From Candidatus Heimdallarchaeota archaeon (lineage in GTDB: Archaea; Asgardarchaeota; Heimdallarchaeia; Heimdallarchaeales; Kariarchaeaceae): a stretch of 32,000 nucleotides of DNA. Below are positions 1 to 32,000 of the stretch, in pieces (within the stretch, counting starts at the first letter, position 1; the number at the start of each line of letters is the position of its first letter). The stretch is taken from the NCBI GenBank assembly GCA_030149205.1, contig JASBSB010000007.1, forward strand, positions 120,001-152,000, given 5' to 3'. The notes under the pieces were generated by a model. That model saw nothing but the letters and a program-made list of their open reading frames with translations, was not told the origin of the DNA and made no database searches. Both the position numbers and the translations under genes were made by a program.

Positions 1-34
1 TAATTTGAAAGAGGAGATAACTGGCATAAGTGAC

Positions 35-1543
35 TCATATAACTATGGTTTTATCAGAATATTTCTTTTCAACGGTAAATACATGTTTATCCTCATGGAC
101 TGGCGACCAAACCTGTGCAAAGAAGGGACTGTGTTTGGCATAATCCGCAAAATCCCACATTGTTCTTTCACATTCGTCACACCAGTGTCCTCCTTTGAGT
201 ATAAGATTTGGAGTCGCTGTAAATTCATGTCCTTTATGACATTTCCAAATGAGGGGAGTAAAGAGGTCTCCAATTCTCATTTTTTCAGAAACACAGTAAC
301 CTCCTCGAAATTTTGCTGCTGCTTGTACATCGCCAAGTGTTAGTTCGTTTATTGGTTTAGATTCATCATACCCATGATCAAGGAAGGTCATATCTTTACT
401 GGGCAGATATAGTTTATAACCCTCCTTCCAAGATTTAATATTATTGTAGTCGTTAAGTGACCCAAAGAAAGTGTTAACCCAATCTTCGGCATTATTATCA
501 AGCATCCATTTAACCCCTCCATGCATTTTGTTCATTTCTTCATATCTCTTTTTCAACTTATTTTCAATTGAAAATAATTTTGGTAAAAAGGGAAAAACTC
601 CAAAAATCCTTGTCCAACTCCTTTTTGAATTAAAATATACATCGGGATTTAGAAATCGAAAATTCACGATGTTATTTAAATTATCAGAATCTGTGAACCA
701 CTGCCCATGAAAATTATAAAGAGCGAAGTCTTTTGGAGAAAATATTTTACGAATATCAAGCCCTAATGGATCTAAGTTTAATTTTAATAGTTCCCAGTAT
801 GTAAACCTCCACTGGTCCCCACCACCCACGTTATATGCTTTTCTCCAAAATGTTTCAGGAATCCAATCTTCACATATATTTGCCATAAGTACCCCGGATT
901 CTTCAGCTGTGATCCATTCTAGGACATTATTTAAATTCTGATGAAAAATAGCCACATTTGACTCAGTTGTTACCGGAAACATTCCAGTCTGTCTGATACT
1001 TACCCATTTTTTAAGTCCAGATTCAAATACAGCTCTTTCAGCTGCAATTTTAGAGGTACCATAATAATCAAAAACAGAGCTGTGGATCGGGTCTCCCACT
1101 CTACCCCAGTGTATTGGAGCTCGTCTACACCCTGTCTCACCCACAGTTCCAATATAAACCAATGCAATTTCATTAGAATTTGAATTTTTTCGAATAGCAT
1201 CTATAATACTTAAGGTAGAACCATAGTTTACCATGAGAGTCTCTTCAGGATATTGATCTGCCATTGGGGAAACCATTGCCCCGATATGTAACACATAATC
1301 GACACCTTGGACACATTGTTCAATTAAATCTGCATCTTTTAAATTTCCATAAAAAATTTCAATATTTTTATTCCGTGTGAATGGTGATATTAACTTTCTA
1401 TCTTTTTTCGAGTCGAGTACCAGAAGTCTAAGTCTAAAACGGTCTTGTCGTTTCATAAATTCCTTAAGGGTTGCCATCCCCATTGTGCCAGTTGCACCGG
1501 TAATGAACACAGTTTTCTTCCTATTCACAACATTCACCAACAT
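35..1543 (-). CDS. NAD-dependent epimerase/dehydratase (extended SDR) with C-terminal Cys/His zinc-ribbon-like domain
   Basis: GATGTMG Rossmann motif, catalytic YGTSK (YxxxK), C-terminal WKCHKGH...HWCDEC. ATG at 1543 preferred over TTG 1576. Confidence 0.8.
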   Translation of the reverse strand: MLVNVVNRKKTVFITGATGTMGMATLKEFMKRQDRFRLRLLVLDSKKDRKLISPFTRNKNIEIFYGNLKDADLIEQCVQGVDYVLHIGAMVSPMADQYPEETLMVNYGSTLSIIDAIRKNSNSNEIALVYIGTVGETGCRRAPIHWGRVGDPIHSSVFDYYGTSKIAAERAVFESGLKKWVSIRQTGMFPVTTESNVAIFHQNLNNVLEWITAEESGVLMANICEDWIPETFWRKAYNVGGGDQWRFTYWELLKLNLDPLGLDIRKIFSPKDFALYNFHGQWFTDSDNLNNIVNFRFLNPDVYFNSKRSWTRIFGVFPFLPKLFSIENKLKKRYEEMNKMHGGVKWMLDNNAEDWVNTFFGSLNDYNNIKSWKEGYKLYLPSKDMTFLDHGYDESKPINELTLGDVQAAAKFRGGYCVSEKMRIGDLFTPLIWKCHKGHEFTATPNLILKGGHWCDECERTMWDFADYAKHSPFFAQVWSPVHEDKHVFTVEKKYSDKTIVI

Positions 1544-1661
1544 CCACACCAAAAAATTAGAGAAGTGAATAATCAACCAAGAAACAATGTTTAAGGAACA
1601 GTTGAGTCTCTCCTATTAAATTCAATCTATGTTTATCCACACATAATTTTATTTTAAATAA

Positions 1662-1676
1662 AAAAAAAGATTTTCG
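1662..1676 (-). promoter_or_regulatory. putative BRE-TATA promoter element
   Basis: Minus strand CGAAAATCTTTTTTT. The identical 15-mer occurs at 28683-28697 upstream of tRNA-Asp. Confidence 0.35.
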
Positions 1677-1899
1677 TATTTTTCTATGAAAGAGTGTGAT
1701 TTTAGTATATTTATTAATTGTAATGAGATTCTTCTTACAAAATTGAATTTTTTATGATTTAAGCAGAAATTAAAAACCATGTCGAACTTCCCTATGTAGA
1801 CCAGTAAGTCTGTTATTATGTTTAATTTTTGTAAATCAGTTCAATATTTGAAATATTTGAGAAAAGACAAGGTTTTATTCTATCAGGGAAATCAAAATT

Positions 1900-2316
1900 A
1901 TGCTTATTGTCAAAAATAAGAGGCTGGGGTTTTCATCAGCTCACATTACTCTTGAAGATGGAGATTGGCGATTACACGGTCATAATTTCGAGGTCGAAGT
2001 TCACTTGGATCTGAAGTATAGAAGGTGTGGAGTTGAGTTATATGAGGATATCAAGGGTATTGTTAACAGATTTGATCATAAGGTTATTCTCAACGATGAT
2101 GAGCTAAAAACAAGCAATGGAAATTCAATTGTTGAAAAGGGAGGTGAACTATTTTCATTTCCAAATGAAGATGTTTTAGCTATACCGGCTACAACAGACA
2201 CTTTTCAAATCGGCTGTGAGCTTTTTAAATTGTTATCTCAAGAATTTCCAATTCAACGGTTAATCATATCAGCAGATGAACTGTATTGGCATGAAATTTC
2301 CTCAAATGATTTATGA
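1900..2316 (+). CDS. 6-pyruvoyl-tetrahydropterin synthase (PTPS/QueD) family protein, divergent
   Basis: FSSAH...RLHGHNFEVEV and FDHK motifs. Lacks the catalytic Cys upstream of HGH. Confidence 0.75.
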   Translation: MLIVKNKRLGFSSAHITLEDGDWRLHGHNFEVEVHLDLKYRRCGVELYEDIKGIVNRFDHKVILNDDELKTSNGNSIVEKGGELFSFPNEDVLAIPATTDTFQIGCELFKLLSQEFPIQRLIISADELYWHEISSNDL

Positions 2317-2937
2317 ATTTATTGTTTTTCCATACCTTAGAGCAATTCTAATAGCGGCCTCCTCATGTAAACTTCTTCCATTTGAAGACTTTAGGGAGGT
2401 TTTGGTCTCATTAACAATCTCCAAGCGAGAAAAACGTGAAAACTCTTTGAAGAGTAAATCTACTACATCTTCATTAAATTTGCCTCCACCATCACCAATT
2501 TTAAAGATAAGTTGATCAAAGTCAACTAATTTTAATTGTTCTTTTATCCAGTGTAGCATTTTCTTGAAATCTTTAAATTTAGAAGTTGTGATGATGCTAC
2601 GTCCAATCAATATACTAACTCCAGTGGTTTTACCAGGGTCTACTCCGATGATACAAGCAAAGTTTGATTGGAGATGAAAAATATTATTGATTTTCGCCAT
2701 TAATGTTGTTAGATTAACAAATTTTGCATCTCGAAATTGAATAACACGTGCTGTTTCTAAAATGTTAGAATACTCCCCAACTTTTGTAATGACAACATCC
2801 CCCACTTTAATTTTTGATTCATCTGTAAAGTGCCTAATTGTAGAAAATTTATCTGTTAGAAGAGTACGTAGCTTATACGCCAATCTAAAATCATTTGTGA
2901 GAATTATAATTCTCACATTAGTGTTGTCCACAATCAT
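2311..2937 (-). CDS. predicted RNase H-fold (YqgF/RuvC-like) nuclease
   Basis: IIGVDPGKTTG, KIGDG, IVNE and HEEAAIRIA motifs. Confidence 0.6.
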   Translation of the reverse strand: MIVDNTNVRIIILTNDFRLAYKLRTLLTDKFSTIRHFTDESKIKVGDVVITKVGEYSNILETARVIQFRDAKFVNLTTLMAKINNIFHLQSNFACIIGVDPGKTTGVSILIGRSIITTSKFKDFKKMLHWIKEQLKLVDFDQLIFKIGDGGGKFNEDVVDLLFKEFSRFSRLEIVNETKTSLKSSNGRSLHEEAAIRIALRYGKTINS

Positions 2938-2985
2938 TACTTAGACCAAGACTTTATGAAACCTTCTCTAATAGAAACGAACAAA

Positions 2986-3336
2986 CTACTGTAGGTTAAT
3001 TGTTTCCTCAGCATAGGAATCTTGGTCTTCCCAGACACGAATGGTAATTAATTGCAGGTTATCTGTATCAGGTAGTAAACGGAAGTCATTTAACAAATGT
3101 AAAACTATATTTTCCGCAGTGGGTTGTGTTATGATATCATTTAAAGTAATGTGATCATATTTGTAGATTATCTCTTTGATTTTCGTGAAGTCAATAATCA
3201 TCCCTTCTTGATTAATCTGGCCCTCTAACTCTACTTCAACAAGATAATTATGACCATGCATCCTGACGCATTTACTTTGATATGGGAGATCTAATTGATG
3301 AGCACTTGAAATTTCAGCTCGGTAGTAAATTTTCAT
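2986..3336 (-). CDS. queD: 6-carboxy-5,6,7,8-tetrahydropterin synthase
   Basis: SSAH...CVRMHGHNY (CxxxHGH), IIDF, YDH, PTAEN, VWE motifs intact. Confidence 0.85.
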   Translation of the reverse strand: MKIYYRAEISSAHQLDLPYQSKCVRMHGHNYLVEVELEGQINQEGMIIDFTKIKEIIYKYDHITLNDIITQPTAENIVLHLLNDFRLLPDTDNLQLITIRVWEDQDSYAEETINLQ

Positions 3337-3396
3337 AATTTTATCTAAGCGAAAATTATTAAGTCCTTTATGGTAAATTCAATAATTTGATTAAAA

Positions 3397-3729
3397 TTAT
3401 TCCTCATCGATCTCTGAGATATTCTTTAACAACTTAACTATAATCTTTAACAATTCAGCCTCATCTTTATTTATTATGGTATCTCGATTTGAAACGTTCC
3501 AGGTGTCTTCTAGGATCTTTGATCTCATTATTTTAAGTTTCTTTGTTTCATCTTTATCCATTATATTATCAGCAAGTGCTTCTTCTAGATATTGGTAAAA
3601 TTCCTTTAATTTTATTTCAACTTCATCAATTATGGCTGCTTCATCATCAGTGAGTATCCCATCTTCTAGGGCTTTTGTAACCAAATCGTCAATTAATTCC
3701 TCATACAACTCTTGAGGTTTTTTCTTCAT
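3397..3729 (-). CDS. small acidic helical protein with three internal D-x-I-x-x-x-E repeats (TerB/EF-hand-like)
   Basis: Repeats ALEDGILTDDE, ALADNIMDKDE, SNRDTIINKDE. Similar to 10944-11255. Confidence 0.6.
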   Translation of the reverse strand: MKKKPQELYEELIDDLVTKALEDGILTDDEAAIIDEVEIKLKEFYQYLEEALADNIMDKDETKKLKIMRSKILEDTWNVSNRDTIINKDEAELLKIIVKLLKNISEIDEE

Positions 3730-3858
3730 TAATTGATGGTATGTTAAATCTTCTTAAATTATCTTAATTTAAAATAGCAAAATTCAAATTAATTCAAATT
3801 TCTTTGTTCGGTTCAATTGAAAACCCTATAAACTTGAGATTTTAAGGTAATGCGATCG

Positions 3859-4866
3859 TTAGTTCGAAAATAGTTCTTCATCCTCAGCAGAAGTATAACT
3901 AATTATAAAGAGAGTAAAGAAAACTACAGCAGCTATAACTATTACAGCACCTTTGATAGCCAGAGACTGACTAACAAAATTCACTATGGTAAATACAGGT
4001 ATCATTATAAATCCAACTCCAGAAGAACTTCCACGTGACACCTTTTTTACCCTAGAGAGTATAAATTCTAGAATTCCTAAAACCAGTGCAAGTCCATTTG
4101 CTATTGTAAAAATTATACTTTTCGAATCCTGAAGATAAATTAAGAGCAACAATAAAAATAGACCAAGTTTGAGAAGATAGATAAAGCCATAATTAATATT
4201 TGAACGATTTCCATATTCATAGCTACCAATCATTAGAAACAAGATAAAATCACCAATTACAATTGCAATGGCAAGACTCAGTCCAAATCCAAAAAGCAAA
4301 TCAATATTATTCAACCAAATCTGAAAAACAATATTCCAATAATCTAAATAATGAACATAAAATGCCCCAGCAATCAGGATGGGTATAATTGATAAAGCTA
4401 ATGCAGGAATAAACCAAATAAGCCATGAGAACTTCCCAATTTTCATTTTATGAGACATGATTCTTATTACAAGAAAAATTACGAGTATTGTTATCAGGGG
4501 GCTCCCAAAAGGCAGAATTATGAAAATCAGAACAAACAGTGCGTTCACACCATAAAACAATTTTTGATCAATTCTAACCTTTCCAAGTGCCCTGCCCATT
4601 AATTCATAAGTATTTGCAAGTTTATTTGCTCGTAATATGCTAAAAATTACACCTGGAAGAGCAAAAAATATGGGTATTCCCAATATAACAGTAAGCTGTA
4701 TATATAGGTGATTTAGGTGAAAAAAAGGAATGAGGTTTAGAAAAGACTCCAAGTTCTTAATTAATAGCTCGTTCCAAAGTATTGTATAAATTATAAAGTA
4801 CGTGGGAATGAAAATTATTTGAAATAAGACGAGAAGTCTATTTATTAACAACCCATTAAATGACAT
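3859..4866 (-). CDS. multi-pass membrane protein, unknown function
   Basis: 335-aa ORF with many hydrophobic segments. Confidence 0.7.
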   Translation of the reverse strand: MSFNGLLINRLLVLFQIIFIPTYFIIYTILWNELLIKNLESFLNLIPFFHLNHLYIQLTVILGIPIFFALPGVIFSILRANKLANTYELMGRALGKVRIDQKLFYGVNALFVLIFIILPFGSPLITILVIFLVIRIMSHKMKIGKFSWLIWFIPALALSIIPILIAGAFYVHYLDYWNIVFQIWLNNIDLLFGFGLSLAIAIVIGDFILFLMIGSYEYGNRSNINYGFIYLLKLGLFLLLLLIYLQDSKSIIFTIANGLALVLGILEFILSRVKKVSRGSSSGVGFIMIPVFTIVNFVSQSLAIKGAVIVIAAVVFFTLFIISYTSAEDEELFSN

Positions 4867-4952
4867 ATTCTAACAAGGATAAACTAGTATAAATAATTAT
4901 AATATTACTTATAATAATTAAGTAAGATTCAGATTGGAGATTACTTATCTAT

Positions 4953-4966
4953 CGAAAACATTAAAG
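4953..4966 (+). promoter_or_regulatory. putative BRE-TATA promoter of tRNA-Ala
   Basis: CGAAAACATTAAAG about 25 nt upstream of the tRNA 5' end. Confidence 0.5.
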
Positions 4967-4990
4967 AGATGCATTTTATGAAAGTATATA

Positions 4991-5082
4991 GGGCTGATAG
5001 ATCAGGCCGGTAGATCGCTTCGCTTGCATCTATTTTATAGAAAGAACCGAAGAGGCCGCGAGTTCAAATCTCGCTCAGTCCA
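4991..5082 (+). tRNA. tRNA-Ala(TGC) with 18-nt intron at 37/38 (5029-5046)
   Basis: Acceptor GGGCTGA/TCAGTCC with G3:U70, D stem GATC/GATC, anticodon stem CTTCG/CGAAG, T arm GCGAG-TTCAAAT-CTCGC. Intron hairpin CTAT/ATAG. Confidence 0.9.
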
Positions 5083-5184
5083 TTTCAAGAATAATTCAAT
5101 AGATTAGGATATAAAGCAACATCAATTCCCTAGATTTATTTACAGAGTAATTTATTTCAAATTGTGTCAACCTTTCGTAAGTTT

Positions 5185-5400
5185 ATGAGTTCTGTATACG
5201 ATGATTTACTTAATAGTAAGCAGTTTATGTGGATTATTTATGACTTGGTTATTTTGGGAGTGGGGATTGGTGGTTTTTCATTGTTTTATCATAAGGGATT
5301 GATCAGTCTTTCCAATGCGTTATTATTTGGCGTCGCCTGGTTTGTTGTTGTAGTTATCTTCTACCCTCCAAAAAGAATTCGTTCTAATGTACTGGTCTGA
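5185..5400 (+). CDS. small two-TM hypothetical protein
   Basis: Two hydrophobic helices. ATG 5185 preferred over GTG 5164. Confidence 0.5.
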   Translation: MSSVYDDLLNSKQFMWIIYDLVILGVGIGGFSLFYHKGLISLSNALLFGVAWFVVVVIFYPPKRIRSNVLV

Positions 5401-5789
5401 AATAGGACGAGACCAACATCTTCCAGTGATCCATTTATTCTAGGAATCCAATAGCCCACACCTAATTCGATGAGTTTATCTGCAAATTTCCATTGATGGA
5501 AGGATGGTTCTGGAAAATCAACAGTCCAATCTATAAGATTTGATTTTTCTGTTGAAAAGGTCTGTCTATAACTCGCTATAGAATTAACCCTCTTGTTATT
5601 CATTAATTCAGATTGAGCTTTGAGGTCTTGAGAGCTCAACAAATGGAAGTTTGTGGTTATTCTTTCTGATGAATGTGATAATAAAACTTTAACTACGGAG
5701 GATTTGATTTCTTTTATCCAAGTTGGATCCAAGGATAATTTATCAATCTCTTCAACCTTGAACTTTGTTAGGTTTGTTATCAATTCCAA
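5361..5789 (-). CDS. hypothetical protein; frame stays open to 6053 without ATG/GTG/TTG
   Basis: ORF track gives 142 aa from TTG. Manual translation shows 88 more stop-free codons upstream. Confidence 0.55.
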   Translation of the reverse strand: MELITNLTKFKVEEIDKLSLDPTWIKEIKSSVVKVLLSHSSERITTNFHLLSSQDLKAQSELMNNKRVNSIASYRQTFSTEKSNLIDWTVDFPEPSFHQWKFADKLIELGVGYWIPRINGSLEDVGLVLFQTSTLERILFGG

Positions 5790-6099
5790 ATAATTATCAT
5801 GAATCTGAGGAAGAAAATTTTTTAGTTGGTCTCCAAACTCAACTATAAACTTTCCAAACTGATCACTACTAATTGAATATTTTAATGAATAATTAAGTCT
5901 GATGGACTGTCCAACATAATATTTGAAAAGTCTAAAATCTTCATTTTTTGAAATAACTTTAGAAAGAGAATAAATTATCCAAGCATCAATATATTTAGAA
6001 TTCGATTCAAGAAAATTTGTGATTGAGGTAATGTTATTATTAATGTTGTAAGTTTATTTGTACGTTATTAGTTGTTTGTGGTAATATAAGCTGAGAATG

Positions 6100-6627
6100 T
6101 TACATTCTCCTTCCTCTTCTACCACCTTTTCTTCTCATACTGTCGTGTGGTAGGGGAGTAACTTCATCGATTCTGCCAATCCTCATGTTAGCACGGGTCA
6201 AGGCCCTAAGTACTGCTTGAACACCTGGACCAGGAGTTCTGCTTTTGTTTCCACCAGGTGCTCTAATCCTGACATGAAGTGCATTGTATCCTTTGTTTCT
6301 GGCTTCTTCTGCTGCTGCGTAGGCTGCTCTCATCGCTGCAAACGGTGAGGGTTCTAACCTGTCAGCTTTGACAAACTGGCCACCAGATTTTAATGAAATG
6401 GTTTCTGCTCCAGTGATATCAGTGATATGAACGAAAGTGTCATTATATGATGCAAAAACATGTGCAACACCAAACCTTAAGGGTGCCCTTTTTGAAGTTG
6501 GTCTTTGAGTTGAACTGGGATCAGTAGATTCTTCTGCAGGTTTCTTATCTTCAACAACATCATCGATGGTTTCTTCTACAACATCGTCTTCTACTACATT
6601 GTCGGTTTCTGGTTTTTCATCACTCAT
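6100..6627 (-). CDS. rps11: 30S ribosomal protein uS11 with acidic N-terminal extension
   Basis: [41 protein letters not shown]. Confidence 0.97.
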
Positions 6628-6628
6628 T

Positions 6629-7243
6629 TTAACTTCGACCTCTCCTACCTCTTGATTTTGGTTTTTCTTCGGTTACTGGTTCTTCAATCTCACCATTTGT
6701 CTCTGCAGAGGGTTCTTCGTTGGAAGGCTTTGCTAGAGGTGCCATTGGGTGTGATGGATTGGTGAACGGGGAGAACTTGTACATCTTAATCTCATTTTCC
6801 TTTGTCTTTGGAACTAAGAAGCTAGGGACATTGATAATATGTCCATTATACTCAATATGTCTGTGTGCAATAAGTTGACGAGCTTGATGAATTGTTCTTG
6901 CGTATCCTAATTCAAATACCAATGTTTGAAGTCTCCTTTTTAGGAAAGCTTCAACATCTAGTGCAAGTATATCATCTGTTGTTGCATCTTCTCCTAAGAT
7001 CCCGTATCTGATCAGCTTAGCTAAAATTACTTTACCTCTCTCTTTTCGTTCCTCAGGATCCAGAGCAAGAAGGTTTCTAGCCTCTTTTCTGTATGTCCCC
7101 AATTTGGTTCTCATCATCCAGAGTTCTCTTTTGTTACGCAACCCATATTTTCCCACTAAAACTAATTCAGATTCTAACCTTTGTTTTTGATAAGGGTGAC
7201 CTGGAGTAGTATATTTCTTTCTTCTACGTTTTGGATCTCCCAT
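6629..7243 (-). CDS. rps4: 30S ribosomal protein uS4 with acidic C-terminal extension
   Basis: [37 protein letters not shown] 7243. Confidence 0.97.
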
Positions 7244-7247
7244 AAAC

Positions 7248-7712
7248 TTAACGCTCCTTCTTTCTGGACACACCTAATGAGCCCTGATTTCTGCCTGTTG
7301 ATTTGGTTCTTTGTCCACGAACCCTTAGACCTCTAGAGTGTCTTATACCTCTCCATGATCTTTTTCGGATCATTCGATCAATATCTGTTTTTATTTGCAA
7401 CAATAAGTCTGATTCAAGAATTAACGCGTTTTCCCCTGTTTCTGGGTCTCTTTGTCTGTTTAACATCCATTCAGGTATCCCTGCAGCTATTGGATCTGCT
7501 AAAGCTTCTTCAATCTTTTCTACCATTTCCTGTTTTAAGAATCCAACTCTGACATTCTCTGAGATACCTACTGCTCTAAGAATAGCACCAGACAACCTCA
7601 TAGATACTCCACGAATATTTGTCAAGGCGAACTGAATTGTTTGATCGCCCGGAAGGTCGTTACTATGGATTCTGACCAGGTGTCGAAAATTAGCATTACT
7701 AAAATCTTCCAT
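7248..7712 (-). CDS. rps13: 30S ribosomal protein uS13
   Basis: WRGIRHSRGLRVRGQRTKSTGR. SD GAGGTG precedes ATG 7712. Confidence 0.97.
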   Translation of the reverse strand: MEDFSNANFRHLVRIHSNDLPGDQTIQFALTNIRGVSMRLSGAILRAVGISENVRVGFLKQEMVEKIEEALADPIAAGIPEWMLNRQRDPETGENALILESDLLLQIKTDIDRMIRKRSWRGIRHSRGLRVRGQRTKSTGRNQGSLGVSRKKER

Positions 7713-7796
7713 TTTTTCCACCTCAATTAGAAGTATAACCTCAATGGCATGTAAGAATTAAAAAGAGTTAAGATGGGTATCGCGAAAATATAGAAT

Positions 7797-8150
7797 TTAT
7801 GATCTAAAGAATTTTTCATAATAACCTGGTTCACGTGTTCCAAGGAATTTTCCATCTCTAACCAACTTTTTATATTTTTGTGCATCTTCTTTTGAGAATT
7901 CATTCTTTGATAATAGAAACTCTATAATCTCATCTGCTTCTGCTACAGTTTTTGCTCTTGAAAGGTAATCTTCCACTCCAGGTGTAAAACCTCTGAGAGA
8001 AGAACTTTCAGACGAGTTTAATCTCGTGTTTGCTTCATCTGTGTTAAGATATTCACGGTAAAGTTCAGGGTAATTAACTTTCAAGTTTTCTAGTGTCACT
8101 CCAACCTCACTAGAATCTGGTTGAGAGTCTAAGTTTTTTCGGTTCAACAA
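7797..8150 (-). CDS. DUF2095-like conserved archaeal protein
   Basis: GFTPGVEDYLSRAKT..EA.EIIEFL and REPGYY resemble DUF2095 (from memory). Confidence 0.6.
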   Translation of the reverse strand: MLNRKNLDSQPDSSEVGVTLENLKVNYPELYREYLNTDEANTRLNSSESSSLRGFTPGVEDYLSRAKTVAEADEIIEFLLSKNEFSKEDAQKYKKLVRDGKFLGTREPGYYEKFFRS

Positions 8151-8311
8151 TAATAACTTATGATCTCATCATTTTAATTTATCGATTCGGAGATTAATTG
8201 AAATTTAGAAGAATTTAATTTAATTATCATATCTTTGTGTAATTAATTTACATCAAAGTTTAGTAGTTTAACATAAGGATTTTAGAGGAGTGCATTTGAA
8301 ACAGGGTATAA

Positions 8312-9754
8312 ATGATTACAGTAAGAGTGGAATCGATATACGGAGTTGCACTTTCTAAAATTCTACTTGATAGTAAGGAAGACATAGTTCTTTCTTCACC
8401 AAATGAAGAGATTCAAAGCTCGTTGAATATAGAAAACAAAGTAGGGATACTTGATGTCCATATTAATGATACGGAAGATAGGAGAGGAATTAATTTAAAG
8501 GGCAACTCAGAAAGTGTTGATCTAGTTTCGTCAATTATTAGAGATGAATTGTATGATACAATTAAATTTTCCCATGAGGAGCAGCAAGATGCAATTTATA
8601 TTTCCCGTGTGAAGAATGTGCTAAAGAGAAAAAACACAGGGTTTTTAGATCTAGGTGAGGGGAAGACAGGAATCATCTTTGAAAGTAATCTCATGGATGG
8701 TGAGGATTTAATCGTACAAATTAAGGAGCTACCTATTGAAGAGGGGAGATATCCTGTATGTTCTCAGAACATAAATTTGACAGGGAAATTTGTGATTCTT
8801 GAAAAAAGTGAGGAGGCACCATTTGTAAGAGTTAGCAAAAAGATACAAGGAGAGCTTCGTGATAGAATTCACAGTCTTGGGAAAGAGTTAGTTCCGGATG
8901 GATTTGGTATTATTATGCGAACTTCTGCTGTCGATGTCTCTAAAGAGAAGATTGAAGAGGAGATAATGGATTTAAAGAAATTATGGCAGAGGGTCGAGAA
9001 GGCTAAGGAAAAGGACAGATTGGGAAAAGTTCATACTGGAGAAAAATTGGTTACCTTCCATTTTAATTATAACACCAAAGTAAAATTAGATAAAATTAGA
9101 AAGGTAATTGAACCAATTATAGATAATTACCATGTGTACCGATCTTATTCATATGCTACAGGATTTTCAGCAAATTTAGCGAATAAGTTCTTAGACAAGG
9201 TTTCTGCATCTAATTTTTCGGATGTGATGAAGAAAATGATCCTTCAATCAGACTATCGAGAGAATCATGTTATTAAATTAAATGTCTTAGGTTTAGACGG
9301 GACAAATAATGAGGTTTATCTTGGAAATCTTAAAGACGTTTCTGATCATTTTATGATCCAAAAGAGCTTGGATCAAAAAAGTGCAGAGTCCACAGAAACA
9401 AATTTCATACTTTACCCAGGTGATTATATTGAAACCCATTTGGATGAGGGAAGCTGGACAATTCACTACAGGTATTTCTCGGGTGAGGACAAAAGTTTAA
9501 TCGGTGAACGTATTCAGTTAGTCACCCCCATTGAGCTAAGTTTTAGAGGTAAGTTTTCAACAGTAAGTCTCGGAATTAATATTTATAAGGATGCTAAAAC
9601 CAAAGAAATTGATCTTTTAACAGATGATGATGCAGGTGAAGATCTTTTAGAAAAAGAAATAATTTCGAGTAATTTAGATATGAAACTGGGAGAGACTATT
9701 GAGGATATAATAAAGACCTTTCAATCCTCAGAGGATTTAATTATTCGAAAGTAG
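8312..9754 (+). CDS. fau-1: FAU-1 (RNA-binding protein AU-1; RNase E/G-like S1 region plus DUF402)
   Basis: N-terminal VRVESIYGVALSKIL, RNase G-like VQIKE...GFGIIMRTSA, C-terminal TPIEL. Confidence 0.75.
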   Translation: MITVRVESIYGVALSKILLDSKEDIVLSSPNEEIQSSLNIENKVGILDVHINDTEDRRGINLKGNSESVDLVSSIIRDELYDTIKFSHEEQQDAIYISRVKNVLKRKNTGFLDLGEGKTGIIFESNLMDGEDLIVQIKELPIEEGRYPVCSQNINLTGKFVILEKSEEAPFVRVSKKIQGELRDRIHSLGKELVPDGFGIIMRTSAVDVSKEKIEEEIMDLKKLWQRVEKAKEKDRLGKVHTGEKLVTFHFNYNTKVKLDKIRKVIEPIIDNYHVYRSYSYATGFSANLANKFLDKVSASNFSDVMKKMILQSDYRENHVIKLNVLGLDGTNNEVYLGNLKDVSDHFMIQKSLDQKSAESTETNFILYPGDYIETHLDEGSWTIHYRYFSGEDKSLIGERIQLVTPIELSFRGKFSTVSLGINIYKDAKTKEIDLLTDDDAGEDLLEKEIISSNLDMKLGETIEDIIKTFQSSEDLIIRK

Positions 9755-9760
9755 ATTTTA

Positions 9761-10057
9761 ATGGTATCAGATATAGATAGAGCATTAAATTTAGTAAAAG
9801 AAAATAGGGTAGTTAAAATTCGCTTTCATGAATCACATTATCTAGTCAGAGGTAAAACTTCAGAGTACCTTGTTGTAAACAGAAACTTTTGTACTTGTGA
9901 GCATTTTCTGACAAGGTGCTTGCAACAACCTGGAATAATTTGTTATCACATACTCGCCACTACATTGGTTGATGAAGAATCCCTGAAACAAGTTGTAAAA
10001 TCAGACGATGAAATCTACGCGTACCTGACATCCCCTCCAAAACGCGAAAATTTATAG
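9761..10057 (+). CDS. SWIM zinc-finger protein
   Basis: CTCEHF...CYHILA (CxC-Xn-CxH). Confidence 0.8.
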   Translation: MVSDIDRALNLVKENRVVKIRFHESHYLVRGKTSEYLVVNRNFCTCEHFLTRCLQQPGIICYHILATTLVDEESLKQVVKSDDEIYAYLTSPPKRENL

Positions 10058-10104
10058 AACATATAGGAATGGTTTATTATAAGATTGCTCTTTATCAATT
10101 TAGA

Positions 10105-10686
10105 ATGACAGAAAATTTCAGGAGCAAGAGATATGTGTTTCCTGCAGATCCCATGTGTGTTGAGGAGGAGTATTTACCAAGTGAGGGTACATATCTGGAA
10201 GGTCACACAGTCAAAGCAGCAATATTTGGAGAACCATTTTTGGATAGACAAAGATATAAAGCAAAGGTGTTTCCAAAGTCTCATAAGATAGTAAGACCTG
10301 TTAAAGGAGACTTGGTTATTGGAATTGTCAAACGAGTTGGAAAGATCTCTCTTAGTATTGAAATCCATTTTATTGGAGAGAAGGAGTCTTTTCCACCATA
10401 TACCGCTGTAATGCACATTAGTAATGCTTCACAAGATTTTATGGAAGACATGAATGAATATTTTGCTGTGGGAGATATTGTTCGAGCTAAGGTTATTGAT
10501 AGTAAGACAATTCCATTGCAATTAATGACAAAAAGTAAATCGACTGGTTCGATTTATTCCCTATGTAATCTGTGTGGAGAACCTGGTAAGAAGATTAAAA
10601 GAGACACTCTGATTTGTACTGGTTGTGAACATAAATTCACCAGAAAGACAGCAATTGACTATGGAAGAGGCGTTCTAACGGAGTAG
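10105..10686 (+). CDS. csl4: exosome RNA-binding subunit Csl4
   Basis: S1 domain (GDIVRAKVI) and C-terminal Zn ribbon CNLC...CTGC...RK. ATG 10105 preferred. Confidence 0.92.
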   Translation: MTENFRSKRYVFPADPMCVEEEYLPSEGTYLEGHTVKAAIFGEPFLDRQRYKAKVFPKSHKIVRPVKGDLVIGIVKRVGKISLSIEIHFIGEKESFPPYTAVMHISNASQDFMEDMNEYFAVGDIVRAKVIDSKTIPLQLMTKSKSTGSIYSLCNLCGEPGKKIKRDTLICTGCEHKFTRKTAIDYGRGVLTE

Positions 10687-10732
10687 ATTGACTCTAAATA
10701 GAATTATAATTTTAAATTACCTTAGTTCCGCT

Positions 10733-10746
10733 CCAAAATCTTTAAG
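10733..10746 (+). promoter_or_regulatory. putative BRE-TATA promoter of tRNA-Val
   Basis: CCAAAATCTTTAAG upstream of the tRNA. Confidence 0.4.
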
Positions 10747-10788
10747 TTTAGTTATATTTTATTAAATTTGCTCTTCACGGAGTTACAA

Positions 10789-10874
10789 GGGTGCATAGTT
10801 TAGTGGCTATAACGCTGCCTTGACGAGTTGTCTCAAAATGGCAGAGGTCGGCGGTTCGAGTCCGCCTGCACCCA
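10789..10874 (+). tRNA. tRNA-Val(GAC) with 13-nt intron at 37/38 (10826-10838)
   Basis: Acceptor GGGTGCA/TGCACCC, anticodon stem CTGCC/GGCAG, T arm GGCGG-TTCGAGT-CCGCC. BHB core TTGA/TCAA. Confidence 0.92.
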
Positions 10875-10943
10875 TTTGATTGATTTTACGAATAAGATTG
10901 CTATGAGCAATAAATTTAAAATCCCCGAATTTTAATTACCTTA

Positions 10944-11255
10944 ATGAGTTTTACTTCAGAAGAAGAACAATGGCAGAATATCCTAACAGAAATGGTTCTA
11001 ACTGCATACCAAGATGGGGTCATTACTGAGGAGGAGAAAGCTATATTAGCCGAGCTTCAAAAAGAGCTAAAGAACTACGAAAATAAAAACACAGAATTGA
11101 ACCTTAACTTAAATCAGGAAGAAACTGACTCAGATTTTAAAAAAAGGGTTCTAAAAAACATATACGAGGTCTCCTCTAAAGATTTCAATATTTCAAGGGA
11201 TGAGAGAGCATTAATTAATAAATTAATTAAAATGTTGATACCACGCAAGAACTAA
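10944..11255 (+). CDS. small acidic helical protein, paralogue of 3397-3729
   Basis: AYQDGVITEEE and SSKDFNISRDE motifs. Confidence 0.6.
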   Translation: MSFTSEEEQWQNILTEMVLTAYQDGVITEEEKAILAELQKELKNYENKNTELNLNLNQEETDSDFKKRVLKNIYEVSSKDFNISRDERALINKLIKMLIPRKN

Positions 11256-11292
11256 AAAAATTATATACCTGATTAATATAATTATTTATGCA

Positions 11293-11976
11293 ATGTCTTC
11301 ATTTATATTTTATAATGTTAAAAAGGATGGTGAGTTTGAACCTGTAGATCATAAAAAAAGTGCGTTCAATGCACGTAGAACTATAGTAGTGCAAGATCCC
11401 TTTGACAAAACAATTTGGGTTGTAGATGGAACCAGCTCAAGTAAAGCTGTAAAGGAGCAAGCTAGACTTAGAGCAAAAGAATTGAATGCAGAATTGGCTT
11501 TTCAATTCCAGATAAACGAAGTTGATAAGAAAAAGAAAAACAAGTTAATTGAAGAGCTTTTAGAGAAAAGTGCCTTGGAACCTCCAAAAATAGAGTTTAT
11601 TCAACCTTCGAAGAAAAAATCTAAGGAGATGAATAAAAATAACCAGAAGGAACAACTGCCAAATACTATTAAAGAAATGATTTCAAGAGATATCCCAAAG
11701 GTGAGTTCAAAAATAAACAAGTCTTCCTCCTCTGTTTTACCTAGGGGAGATCTTGACGAGAGCAAGAAGGGGCCAATGATTCAAGAATTCCAAATCGCGT
11801 ATATTGATGATGATGGAGAACAGGTTACAAAAAAGGCAATCACCACATTTACCCCAATTATAAAGTTTGTACAATCACTTGAAGAATTACAAAGAAAGAA
11901 TGCAACACAAGATCAAGCAAAAAATATCCTCTCAGATGTACTAAATGAAATTGTCCTCACTTACTTTTTAGAGTAG
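11293..11976 (+). CDS. putative gelsolin-like domain protein with low-complexity linker and C-terminal helical region
   Basis: N-terminal ~80 aa FNARRTIVVQDPFDKTIWVVDGTSSSKAVKEQARLRAKEL resembles the gelsolin-repeat consensus (manual pattern only). Confidence 0.45.
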   Translation: MSSFIFYNVKKDGEFEPVDHKKSAFNARRTIVVQDPFDKTIWVVDGTSSSKAVKEQARLRAKELNAELAFQFQINEVDKKKKNKLIEELLEKSALEPPKIEFIQPSKKKSKEMNKNNQKEQLPNTIKEMISRDIPKVSSKINKSSSSVLPRGDLDESKKGPMIQEFQIAYIDDDGEQVTKKAITTFTPIIKFVQSLEELQRKNATQDQAKNILSDVLNEIVLTYFLE

Positions 11977-12970
11977 AGAGCTTTTTCTTCAATTTATTAA
12001 TTGAAATTATGGCATAAGGGTCTATATTTTGTAACTTTGCTGCAGTAACAGAAACATAATCTAAGTAAAGTGTAAGAGTCAGGAGTTCTAGCAGGTACTC
12101 ATCGGACTTAACTTGGAAATGTTCTGTTTGATGCAACGTTGATAGAAATTGAAGGTGTTCAACTGTTCTATCATAATCAAAATTTGATTCTATTAAAAGT
12201 AAGGTGATTTTTTCATTGAGGTTTCCATCAAACCCAACAATCCCATTATGGCTGAATTCAGGGCTGTAAAAGTTTGTTACATGAAGTTTTGCGTTTTCAT
12301 TCAACTGACATTTAAATCTATATCCAACCGAACTCAAATGGTGAGAGGATAAGATCCAAGTTGGCTTGTCTATAATTTTCTCAGCAAGTTTGGAAAGAGA
12401 ATCCACGAACTCTGTGTCTAATAGGTTTTTGTTACGAGTTTTAAACTCTTTAAACAATAAATCAATATTTATTGGAAGATTAAGAGAGTTAAATGATAGT
12501 CCCAATAATGTTCCAAAAAGGATTGGAAATGCTGCTCTTGGTTGTAATCCACTGGGTACCAAAAAAAGGGGGAGTTGATTCTCAGTTGCAATTTCCTTTA
12601 ATTTCCCACCGGACGTAATGATTATTGGTATTAAACCGCGTGAAAGCAGAGTTTTTGTTGTATTAATTGTTTCTTCTGTATTACCAGAATAACTAATGAC
12701 AACAGTACTCCAGGTTTTAGATACAAATTTGGGTGGATGATAATCCTTGGACACCATAACTATCTTATCAGTATAGTATTCTACTACCGACTTAAAATAG
12801 TCTCCAGATATGCCAGATCCGCCCATCCCTGCAACCATAATTTGATTAAGTAGAGATTGAGGATTTTTGTTGGAAATAAGAAAACTTTCTTTAAATTCAT
12901 GAGCAAAGTTATGTAGAAGGGATAGGTATTGATTTGCATTCTCAGTTGCGAGGCTCACAACCTTAACCAA
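11957..12970 (-). CDS. bifunctional phosphoglucose/phosphomannose isomerase (SIS family)
   Basis: GMGGSGISGD, ISYSGNTEET, QLNENAK, PEFSHN. Confidence 0.9.
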   Translation of the reverse strand: MVKVVSLATENANQYLSLLHNFAHEFKESFLISNKNPQSLLNQIMVAGMGGSGISGDYFKSVVEYYTDKIVMVSKDYHPPKFVSKTWSTVVISYSGNTEETINTTKTLLSRGLIPIIITSGGKLKEIATENQLPLFLVPSGLQPRAAFPILFGTLLGLSFNSLNLPINIDLLFKEFKTRNKNLLDTEFVDSLSKLAEKIIDKPTWILSSHHLSSVGYRFKCQLNENAKLHVTNFYSPEFSHNGIVGFDGNLNEKITLLLIESNFDYDRTVEHLQFLSTLHQTEHFQVKSDEYLLELLTLTLYLDYVSVTAAKLQNIDPYAIISINKLKKKLSTLKSK

Positions 12971-13106
12971 TAAAATTTATTTAATAGGTTTGGTAAAAAT
13001 ACATGAAAATTTGAGATTAAGAGAATTTACATTTTTAATGTCGCTCCTACCACGAAAAAATGAAAAGATTTAATTTACTTCTTTTGAATTTAACTTATCC
13101 CAAATT

Positions 13107-13239
13107 AGCGAGATATCGAAGTGGCCAAACGAGATGGACTCAAGAAGGTGAGAATACGCTTCTCACAAGTTTAGGCATCCATTCCCGAAGGGGTTCGGGG
13201 GTTCGAATTACAAAATGTACGAAATTCCCCCTCTCGCTA
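13107..13239 (+). tRNA. tRNA-Leu(CAA) with two introns: 37/38 (13145-13176) and 59/60 (13208-13225)
   Basis: Acceptor AGCGAGA/TCTCGCT with A73, ATGGA-CTCAAG|A-TCCAT, long variable arm CCC-GAAG-GGG, T stem GGGGG/CCCCC. BHB core TTCG/CGAA. Confidence 0.88.
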
Positions 13240-13252
13240 TTTATTTTTGTAC

Positions 13253-14269
13253 CTACCTTGTTTTACTTAATATATTCATTAATACCCGTGGAACATCTTC
13301 ATGGCTGCTTACTGGAGCGTACCGACCACCGGTTTTCCTAGCCATGTCTTTACATAATCTTTGTCCCCACTCATACTTTGAGGGTAATCCTAATATGTGA
13401 AGCTTTGAAAATCTATGAAGTTGCTTCCTTGGGTCTCCACCTTTGTTGAACACTCCATCGGTGACCAAGATCGCAAATTTGTTTCGATCAGTCATTTTCG
13501 CCAACTCAATACCCCCAAGCTCTAGGGCTTCTGCAATGTTAGTATACCCTGCACTTTCTGCATCTAATATACGATCTACCAATGAGTTGATATCAATTTT
13601 TTCATCAACTCTTTTAATCAGATAAGGTTTGGTATTAAAGAGGATTACTGCATATCTATCATGGGCAAGGTGATAAGCCATCACAGCAACAGCCAAAGCA
13701 GCAGTCGTGAATTTTTCACCATATAGAGAGCCAGAAGTATCAAAAATTAGCACCCCAGATTTAGTTTTTTCCTTCCTCTCCATGGCTACTATTGTTTCAT
13801 AGGTAAGATATCCAGTTTCCATAAAATTCTCTAGTGTTAACTCATCATCGAACTCATCTACGTCTGGGGAATATTCTGTTTGTACCCAAACATTTCCTCT
13901 TAAACCTCTCCCTAGTATTCCTTGGGATACCTTAATAATGCTTCGCCTTGCAAGTCTTCTAAAAATTGGTTTAGTTCTTTCACTCAGATAGCCTCTGAGC
14001 ATGAAAAAAAGGTTTGGTGCTGTGTTATCACCAGAAGCTGCTCTTCTAGTTAGTAACTGTAATCCCTGTGAATTAGAAAGAGCGTCTGCCACAGAGTTTG
14101 GATTCGACAAAGCCAAGCCTTTGATTGCAGGGATGTTATCAACCTCTATAGCTGTGTCTGTCTTCTCTTTAATTGTCATGAAATCCATACCCTTTGAGAG
14201 TTGATGAAATTTCATTGGATTTCTCCTTCCTCGTACTATTTCAGCTTCAAGTACCTTTTCTTTGCTCAT
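13253..14269 (-). CDS. von Willebrand factor A domain protein (CoxE-like MoxR partner)
   Basis: MIDAS DTSGS, T (GYTN), TDG. SD GAGGT. Confidence 0.88.
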   Translation of the reverse strand: MSKEKVLEAEIVRGRRNPMKFHQLSKGMDFMTIKEKTDTAIEVDNIPAIKGLALSNPNSVADALSNSQGLQLLTRRAASGDNTAPNLFFMLRGYLSERTKPIFRRLARRSIIKVSQGILGRGLRGNVWVQTEYSPDVDEFDDELTLENFMETGYLTYETIVAMERKEKTKSGVLIFDTSGSLYGEKFTTAALAVAVMAYHLAHDRYAVILFNTKPYLIKRVDEKIDINSLVDRILDAESAGYTNIAEALELGGIELAKMTDRNKFAILVTDGVFNKGGDPRKQLHRFSKLHILGLPSKYEWGQRLCKDMARKTGGRYAPVSSHEDVPRVLMNILSKTR

Positions 14270-14334
14270 TTTACCTCGAAATGAGGGAATGCGCCGTAGA
14301 AGCTCATCAGGAATTTCTTCATTAATTCCTTCAC

Positions 14335-15210
14335 TTATATAAAATCCTCATCGTTGAGGATTTCTAAGATGACCTCTTTTAGGACATCTTCAACGCGTCT
14401 CTCAATCCCATCTTCAACCTCAACCTTCGTTGCCAAGGCCATTACACCTGCTTCAATCCAAGATTCTTTTTTCTCTTTATCCATAAATTGAAGAATGCTG
14501 GCATAATCGATAGCACCCCTTATTGATGATCCTCTTCGTAGGTCTGGCCACTCTCTGGTCAAACGTGTGATTTTCACAGTCACCCTCACAATATCCTCAT
14601 CATCGACTCCAGATCTTACTCTGGTAATTTGTTTTTCTTCATCCTCATCTTGGTATTCTAATCTAACCCAAGCAAATCTGTCTTTTAAGGCTTCACTCAA
14701 TGGAGTGGTAGCAACAAATTCTTGAGGATTCATTGCACTTATGACATAAAAACCATCTTTAGATATCACAGAGCCAAGCTTAGGGATAATAATACTTTTT
14801 TCATCCATAGCGGAAAGTAGAACATTTTGTGTTCCTTCTGGCATTCTGTTTAATTCATTGAGGAAGAGAATTGAGCCGTTTTGCATTGCACTTACCAACG
14901 GTCCTACCACAAAAGATTCCCAACTATATCCTTTTTGCATAACCATGGGTGGGTCAAAATGCCCCACAAGTCTTGCTGCACTGTATCTCTCATCTCCATC
15001 AACCCTTTCAATATTTTGTGAAAAGTATTTTGCAATGGCATGAGCCAATGTTGTCTTCCCCACACCCACATCCCCTTCAAGAAGAAGATGTCGACCTGCT
15101 AATTTCGCAGCCAAGGATTTCCTTAGCTCAATTTCCCTACCCACAATATTGAACTGATCCTGAATTTCCTTAATCATTTCATCAATGTTAGTTGTTTCTG
15201 TGGCATTCAT
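14335..15210 (-). CDS. MoxR-family AAA+ ATPase
   Basis: Walker A GDVGVGKT, Walker B LFLNE, sensor SAMNP, EALKDRF. ATG 15210 preferred. Confidence 0.9.
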   Translation of the reverse strand: MNATETTNIDEMIKEIQDQFNIVGREIELRKSLAAKLAGRHLLLEGDVGVGKTTLAHAIAKYFSQNIERVDGDERYSAARLVGHFDPPMVMQKGYSWESFVVGPLVSAMQNGSILFLNELNRMPEGTQNVLLSAMDEKSIIIPKLGSVISKDGFYVISAMNPQEFVATTPLSEALKDRFAWVRLEYQDEDEEKQITRVRSGVDDEDIVRVTVKITRLTREWPDLRRGSSIRGAIDYASILQFMDKEKKESWIEAGVMALATKVEVEDGIERRVEDVLKEVILEILNDEDFI

Positions 15211-15323
15211 AATTTTCCCTCGTTTCTTCAACGATATGGTCTTTTATAATGCTAGAATCTCTTTTTTAAAAAAGTCAAGTTTACTAACAATAGAATCTTG
15301 AATAAAAAATCTAAATATCTTCA

Positions 15324-16334
15324 TTAACCACCAATTAGTATCATTGCACGATCTGATAATGGTGGGCGATAATTCGCAATTCGAAAATCTGGATGCTCCT
15401 TCCATTTCTTCCTTAAGGCCTCGCGAATATGACCCTCTAATTCTGGATCCAATGGGTTTAACAGGTTGGTTAAGTTAATTTCATTTGAGGAGTGCAAACA
15501 TGGCCTTAAATTTCCATCAGCTGTTATTCTCACTCTGTCACAATTTTTGCAGAAGGAATCCGTAACACTAGGAATAAAACCAATCTTTACTTTTCCATCA
15601 ACATAATACATTGTGAAAGTTTGAGAGAGGTTATCTTTTTGAATTGGAGTAAGAGCATGGGTTTGTTCTATGACTTGGAGTATTTCATTTTTTGATAAAA
15701 ATTTATCTTGAAAGTTTAAATTTCCAGAGAAAGGCATGAGTTCAATAAATCTAACCTCTAAATTTGTGCCTTCTATAAATTTGATAAACTTAGGAATTTG
15801 TCTTTCTGTGAAGTCTTTTATTGCCACAACGTTGAGCTTAATAGATTCAAATCCCAACTGCAACGCAAACAATATTCCATTCATCATTTTTTGATATTGA
15901 TTTCTTTGAGTTATATATTGAAATTCTACCGGATCAATTGCATCAATGGAAATATTGATTCGTTTGAGACCAGCATTTAACAAGTCAATACCAAATTTTT
16001 CAAGTAAAACACCATTTGTTGTCATATTTAGTTCAATATTCGGACAATAATTTGATATGAACCTCACAATTTCAGTTAAATCTGGTCTTAATGTGGGTTC
16101 ACCACCTGTGAGTCTTATTTTATTGATTCCGAAAGAGTGAAAAACCTCTACGAGTAACTTTATCTCTTCAAGAGTTATCACATCTTTTGAATGATGTTCG
16201 TAAGAATCCTCTGGCATACAATATCTACAACGAAGATTACATTTTTCAGTTATAGAAATTCTTAGTGATCTGATTTCTCTCTCAAATGAATCAGTAAGTG
16301 GTTTCCTTAAGATATGAGTACAGGTATCAGACAC
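15324..16334 (-). CDS. moaA: GTP 3',8-cyclase (radical SAM)
   Basis: CNLRCRYC, RLTGGEP, FCKNCDRVRITADG.LRPCL, terminal IGG. Confidence 0.97.
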   Translation of the reverse strand: MSDTCTHILRKPLTDSFEREIRSLRISITEKCNLRCRYCMPEDSYEHHSKDVITLEEIKLLVEVFHSFGINKIRLTGGEPTLRPDLTEIVRFISNYCPNIELNMTTNGVLLEKFGIDLLNAGLKRINISIDAIDPVEFQYITQRNQYQKMMNGILFALQLGFESIKLNVVAIKDFTERQIPKFIKFIEGTNLEVRFIELMPFSGNLNFQDKFLSKNEILQVIEQTHALTPIQKDNLSQTFTMYYVDGKVKIGFIPSVTDSFCKNCDRVRITADGNLRPCLHSSNEINLTNLLNPLDPELEGHIREALRKKWKEHPDFRIANYRPPLSDRAMILIGG

Positions 16335-16440
16335 ATGTTTCCTCCTTTTAATTCTTCATAAATCTTTTCCCTGAAGAAGAATTTTAGAAATTAATTTCAA
16401 CAAACCAATGGTTTATCACTAAAAGTTAATTTGGGGTATT

Positions 16441-16698
16441 GTGAAAGTCATTTCTTTTGGCATTATAAAAGAAATTTTTGGGAATGAAGAGCTTATAATT
16501 AATTCAGATAAAGTTTCTACTGGCCGTGATCTTGAAAATTTTCTTTTTGAGAGGTTTCCTAACTTCAAAGATCTGGTTTTAAATGAAAAAATTAGACTAA
16601 TAATTCTCCTTAATGAAGAACAAAAATCAAATTTTGATGAGTGTTCAATCAGTGAAGGTGATGAAATTCATATCTTTCCACCTTTTTCTGGGGGGTGA
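16441..16698 (+). CDS. moaD: molybdopterin synthase sulfur carrier (MoaD/ThiS, ubiquitin-like)
   Basis: 85 aa ending GDEIHIFPPFSGG. Lies within the moa cluster. Confidence 0.88.
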   Translation: MKVISFGIIKEIFGNEELIINSDKVSTGRDLENFLFERFPNFKDLVLNEKIRLIILLNEEQKSNFDECSISEGDEIHIFPPFSGG

Positions 16699-17165
16699 GA
16701 ATCCCCAATCCACTGTCCAGAATCATCTGCATATATTTCTTTTTTCCACACTGGAATTTGGTGTTTATAGACATCTATTACCTTTTCAAGTGCAACATAA
16801 CCATTATCTCTATGCCCAGATGATACATAAACATACACAATTGGACTATTGACTGGCAAGTTTCCAAATAAATGTAAGACACGTATAGAATTGAGATCGT
16901 ATTTAACACCAACCTTTGTTAATAAGTCTGTGAGAATAATGTCACCCTTTTTTTCCCAATATTCTATTACCAAACTCTTAACTCTTTTTTCTGAGAGCAG
17001 TGAAGATTCCCTTACAACCCCTATAAAACTAAAAATAGAACCAATTTTACCCTCGGTTAGTTCAATTAACCTTTGATAAATTAAATCTGTATTTATAAGT
17101 TCGCTGTGAGGAATAAAGCCCCCTAAATACAGTTTTTTGGAGTTAATGAAACTTTCAAAATCCAT
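16668..17165 (-). CDS. moaE: molybdopterin synthase catalytic subunit
   Basis: SFIGVVRE, SSGHR, KHQIPVWKKEIY. Confidence 0.92.
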   Translation of the reverse strand: MDFESFINSKKLYLGGFIPHSELINTDLIYQRLIELTEGKIGSIFSFIGVVRESSLLSEKRVKSLVIEYWEKKGDIILTDLLTKVGVKYDLNSIRVLHLFGNLPVNSPIVYVYVSSGHRDNGYVALEKVIDVYKHQIPVWKKEIYADDSGQWIGDSHPPEKGGKI

Positions 17166-17602
17166 TAATCCGACACATCCACCTTAGTTTTCTTAGTCAC
17201 TTTGATATCTGTAATCAAAGTGTTTGGATACTGACCAGATGAATCTTTCTCATATCTTTTTGAAAGATCGAATATAGCCAACAAAGCGGCTTGTACCCCC
17301 ATTACAGACTCTATTTCACATCCTGTTTTATCTATAACAGTTACTTTAACTGTGGCAGTGACAAAGTTTTTTTCTATGTTAAACAATACCTTTGTTTGGG
17401 TAATTTTGAGAGGATGGCACATAAAAACAATTTCTGGCGTTTTTTTCACTGCGTTTATTGCTGCTAGTTTAGCATTTTCAAGGACATCTCCTTTTGGATT
17501 GGAATTATTAAGTATCTGAGAAATGGATTCAGAAGATAGAGTAATAGTCCCAGTTGCTGTGGCAGTTCGGATTTGTACTGGTTTATCAGAAATGTTTATC
17601 AT
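17165..17602 (-). CDS. moaC: cyclic pyranopterin monophosphate synthase
   Basis: KGDVL, KKTPEIVFMCHPL, TGCEIES, IFDLSK. TAATG coupling to moaE. Confidence 0.93.
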   Translation of the reverse strand: MINISDKPVQIRTATATGTITLSSESISQILNNSNPKGDVLENAKLAAINAVKKTPEIVFMCHPLKITQTKVLFNIEKNFVTATVKVTVIDKTGCEIESVMGVQAALLAIFDLSKRYEKDSSGQYPNTLITDIKVTKKTKVDVSD

Positions 17603-17801
17603 CTTTGAGTTAAATAGTTTGAATCAATTATATTAATTTTGAATTAGATGGGGCAAAAATTCTAAATTTGTGTAATATTCAATTTCTTTTGTTGGGTTAA
17701 TCTGTGAAACATAGTGATAATGTCAAAAATTCCATAAAAATTATGAGGAAAGATTGCTTAGAAGAAATCTATTTATTATGAAGAATCAAATGTTTACTTA
17801 A

Positions 17802-18968
17802 ATGAATTCATTTTATTCAGAGTTAACGCAGTTTTTAGCTATTCCAGGCCCTGTGGAAATTCATCCAAAGGTCTATGAGGCAATGAACAGACATCTTTAT
17901 GGTCATAGAACAGATCAATTCAGAAAAATATATGTCGATTGTGAGAAAAAATTTCAACCAACAATCCAGACCAATCAGCCAATTTACTTTCTAGCAGGAT
18001 CTGGTTCTCTAGGTTTACACGCAGCCATCACTAACATGGTAGCCAAGGAGGATAAGGTCATCAACCTAGTTAACGGAAAGTTTGGTGAAAGGGTGGAAAA
18101 AATTAGTCAGAGGTTTAGTAATTACTCTCTTGTATTAAGAGAAGAATATGGTAGAGCAATCAAACCTGAAAAAGTACAAGAGCTCTTGGAAAAAAATCCG
18201 GATACAAAACTAGTAACAATTACACATAACGAAACATCAACAGCTGTATTGAATCCCTTACCAGAAATATCTAAAATTGTTCATGATCATGGTGCTCTTC
18301 TAATGGCTGACTGTATAACTTCAGCCGGTGGAGATCTTGTGAAAATGGACGACTGGAAAATTGATTTCTTTGTTTCTGGTTCTCAAAAATGTTATGGATT
18401 ACCCCCAGGTCTATCGTTTGTTTCCTTTAGTGATGAAGCAGCAAAAAGAATGGAAGAAGTCCCAAGAAACCAAGATTTTTACTCTGATCTACTAATGTAT
18501 AGAGAAAAAATGAGTAAAGCACCAGACACTCCTTTCACACCAGCTGTTTCGTTGATGTATGGTTTACAAGCTTCTTTAGACCTTATACACGAGGAAGGCA
18601 TGGAAAATAGGATAAACAGACATAGATTAATGGGGACGGTCTACAGGTCTGCGTTGGAAGAACTTGGCGTTGAACTATTGGCAGAGGAGGGATACAGAAG
18701 CAATACAGTCACTGCAGCGATATTCCCAAATGGTGTTGACCCCTCAAAGTTCATGACCTACATGAAACAATATGGGATATTAGTTACAGGGGGACAAGGC
18801 TCATTAAAAGGGAAAATCTGGAGAGTTGGGCACATGAATCTAGTTGGACCTCGTGAGATTTTAACCATCACCTCAGTGGTAGAATTAGCTCTAAAAAAAG
18901 CCGGTGCAAATATAAAATTGGGGTCTGGAGTAGCAAAAATTTTAGAAATCTTAAATGAAACTGAATAG
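17802..18968 (+). CDS. class V PLP aminotransferase (serine-pyruvate/alanine-glyoxylate type)
   Basis: IPGP, HNETST, SGSQKCYGLPPG (PLP Lys), WRVGHM. Confidence 0.92.
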   Translation: MNSFYSELTQFLAIPGPVEIHPKVYEAMNRHLYGHRTDQFRKIYVDCEKKFQPTIQTNQPIYFLAGSGSLGLHAAITNMVAKEDKVINLVNGKFGERVEKISQRFSNYSLVLREEYGRAIKPEKVQELLEKNPDTKLVTITHNETSTAVLNPLPEISKIVHDHGALLMADCITSAGGDLVKMDDWKIDFFVSGSQKCYGLPPGLSFVSFSDEAAKRMEEVPRNQDFYSDLLMYREKMSKAPDTPFTPAVSLMYGLQASLDLIHEEGMENRINRHRLMGTVYRSALEELGVELLAEEGYRSNTVTAAIFPNGVDPSKFMTYMKQYGILVTGGQGSLKGKIWRVGHMNLVGPREILTITSVVELALKKAGANIKLGSGVAKILEILNETE

Positions 18969-19004
18969 TTAGTTTAAATAGGCACACATCCACAGCTAAA
19001 TTGA

Positions 19005-20069
19005 ATGAAAATTTGGTTTGAAGCCCTAACTGGAAAACAAGCGTTGTTTTTCCATTATATTGCGAAATATTTTGAAGAGAAGGGACACACAACAGTTTTC
19101 ACAACCAGAAATTATGATTATGTTGAGGGGAATTTGAGGAGGTTAAATCGAACGAACTACTTCTCCATAGGTAAATACGGGGGAACCTCTCTCAAATCCA
19201 AGCTAATAGCCGGAACCAAAAGAGTGTTAGAATTAGCAGAGATAATGGATGCAGAGAGACCTGATGTTCTTATAACTCTAGCCTCTCCTGATGCATCACG
19301 AACAGCATTTGGGTTGGGGATTCCAATCATTCAAATAAATGACACACCTCATGCTAGAGCTGTAGGGAGGCTAACTCTCGCAATTTCGGAATATCTAATT
19401 CATCCAGCGGTTATAAATTCTGAAATTTTTCGAAGGCTAGGGGCTCAAAATATTTTAACATATTCTGGTGTTGATGAGATTCTTTGGATAAAAGATTTTA
19501 TTCCTGATCACTCAACTCTCGAAATCTTGAACTTAACTGAATATAATTTCATAGTCGTTAGATGTGAAGAGAGTAAAGCTGCGTACTTTCAAGAGATGTA
19601 TCCTGAAGTAGATCCAGGGAGTACAATCGTCGTAAAGATTATTGAAGAGTTAGAAAATAGGGGTGTAAAAATGAAAATTGTTGCATTTCCAAGGTATGAG
19701 GAACAAAGAGACATCCTTTCTAAATTTAACGATCAAGTAATTATTCCTGATGAATCAGTTGATACATTAACCTTACTGTATTATGCGAAAGTAGCTATGA
19801 CCGGTGGTGGGACTATGGGAAGAGAGGGTGCTCTTTTAGGCACTCCCACAATATATTCATTTCCAAAAGAGTTGGATGTGTCAAGGTATGTTACTAAGAT
19901 GGGATTTCCCCTTATCCATTTTCCAGATCATACAAATGTCCCTGAAAAAATTATTGAGTTACTAAATTATCCTCGAATGGAAGAATCCAAAAGAATTGAA
20001 AAAATTAAAGAAATTGAAACTCCTATTAAGAGCCTTAATAAAGCCCTCAACAATTTAAAATTGATATAG
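19005..20069 (+). CDS. DUF354 family protein (GT-B glycosyltransferase-like)
   Basis: KIWFEALTGKQ, IGKYGG..LKSKL, NDTPHA, GGGTMGREGALLGTP. Confidence 0.85.
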   Translation: MKIWFEALTGKQALFFHYIAKYFEEKGHTTVFTTRNYDYVEGNLRRLNRTNYFSIGKYGGTSLKSKLIAGTKRVLELAEIMDAERPDVLITLASPDASRTAFGLGIPIIQINDTPHARAVGRLTLAISEYLIHPAVINSEIFRRLGAQNILTYSGVDEILWIKDFIPDHSTLEILNLTEYNFIVVRCEESKAAYFQEMYPEVDPGSTIVVKIIEELENRGVKMKIVAFPRYEEQRDILSKFNDQVIIPDESVDTLTLLYYAKVAMTGGGTMGREGALLGTPTIYSFPKELDVSRYVTKMGFPLIHFPDHTNVPEKIIELLNYPRMEESKRIEKIKEIETPIKSLNKALNNLKLI

Positions 20070-20070
20070 G

Positions 20071-21087
20071 ATGAATCTTGAGCTAATTTACATTTTAGCA
20101 TTCATAATTTCATTAATAGCTTCATTACTCATAACACCTCTAGTTGCAAAATATATGAAGAAAATTGGAAAAGTTGGAAAAGATGTTCACAAGGTGGATC
20201 TTCCAGAAACCCCAGAATCGGTTGGGTTAGGATACGTAATAATCTTTACACTTACGCTACTGGGTGGCATTTTAATAACAAATGATGAATTAACCCGACA
20301 ACGGTTAACTATCATGGTTGTTGTGATGGTTCTTGTAATAGCTATTGGGCTTTATGATGATTTTAAAACATTATCTGCAATACTTAAACCGGGATTATTG
20401 ATTCTTGTGTCTCTTCCGATTGTGATATTCCAAGTTGCTGATCCAAGACCTGTGATACCTTTTGTTGGACCTGTGCGTTTGACATTGGTTTATTGGGGAT
20501 TGGCTGCTTTGGTTGTTGCCATAACCAGTAACGCATCAAACATGATCGATGTTCTAAATGGAACTATGAGTGGTTCTGGAATATTGATCGCTTTCACTGC
20601 ATTTGCTGCAAGTTTCATTGTCCCACTTTCATCTTCTCAACAGTTTATCGCAAGGTATTCATCACTTGCACTCGCAGGAGCATTACTTGGGTTCTTCTGG
20701 TATAATCGATACCCAGCGAAAGTGTTTGCAGGTGATACAGGCAGCCTTGGAACCGGTGCTGCAATAGGGCTAATCGCCATCTATGGGAAGTTAGAGTTTG
20801 TTTTAATTGTTGCATTACTAGTTCATATTATGAACAGCTTCTCAATTCTTTCTTCAATTGGAGGGTTAAAGGAAAGGAGAGAGATACAAAGCAGACCTGT
20901 TAAAGTGGAAAATGGTATTATATATCCATCCTTAGATAAGAAAGCCCCCATAACATTGGTTAGATTAATAGTCTCAAAAAGACCAAAAACTGAAAAAGAG
21001 GTTGTTAATGCAATTCTCTTTCTAGTCTTATACTCCTGTATCTTAGCCTTGTTTAGTGCATATTTGATCTTGGAGGTTTCATTTTAA
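20071..21087 (+). CDS. aglH: UDP-GlcNAc:dolichyl-phosphate GlcNAc-1-phosphotransferase (MraY/GPT/AglH family)
   Basis: GKDVHK, GLYDD, NASNMIDVLNG, YPAKVFAGDTG, multiple TM helices. Confidence 0.85.
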   Translation: MNLELIYILAFIISLIASLLITPLVAKYMKKIGKVGKDVHKVDLPETPESVGLGYVIIFTLTLLGGILITNDELTRQRLTIMVVVMVLVIAIGLYDDFKTLSAILKPGLLILVSLPIVIFQVADPRPVIPFVGPVRLTLVYWGLAALVVAITSNASNMIDVLNGTMSGSGILIAFTAFAASFIVPLSSSQQFIARYSSLALAGALLGFFWYNRYPAKVFAGDTGSLGTGAAIGLIAIYGKLEFVLIVALLVHIMNSFSILSSIGGLKERREIQSRPVKVENGIIYPSLDKKAPITLVRLIVSKRPKTEKEVVNAILFLVLYSCILALFSAYLILEVSF

Positions 21088-21344
21088 TGTCACTTAAAGA
21101 AAACAGCGAGCTTATTTTACTATTAACTAACGTGTGGTTTATGCTATTGGGATTATGTGGGATAATTGGAGGATTTGTGGTAACAATAGATCTTGCAAGA
21201 TCCTACATTGAAAATTTGGGGATTGGTGCTATGAAGGTGATGGTATCCTTCTTAGTGTTAGGGTTTTGGTTAATAATATGGTATACCCTTATGAGATTAA
21301 CCCTAGTTTCAAACTTGTCTGAGTTAAAAGCAGACAATAGTTAG
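21087..21344 (+). CDS. small two-TM protein
   Basis: TAATG overlap with the upstream gene and two hydrophobic helices. Confidence 0.6.
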   Translation: MSLKENSELILLLTNVWFMLLGLCGIIGGFVVTIDLARSYIENLGIGAMKVMVSFLVLGFWLIIWYTLMRLTLVSNLSELKADNS

Positions 21345-21437
21345 CAAAAATCGAATTAAATAAGTTAAGAAAATTAATGTACAAAATATTCTAAAGATAG
21401 AGAAATTATTTTAATAAGTTCTTCTCTCCTTGTACTC

Positions 21438-22370
21438 ATGGAGTTTGAAAAGGATTTAATTACACTAAAATCATATTCAAAGGAACAGATTCAGCACCTG
21501 CTTGAACTTTCAAGTAACGTTAAACAGAAAATGAAAAAGAAAGAGCTGTATCAACCTCTGAAGGGATATTCGATGTCAATGATTTTTCAAAAAAGATCAA
21601 CTAGAACTAGAGTAAGTACTGAGACGGGGATGGCCTATTTAGGAGGACATTCACTATTTTTAGGAAAGGATGATATTCAGCTTGGAAAGAACGAATCCTT
21701 AAAGGATACTGCTTTAGTACTCTCTCGGTTTAATGACCTAATACTTGCAAGGGTCTTCGCACATAGTGACGTTGAAGAGCTAGCAACCCATTCCAAAGTG
21801 CCTGTTATAAATGCACTTTCTGACACCTACCACCCTCTTCAGATACTTGCAGATTACTTGACTATCAGAGAGCATTTTGGAAAACTAGAGGGTTTAACTA
21901 TTGCATGGGTAGGGGATGGTAATAATGTTCTTCATTCATTTATGGTTTCTGCTGCAAAACTCGGTATTAATCTTAGGGTGACCACACCACATAATTTTCG
22001 CCCTAATTCAGAAATAATTGATTATGCTAAAACTTCCTCAAATGAGCATAACACTGAGTTTTTATTAACAGATGATCCGAAAGAGGGAGTCAAGGGTGCA
22101 GACATAATTGTAACTGACACGTGGGTTTCAATGGGACAAGATGAAGAATATGAGGCAAGAATCAAAGCTTTTAACGGTTATCAGGTGACGGAGGAGCTTG
22201 GGAAATTTGCAAATCCAAATTGGAAGTTTATGCATTGTTTACCTAGAAAACAACATGAGGTTAATGATGAGGTGTTTTACTCAAAGAGATCTATTGTGTT
22301 TGATGAGGCAGAAAACAGAATGTACACCGTTATGGCTGTAATTTTAGCTCTTTTAAGAATGGATAAGTAA
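21438..22370 (+). CDS. argF: ornithine carbamoyltransferase
   Basis: STRT, HPLQ, DTWVSMG, HCLP, EAENR. Confidence 0.97.
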   Translation: MEFEKDLITLKSYSKEQIQHLLELSSNVKQKMKKKELYQPLKGYSMSMIFQKRSTRTRVSTETGMAYLGGHSLFLGKDDIQLGKNESLKDTALVLSRFNDLILARVFAHSDVEELATHSKVPVINALSDTYHPLQILADYLTIREHFGKLEGLTIAWVGDGNNVLHSFMVSAAKLGINLRVTTPHNFRPNSEIIDYAKTSSNEHNTEFLLTDDPKEGVKGADIIVTDTWVSMGQDEEYEARIKAFNGYQVTEELGKFANPNWKFMHCLPRKQHEVNDEVFYSKRSIVFDEAENRMYTVMAVILALLRMDK

Positions 22371-22483
22371 TCGAGGAATCAGTTCGGGAGGTGAAGCCTC
22401 TTACGAAAGCTTAAAAAAAAGGATTCTTGTAATTTAGTCTATGAAACAATGGGTTTGATTTATACATCTATCCATGTTTCTGT

Positions 22484-22609
22484 GTCTGAGTAGCTCAGCT
22501 GGTTAGAGCGCAAGACTCATAAGTAAAATAAAGGCAAGACACAACACTGTGAAATCTTGAGGTCGCGGGTTCGAGAAAAGTTTTTCTTTCGAAATTCCCG
22601 CCTCAGACA
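22484..22609 (+). tRNA. tRNA-Met(CAT), probably elongator, with two introns: 37/38 (22522-22553) and 59/60 (22576-22595)
   Basis: Acceptor GTCTGAG/CTCAGAC, D stem GCTC/GAGC, anticodon stem CAAGA/TCTTG, T stem GCGGG/CCCGC. BHB core TTCG/CGAA. Ile2 identity not excluded. Confidence 0.9.
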
Positions 22610-22670
22610 TAATCTATACTCAAAATACTTTAATATGTTTAATTTTAAGTAAGCCATCTATCTCTATAAT

Positions 22671-23474
22671 TTGTTTAAAGCAAGCCATCCATTTTCCGGG
22701 ATTATGACCACCTTATTTTCGATTATTATTACATCGAAAGTGACAAAGAACTTTGAAGTTATTGTGATCGTTGGGTCCTTAATCTTGCTTTCTCAGCTCA
22801 TAGTTGGGATTTCAAATGATTTTTTAGATTTAGAAACTGATAGACTATACCAACCAGACAAACCATTAGTTAATACCACAATATCTTCAACTCAAATAAA
22901 AATAGCATTGGGAATTTTGGGAGGGGGATTTATAACTCTTGGTTTCCTTTATACGACAGCTATTGGAGCTGTTGTTTTGACAATTGGAATTCTGAGTGGT
23001 CTTAGCTATAACCTTGGATTTAAACGCACAATCTATAGTCCTGGATCATACTTTCTCGCCTTTGGAATGCTTTTTTTGCTTCCTTTTACTTTTGTTAAAC
23101 CTGAGTTGATTTTTAGTGCATCACCAGTTTTTATGATTTCTGGTTTCATCTTAATTTTTCAAGGGCATATACTTAATTCCATAATTGATATTGATACTGA
23201 TAAAATTACGAGGAACTTTAATTTTGTTGTACAACTTGGTGAGAGAAACTCAGTATTCATTGTAATAATTGGAATGTTAGTTCAAATAATTTTAAACATT
23301 GATACTCTACCAGTGGCTTTAATTTTCCTAATCATGCTAATTTCATTAATGATGGTGTATAGAAATTCAAAGAGTTATCAAAAATATTATTATGGTTTTG
23401 TAGTTTTGGGTTTAATCGCAATCAGTCAAATAAAGTTGTTTACGCCCCCAACAGGAATTTCATCTTTTTGGTGA
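22671..23474 (+). CDS. UbiA-family prenyltransferase
   Basis: NDFLDLETD...DKPL and NSIIDIDTD Asp-rich motifs, many TM helices. TTG start uncertain. Confidence 0.8.
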   Translation: MFKASHPFSGIMTTLFSIIITSKVTKNFEVIVIVGSLILLSQLIVGISNDFLDLETDRLYQPDKPLVNTTISSTQIKIALGILGGGFITLGFLYTTAIGAVVLTIGILSGLSYNLGFKRTIYSPGSYFLAFGMLFLLPFTFVKPELIFSASPVFMISGFILIFQGHILNSIIDIDTDKITRNFNFVVQLGERNSVFIVIIGMLVQIILNIDTLPVALIFLIMLISLMMVYRNSKSYQKYYYGFVVLGLIAISQIKLFTPPTGISSFW

Positions 23475-23534
23475 TTTTGAACCTGTGACCTTCCGGTTAA
23501 CAGCCGGATGCTCTGCCAGCTAAGCTATGGAGGC
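23443..23534 (-). tRNA. tRNA-Asn(GTT) with 19-nt intron at 59/60 (23457-23475)
   Basis: Acceptor GCCTCCA/TGGGGGC with G73, TCCGG-CTGTTAA-CCGGA, T stem ACAGG/CCTGT. BHB core TTCA/TGAA. Confidence 0.9.
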
Positions 23535-23736
23535 ATGGAGCTGTGTTTACAGCAATCCGAATCAGCAACAATTCCTATTCTTAAAATCTTAACGAAAGAT
23601 TACGTTGATACTGATTTCTTTTGACACTCTACTAAACATTTCCATTGGTTAAAAATCCCTTTAGAAATAGATTCCAAAAGAAGTTTATTTCACAACTATT
23701 AAAAGCTAATATAAAGAACTTAATTTGAAATAGATT

Positions 23737-24387
23737 ATGTCAGCAAATCAGGGACAATATTCAGAAGAGTTAGGTCTTCAGTCTATAAAGAAAAGCATTG
23801 AAAATGAAGCCAAGTTGAGACATGACATTATACTCTCTGAGGGCAAAAAAGAAGCTGAGAAGATTATCAAAGAAGCGAAATCAGAGGCTGAAAAAACTAA
23901 AAATAAATTATTCAGCGATGCCAAAAATCAAGCAAATCAGCATAAACAACAGAGAATTTCCAAGATCAAGTTAGAATCACAGATGAACTTTCTTAAATTT
24001 AGAGAAGAGGTTATAGATAATATTTTGGTCGACCTACAAACAGATCTTCAAAAGTTTACTAAGACAAAAGAGTATCCAAAGGTTTTGGAAAGATTTTTGT
24101 TAGAGAGTGCATTAGCTATTGGAGGAGGTGACTTGGAGATTCTGATGAAAAAGGAAGATCAGACCCATCTAAGTGACGCTCTTTTGAGCAAAATTAGTAA
24201 AGAAGTTAACACAGAAATTGGAGTTGTGACGAAATTTAGTTTCGGGAAGCCATTAACTAACACTATTGGAGGGCTCAAGACTTTTAGAAAAGACGGGAAA
24301 ATTTTGGTTGATGACACCTTTGAAGCTCGAATTAATCGAAAAATCGATGTAATTAGAAACACTGTAGTTGAAAAGCTTCTGAGTTAG
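23737..24387 (+). CDS. atpE: A/V-type ATP synthase subunit E
   Basis: N-terminal coiled coil, TIGGLKT..KDGKILVDDTFEARI. Confidence 0.85.
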   Translation: MSANQGQYSEELGLQSIKKSIENEAKLRHDIILSEGKKEAEKIIKEAKSEAEKTKNKLFSDAKNQANQHKQQRISKIKLESQMNFLKFREEVIDNILVDLQTDLQKFTKTKEYPKVLERFLLESALAIGGGDLEILMKKEDQTHLSDALLSKISKEVNTEIGVVTKFSFGKPLTNTIGGLKTFRKDGKILVDDTFEARINRKIDVIRNTVVEKLLS

Positions 24388-24397
24388 GTGAAATTTT

Positions 24398-24946
24398 GTG
24401 AAACTTAATAGACTACTGTTTTTATTTTTATTCCTTCTCTTATTATCTCAAGGTCAGACTGCAATAAATGGAGATGTCTTTATAGGGTATGGTGGTTATA
24501 TTTCTAGTCAACAGATTACTCAGGGCTCAACAGTGGTCTTTACTGGATCTGTCGATTATAACTCAACTCAGACAACAGCCAAAGTAAAATCTATGAACGT
24601 GAGTTTTATAATTTATTCTGCAAATGTGTTGATTTCAAGACATAATTTCACAAAGACATACGTCACAGCAGATCAACAATCCTTCGTTAAAAATCAAACT
24701 TTTACTGGCACTCTAAGAACGAAGATAGACCTTCCTCCATCAGCCTATAATGTTTCAATATCATTCGATATCGCTGAAGGGACGGGGTCTGTCTATAGCC
24801 AATATTATTCATTAAGAAACCAAACTGTGTATGTAATTGGACAAACAAATACAGGAAGGGTGTTACAAAACATCCTCATAGGTTTAACTATAATTGGAGG
24901 AATTGGTGTAATTTTTTATCTTTACAGAAGGTATTTTAGACGTTAG
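24398..24946 (+). CDS. predicted exported beta-rich protein with C-terminal membrane anchor
   Basis: Signal-peptide-like N-terminus, C-terminal TM helix and basic tail RRYFRR. Confidence 0.6.
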   Translation: MKLNRLLFLFLFLLLLSQGQTAINGDVFIGYGGYISSQQITQGSTVVFTGSVDYNSTQTTAKVKSMNVSFIIYSANVLISRHNFTKTYVTADQQSFVKNQTFTGTLRTKIDLPPSAYNVSISFDIAEGTGSVYSQYYSLRNQTVYVIGQTNTGRVLQNILIGLTIIGGIGVIFYLYRRYFRR

Positions 24947-24976
24947 AATTTAAACTTTAATGAATTATTGGGAATT

Positions 24977-25795
24977 ATGAACCCAGAAATAATGGGTATA
25001 TTAAATCTCTCTCCAGATAGCCCAGTGGTTAGTTCAATATTTAAAGGGGATATTGAGAGAGATTTAGTGGATCGAGCAGAGAGGATGGTAGAAGAAGGGG
25101 CCTCTTATATTGATATAGGGGGTAATTCATCTTCCTCATTAGCAATCGAGATATCTCCATTAGAGGAGGAGAAAAGAATATTAGAAGCTGTGAAAATCCT
25201 TTGTGACAGTGGGTTCCAAGTTTCTGTTGATAGTTGGACTCCATCAATCCTAAAAAAGGCTCTTGATTTAGGGATTTCAGTAGTTAATGATATTTCAGGA
25301 GGTTCTAACCCCGAAATACTAAATTTAATAGAAACGTATAAACCAAAATACTGTGTTATGCATCAAATAACCAAACCCAAAATGCATTACTCTGTTAATC
25401 AAAATTTCCCACATTTGATTGAGAGAATTGTGAAAGACCTCAATAATGTTGGAGAGTACCTAATTTCAAAGGGAATCCCGAAGAAAAAAATTTATTTAGA
25501 TCCAGGATTTGGTTTTGGACGGGATGGTCACTCAAATATGGAAATTTTAAGACATTTAGAGGAACTAAAATTTTTGGGGTATCCAATATTGGTATCTGCA
25601 TCTAAAAAAGCATTTTTGGGGGAATATCTTCCTAATTTTAACCGTAGTCAGAAAGACCCCAGGTTATATGAAGCCACTTTAGCTTTTAATCTGTTACTAA
25701 TGTTAAAAGGGACGAGCGTATTAAGAGTTCATGATGTAAAGGGAATTGCAATCGTGAGAGACGTAGTTAAAGAATTTTTTAATGTAAAGCTGTAA
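24977..25795 (+). CDS. folP: dihydropteroate synthase
   Basis: [42 protein letters not shown]. Confidence 0.92.
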
Positions 25796-27053
25796 ACCCT
25801 GGATACAGGGGGAACTGGTCACAAAGTTCATTGACACCTTGTTTAATTTCTTGAAGAACGTTTTTGTCTTGATAATTATCTAATGTCTTCACTATAAACT
25901 CTCCAATTGTTTTCATTTCAGACTTTCCGAGACCTCGGGTGGTGAGAGCAGGAGTCCCAATTCGAATACCTGATGGATCGAAAGGTGTTCGTGTATCAAA
26001 GGGAATCATATTTTTGTTGGTGAAAATTCCAACCTCATCCAATGTTCTTTCTGCGATTTTTCCACCCATATTATATTTTGATATATCTAATAATATTAGA
26101 TGATTGTCTGTTCCTCCTGAAACCAATGTTGCACCATTTTCAATCAAACTCTCTGCTAAAGCCTTTGCATTAACCTTTATAGATTTAGCATATTCTATAA
26201 AATCTGGTTGAAGTGCCTCTTTAAATGAAACAGCCTTAGCTGCAATAATGTGATCCAGAGGCCCACCCTGCATTCCAGGAAAAACTGCCTTATTTATTGA
26301 TGCCTCATATTCTTCCTTTCCCATGATAATCGCTCCTCTTGGTCCCCTTAAGGTTTTATGGGTGGTTGTAGTCACTACGTCAGAATATGGGACAGGGTCA
26401 GGATGAACCTTTGCTGCAACAAGCCCAGCAATGTGTGCAATATCTGAAACCAAAAATGCATCAACTGAATCAGCAATTTCTTTAAAATGTTTAAAATCAA
26501 GCTCTCTTGAATATGCTGAAAAGCCAGCCATTATCAACTTCGGATTTGTTTCTTTAGCAATCATTTCAACCTTATTCATGTCAATTCTACCTGTCTCTTT
26601 TTCAACTCCGTACGAGTTGATCTTATAAAAATGACCTGAAAAGTTAACCTTATGACCATGAGTTAGATGACCCCCATGATCAAGTGACATACTTAAAATA
26701 GGGTCTCCTATTTCTATCAGGGCGAAGTATGTTTCCATGTTTGCAGAACTTCCAGAATGTGATTGGACATTGACAAAATCTGCACCGAATAGTTTTTTTG
26801 CCCTTGAAATTGCCAATTGCTCTGCCACATCGATATATTCGTTTCCTCCGTAGTATCTTTTTCCTGGATATCCTTCAGAATATTTATTCGTTAATACAGA
26901 CCCCATTGCCTCTAAGACAGCCTTTGAGACATAATTCTCCGAGGCAATCATTTCTAACCCTCTTCGACCTCTGTTTAGCTCATTGATCAGAACATCATAA
27001 ATTTCTTTGTCAGAATTATCCAATGAATTCAAAAACCAATCGTGATACATCAA
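25779..27053 (-). CDS. glyA: serine hydroxymethyltransferase
   Basis: [38 protein letters not shown]. Confidence 0.97.
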
Positions 27054-27116
27054 ATCTCATTGAATATATAATTCTTTAAGGATTTGGCTACAAGCTGAAT
27101 AAATTTGCAATTAAAA

Positions 27117-27221
27117 TGCTGAGGGGGGGAATTTCATTATTGATTATAATTTTGAACCCCCGAACCTCTATAGGATAAGGATCTGAACCTTACGCCGTTG
27201 ACCAAGCTGGGCGACCTCAGC
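27117..27221 (-). tRNA. tRNA-Leu(CAG) with 20-nt intron at 59/60 (27131-27150)
   Basis: Acceptor GCTGAGG/CCTCAGC with A73, TAAGG-TTCAGAT-CCTTA, variable arm CCT-ATAG-AGG, T stem GGGGG/CCCCC. BHB core TTCA/TGAA. Confidence 0.9.
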
Positions 27222-27273
27222 AGTAATTTAAGTAGAAATTATAGTTATTTAAAACTCAGTATTGTTATTTAGT

Positions 27274-27825
27274 TTAAACCATAGTGCCCGATTTGTCGTA
27301 TGTAAATATTCCATCCATAAAGGTTTTAGGTGATTTTCTTCGTGATCCACGCAGTCTTGTTAGTTCCTGAATATTTGCACAGGTTTGACCTACATGTTCC
27401 TTATCAATTCCAGAAACAAATAAATTTTCACCATCTAATTTAATCTTTACATCTGGTAATGCCTTTGCAAATTTGGGTTTTCTCCCACCATAAAGGTTCT
27501 CTACTTTTACTGTTGTTCCAGAGGTTGAAACCTTAATTGGAAAGTGAGAAAATACGATTTTCATGCTATATTTATATCCTAATGTAACACCATTGATCAT
27601 GTTGTTGATATGAGCTACCACTGTTCCTAATAGGGCTTTTTCCTTTTTCTTCGGGAACAAAGTTGTCATAGTTAGAATATTATCATTGAATGTAATTTTA
27701 ATTCCTGTGTGTGTAAAGTCTTTTGTAAGACTTCCCAATTCACCTTTAATTGTAACCTCAGATCCTTTTAATGTGCAAGTAACTGCTTCTGGGATCTCTA
27801 TTTCTTTTTGTATTCTACCATACAT
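27274..27825 (-). CDS. rpl6: 50S ribosomal protein uL6
   Basis: HINNMINGVTLGY, FSHFPI, DGIF. ATG 27825 preferred. Confidence 0.96.
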   Translation of the reverse strand: MYGRIQKEIEIPEAVTCTLKGSEVTIKGELGSLTKDFTHTGIKITFNDNILTMTTLFPKKKEKALLGTVVAHINNMINGVTLGYKYSMKIVFSHFPIKVSTSGTTVKVENLYGGRKPKFAKALPDVKIKLDGENLFVSGIDKEHVGQTCANIQELTRLRGSRRKSPKTFMDGIFTYDKSGTMV

Positions 27826-27836
27826 AGCAATCACAC

Positions 27837-28226
27837 TCAGTAAACATAGGCAAGCAGTCTACCACCAACGTGTTGATCAACTGCATCCCTTTGTGTCATC
27901 ACACCATTTGGTGTACTTAACACGAGAATTCCAAAATTCACTGCAGGAAGGTATTGCTTTTCAAATCTGTCAAATTCTGACACTTTTGCAGGTCTTCTAG
28001 GCTTAATTACTGCACATTTGTTGATTCTTCCCAACAACTGCACCTTAAACTGACCACCTTGTGCATCTTCTATCCTTTCAAACTCACCTACATATCCAGA
28101 TTTTTGTAATGTTGCAAGTACATTCTCTAACAGGTTACTAATAGGGCGTAAGTGAACGACCTTTCTTCCAAGTCTATCAAAGGTATTAATTTTATTTAGC
28201 GCATTTGCTAAAGGGTCTAGTAACAT
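27837..28226 (-). CDS. rps8: 30S ribosomal protein uS8
   Basis: DPLANAL, GYVGEFE, LLGRINKC, STPNGVM, GGRLLAYVY. SD GAGGTG. Confidence 0.97.
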   Translation of the reverse strand: MLLDPLANALNKINTFDRLGRKVVHLRPISNLLENVLATLQKSGYVGEFERIEDAQGGQFKVQLLGRINKCAVIKPRRPAKVSEFDRFEKQYLPAVNFGILVLSTPNGVMTQRDAVDQHVGGRLLAYVY

Positions 28227-28230
28227 TGTA

Positions 28231-28404
28231 TCATCCACCTCTTGTTCCTGAAGTTCGGAATCCTAAATCTTCCGCAATTTCTCTAAAACATCTTCGACAT
28301 ATCAGCAAATTTGCACGACGTATAATTCCGTGATGTGTCCCGCATCTTCTACATTTGCGGGTTCCTTCACCTACGGAACGCCCTTTCTTTTCTATTGTTC
28401 TCAT
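28231..28404 (-). CDS. rps14: 30S ribosomal protein uS14 (Zn-binding; missing from the ORF track)
   Basis: Manual translation: MRTIEKKGRSVGEGTRKCRRCGTHHGIIRRANLLICRRCFREIAEDLGFRTSGTRGG. SD GGAGTGA. Confidence 0.95.
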   Translation of the reverse strand: MRTIEKKGRSVGEGTRKCRRCGTHHGIIRRANLLICRRCFREIAEDLGFRTSGTRGG

Positions 28405-28510
28405 AGTATCACTCCTTATTTCAATCAGGTCTAGTAACCTTAAAGCAGGATTAATTGAGATGATATTTCTTTATTTTAAAAGGTAAATATTGGTTACAGA
28501 AATTAATTTA

Positions 28511-28625
28511 CGCCTCCGCCGGGAATTTCACCAGTAAAGCTCAATTACTAAGATTTGAACCCGGGTCGAAAGAGTTCTGCAGAATATGACAGTCTTCCAT
28601 GATAGCCTAACTACACTACAGAGGC
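28511..28625 (-). tRNA. tRNA-Asp(GTC) with two introns: 37/38 (28575-28586) and 59/60 (28525-28553)
   Basis: Acceptor GCCTCTG/CGGAGGC with G73, GAAGA-CTGTCA|C-TCTTT, T stem CCGGG/CCCGG. BHB cores CTGT/GCAG and TTCA/TGAA. Confidence 0.9.
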
Positions 28626-28926
28626 ATTGTTTGTCGTAGATCACACGTAGTAATCATTGACAAGGTGAAATAAAATTGGTATAAAAAAAGATTTTCGATA
28701 GATTTGACATAAATTTGGATAAAATAAGCTTGAGATTAAAAAAAAATCAGTTTTGATTTCATATCTATCAATTTCTACTCAAAACCATAATAGCTTAATG
28801 CATCATATAAATTTTACTTGGGTTTAAGGACATAGACAATGTAGATGCATTAATGTTATTGATTTTCACTCGATTATAAATCGGCATGAGCTTCTAATTT
28901 AAATAAAATTTGTTGAATCAACCGTT

Positions 28927-30117
28927 ATGAGAATTTCAGATAGAGTTGGGACAATGAAGTATGCTATTAGGGATGTCCAAAAAATAGCGAATGATCTTCA
29001 AAAGCAAGGGAAAGAGATTATGTATTTCAATATAGGAGACCCAAATAAATTTGACTTCAATGTACCAGAAGCTATGCAGGATGCATTGAGACATCACACA
29101 AATAAGGGATTTTATTCTCAATCAGAGGGTGATCTCTATGTCAGACAAAAGATTGCCGATTATGAAGACTCCAAATACAGAAATGGTGTTTCTTCTAATG
29201 ACGTAATATTTACTGATGGGGTTAGTGAGGGTATCTTATTTGTCTTCCTCTCGTTTTTGAATCCAGGTGATAAAATTTTGGTTCCTGCTCCTACTTACCC
29301 TGCTTACCAAAGTGCAGGTACAGTTACTCAAGCAGAACTGACCGTCTATAAGTGCATTGAAGAAGAAGGCTGGATTCCTGATGTGGAGGACATTAGAAGC
29401 AAAATCGATAGTAAAACGAAGATTTTAGTACTGATCAACCCTAATAATCCAACTGGTTCGGTGTATCATGAACAAAGACTAAGGAAAATAAGAGACCTTG
29501 CAGGTGAGCATGACCTAGTAATTATTTCTGATGAAATTTACGATCGTATGATATTAGATCAAGAAACGTCTTACAAATCTTTTTCACAGATAACGAAGGA
29601 TGTTCCTGCAATTATATTTAATGGATTTTCTAAAAACTATTTAGCTCCAGGATTTAGAGCAGGGTACATGTACACGCTTGATTTGGAGAATAAGATTTCC
29701 GAACCTTACGAAGGTGTCAAAAAATTATGTAGAATGAGATTATCACCTTCCACGCCTATTTCGTATGCAGCGGTAGACACATTATCAATGAATCCCCCTC
29801 ATCTACCAAATTTAATTGGTAAATTAAAATCAAGGAGAAATTATGTTACTAAACGATTCCAAGATATGGATAATATTTCTACAACTAAACCACAAGCTGC
29901 ATTTTACATATTCCCAAAAATTGAGATGATTAATCTAAATTTCTCTAATGATTTTGAATTGGTCATGGGTTTACTCAAAGAGGAGGGGGTACTATTCGTT
30001 CATGGTTCTGGGTTTGGTGTTCCAGATCATTTCAGAATGGTTTTCCTGTCTCCCGAGAATATTCTAGAAGAGGGATTGAATCGTTTCGAGAGATTTTTGG
30101 AAAGACACAGCTCTTAA
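28927..30117 (+). CDS. class I/II PLP aminotransferase (AlaT-like)
   Basis: FNIGDP, INPNNPTG, SDEIYD, NGFSKNYLAPGFRAG. Confidence 0.92.
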   Translation: MRISDRVGTMKYAIRDVQKIANDLQKQGKEIMYFNIGDPNKFDFNVPEAMQDALRHHTNKGFYSQSEGDLYVRQKIADYEDSKYRNGVSSNDVIFTDGVSEGILFVFLSFLNPGDKILVPAPTYPAYQSAGTVTQAELTVYKCIEEEGWIPDVEDIRSKIDSKTKILVLINPNNPTGSVYHEQRLRKIRDLAGEHDLVIISDEIYDRMILDQETSYKSFSQITKDVPAIIFNGFSKNYLAPGFRAGYMYTLDLENKISEPYEGVKKLCRMRLSPSTPISYAAVDTLSMNPPHLPNLIGKLKSRRNYVTKRFQDMDNISTTKPQAAFYIFPKIEMINLNFSNDFELVMGLLKEEGVLFVHGSGFGVPDHFRMVFLSPENILEEGLNRFERFLERHSS

Positions 30118-32000
30118 TTATCCAAAAAAGTCATCTATAGATTGTTGTCCCATGATATCTTTTTCCCAAGAGATTCCCATAGGATTCAGAATTTGTTCAA
30201 AGGCAGATTGAGCAAGCTTTAGAAGATTTCTACCCAGTCTATCAGTTTTTAAATCGACCAACTGCACAGGTTTAACATTTGCCGTCTTAATGCTTTCTTT
30301 GTCTGTGGGAAATGAGAGTCTTGATGACGTTATTCTCACCTTAACTGGATCTCTGACAGGTACATACTCTATGCTATCTCCGATATCAATACTTTCAGCT
30401 CCTGGATAGTTGTTTTCTAATAATTGAGCAAGTGCCTGTATAGGTTGTGTCCAAGTCTGATAATCTTTTACACGGTTTGTAAATGTAGTTCTAATTACCA
30501 CATCAGGAATTTTAAGGTCATTATCTTCGACTTTTTTGATCAACTCACGAATTGTGTTTTTAATTTTGGATTTAGCTTCATTTAGTTCTGCAATGTTATG
30601 AACCTTGGAAAGGATTTCAAGAGTTTCATCAAAATAATCTCGAATAATATTAGGGGTGTTTCTTTTCTTTCCAACTAATCCTTTTACGACAACTTGTCCA
30701 GATTTTGTGACCCCGAGATAATTCTTTTTACGTTCTGAGAAAATAGCGTAGCGAAAATCATAATCTAATCCAAGTTCCACTCCTAAATTATCTATGCTCC
30801 ATTTTTTGAGTTTCTTTACATCATTATCACTTGGTTCATGTATAAATACAGAATCTGTATCTCCATATAGAACCCTTAGTTTTAGGTGAGTTGTGACAAA
30901 ATTTTGAGTTCTTGTAATTGCATCTCTGGCATAAGCTGTTGTTGATTCTGCAACTGGTAAACAATAAAAATCAAATGCTGGGGAGCCGATAACTCCATAC
31001 CCTGCATTTATTAGAACTTTAAGGGCCTGTTCTGTAACTCGGAACAGATTTCTCTCCTTTTTCCTCGGTTTAAAGTATTTCACTCTAATATCTCTTACAA
31101 ACCCAATCATTAGCGACATGATTCCAATTCGCTTAGTACAAACCCAATGATTCACGTCAGGAACACGGTTGGATTTACATTCTTCATGAATACAATTTAT
31201 GGTTTCATATGAAAGGTTTCGAGTCTTTATTAAAGATGGATATAGTGAGGCAAAGTCAAAGACTTGCACGTTCCACCATACGCCAGGTTGTGGATCAATA
31301 ACTATTGCACCTTGATATCTTTTTCCTTCTATTATGGATTGTGAGTGACCTTCACCTGCTTTTGCTGCGATTTCTTCCTTAAGCGGGACTAGATATTGCC
31401 GTTTTCTGTGTTCCCAAATCAGCCAAAATTTAATCCAAGTTGAAACTGTTAACCGAGTAAAGTCTGAAAAAGGTGATTTGGTAATTCTCATAAGTGTAAA
31501 TATCAGATTTAAAACTAGGTTGTTGTTATATGTTGTAAGCCGTAGGGTTAAGTCAACATCCTTTAGGTTATATTTCATTAGAGTTTGACCATTCATCTCA
31601 TTAATCCATACTTCCTCATGCTCAACTTTGTGTTCATTTAGAAGACCTCTTGAAACTTCATCAAGGGAGGCGGATTCATAGGCCCCACTAAATGCATAAA
31701 TCCTTATTGCTGCCTGTCTAAAGAAGATATGTAAATCCAAATGTAGGCTCGATTTAAACCCAGTTTCATTTCTTCTAATATTGATTGGGATCTCCTTGTT
31801 TGTCATCTCAAGTGCTAGGGCTCTATTATACAAATATGGATTATCAAAATTATCCCCGTTAAATGATATTAAAAGTGGATAAAGCTCTATAATTTCGAAA
31901 AAGCTTTCCAATAAGGCCCTTTCAGAGTCAAATCTATAAATTTCTACTGTTTTTGAGTTTATGTTATCCTTTGTCTCATCCCTATTTAATATCCAGAACA
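30118..32000 (-). CDS. polB: family B DNA polymerase (PolB1-like), 5' end outside window
   Basis: Exo II FNGDNFD, DFASLYPS, KVLINAGYG, YGDTDS, KKNY. Frame is open from 31911 to the window edge. Confidence 0.95.
   Translation of the reverse strand, partial: FWILNRDETKDNINSKTVEIYRFDSERALLESFFEIIELYPLLISFNGDNFDNPYLYNRALALEMTNKEIPINIRRNETGFKSSLHLDLHIFFRQAAIRIYAFSGAYESASLDEVSRGLLNEHKVEHEEVWINEMNGQTLMKYNLKDVDLTLRLTTYNNNLVLNLIFTLMRITKSPFSDFTRLTVSTWIKFWLIWEHRKRQYLVPLKEEIAAKAGEGHSQSIIEGKRYQGAIVIDPQPGVWWNVQVFDFASLYPSLIKTRNLSYETINCIHEECKSNRVPDVNHWVCTKRIGIMSLMIGFVRDIRVKYFKPRKKERNLFRVTEQALKVLINAGYGVIGSPAFDFYCLPVAESTTAYARDAITRTQNFVTTHLKLRVLYGDTDSVFIHEPSDNDVKKLKKWSIDNLGVELGLDYDFRYAIFSERKKNYLGVTKSGQVVVKGLVGKKRNTPNIIRDYFDETLEILSKVHNIAELNEAKSKIKNTIRELIKKVEDNDLKIPDVVIRTTFTNRVKDYQTWTQPIQALAQLLENNYPGAESIDIGDSIEYVPVRDPVKVRITSSRLSFPTDKESIKTANVKPVQLVDLKTDRLGRNLLKLAQSAFEQILNPMGISWEKDIMGQQSIDDFFG

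Follow-up and report, generated by a model that had tools for sequence, protein, structure and literature searches.

The gelsolins of Asgard archaea have been described in three architectures, namely ProGel, which is the gelsolin domain alone, 1DGelX, in which the domain is joined to an unknown domain X, and 2DGel, which has two domains (Akil et al. 2020, PMC7444086). 1DGelX severs actin independently of Ca2+ whereas 2DGel is Ca2+-controlled, and in the single-domain Asgard gelsolins Ca2+ sites are missing and activity does not depend on Ca2+ (PMC7444086). ProGel binds G-actin weakly, with a Kd of ~337 uM (PMC7444086). Under its later name, GelX, the 1DGelX type is described as a gelsolin-homology domain that an extensive linker connects to domain X (bioRxiv 10.1101/2025.11.30.690169). 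Several functional gelsolin paralogues are usual in a single Asgard genome (PMC9433394). The two genes described here, A and B, lie in the genome of a Heimdall-group Asgard archaeon that encodes a eukaryote-type actin (contig C2, 232008-233114; Pfam Actin, 445 bits). We consider it rather probable that B is a lineage-restricted mini-gelsolin that putatively regulates actin without Ca2+, and that A is a separate TerB-like protein with which it is possibly co-transcribed.

The window, by which we mean the whole 32,000-nucleotide stretch of DNA analysed, has archaeal housekeeping genes around the pair, including FAU-1/RNase E-G-like, a small SWIM-like protein and exosome Csl4 (NCBIfam E 1e-42). 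A convergent gene for a bifunctional PGI/PMI shares 20 bp with the 3' end of B. The features of the locus are as follows.

3397-3729, minus strand: A', a 110 aa paralogue of A, orthologous to the copy that is convergent to and directly downstream of B in the other three genomes of the genus
10789-10874, plus strand: tRNA gene (ARAGORN; Rfam RF00005, 59.3 bits, E 1.5e-12)
10944-11255, plus strand: gene A, an ORF of 103 aa
11256-11292, plus strand: A-B spacer of 37 bp, AT-rich, without an oligo-T terminator
11293-11976, plus strand: gene B, an ORF of 227 aa

The tRNA gene is positioned between the Csl4 gene and A, and since it separates the two, A would start a new transcription unit. TATA-like AT-rich stretches can be read ahead of A and B alike, the one in the spacer being ATTATATA, ~26-34 nt before the ATG of B. 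No terminator-like site was found in the spacer by a bacterial-type scan, which does not apply to archaea and serves here only to note that a hairpin terminator is absent. It is possible either that B is transcribed by read-through from A or that it uses a promoter of its own, and the two genes may be co-transcribed. The tRNA gene itself is 86 nt long with a short anticodon-loop insertion, and its anticodon was not named by ARAGORN; by eye it reads as tRNA-Val(GAC), interrupted after position 37 by an intron of ~13 nt.

The N-terminal domain of B escapes direct searches. B has no match beyond noise in Pfam, NCBIfam or PDB sequences, PF00626 gives no match above the gathering score, and a Pfam Gelsolin scan of its genome at E<=1 found other loci and missed B. 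Within the aligned family the same Pfam model detects one member of 30 (E 0.028). The structure predicted by AF2 with the family alignment has residues 1-95 at a pLDDT of ~96, the linker and motif that follow being disordered, and these residues are arranged in the beta-beta-beta-beta-long helix-beta-helix order of the gelsolin fold, in which one long and one short helix sandwich a central beta-sheet. The top Foldseek match in the PDB is 7c2f_B, the Thorarchaeota ProGel bound to actin (E 2.3e-5, TM 0.86 on the target, rmsd 1.9 A), and among the matches listed every top match contains a gelsolin-family domain. VIA-align, a search independent of Foldseek, superposes residues 3-91 on 7c2f over 88/88 residues with a Z of 14.4 and an rmsd of 1.8 A; on the same scale other gelsolins reach Z 11-13, Sec23/24 gelsolin-like domains 7-10.6 and ADF-H/cofilin ~6. 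The B-family profile likewise has ProGel as its best PDB match, aligned end to end at a marginal E of 0.03. Residues 1-95, as modelled, are thus a very divergent gelsolin/cofilin-type domain. An initial annotation of this DNA had proposed two same-strand ORFs 37 bp apart, the second with a gelsolin repeat at its N-terminus, and had named structure and profile searches against gelsolin as the check. The ORFs are as it described, and the gelsolin call, made on a protein undetected by Pfam, proves correct by the predicted fold, by the ProGel profile match and by the GelX homology reported below.

B belongs to a small family. Searched exhaustively with HMMER, a set of 1.84 billion representative proteins returned only 37 relatives, and a word-index homologue search a single relative each for B and A. 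One B-family member carries a source name, 'hypothetical protein', from a Kariarchaeaceae MAG. The loci related to B, sought with a 9-sequence subset of the 30-sequence family alignment as query, come from Heimdallarchaeota or Kariarchaeota MAGs. The layout is constant throughout the alignment, with an N-domain of ~95 residues, a variable Lys-rich linker, a conserved motif and a C-terminal helical segment, which in B correspond to the following parts.

11293-11577, plus strand: residues 1-95, predicted gelsolin-fold domain (AF2, Foldseek, VIA-align and hhalign)
11578-11742, plus strand: residues 96-150, basic Lys-rich linker, pI 9.9, predicted to be disordered
11743-11805, plus strand: residues 151-171, KGD...GPxIxEFQIAY(Y), the most conserved part of the tail
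11818-11967, plus strand: residues 176-225, predicted acidic helical hairpin, pLDDT ~95 (AF2)

The hallmarks of the N-domain in the family are R28-R29, D35, W42, G46 and a helix with AxxxAKxLN. The canonical D...W-x-G motif is absent from the family, the residue two before the Gly being I, V or L, although D35 is kept in 28/30 members, G46 in 30/30 and W42, four before the Gly, in 25/30. The linker contains a family-conserved I-P motif (P135). In the motif that follows, 26 of the 29 members having a residue there retain F166 and 27 retain I168. Since residues 151-171 are conserved yet predicted by AF2 to be unstructured in isolation, GPxIxEFQIAYY is probably a binding motif. The hairpin matches only generic helical hairpins in VIA-align, at a Z of ~6-7 that lies below the noise level for helical folds, and an ESM Atlas search with the tail was uninformative. 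The tail module was not found on other N-termini, C-terminal-only matches being either of the same architecture or N-terminally truncated fragments.

Beyond its own family B is related to GelX. When the B-family profile was run phylum-wide against 301 genomes, 177/301 matched; full-length matches are confined to the order of the window, and elsewhere the match covers profile positions ~1-130 within ORFs of 290-340 aa. These proteins of ~300 aa are marked by IWLWKG and by a basic helix with RKKF, and a linker of Pro, Thr and Lys leads to their larger C-terminal domain; they fit the published GelX plan, with which we equate them by architecture, not by direct sequence comparison. The genome of B encodes two such paralogues.

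Contig C7, 150213-151082, plus strand: GelX-type paralogue of 289 aa, missed by Pfam Gelsolin
Contig C4, 112237-112860, minus strand: GelX-type paralogue of 207 aa, barely detected by Pfam Gelsolin (22.2 bits)

Both carry IWLWKG/YIWSG and RKKF/RKRF motifs and a C-terminal domain X with PxGYxRE...YxPRVxI...AIEL. A canonical 2DGel is also present (contig C2, 186982-187716), so B coexists with GelX-type and 2DGel proteins in one genome. Alignment of the B family with the GelX-type proteins by hhalign gives a probability of 98.3% (E 1.1e-14) over 95 columns that fall in the N-domain only, and by this comparison the N-domains of B and GelX are homologous. The idea that the tail of B is a remnant of domain X was rejected, as hhalign detects no homology between the B tails and domain X (probability 0.2%, E 0.3). 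B itself is laid out like 1DGelX, in that a single gelsolin domain at the N-terminus is followed, after a linker, by a C-terminal region that is not a gelsolin domain. On these alignments it derives from the GelX stock, is restricted to one order and has a tail that is new and shorter.

Several neighbours of the pair recur in relatives. The window has a gene pair of VWA and MoxR-like AAA+ (AAA_5) at 13253-15231 on the minus strand, convergent to A-B and beyond PGI; in the other three genomes of the genus the MoxR-like AAA+/VWA pair is directly upstream of A-B on the same strand (locus L001, 3570-5527), the VWA N-terminus being by eye better conserved than A or B. The proximity of these genes to A-B is probably local synteny. 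PGI is a recurrent neighbour of A-B in two orientations, convergent in the window and on the same strand in a genome of a second genus (G007). In sister families B homologues adjoin QueD/PTPS-like and QueC-like genes by eye (loci L009-L011 and L014), and in the window two QueD/PTPS-like ORFs, 1900-2316 (plus strand) and 2986-3336 (minus strand), flank the A' region, also by eye; they may be what is left of an earlier gene arrangement. A' sits 7.2 kb from A-B in the window, so that here a rearrangement has broken up the cluster.

Each of the four genomes of the genus has an A-family gene immediately ahead of B and in the same orientation, and in G007 (contig C431, 180-2064; L008/L034) PGI, A and B are packed tightly on one strand, with overlaps of 4 bp. 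Compared with all A-family paralogues of the genome of the window, the adjacent copies of these genomes match A best, and by a clear margin, which identifies them as orthologues. In a third genus (G004) an A-family gene is found 1.3 kb upstream of B, on the opposite strand and separated from it by one gene, and this copy is ambiguous among paralogues (61.2 vs 60.8 bits). No A-family gene occurs within 1.5 kb of B in three further genomes of the same family (G005, G006 and G011), in three genomes of family f4 or at one locus of family f2. The initial annotation had proposed synteny as a check on the pairing, which is kept within part of the family and is not conserved beyond that family. The adjacency could be no more than inherited local synteny of fairly close relatives, devoid of functional meaning, as MoxR-like AAA+, VWA and PGI genes are likewise near B in relatives, the pairing is seen in three genera only, and genomes with 11-25 A-family copies make some adjacencies likely. 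Against this, the order A-then-B is intact across three flank arrangements, tRNA-A-B-PGI in the window, VWA-A-B-A' in the other genomes of the genus (G001-G003) and PGI-A-B in G007, between which A and B are only 35-44% identical, and the 4-bp overlaps of G007 are typical of coupled genes. Because the pair persists despite differing flanks and at such identity, there is mild evidence that selection acts on it, and synteny without function is an explanation we regard as possible but with the balance leaning against it.

A second alternative is that the gelsolin fold of B has been repurposed, as in Sec23/24, so that B does not bind actin and serves another interaction through R28-R29 and the tail motifs. 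The canonical Trp of the WG motif has been lost, the region reading IWVVDG in B against IWLWKG in GelX, and the basic helix motif RKKF of GelX is not kept, both of which weigh against actin binding and suggest that the actin interface may have changed. The nearly invariant R28-R29 have no counterpart in the GelX consensus, and 2DGel and GelX-type proteins already serve actin in the genome. The Sec23/24 gelsolin-like domains, which to our knowledge do not bind actin, also match B, at the Z of 7-10.6 given above. The best and near-complete structural match of B is however an actin-bound Asgard gelsolin, and its long helix has a conserved face, AxxxAKxLN, as would be expected of a binding surface at the canonical position. 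The several functional gelsolin paralogues that are normal for Asgard genomes (PMC9433394) also count against the argument from redundancy. We therefore hold a loss of actin binding to be unlikely, and prefer to view B as a divergent, putatively actin-binding gelsolin.

Gene A encodes an acidic protein (pI 4.85) that AF2 predicts at low confidence (pLDDT 60) as four helices in two hairpins. Foldseek found nothing with this low-confidence model, and a direct search of PDB sequences gave noise only. A repeat motif claimed for A in the initial annotation is present, once at residue 24 (D-G-V-I-T-x-x-E) and again at residue 80 (D-F-N-I-S-x-x-E); of the middle repeat of its paralogues A has a degenerate form. 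The family signature is two to three copies of D-[GN]-x-[IV]-[TS]-x-x-E, ~30 residues apart, with four invariant acidic residues. TerB (PF05099) scores 21.4 bits on A against a cut-off of 24.4, covering residues 7-42 only and ~36/118 profile positions. It is the most consistent Pfam match, occurring in 6/10 aligned family members with a best E of 9.6e-7, and the ESM Atlas clusters nearest to A, offered as a lead only, are TerB-family proteins of ~100 aa (score 0.89). It is thus reasonable to regard A as TerB-like. The identification of A as an EF-hand protein was rejected, there being no PS00018 match in the ten aligned members or in the A-family ORFs of the same genome and no EF-hand Pfam family in A or the aligned members; of the 'EF-hand/TerB-like' label given initially, only the second half is reasonable, with a sub-threshold score for A itself. 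TerB is also the N-terminal domain of DjlA, and TerB domains are said to have been predicted by Anantharaman and colleagues in 2012 to bind ligands or metals. The literature searched mentions TerB function only in passing, with a prediction of ligand or metal binding for TerB domains (bioRxiv 10.64898/2026.10.19.760177).

The A family is heavily expanded, with 14 small ORFs scattered over the genome of the window, of which examples are listed below.

Contig C2, 502548-502868; contig C4, 456002-456316; contig C9, 3724-4056 and 6055-6390: A-family paralogues

These TerB-like mini-proteins have ~100-120 aa. Across the taxonomic family the number of matches per genome is mostly 11-25, with one in a single small, 80%-complete genome; two sister families have 5-8 per genome and the largest sister family almost none. 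The other A copies of the genome adjoin unrelated genes, none of which matches the B profile. Some A-family matches in relatives sit within longer open frames of 235-761 aa.

Calcium control within B finds no support in its residues. The Type II Ca2+ signature of gelsolins is an Asp that opens the core strand together with a Glu seven residues past the motif Gly. The 2DGel of the same genome keeps these residues in both domains (GDVYVID...WIGKYSSVDE and DDVFIVD...WVGKNANREE). B reads RRTIVVQD...DGTSSSKAV at the corresponding positions, so that, in a register set by sequence and not by superposition, both signature residues are absent and Thr/Arg and Val replace the Asp and Glu of 2DGel. Across the family the alignment has R and S/T in columns 29/30, and T/I/V/L in column 53.

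The initial annotation had gone further and proposed a two-gene Ca2+-responsive actin-regulatory module, in which A would be a Ca2+ or metal sensor that binds B. The orthologous adjacent pair of the genus and G007, which persists with its 4-bp overlap despite differing flanks, the four invariant acidic residues of A in two D-x6-E loops that recall the latter half of an EF-hand loop, the predicted ligand or metal binding of TerB domains and the resemblance of the unstructured motif of B to a docking site all speak in its favour. Set against the lack of any EF-hand pattern or Pfam match in the A family, the scatter of ~14 A paralogues of which the others are beside unrelated genes, the loci of B with no A neighbour that leave the pairing to part of one family, the missing Ca2+ signature of B, the Ca2+-independence of known single-domain Asgard gelsolins (PMC7444086) and an A model of pLDDT 60 in which no binding site is visible, such a module appears very improbable.

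Our preferred model is that of an actin-regulating mini-gelsolin encoded beside an independent TerB-like protein. Actin binding by B, the role of its tail and any interaction between A and B are points on which we infer. The gelsolin domain of B would descend from the same stock as that of GelX/1DGelX, with the linker, the GPxIxEFQIAYY motif and the acidic hairpin replacing domain X. B would most likely bind and regulate the actin of its own organism independently of Ca2+, with the long helix of the gelsolin domain as the putative primary contact. A second contact may be provided by the tail, through binding to the side of F-actin, self-association or a partner. A would be a TerB-like helical protein from a heavily expanded family of the Heimdall lineage that forms an orthologous pair with B in two genera. 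A more novel reading, in which A is a ligand- or cation-sensing adaptor that docks on GPxIxEFQIAYY or on the acidic hairpin and so switches actin regulation by B, is in our estimation a long shot. If true, the TerB-like mini-proteins, mostly 11-25 per genome, would constitute a lineage-specific set of regulatory adaptors, and actin dynamics would be under signal control by a route unlike that of 2DGels and eukaryotic gelsolins, whose Ca2+ sites are intramolecular. Concrete hypotheses that are cheap to test follow from the conserved motif of the tail and from the TerB-like neighbour with its orthologues.

Relative to TerB (PF05099), A shares predicted helix-loop-helix units with the D-G-x-I-x-x-x-E loop motif, and its family differs from TerB generally in being archaeal, stand-alone and massively expanded. 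For B, comparison with 2DGel (PDB 7C2H, 7WHF and 7WHG; PMC9433394) reveals a common gelsolin fold, at Z 12-12.8, and the same actin toolkit. 2DGel however combines two domains with a WH2-like motif, conserves its Type I/II Ca2+ sites and is under strict Ca2+ control, while B is a one-domain protein whose Type II positions are not acidic. ProGel (PDB 7C2F) is, like B, a single gelsolin/cofilin-type domain of ~90 residues with no Ca2+-site signature. The two have ~16% identity, the W-x-G of ProGel corresponds to W-x-x-x-G in the B family, and ProGel is the domain alone where B adds a 130-residue extension of linker, motif and hairpin. In overall plan B resembles 1DGelX/GelX, represented by Thor_GelX and B35_GelX of L. 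ossiferum, in which a long linker of low complexity likewise joins a gelsolin domain at the N-terminus to a C-terminal module. Differences are the length of ~290-340 aa and larger domain X of GelX against the 227 aa of B with its short motif and hairpin, the absence from B of the IWLWKG and RKKF signatures, and the R28-R29 pair particular to the B family. Since the B family, annotated as 'hypothetical', is invisible to Pfam, Pfam-based inventories of Asgard gelsolins undercount. What is new here is the orthologous, conserved TerB-like neighbour, the expansion of its family and a tail unrelated to domain X. The B family is a modest extension of a protein class already described rather than a new system, such that in one Heimdall order a further single-domain gelsolin, with a tail of its own, stands beside ProGel, GelX and 2DGel.

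Follow-up and report, generated by a model that had tools for sequence, protein, structure and literature searches.

The DNA analysed here (the window) is a 32,000-nt stretch, positions 120001-152000 of contig C8 in a source genome of 3,308,062 bp that is 93.5%-complete and assembled into 12 contigs. Positions 13107-13239 of the window, on the forward strand, hold a class II tRNA-Leu(CAA) gene that is split by two short introns. This agrees with an initial annotation of the locus, which had proposed the Leu(CAA) identity and two introns, one of 32 nt at position 37/38 and one of 18 nt at position 59/60; positions and lengths were both confirmed. The gene and its immediate flanks comprise the following features:

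13069-13077, + strand: A/T-rich box TTTAATTTA, a candidate archaeal TATA element read from the sequence
13107-13144, + strand: exon 1, tRNA positions 1-37 (ARAGORN on the spliced sequence; exon conserved in orthologs)
13145-13176, + strand: intron 1, position 37/38, 32 nt (fold, spliced call, sequence reading and ortholog introns at the same site)
13177-13207, + strand: exon 2, positions 38-59 (ARAGORN on the spliced sequence)
13208-13225, + strand: intron 2, T-loop position 59/60, 18 nt (strict BHB scan and minimum-energy fold)
13226-13239, + strand: exon 3 (ARAGORN on the spliced sequence)
13240-13248, + strand: T-run TTTATTTTT, a candidate archaeal transcription stop read from the sequence

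Once 13145-13176 and 13208-13225 are removed in silico, ARAGORN calls Leu(caa) from the remaining 83 nt, which constitute the mature tRNA. In this spliced cloverleaf the acceptor stem has 7 bp (AGCGAGA/UCUCGCU), including A1:U72, and the D stem has 3 bp (U10:A25, C11:G24 and G12:C23), so that both of the pairs singled out as unusual in the initial annotation are indeed present. The anticodon stem of 5 bp (AUGGA/UCCAU) closes the loop CUCAAGA, with the anticodon CAA at 13141-13143; the variable arm CCC-GAAG-GGG, with a 3-bp stem and a 4-nt loop, is of the long class II type; and the T stem of 5 bp (GGGGG/CCCCC) carries the T-loop UUCGAAU. All 25 stem pairs are intact, as are G18G19, and the discriminator A73 is the A at 13239. 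Exon 1 contributes the acceptor 5' strand AGCGAGA, the D arm, the 5' strand of the anticodon stem and the loop as far as G37; exon 2 the 3' strand of the anticodon stem, the variable arm, the T stem 5' strand GGGGG and UUCGAA of the T-loop; and exon 3 U60, the T stem 3' strand CCCCC, the acceptor 3' strand UCUCGCU and A73, with CCA not encoded. The A/T-rich box lies 30-38 nt 5' of position 1, and the T-run abuts A73 directly on the 3' side. The promoter and terminator scan was of the bacterial type (sigma-70 sites only) and is uninformative for these archaeal flanks. From the unspliced locus, neither ARAGORN at default settings nor Rfam cmscan, at the gathering threshold or at E<=10, returned a tRNA; the T-loop intron hides the gene from both programs and has to be removed before calling.

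Both introns were examined for the BHB motif, in which a 4-bp helix stands between two 3-nt bulges, one on each strand, with further helices on either side, and each splice site follows the second nucleotide of its bulge. Intron 2 lies in a strict hBHBh' motif, GGGGG-UUCG-[AA|U]-UAC...GUA-CGAA-[AU|U]-CCCCC, in which the 5-bp T stem forms the outer helix and UAC/GUA the inner helix, the 4-bp central helix pairs U54-G57 (UUCG) with CGAA of the intron, and the 3-nt bulges are A58-A59|U and A-U|U60. This T-arm BHB, together with the acceptor stem, is already present when the unspliced gene is folded to minimum energy (z = -2.2). The BHB of intron 1 is relaxed: its central helix has three of four pairs (C32:G, U33:A and A35:U, with a C34.U mismatch), its bulges are A36-G37|A and G-C|A38, and a single inner pair is followed by an internal loop. 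Because of the mismatch and the single inner pair, cleavage at 37/38 would depend on a tolerant enzyme. The boundary of intron 1 can slide by one A with no change in the product, and by eye the 32 nt of the intron show no box C/D motifs that would point to a guide-RNA role.

Intron 1 also forms an internal hairpin of 7 bp (GUGAGAA/UUCUCAC), and a different parse of the gene makes use of it. When the T-loop intron alone is taken out, ARAGORN prints a tRNA-Val(CAC) with a 22-nt intron at 33/34 in which the intron hairpin serves as the anticodon stem, as if the transcript were alternatively spliced. This parse would require a 93-nt product whose variable region is long and unpaired, and no BHB marks the junctions. 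Moreover, the orthologs described below conserve CUCAAG and the 5-bp stem around it, and none of them conserves the intron sequence on which the parse draws; the genome also already has a Val(CAC) gene at C2:637593. The probability that we attach to alternative splicing to Val(CAC) is negligible, and the Leu(CAA) parse is retained in what follows.

The locus was placed in its genomic context by a strict BHB scan of the whole source genome, in which introns of 11-120 nt were allowed and every candidate was spliced in silico and passed to ARAGORN with a canonical intron permitted. From 167,195 candidates, a tRNA spanning the junction was obtained in 29 (27 loci), among them the 59/60 intron of Leu(CAA). 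The same scan of the reversed, uncomplemented genome yielded a tRNA from none (0/167,195), so that chance does not account for Leu(CAA). Pro(UGG) and Leu(UAA) were added by a further scan directed at position 59/60. Infernal with RF00005 reports only 22 tRNA genes above its cut-off in this genome, and a direct ARAGORN scan finds nearly the same loci and no tRNA-Leu; taking out the T-loop introns brings the census to about 45 tRNA genes. An intron of 17-30 nt at 59/60 interrupts 24 of these, half of which (12/24) have a 37/38 intron as well. Introns were found at these two sites only and, by a rough count, come to roughly one per gene. Two ARAGORN calls, a Lys CUU with a 138-nt intron (C2:550767-550995) and a SeC with a 69-nt intron (C4:656008-656167), look like false positives and were dropped from the census.

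Seven tRNA genes, Leu(CAA) included, lie in the window, from which default ARAGORN recovers one and the Rfam tRNA model two. The other six are:

4991-5082: tRNA-Ala(UGC), read by eye
10789-10874: tRNA-Val(GAC)
22483-22610, + strand: tRNA-Met(CAU), with 59/60 and 37/38 introns
23442-23535, - strand: tRNA-Asn(GUU), with a 59/60 intron and without a 37/38 intron
27116-27222, - strand (C8:147116): tRNA-Leu(CAG), with a 59/60 intron and without a 37/38 intron
28510-28626, - strand: tRNA-Asp(GUC), with 59/60 and 37/38 introns

The last four were missed by default ARAGORN and at the Rfam cut-off. The window also contains, upstream of the tRNA cluster by a few kb, a 480-aa ORF with an RNase E/G family domain (8312-9754, + strand; PF10150, E 1.6e-14).

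The genome has five tRNA-Leu isoacceptors, each single-copy and each split in the T-loop, and CAA is the only one with a second intron, at 37/38. Besides Leu(CAA) and Leu(CAG), they are:

C2:294837: tRNA-Leu(UAG), T-loop-split
C4:455848: tRNA-Leu(UAA), T-loop-split
C8:261844: tRNA-Leu(GAG), T-loop-split

The initial annotation had named another intact Leu(CAA) gene, together with the lack of a spliced product, as the finding that would make the present one a pseudogene; no such gene was found in the 93.5%-complete genome, either by the census or by a degenerate pattern allowing one mismatch. UUG might in principle also be read by Leu(UAA) through wobble, which means that the Leu(CAA) gene is not necessarily essential.

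Orthologs of Leu(CAA) were recovered from five further genomes of the family, namely G001, G002 and G003 (of the same genus), G007 and G011, by means of a degenerate D-arm/anticodon pattern and by synteny with a neighbouring VWA gene. The six genes of the family share A1:U72-G2:C71-C3:G70, the loop CUCAAG and A73, and the loop is likewise invariant in sister-family genomes. Elsewhere the stems have changed on both strands, at 4:69, 5:68, 6:67, 7:66, 10:25 and 12:23 and also at 27:43, 28:42, 29:41, 49:65 and 50:64, with no pair broken. All six genes have a 37/38 intron (29-37 nt, sequences unrelated), and its BHB is equally imperfect in the orthologs, where two to three of the four central pairs form; in the sister-family genome G033 it is perfect (CUCA/UGAG). 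The T-loop intron is found within the family in the source genome (18 nt) and in G002 (32 nt) only, again with unrelated sequences, and is absent from G001, G003, G007 and G011. In the G002 gene (L046, 1400-1536, - strand, on contig C50 of that genome), the central helix of the 59/60 BHB contains a U.U mismatch; this intron was missed by the strict scan and was read by eye. The presence of the T-loop intron in the source genome and G002 and its absence from G001 and G003 suggest that, inside a single genus, the intron was gained on separate occasions or turns over rapidly, a distribution that fits the repeated gain or turnover reported for Asgard tRNA introns. In the sister families, Leu(CAA) genes (about 20 genomes; L003, L004, L018-L042) have G1:C72 and an encoded CCA, in contrast to the A1:U72 and the absence of an encoded CCA in the family studied here. 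One sister-family group has an intron-less Leu(CAA) (L025, L026, L032 and L037).

These comparisons bear on whether the locus is a decaying pseudogene, that is, a former tRNA-Leu(CAA) that has accumulated insertions as well as substitutions and has dropped out of processing and use. The exons of the source genome are the most diverged of the family orthologs (in the D stem, the variable arm and four acceptor pairs), being further from the same-genus orthologs than those are from each other; when the 133-nt gene was compared with 40 relatives by BLAST, only weak matches to the 5' exon in a sister family came back, and none in the same genus; and the BHB at 37/38 is imperfect. A short-word BLAST comparing the exons with the syntenic loci gave no usable information. 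The divergence could also mean relaxed constraint, although every change is compensated. Decay sits poorly, on the other hand, with the status of this locus as the sole Leu(CAA) gene found in the genome, and with its intact stem pairs, each of whose differences from the orthologs is compensated; compensatory change with no broken pair indicates a tRNA under selection rather than a pseudogene. The supposed T-loop insertion is a strict BHB at the exact position used by 23 other tRNA genes, and A73, G18G19, the T-loop UUCGAAU and the downstream T-run are all intact. We consider a pseudogene to be very unlikely.

Another way to account for the divergent exons would be that the tRNA gene is foreign, carried in on a virus or mobile element. 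The surroundings of Leu(CAA) do not bear this out: the gene is flanked by housekeeping genes, encoding a PGI-like SIS protein, a VWA/MoxR-type ATPase pair and MoaA, in a region of ordinary GC content with no integrase or repeats seen adjoining. The same neighbourhood recurs in G007, where the tRNA gene occupies the same place and is convergent with the VWA gene, and in G001 and G002, where it lies on the opposite side of the VWA-ATPase pair, an arrangement consistent with a small inversion. Furthermore, the family-specific acceptor start A1-G2-C3 is kept, and this feature and synteny suggest that the gene belongs inside the family's own Leu(CAA) clade. Foreign origin is accordingly judged extremely improbable. 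Judged by the neighbouring VWA protein (69-79% identity), the closest named relatives are Candidatus Heimdallarchaeota and Kariarchaeota MAGs, which identifies the host as an Asgard archaeon.

UUG, the codon that Leu(CAA) would read, is known as an alternative start codon. Together with the first base pair, this raises the possibility of a special initiator-like or factor-discriminating role, for instance aIF2 binding or leucine initiation at UUG. A1:U72 is a conserved hallmark of archaeal and eukaryotic initiators, most elongators there having G:C (PMC5393177), and the initial annotation had hinted that it makes this tRNA atypical. In the source genome, however, the pair occurs in 7 of the approximately 45 tRNAs, namely the initiator, three of the five Leu isoacceptors (UAG, UAA and CAA) and three further elongators, so that six tRNAs besides Leu(CAA) share it; it is also invariant in the five same-family orthologs. 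The initiator and the three further elongators are located as follows:

C2:248973-249048: true initiator tRNA, with A1:U72, GGG/CCC in the anticodon stem and the anticodon CAU
C2:484585: tRNA-Val(UAC), with A1:U72
C2:525506: tRNA-Lys(UUU), with A1:U72
C4:122004: tRNA-Gln(CUG), with A1:U72

A separate, normal initiator thus exists. Leu(CAA) shares A1:U72 with archaeal initiator tRNA-Met and differs from it in the other marks: its anticodon is CAA rather than CAU, it has a long variable arm, and its anticodon stem AUGGA/UCCAU lacks the G29-G31 run and hence the three G:C pairs 29-31:39-41 of initiators. An initiator-like role for Leu(CAA) therefore seems to us highly unlikely. A1:U72 does depart from the usual elongator G1:C72, but as a trait of the lineage that is found across several amino-acid families. 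Leucine identity in the archaeon Haloferax volcanii maps to A73 and the variable arm (PMC9976931), which would leave 1:72 free to drift. Nor is the supposition that U10:A25 is atypical supported: across the order, 10:25 is a variable pair, most copies having G:C, one sister-family group A:U and the source genome U:A. A broader reading, which we regard as highly improbable, is that in this family (Kariarchaeaceae-like) several elongators have switched to A1:U72. If that were true, 1:72 could not have in this family the role of discriminating initiator from elongators that it holds in other archaea and in eukaryotes, and co-evolution of aIF2 and aEF1A recognition in close relatives of eukaryotes would be implied.

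The machinery needed to process a split Leu(CAA) elongator is encoded in the source genome. It comprises two EndA-family ORFs of 216 aa (C4:500233-500883) and 206 aa (C2:623193-623813), 29% identical to each other and both with N-terminal and catalytic domains, one copy of RtcB, and an archaeal RNase P RNA. According to one published account (PMC5829648), non-canonical introns are cut only by the (alpha-beta)2 and epsilon2 types of EndA; the two paralogs probably fit an (alpha-beta)2 heteromer of broad substrate range. We propose that a precursor of 133 nt plus flanking sequence is probably transcribed from the A/T-rich box at 13069-13077 and would stop at the T-run at 13240-13248. The EndA heteromer would then cut the 3-nt bulges of both BHBs, releasing the 32-nt (37/38) and 18-nt (59/60) introns, and RtcB would ligate the three exons. 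RNase P would trim the 5' end, CCA would be added after transcription, and LeuRS would charge the mature tRNA. An earlier idea, that A1 signals leaderless transcription independent of RNase P, was dropped on account of the RNase P RNA. On the whole of the data, the locus is very probably a single functional Leu(CAA) elongator gene that reads UUG, with a transcript cut by EndA at two BHBs, joined by RtcB and given its CCA post-transcriptionally.

Split tRNA genes of this kind have been described in other Asgard archaea. Introns, often non-canonical and multiple, occur in 92-95% of the tRNA genes of Atabeyarchaeia and Freyarchaeia (Valentin-Alvarado et al. 2024, PMC11291895), and in a survey of 90 Asgard genomes (Goswami et al. 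2026, bioRxiv 10.64898/2026.10.13.758758) annotated introns concentrate at the canonical site and in the T-arm, those of the T-arm being mostly of canonical BHB type. The same survey reports fewer than one intron per tRNA gene for several Heimdallarchaeia lineages. With an Asgard host, two BHB-type introns in Leu(CAA), 12 two-intron genes in the genome and the use of the canonical and T-arm sites, the present case resembles the published multi-intron genes. It differs from the lineages on which published work has focused, Atabeyarchaeia, Freyrarchaeaceae and Jordiarchaeaceae, which have about 2.2 introns per gene, many of them in the D-arm (PMC11291895; bioRxiv 10.64898/2026.10.13.758758), in having roughly one per gene and at 37/38 and 59/60 only. 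Non-canonical BHB introns, including those of multi-intron genes, are also reported from Crenarchaeota/Thermoproteales (Marck and Grosjean 2003; Sugahara et al. 2008; both cited in PMC11291895). They belong to a different phylum from the host of Leu(CAA) and have in common with its 59/60 intron the hBHBh' form, in which a 4-bp central helix goes with two 3-nt bulges, the combination with a canonical intron and, as we propose for Leu(CAA), cleavage by an EndA of broad specificity. Position 59/60 is a recurrent intron site in those lineages.

Leu(CAA) is thus very probably a functional elongator, neither a pseudogene nor initiator-like, and an ordinary case of a published trait. Its split structure and odd first pair are normal for the lineage, and its odd base pairs are family- or order-level variation. 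The gene matters mostly for annotation: ARAGORN and Rfam detect about half of the tRNA genes of this genome and no leucine tRNAs, the other half being missed because of T-loop introns, and from the gene set detectable by default a genome of this kind would look incomplete or recoded unless the introns were removed first. Leu(CAA) is also a reminder that A1:U72 alone is no marker of an initiator, and it adds one more data point for the repeated gain of tRNA introns in Asgard archaea.

Follow-up and report, generated by a model that had tools for sequence, protein, structure and literature searches.

The stretch of DNA analysed here (the window, 32,000 nt) holds seven tRNA genes by our count, five of which, those for Leu-CAA, Met-CAT, Asn-GTT, Leu-CAG, and Asp-GTC, carry an insert of 18–29 nt in the T-loop, at position 59/60. 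Every one of these inserts starts after position 59, has the strict geometry of a bulge-helix-bulge (BHB) motif and ends in YGAAAT, exactly where and as the original prediction had placed them; its companion claim, that introns at 37/38 end in AA or GC, likewise holds for the 37/38 introns of the window. The pattern GGTTCRA-N10-40-GAAAT is matched five times in the window against 0.65 expected, and ARAGORN recovers a normal cloverleaf at each of the five genes once the insert is cut out. Left unspliced, the seven genes are largely missed: ARAGORN at its default settings finds one and the Rfam tRNA model two at its gathering score, which bears out the suspicion that default finders may overlook such genes. 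The genes and their introns are listed below.

13107..13239, plus strand: tRNA-Leu(CAA) with two introns and an A1-U72 acceptor pair; read directly, ARAGORN match after excision of both introns
13145..13176, plus strand: 37/38 intron of Leu-CAA, 32 nt; L32 solution, junction one base past position 37, 3′ bulge GC/A
13208..13225, plus strand: 59/60 BHB intron of Leu-CAA, 18 nt; the exact BHB is the minimum-free-energy (MFE) fold
22484..22609, plus strand: tRNA(CAT) with two introns; Met by anticodon only, elongator Met, initiator and Ile2 not being told apart
22522..22553, plus strand: 37/38 intron of tRNA(CAT), 32 nt; its core, AAGGCAAGA, is shared with the 34-nt intron of the ortholog in congener G002
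22576..22595, plus strand: 59/60 BHB intron of tRNA(CAT), 20 nt; central helix TTCG/CGAA, bulges AGA and ATT
23443..23534, minus strand: tRNA-Asn(GTT), T-loop intron only; ARAGORN match after excision
23457..23475, minus strand: 59/60 BHB intron of Asn-GTT, 19 nt; the orthologs in congeners G002 and G003 have a 37/38 intron instead
27117..27221, minus strand: tRNA-Leu(CAG), T-loop intron only; ARAGORN match after excision
27131..27150, minus strand: 59/60 BHB intron of Leu-CAG, 20 nt; strict BHB
28511..28625, minus strand: tRNA-Asp(GTC) with two introns; ARAGORN match after excision
28575..28586, minus strand: 37/38 intron of Asp-GTC, 12 nt; L12, central helix 4/4, outer helix of 6 bp
28525..28553, minus strand: 59/60 BHB intron of Asp-GTC, 29 nt; strict BHB, to which the MFE fold is close
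4991..5082, plus strand: tRNA-Ala(TGC), comparison gene, G3-U70, sole intron of 18 nt at 37/38; mislabelled Ser-TGA by ARAGORN
10789..10874, plus strand: tRNA-Val(GAC), comparison gene, sole intron of 13 nt at 37/38

Census and geometry of the T-loop introns

The census of the whole genome under study (G000) is the union of two splice-and-rescan searches, in which a relaxed BHB scan yielded 9.8 million candidates that were thinned by exon G+C, at the loss of genes with long, A/T-rich 37/38 introns. In the assembled part of the genome, to which the gene-copy counts apply (about 6% is unassembled), it comprises about 45 tRNA genes with 24 introns at 59/60 and 26 at 37/38, seven genes being intronless; this amounts to approximately 1.1 introns per tRNA gene at two positions only, with a 59/60 share of 53%. 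The 59/60 introns are short (17–30 nt, median 20.5, n = 24), their host genes are spread over four contigs, and all 24 share the same strict geometry; a covariance model built from them matches exactly those 24 in the genome. Two further ARAGORN calls, C2:550767-550995 and C4:656008-656167, did not resolve into clean tRNAs and were set aside.

All 24 introns place two 3-nt bulges on opposite strands around a 4-bp central helix, which in two of them contains one G·A mismatch. The 5-bp T stem serves as the outer helix, with pairing of 100%, and pairing in the inner helix amounts to 95.6%. Across the alignment of the 24 introns, where a cell is one sequence at one pair, 98.2% of cells are paired, compared with 76% in shuffles; shifting the partner columns lowers pairing to at most 66%. 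Changes on both sides affect 62 cells in this alignment, and covariation is seen at R57:Y (A-U 15, G-C 7) and at all three inner-helix pairs. The proposal that T54-R57 pairs with the intron YGAA between opposite 3-nt bulges thus stands, and the covariation at R57:Y means that the shared YGAA is forced by this pairing, as had been argued for the GAA end. ARAGORN finds a complete cloverleaf with a 7-nt T-loop only after excision, and none before. MFE folds of the isolated T-arms at 37 °C give the exact BHB for Leu-CAA only; the Asp fold comes near it, with the central helix present and a 5′ bulge of 4 nt, the central helix of Met is paired but continues through the 5′ bulge, and the A/U-rich central helices of Asn and Leu-CAG are absent from the best fold. 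Fold Z-scores of the T-arms are modest, from −1.1 to −2.4.

Taken at the scale of the genome, two generalizations drawn from the window narrow. The ending YGAAAT, found in five of five window inserts, is not universal, as the 3′ bulge varies (ATT 16, AAT 5, AGT 2, TTT 1; n = 24) and two of the 24 introns end in AGAA, with a G57·A mismatch. Similarly, the AT of the 3′ bulge, at 16 of 24, is a preference, its appearance in all five window introns being a sampling effect. An intron 3′ end that duplicates the T-loop was also considered and rejected, since TGAAAT fits TCAAAT only if R57 is A.

Could the inserts be something other than introns, namely retained T-loop expansions, pseudogenes or assembly artefacts? 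Such a reading is highly improbable, given a single geometry with compensatory changes in 24 genes on four contigs, the presence among the split genes of the sole genes for many anticodons, and the recurrence of the feature in 279 other assemblies, some of them complete and long-read-validated, where tRNAscan-SE calls introns. The original prediction turned on the absence of intronless copies of the same isoacceptors, and the census bears this out: no intronless duplicate of any of the 24 genes was found in the assembled genome, which argues that splicing is required. Asn, Asp, and Trp each have a single gene; these three, together with 5/5 Leu, 3/3 Gly, 2/2 Glu, and 2/2 Gln genes, are T-loop-split and would depend on splicing. 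Judging from the sequences, the T-loop inserts are thus very probably genuine, protein-spliced BHB introns at 59/60.

Splicing enzymes and a proposed mechanism

The machinery for such splicing appears to be encoded in the same genome. Two EndA paralogs of about 190–205 aa were found (PF01974/PF02778, two matches). The best matches of one, the α subunit P0001, are the crenarchaeal catalytic subunits 3P1Z_B, 2CV8, and 2ZYZ_B; aligned to 3P1Z_B it retains the Tyr, His, and Lys, and its loop aligns gap-free to the Aeropyrum pernix CSL, with a Lys at ORF residue 72 opposite K44 (alignment only; PMC3241643). The other, the β-like P0002, has a Ser aligned with the catalytic His of Methanocaldococcus jannaschii. 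By alignment, then, the EndA type that had been left for checking is a predicted two-subunit enzyme, of the αβ type with an L1/CSL loop. RtcB is present as well (PF01139, E = 9e-167).

In the precursor, the T stem would act as the outer helix and T54-T55-C56-R57 would pair with the intron YGAA as the 4-bp central helix, the 5′ bulge comprising A58-N59 and the first intron base, the 3′ bulge the last two intron bases and U60, and the inner helix a short hairpin within the intron. The two-subunit EndA is expected to cleave both bulges 3′ of their second base, and RtcB would then rejoin the exons, restoring the TTCRANT T-loop. The 59/60 geometry is identical to that at 37/38, because both are 7-nt loops on 5-bp stems that would be cut between loop bases 6 and 7. 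We further reason that, the docking sequence T54-R57 being nearly invariant among tRNAs, an intron ending in YGAA should form a valid motif in any tRNA gene; a 37/38 intron, in contrast, would have to find its pairing partners in a segment that takes in part of the anticodon. Such portability would explain both the heavy use and the fast turnover of the 59/60 site in this genus.

Origin and possible spread of the introns

Do the 24 introns of G000 descend from one mobile intron copied between its tRNA genes, as in Thermoproteales? An all-against-all local alignment of the 24 interiors is indistinguishable from shuffles (maximum 16 vs. 15.2, mean 7.23 vs. 7.23), and pairing accounts fully for the conserved intron ends; a recent preprint (10.64898/2026.10.13.758758), moreover, reports no general route of intron copying for other Asgard lineages. 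The "family" of the original prediction, taken as homology, is not upheld, as the G000 interiors are no more alike than shuffled sequences, and the shared intron ends reflect structural constraint and a bulge-base preference rather than recent common descent within G000. The congener G002 speaks for copying: its Leu-CAG, Leu-TAA, and Asp-GTC introns at 59/60 share 83–93% identity while their flanking exons share 50–79%, and the identity of their interiors (0.83–0.91) exceeds the shuffle maximum of 0.74. Furthermore, all six isoacceptors that can be compared are in the 59/60 state in both G000 and G002, with unrelated interiors, a pattern that fits repeated replacement. Descent of all 24 introns from one mobile intron in G000 itself is rather unlikely. 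The suggested spread of introns among tRNA genes is not seen in G000 itself and gains support from G002, where similar introns across isotypes, the mark of a transposing family, are found in Leu-CAG, Leu-TAA, and Asp; their identity indicates copying between genes.

The motif of this G002 intron family is TTTCAYTACTGCGGTWGTGG. Three-mismatch matches to it in G000, G001, G003, G008, and G002:C398 lie outside tRNA genes and form no BHB, and are ascribed to chance.

The distribution of the introns is uneven. Among 400 genomes of the phylum, a pattern search detected the 59/60 signature in 279, and the reversed control stayed near zero. At close range, "lineage-wide" is wrong, as comparable tRNAs in the congeners G001 and G003 lack the 59/60 introns, and such introns are few in two of three congeners. 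In G001 and G003 the standard tRNA model detects 36–38 tRNAs, versus 22 in G000. Across congeners, orthologous tRNAs alternate among a 37/38 intron, a 59/60 intron and none, as exemplified by Leu-CAG, whose orthologs have a 29-nt 59/60 intron in G002, a 30-nt 37/38 intron in G001 and no intron in G003, G006, and G008. A DNA query with Leu-CAA returned no ortholog. Covariance-model searches of the relatives, in which 132–150 first-look candidates were scored, favour short introns and missed known G002 introns, and their zeros do not signify absence.

A different account, offered with the original prediction, ascribes the retention of the T-loop introns to their disruption of the T-arm/3′-end attachment site of integrases, which would protect the tRNA genes from integration; this is an older hypothesis of Randau and Soll (2008; as cited in PMC4090602). 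The genome has just three tyrosine-recombinase matches, none adjoining a tRNA gene, as protection would have it; but integrases near tRNAs are expected to be scarce anyway, and evidence of mobile elements is not enriched near gained introns or control tRNAs (10.64898/2026.10.13.758758), which leaves this account improbable. Our tentative suggestion, one that we would not yet favour over doubt, is that the T-loop provides a universal landing pad on which portable YGAA introns are actively copied and replaced within the genus, producing a species-level burst (24 genes) and 37/38–59/60 swaps. If true, this would be a clear Asgard case of tRNA-gene intron copying, a route undetected in the focal lineages of the 2026 preprint.

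Significance and comparison with known systems

About half of the G000 tRNA genes escape both ARAGORN and the Rfam tRNA model, among them all Leu, Gly, Glu, and Gln genes and the single genes for Asn, Asp, and Trp, and inferences of completeness or codon usage drawn from such tools would consequently be wrong. The genome contributes a lineage from beyond the intron-rich Asgard classes published so far, one in which a single non-canonical site dominates, and its genus provides a tightly spaced range of intron states (none, 37/38, 59/60, and both) together with one case, in G002, of near-identical introns in unrelated tRNA genes. The arrival of archaeal tRNA introns is named as the central open problem in the preprint (10.64898/2026.10.13.758758), and the genus is well suited to its study; what is known of splicing is unchanged.

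The kind of interruption is already known, and G000 is an unusually dense case of what has been described for Asgard archaea. The assertion that such density was without precedent in Asgard-like genomes does not survive, since heavier interruption is documented (Valentin-Alvarado 2024, PMC11291895; 10.64898/2026.10.13.758758). In those intron-rich lineages, which belong to the same phylum (the coordinates of our G042 are those of their Atabeyarchaeia-2 genome), the T-arm ranks next to 37/38 as the second hot spot, as it is a hot spot here, introns have been gained repeatedly, for the most part on terminal branches, and 59/60 introns had been called by tRNAscan-SE. Recounting Supplementary Data 4, approximately 15 of 38 tRNA genes of Freyarchaeia and 11 of 43 of Atabeyarchaeia-2 have an intron end 14 or 17 nt from the 3′ end, that is, at 59/60. 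These lineages differ from G000 in having about 2.2 intervening sequences per gene, spread over many positions with the D-arm among them, against about 1.1 at two positions; G000 has the larger 59/60 share and belongs to a different class.

Non-canonical BHB introns at 59/60 have long been described (Marck and Grosjean 2003; Sugahara 2008; Yoshihisa 2014, PMC4090602), and those of G000 resemble them in position, in hBHBh′ geometry, in splicing, as predicted here, by a protein-only EndA and a ligase, and in often lying beside a 37/38 intron. The Yoshihisa review names this position outright. The known ones are found at many positions, chiefly among Thermoproteales and other Crenarchaeota, whereas all 24 in G000 are at one site and very short. 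The near-identical introns across isotypes in G002 recall the intron transposition of Thermoproteales (Fujishima 2010, as related in PMC4033280 and PMC4090602), which, as related there, involves varied sites, unlike the G002 copies, all at 59/60; G000 shows no counterpart. With the (αβ)2 EndA of TACK and Asgard archaea (Hirata 2011, PMC3241643; Kaneta 2018, PMC5829648), the predicted enzyme shares two paralogs and the K44-aligned Lys, its α subunit being nearest to the catalytic subunits of A. pernix, S. tokodaii, and P. aerophilum. The G000 T-loop introns, however, are strict BHBs of the kind that narrow-specificity enzymes are described as cleaving, and the broad-specificity loop is thus not needed to explain them.

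tRNA genes of the window

Seven tRNA genes were read directly from the G+C-rich islands of the window, of which ARAGORN reports one and the Rfam tRNA model two at its gathering score, with a third only as a partial match:

4991-5082: tRNA-Ala-TGC, 37/38 (anticodon-loop) intron only, G3-U70
10789-10874: tRNA-Val-GAC, 37/38 intron only
13107-13239: tRNA-Leu-CAA, 18-nt insert after position 59 and 32-nt 37/38 intron
22484-22609: tRNA-Met-CAT, 20-nt insert after position 59 and 32-nt 37/38 intron
23443-23534, minus: tRNA-Asn-GTT, 19-nt insert after position 59
27117-27221, minus: tRNA-Leu-CAG, 20-nt insert after position 59
28511-28625, minus: tRNA-Asp-GTC, 29-nt insert after position 59 and 12-nt 37/38 intron

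Direct reading thus bears out the original prediction of T-loop (59/60) inserts in five of the seven genes, all five ending in YGAAAT, and the pattern GGTTCRA-N10-40-GAAAT matches five times in the window, against 0.65 expected. ARAGORN misnames several spliced genes because its chosen intron boundary shifts the anticodon: Ala-TGC becomes Ser-TGA, Leu-CAA becomes Val-CAC and, elsewhere in the genome (G000), Gln-TTG (G000:C2:525506-525613) becomes Lys-TTT.

Three further observations concern the window. In tRNA-Leu(CAA) the acceptor pair is A1-U72 and the D stem is 3 bp long (TCG/CGA); either feature is unusual for an elongator tRNA. A plus-strand ORF of 267 aa (22671-23474) shares ~30 nt with the 3′ end of tRNA-Asn on the minus strand, and the true start or end of the ORF may differ. 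A CRISPR direct-repeat model matches weakly inside an ORF (19980-20002; 24.4 bits, E ~1); this hit is probably noise.

Genome-wide census and splicing machinery

In the 3.31-Mb assembly (12 contigs, G+C ~0.35) the window is C8:120001-152000. Both strands of the assembly were scanned for bulge–helix–bulge (BHB) structures of the kind cut by the archaeal splicing enzyme EndA, each candidate was spliced, and ARAGORN was re-run. This census places a 59/60 intron of 17-30 nt in 24 genes (Ala-CGC, Ala-GGC, Arg-TCT, Asn, Asp, Gln-CTG, Gln-TTG, Glu-CTC, Glu-TTC, Gly-CCC, Gly-GCC, Gly-TCC, all five Leu, one Met, Pro-TGG, Ser-CGA, Ser-GCT, Ser-GGA, Thr-GGT and Trp), half of which (12/24) carry a second intron at 37/38. 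The remaining genes comprise 14 with a 37/38 intron only and 7 without introns, making ~45 confident tRNA genes, 84% interrupted, with ~1.1 introns per gene; the census found no intron at any other position. A T-arm BHB covariance model recovers exactly the same 24 genes. As had been anticipated, tRNA finders miss such genes: ARAGORN with introns allowed returns only 23 tRNAs in the genome, and ARAGORN by default one of the seven in the window. Intronless isoacceptor copies, proposed at the outset as counter-evidence, were looked for and none exist in the assembly for the 24 split genes; splicing would therefore be obligatory.

Two genes of ambiguous type, at C7:348060-348142 and C8:37367-37450 (contigs 7 and 8), have to be shared between Arg-TCG, Arg-CCG and Pro-CGG, so that the assembly lacks a gene for one anticodon of the three. 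ARAGORN also makes two long tRNA-like calls (G000:C2:550767-550995 and G000:C4:656008-656167), a Lys-CTT whose "intron" measures 138 nt and one that is SeC-like; these may represent genes with multiple interruptions, a tRNA-Sec, or spurious hits.

The genome encodes RtcB and two EndA paralogs. P0001 matches the A. pernix, S. tokodaii and P. aerophilum catalytic subunits, keeps the Tyr/His/Lys triad, and has a loop that aligns with the crenarchaeal CSL, placing a Lys opposite A. pernix K44, the residue shown to recognize RNA (PMC3241643). P0002 has Ser at the alignment position of the M. jannaschii catalytic His. The EndA type, which the original prediction had marked for checking, is by these alignments predicted to be (alpha-beta)2 with an L1 loop, as previously reported for Asgard archaea (PMC5829648).

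Geometry and sequence of the 59/60 intron

The outer helix of the 59/60 BHB is the T stem, its inner helix is the intron hairpin, and T54-R57 pairs with the intron YGAA; one bulge consists of A58 and N59 followed by the intron's first base, the other of the intron's final two bases followed by U60. The arrangement is the same as at 37/38, since in each case a 7-nt loop on a 5-bp stem is cut between its bases 6 and 7. When T-arms are folded in isolation, z-scores are modest; the best fold of Leu-CAA is the exact BHB and that of Asp is close to it, whereas the A/U-rich central helix is absent from the best fold of Asn and Leu-CAG. These folds are a caveat for the motif, which the enzyme may nonetheless stabilize.

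Counting each sequence at each pair as one cell, 98.2% of cells across the 24 introns are paired, compared with 76% in shuffles and at most 66% with partner columns slid. R57 and the intron Y covary (A-U in 15, G-C in 7, G.A in two); YGAA is therefore forced by pairing, as predicted for its GAA. Covariation also extends to every inner-helix pair. The AT bulge fared differently as a shared signature: its 5/5 occurrence in the window is a sampling effect, the 3′ bulge genome-wide being ATT in only 16 of 24, AAT in 5, AGT in 2 and TTT in 1. What does hold is a strong preference for A at the first 3′-bulge position (23/24), and a weaker one, particular to this genome, for U at the second; endings among phylum relatives include GAAAAT, GAAATT, GAAAGT and GAAACT. 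The 5′ bulge is AAA in 17 of the introns. Most 37/38 introns of this genome end in AA.

Distribution, turnover and relation to known systems

G000 has 21 matches to the pattern GGGTTCRA-N10-40-YGAANNTCCC (reversed control, 0), which is present in 279 of 400 sampled genomes of the phylum, with controls near zero. Among the genomes listed, G000 ranks first, followed by counts of 14, 12, 11, 11 and 10. One relative, G042, has the coordinates of the published Atabeyarchaeia-2 genome, and tRNAscan-SE had called its pattern-matched introns before (e.g., Glu-CTC, 668566-668587). This identity assigns G000 to the Asgardarchaeota. Many relatives' 29-31 nt T-loop intron hairpins are capped by C-UGCG-G, a UNCG-type tetraloop (e.g., G002:C35:4761-4802, G001:C27:22793-22835, G058:C13:171408-171450, G069:C72:7985-8027), and GUAA (GNRA-type) loops occur in the Gly-GCC and Trp introns of G000; such caps suggest selection for very stable short hairpins.

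The standard tRNA model counts 22 genes in G000 and 38, 24 and 36 in its congeners G001, G002 and G003; the rest of the order ranges from 27 to 48, apart from G009 (23; genome 63% complete) and G013 (13). The family had been described as lineage-wide, a description that fails at close range, where orthologs vary between 37/38, 59/60 and no intron.

Introns at orthologous tRNA genes of G000, its congeners and other genomes
Met: G000, 37/38 + 59/60 (20 nt); G001, 37/38 only; G002, 37/38 + 59/60 (29 nt, unrelated interior); G003, not found; G004 and G008, 37/38 only
Asn: G000, 59/60 only; G001, not found; G002, 37/38 only; G003, 37/38 only
Leu-CAG: G000, 59/60; G001, 37/38; G002, 59/60; G003, none; G006 and G008, none
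Asp: G000, 37/38 + 59/60; G001, not found; G002, 37/38 + 59/60; G003, not found

Further 59/60 introns occur in G002 Leu-TAA, Ser-GCT, Gly-GCC and Arg-CCG. Introns at 59/60 are mostly 17-21 nt in G000 and 29-31 nt in relatives, and those at 37/38 mostly 10-14 nt versus ~30-36 nt at congener orthologs; G000 introns are thus miniaturized at both sites. The proposed spread of introns among tRNA genes finds no sign in G000, where interior similarity is no higher than in shuffles, and gains support in G002, whose introns in Leu-CAG, Leu-TAA and Asp share 83-93% identity, against 50-79% for the exons of these genes. Interior identity there exceeds all 500 shuffles, which is direct evidence that introns were copied between unrelated tRNA genes.

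Both tRNA intron transposition and the anti-integration idea are already present in reviews (PMC4090602; transposition also PMC4033280). Integrases are few in G000 and none adjoins a tRNA gene, which has no bearing either way on the defence idea. Position 59/60 is a listed non-canonical archaeal site (Yoshihisa, 2014; PMC4090602). The density, of which the original prediction was not aware in an Asgard-like genome, is surpassed in Atabeyarchaeia and Freyarchaeia, with 92-95% of tRNA genes interrupted (Valentin-Alvarado, 2024; PMC11291895) against 84% in G000. An October 2026 preprint surveying 90 Asgard genomes found called introns concentrated at 37/38 and the T-arm; of the 129 gains it reconstructed, most lie on terminal branches, and it identified no general route by which introns arrive (10.64898/2026.10.13.758758). 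Given the known site, the published interruption and this survey, the introns of G000 are a dense case of a known phenomenon; what merits following up is the turnover inside the genus, together with the intron family of G002.

Follow-up and report, generated by a model that had tools for sequence, protein, structure and literature searches.

An apparently single-copy tRNA-Asp(GUC) gene with two predicted introns in a Heimdall-type Asgard archaeon

Interrupted tRNA genes in known systems

A 2024 study (PMC11291895) and a preprint by Goswami et al. 2026 (10.64898/2026.10.13.758758) deal with heavily interrupted tRNA genes in Asgard archaea. The genes described there resemble those of the present genome in several respects. 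Multiple introns occur in one tRNA gene, and the introns are concentrated at 37/38 and in the T arm. The T-arm introns are mostly canonical bulge-helix-bulge (BHB) introns, and most genomes have two EndA paralogues. Intron gains are frequent, recent and lineage-specific, which we also count as a likeness to this genome. The preprint gives two EndA paralogues in 44/60 Asgard genomes, and the two paralogues found here match that pattern. These works are centred on Atabeyarchaeia and Jordiarchaeia/Freyarchaeia, and several Heimdallarchaeia lineages show less than one intron per gene. Unlike in those lineages, about half of the tRNA genes recognised in the present Heimdall-type species have a 59/60 intron. 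The tRNA-Asp gene analysed here is not described in either work.

BHB introns in the T-loop form a recognised class (PMC6379350). The Lokiarchaeota tRNA-Sec (Mariotti et al. 2016, PMC4989117) likewise has, in an Asgard host, a protein-spliced T-loop intron of about 30 nt. The tRNA type differs, and the single intron reported for this tRNA-Sec is 31 nt long; the 29-nt intron described below is therefore no record.

The crenarchaeal (alpha-beta)2 EndA systems (Hirata et al. 2011, PMC3241643; Hirata 2019, PMC6379350) are similar in having BHB introns beyond the anticodon loop as well as very short bulge-helix-loop (BHL) introns at 37/38; the BHL introns of A. pernix were termed 'very short (5-7 nt)' (Hirata 2011, PMC3241643). 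As here, crenarchaeal EndA combines a catalytic subunit bearing a loop lysine (K44 in A. pernix, K72 here) with a second paralogue. The differences are that the present host is an Asgard archaeon, not a crenarchaeon, that its EndA substrate range is predicted from sequence, and that the non-standard intron tested in A. pernix was in the D-loop, not in the T-loop as here. The two-intron tRNA-Asp is an ordinary example of the tRNA interruption already published for Asgard archaea.

Gene layout and splice motifs

The gene occupies 28511–28625 on the minus strand of the window, the 32,000-nt stretch of DNA that was analysed. Reading of the sequence and splicing in silico resolve these 115 nt into three exons and two introns of a tRNA-Asp(GUC). 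Exon 1 (28587–28625, minus strand) is 39 nt long with a long D-loop, covers tRNA positions 1–37, and comprises the 5′ strand of the acceptor stem, the D arm (with the G10-U25 and U13.U22 positions) and the GUC anticodon. Exon 2 (28554–28574, minus strand) covers positions 38–59 and contains C38, the 3′ strand of the anticodon stem, a 4-nt variable region, the 5′ strand of the T stem and the T-loop bases UUCAAA. Exon 3 (28511–28524, minus strand) covers positions 60–73, that is, U60, the 3′ strands of the T stem and of the acceptor, and the discriminator G. The gene ends at this G73, and CCA is not encoded. Intron 1 is 12 nt long and interrupts 37/38 (28575–28586, minus strand); intron 2 is 29 nt long and interrupts 59/60 (28525–28553, minus strand). 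Both were delimited by a strict geometry test and by the MFE fold, with the ARAGORN intron call i(42,12) in addition for intron 1 and a census entry (C8, minus strand, 148553, L=29) for intron 2.

Excision of both introns in silico leaves 74 nt, which ARAGORN calls as tRNA-Asp(gtc) with a cloverleaf and the anticodon GUC, bearing out the original prediction of a double-intron tRNA-Asp. When the T-loop insert alone is excised, ARAGORN reports a tRNA-Asp with a 12-nt anticodon-loop intron. The unspliced gene receives no ARAGORN call, and default ARAGORN and Rfam at its gathering threshold return nothing at the locus. A permissive Rfam search of the locus (E<=10) gives the unspliced gene a partial match to the tRNA family of 13.9 bits (E 7.5), which is below the cut-off of 29. 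The snoRNA and miRNA matches returned at the same threshold were rejected as chance. Neither strand has an ORF of at least 60 aa overlapping the gene.

The spliced tRNA, read directly, carries G73, G34-U35-C36, C38 and G10-U25. These are aspartate identity elements known from yeast tRNA-Asp, and by analogy they would act as Asp identity elements in this organism.

Both introns are placed alike in 7-nt loops, after the sixth loop base. In intron 1, C32-U35 (CUGU) pairs with the intron bases GCAG (28580–28577), including one G-U pair. The 3′ cut lies within the bulge A-A-C38, before C38, and the 5′ cut lies after A37 within an 8-nt loop. The 5-bp anticodon stem flanks the intron, and just a 5-nt spacer runs from the 5′ bulge base to the 4-nt helix strand. 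Since the inner helix is absent, the motif is a relaxed BHL, with an exon helix, a 3′ bulge, a 4-bp helix and a 5′ cut site in the loop. In intron 2, U54-A57 (UUCA) pairs with the intron bases UGAA (28530–28527). Its bulges are A58-A59-U, divided after A59, and A-U-U60, divided before U60. The helix h is the 5-bp T stem, and h′ is a 7-bp interrupted inner hairpin in which AGUAA (28549–28545) pairs with UUACU (28537–28533) together with a C-G and a U-G pair. Intron 2 is thus a canonical archaeal BHB (hBHBh′). A C/D-box guide inside this 29-nt intron was considered and rejected on size.

The strict geometry test, which was run genome-wide, required 4/4 central pairs (the 4-bp helix), 3-nt bulges and at least three exon helix pairs. 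Its background is 694,869 passes among ~470 million position-length combinations, or about 0.15%. Both Asp introns pass at exactly the boundaries that had been proposed from the letters of the sequence, 37/38 for the 12-nt intron and 59/60 for the 29-nt intron. A37 is also the last base of intron 1 and U60 the first base of intron 2, so the sequence by itself leaves the splice boundaries ambiguous by one base; BHB geometry selects 37/38 and 59/60 among the one-base-shifted boundaries.

The MFE fold of the whole precursor forms the cloverleaf and both splice motifs together. It contains the AGUAA/UUACU pairing, in agreement with the AGTAA/TTACT stem first noticed in the 59/60 intron. The z-score of this fold against shuffles is -1.89, which is not significant alone; the support for the structure therefore comes from geometry and comparison, not from energy.

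Splicing machinery and gene function

The genome encodes RtcB and two EndA paralogues, the latter in the regions C4:500599-500844 and C2:623316-623576. Paralogue 1 forms a gapless alignment with the A. pernix alpha subunit (3p1z_B, E 3e-31), and retains the catalytic Tyr/His/Lys; its K72 falls opposite Lys44 of the crenarchaea-specific loop. The loop lysine enables the enzyme to cut relaxed and non-standard introns (PMC3241643, PMC6379350). Paralogue 2 is closest to the EndA of M. kandleri and M. jannaschii. In one pairwise alignment it has Ser opposite the catalytic His125 of M. jannaschii, with the Tyr and Lys kept. We predict, with moderate confidence, that paralogue 2 is the structural (beta) partner subunit.

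It is highly probable that the locus is a working tRNA-Asp(GUC) gene, apparently present only once in this Heimdall-type Asgard archaeon, and that both introns are cut by EndA and the exons ligated by RtcB. Transcription would yield a precursor of ~115 nt plus leader and trailer, whose anticodon arm and T arm would each extend into a splice motif. An (alpha-beta)2-type EndA would cleave within the bulges, releasing intron 1 from between A37 and C38 and intron 2 from between A59 and U60. RtcB would then ligate the three exons, and the CCA end would be added later. The T-loop intron, a textbook bulge-helix-bulge, would require no special EndA specificity. The 12-nt BHL intron would rely on a broad specificity, which is given by the catalytic-subunit loop lysine in the crenarchaeal enzymes. 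We infer the transcription of the gene, the exact cut sites and the independence of the two excisions.

Another path would be that one insert only is a true EndA intron, the 12-nt insert being cut elsewhere, or being cut after the T-loop intron has been removed. In the latter version splicing would be ordered and, like that of eukaryotic BHL introns, would require the mature elbow. In its favour, the motif of the 12-nt intron is relaxed. Enzymes of narrow specificity cleave a BHL only when the pre-tRNA is full-length, and the eukaryotic one requires the D/T-loop elbow (PMC6379350), which intron 2 disrupts here. However, the catalytic subunit has the loop lysine by which A. pernix EndA cuts a BHL even in a mini-helix (PMC3241643). 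At least six other tRNAs of this genome have BHL introns of 10–13 nt, some of them without a T-loop intron, and under the strict test C38 and the 5-bp stem are restored by no boundaries other than 37/38. We therefore regard this path as quite improbable, and prefer two EndA introns in a working gene.

The orthologues allow a closer look at the functional state of the gene. G002, of the same genus, has a tRNA-Asp that is likewise interrupted at 37/38 and 59/60, by introns of 17 and 30 nt, and both pass the strict test. The tRNA-Asp of G003, also of the same genus, has only a 37/38 intron of 32 nt. Those of G004 and G011 have only 37/38 introns as well (21 and 23 nt), and that of G007 has no intron. 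In the neighbouring family the 37/38 introns measure 29–35 nt, sometimes accompanied by a D-arm insert. Three loci of neighbouring family f2 (L008, L013, L017) have this extra D-arm insert and encode CCA, unlike family f1. Orthologues that have no T-loop intron score 46–58 bits with the Rfam tRNA model (Infernal), as ordinary tRNAs.

Across six family members, 119/126 cloverleaf cells of the tRNA-Asp stems are paired, and the U13.U22 position accounts for 6/7 of the unpaired cells. In 7/21 pairs both sides are altered among the six members; for pairs 4-70 and 31-43 the compensation is unique to this genome. Neither blastn-short with the mature sequence nor the intron-removal census found a second tRNA-Asp in the 3.31-Mb, 12-contig assembly, which is 93.5% complete with ~6% missing. 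The gene is apparently single-copy and, as far as can be judged from its sequence, almost certainly functional.

By-eye inspection found no clear TATA box at the usual distance from the gene and no T-run after the discriminator, unlike in the relatives. As the T-run present in relatives is lacking, read-through into the ribosomal protein operon is conceivable. An ORF at 28231–28404 (minus strand) encodes 57 aa with two CxxC pairs and is a putative zinc-type ribosomal protein uS14. It starts 106 nt downstream of the tRNA-Asp gene on the same strand and overlaps the start of uS8 (27837–28238); uS8 is in turn followed by uL6.

The missing terminator T-run, and the failure of standard finders at the locus, could be taken as signs of a decaying tRNA pseudogene that has acquired two insertions and lost its processing to a working tRNA. 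Against this, the locus is the sole tRNA-Asp found in the genome, its stems are all intact, including the two uniquely compensated pairs, and both inserts sit exactly on strict splice motifs. Moreover, ~23 other tRNA genes, covering otherwise missing isoacceptors, share the architecture. Decay is thus very improbable, and a functional gene remains the preferred reading. That mis-joined reads, from assembly or binning, account for the inserts is hardly credible even for a metagenome-assembled draft of 12 contigs: ~23 genes spread over several contigs have this architecture, the G002 orthologue has it in an independent assembly, and the inserts are precisely motif-shaped. The neighbouring aminotransferase has 66–67% identity to proteins of two 'Candidatus Heimdallarchaeota' MAGs, with the next matches at <=45%, and the G+C content of the genome is 35.5%.

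Intron lengths and the accumulation of T-loop introns

In a census of this genome, each strict candidate intron was removed and the genome re-scanned with ARAGORN. It yielded ~23 distinct tRNA genes with a 59/60 intron, 17 to 29 nt long. A 37/38 intron is also present in 12 of them, showing that the double-intron layout is common in this genome. Five genes with a 59/60 intron lie in the window, at 13107–13230 (plus), 22484–22609 (plus), about 23440–23535 (minus), 27117–27221 (minus) and 28511–28625 (minus). The insert in such genes is typically A + hairpin + YGAA + AU. The T-loop introns mostly begin with A and end with YGAAAU, whereas the Asp intron begins with U.

These numbers qualify what was originally said of the intron lengths. 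The Asp T-loop intron, proposed as the longest, exceeds the other four in the window, but in the genome its 29 nt are equalled by Ser(CGA) and Leu(GAG). The T-loop intron of Pro(UGG) is 28 nt, or 30 in a relaxed register. The 12-nt intron was called near-minimal, and it does hold little beyond the splice motif, with no inner helix; however, Pro(CGG) has an intron of 10 nt and Arg(CCT) one of 11 nt. Anticodon-loop introns of this genome are most often 12 nt long, a length seen in at least six tRNAs (Met, His, Thr-UGU, Gly-GCC, Gln-CUG, Asp). The two shorter BHL anticodon-loop introns, both with clean geometry, lie outside the window, at C8:37404 for Pro(CGG) and C8:229180 for Arg(CCT), and are better probes of the lower size limit than the 12-nt Asp intron. 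As a substrate for defining endonuclease size limits, the Asp gene is usable but not special, given how common the 12-nt length is here, the shorter introns and the published intron of 31 nt.

Exact matches to the T-loop-intron signature number 15 here, 6 in G002 and 0–2 in each of 39 other relatives, the pattern being derived from, and biased towards, this genome. As an unbiased proxy, intact T-loops were counted and a reversed-pattern control subtracted. The proxy gives ~16 for this genome (G000), 26 for G002, 33 for G003 and 47 for G001. The T-loops of the congeners G001 and G003 being mostly intact, the 59/60 accumulation here looks species-level and recent. Direct checks of single genes agree. 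The Leu(CAG) gene of G003 has no intron. For Asn(GUU), a T-loop intron is confined to this genome, whereas G002 and G003 have a 37/38 intron in its place.

The 29-nt Asp intron has no sequence relatives among the 23 other T-loop introns here and five of G002. Beyond the structurally forced tail, it shares no sequence with the T-loop intron of the G002 tRNA-Asp (z 1.1), so that homology of these two introns is unproven. What is conserved between them is position and shape, not sequence. Within G002, the sister species, the T-loop introns of Leu(CAG) (L062), Leu(UAA) (L063) and Asp(GUC) (L002) form one family, 29–30 nt long with ~90% identity, and their similarity scores z 5.5–7.5 against shuffles with the forced tail removed. 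The presence of one family in three tRNA types is evidence of intron copying between tRNA genes. Such copying was found to be rare in the focal Asgard families of the 2026 preprint (10.64898/2026.10.13.758758). We suggest, tentatively and as a minority possibility, that the Asp T-loop intron is the product of a recent, species-level wave of 59/60 insertion, spread by copying via the near-identical T arms.

The tRNA-Asp finding matters mainly for annotation. Default ARAGORN and Rfam recover only about half of the tRNA genes of this genome and no tRNA-Asp; once the 59/60 intron class is recognised, a complete decoding set is restored. Two odd ARAGORN calls, a 'tRNA-Lys' at C2:550767-550995 and a 'tRNA-SeC' at C4:656008-656167, with introns of 138 and 69 nt, may represent tRNAs whose introns are multiple or long, or they may be spurious. 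For biology, the gene adds one more well-shaped example to the published picture. The concentration of T-loop introns in one species, together with the G002 intron found across three tRNA types, bears on the question of how such introns arrive. If the insertion wave is true, it would mean active BHB-intron mobility in a Heimdall-type Asgard archaeon.
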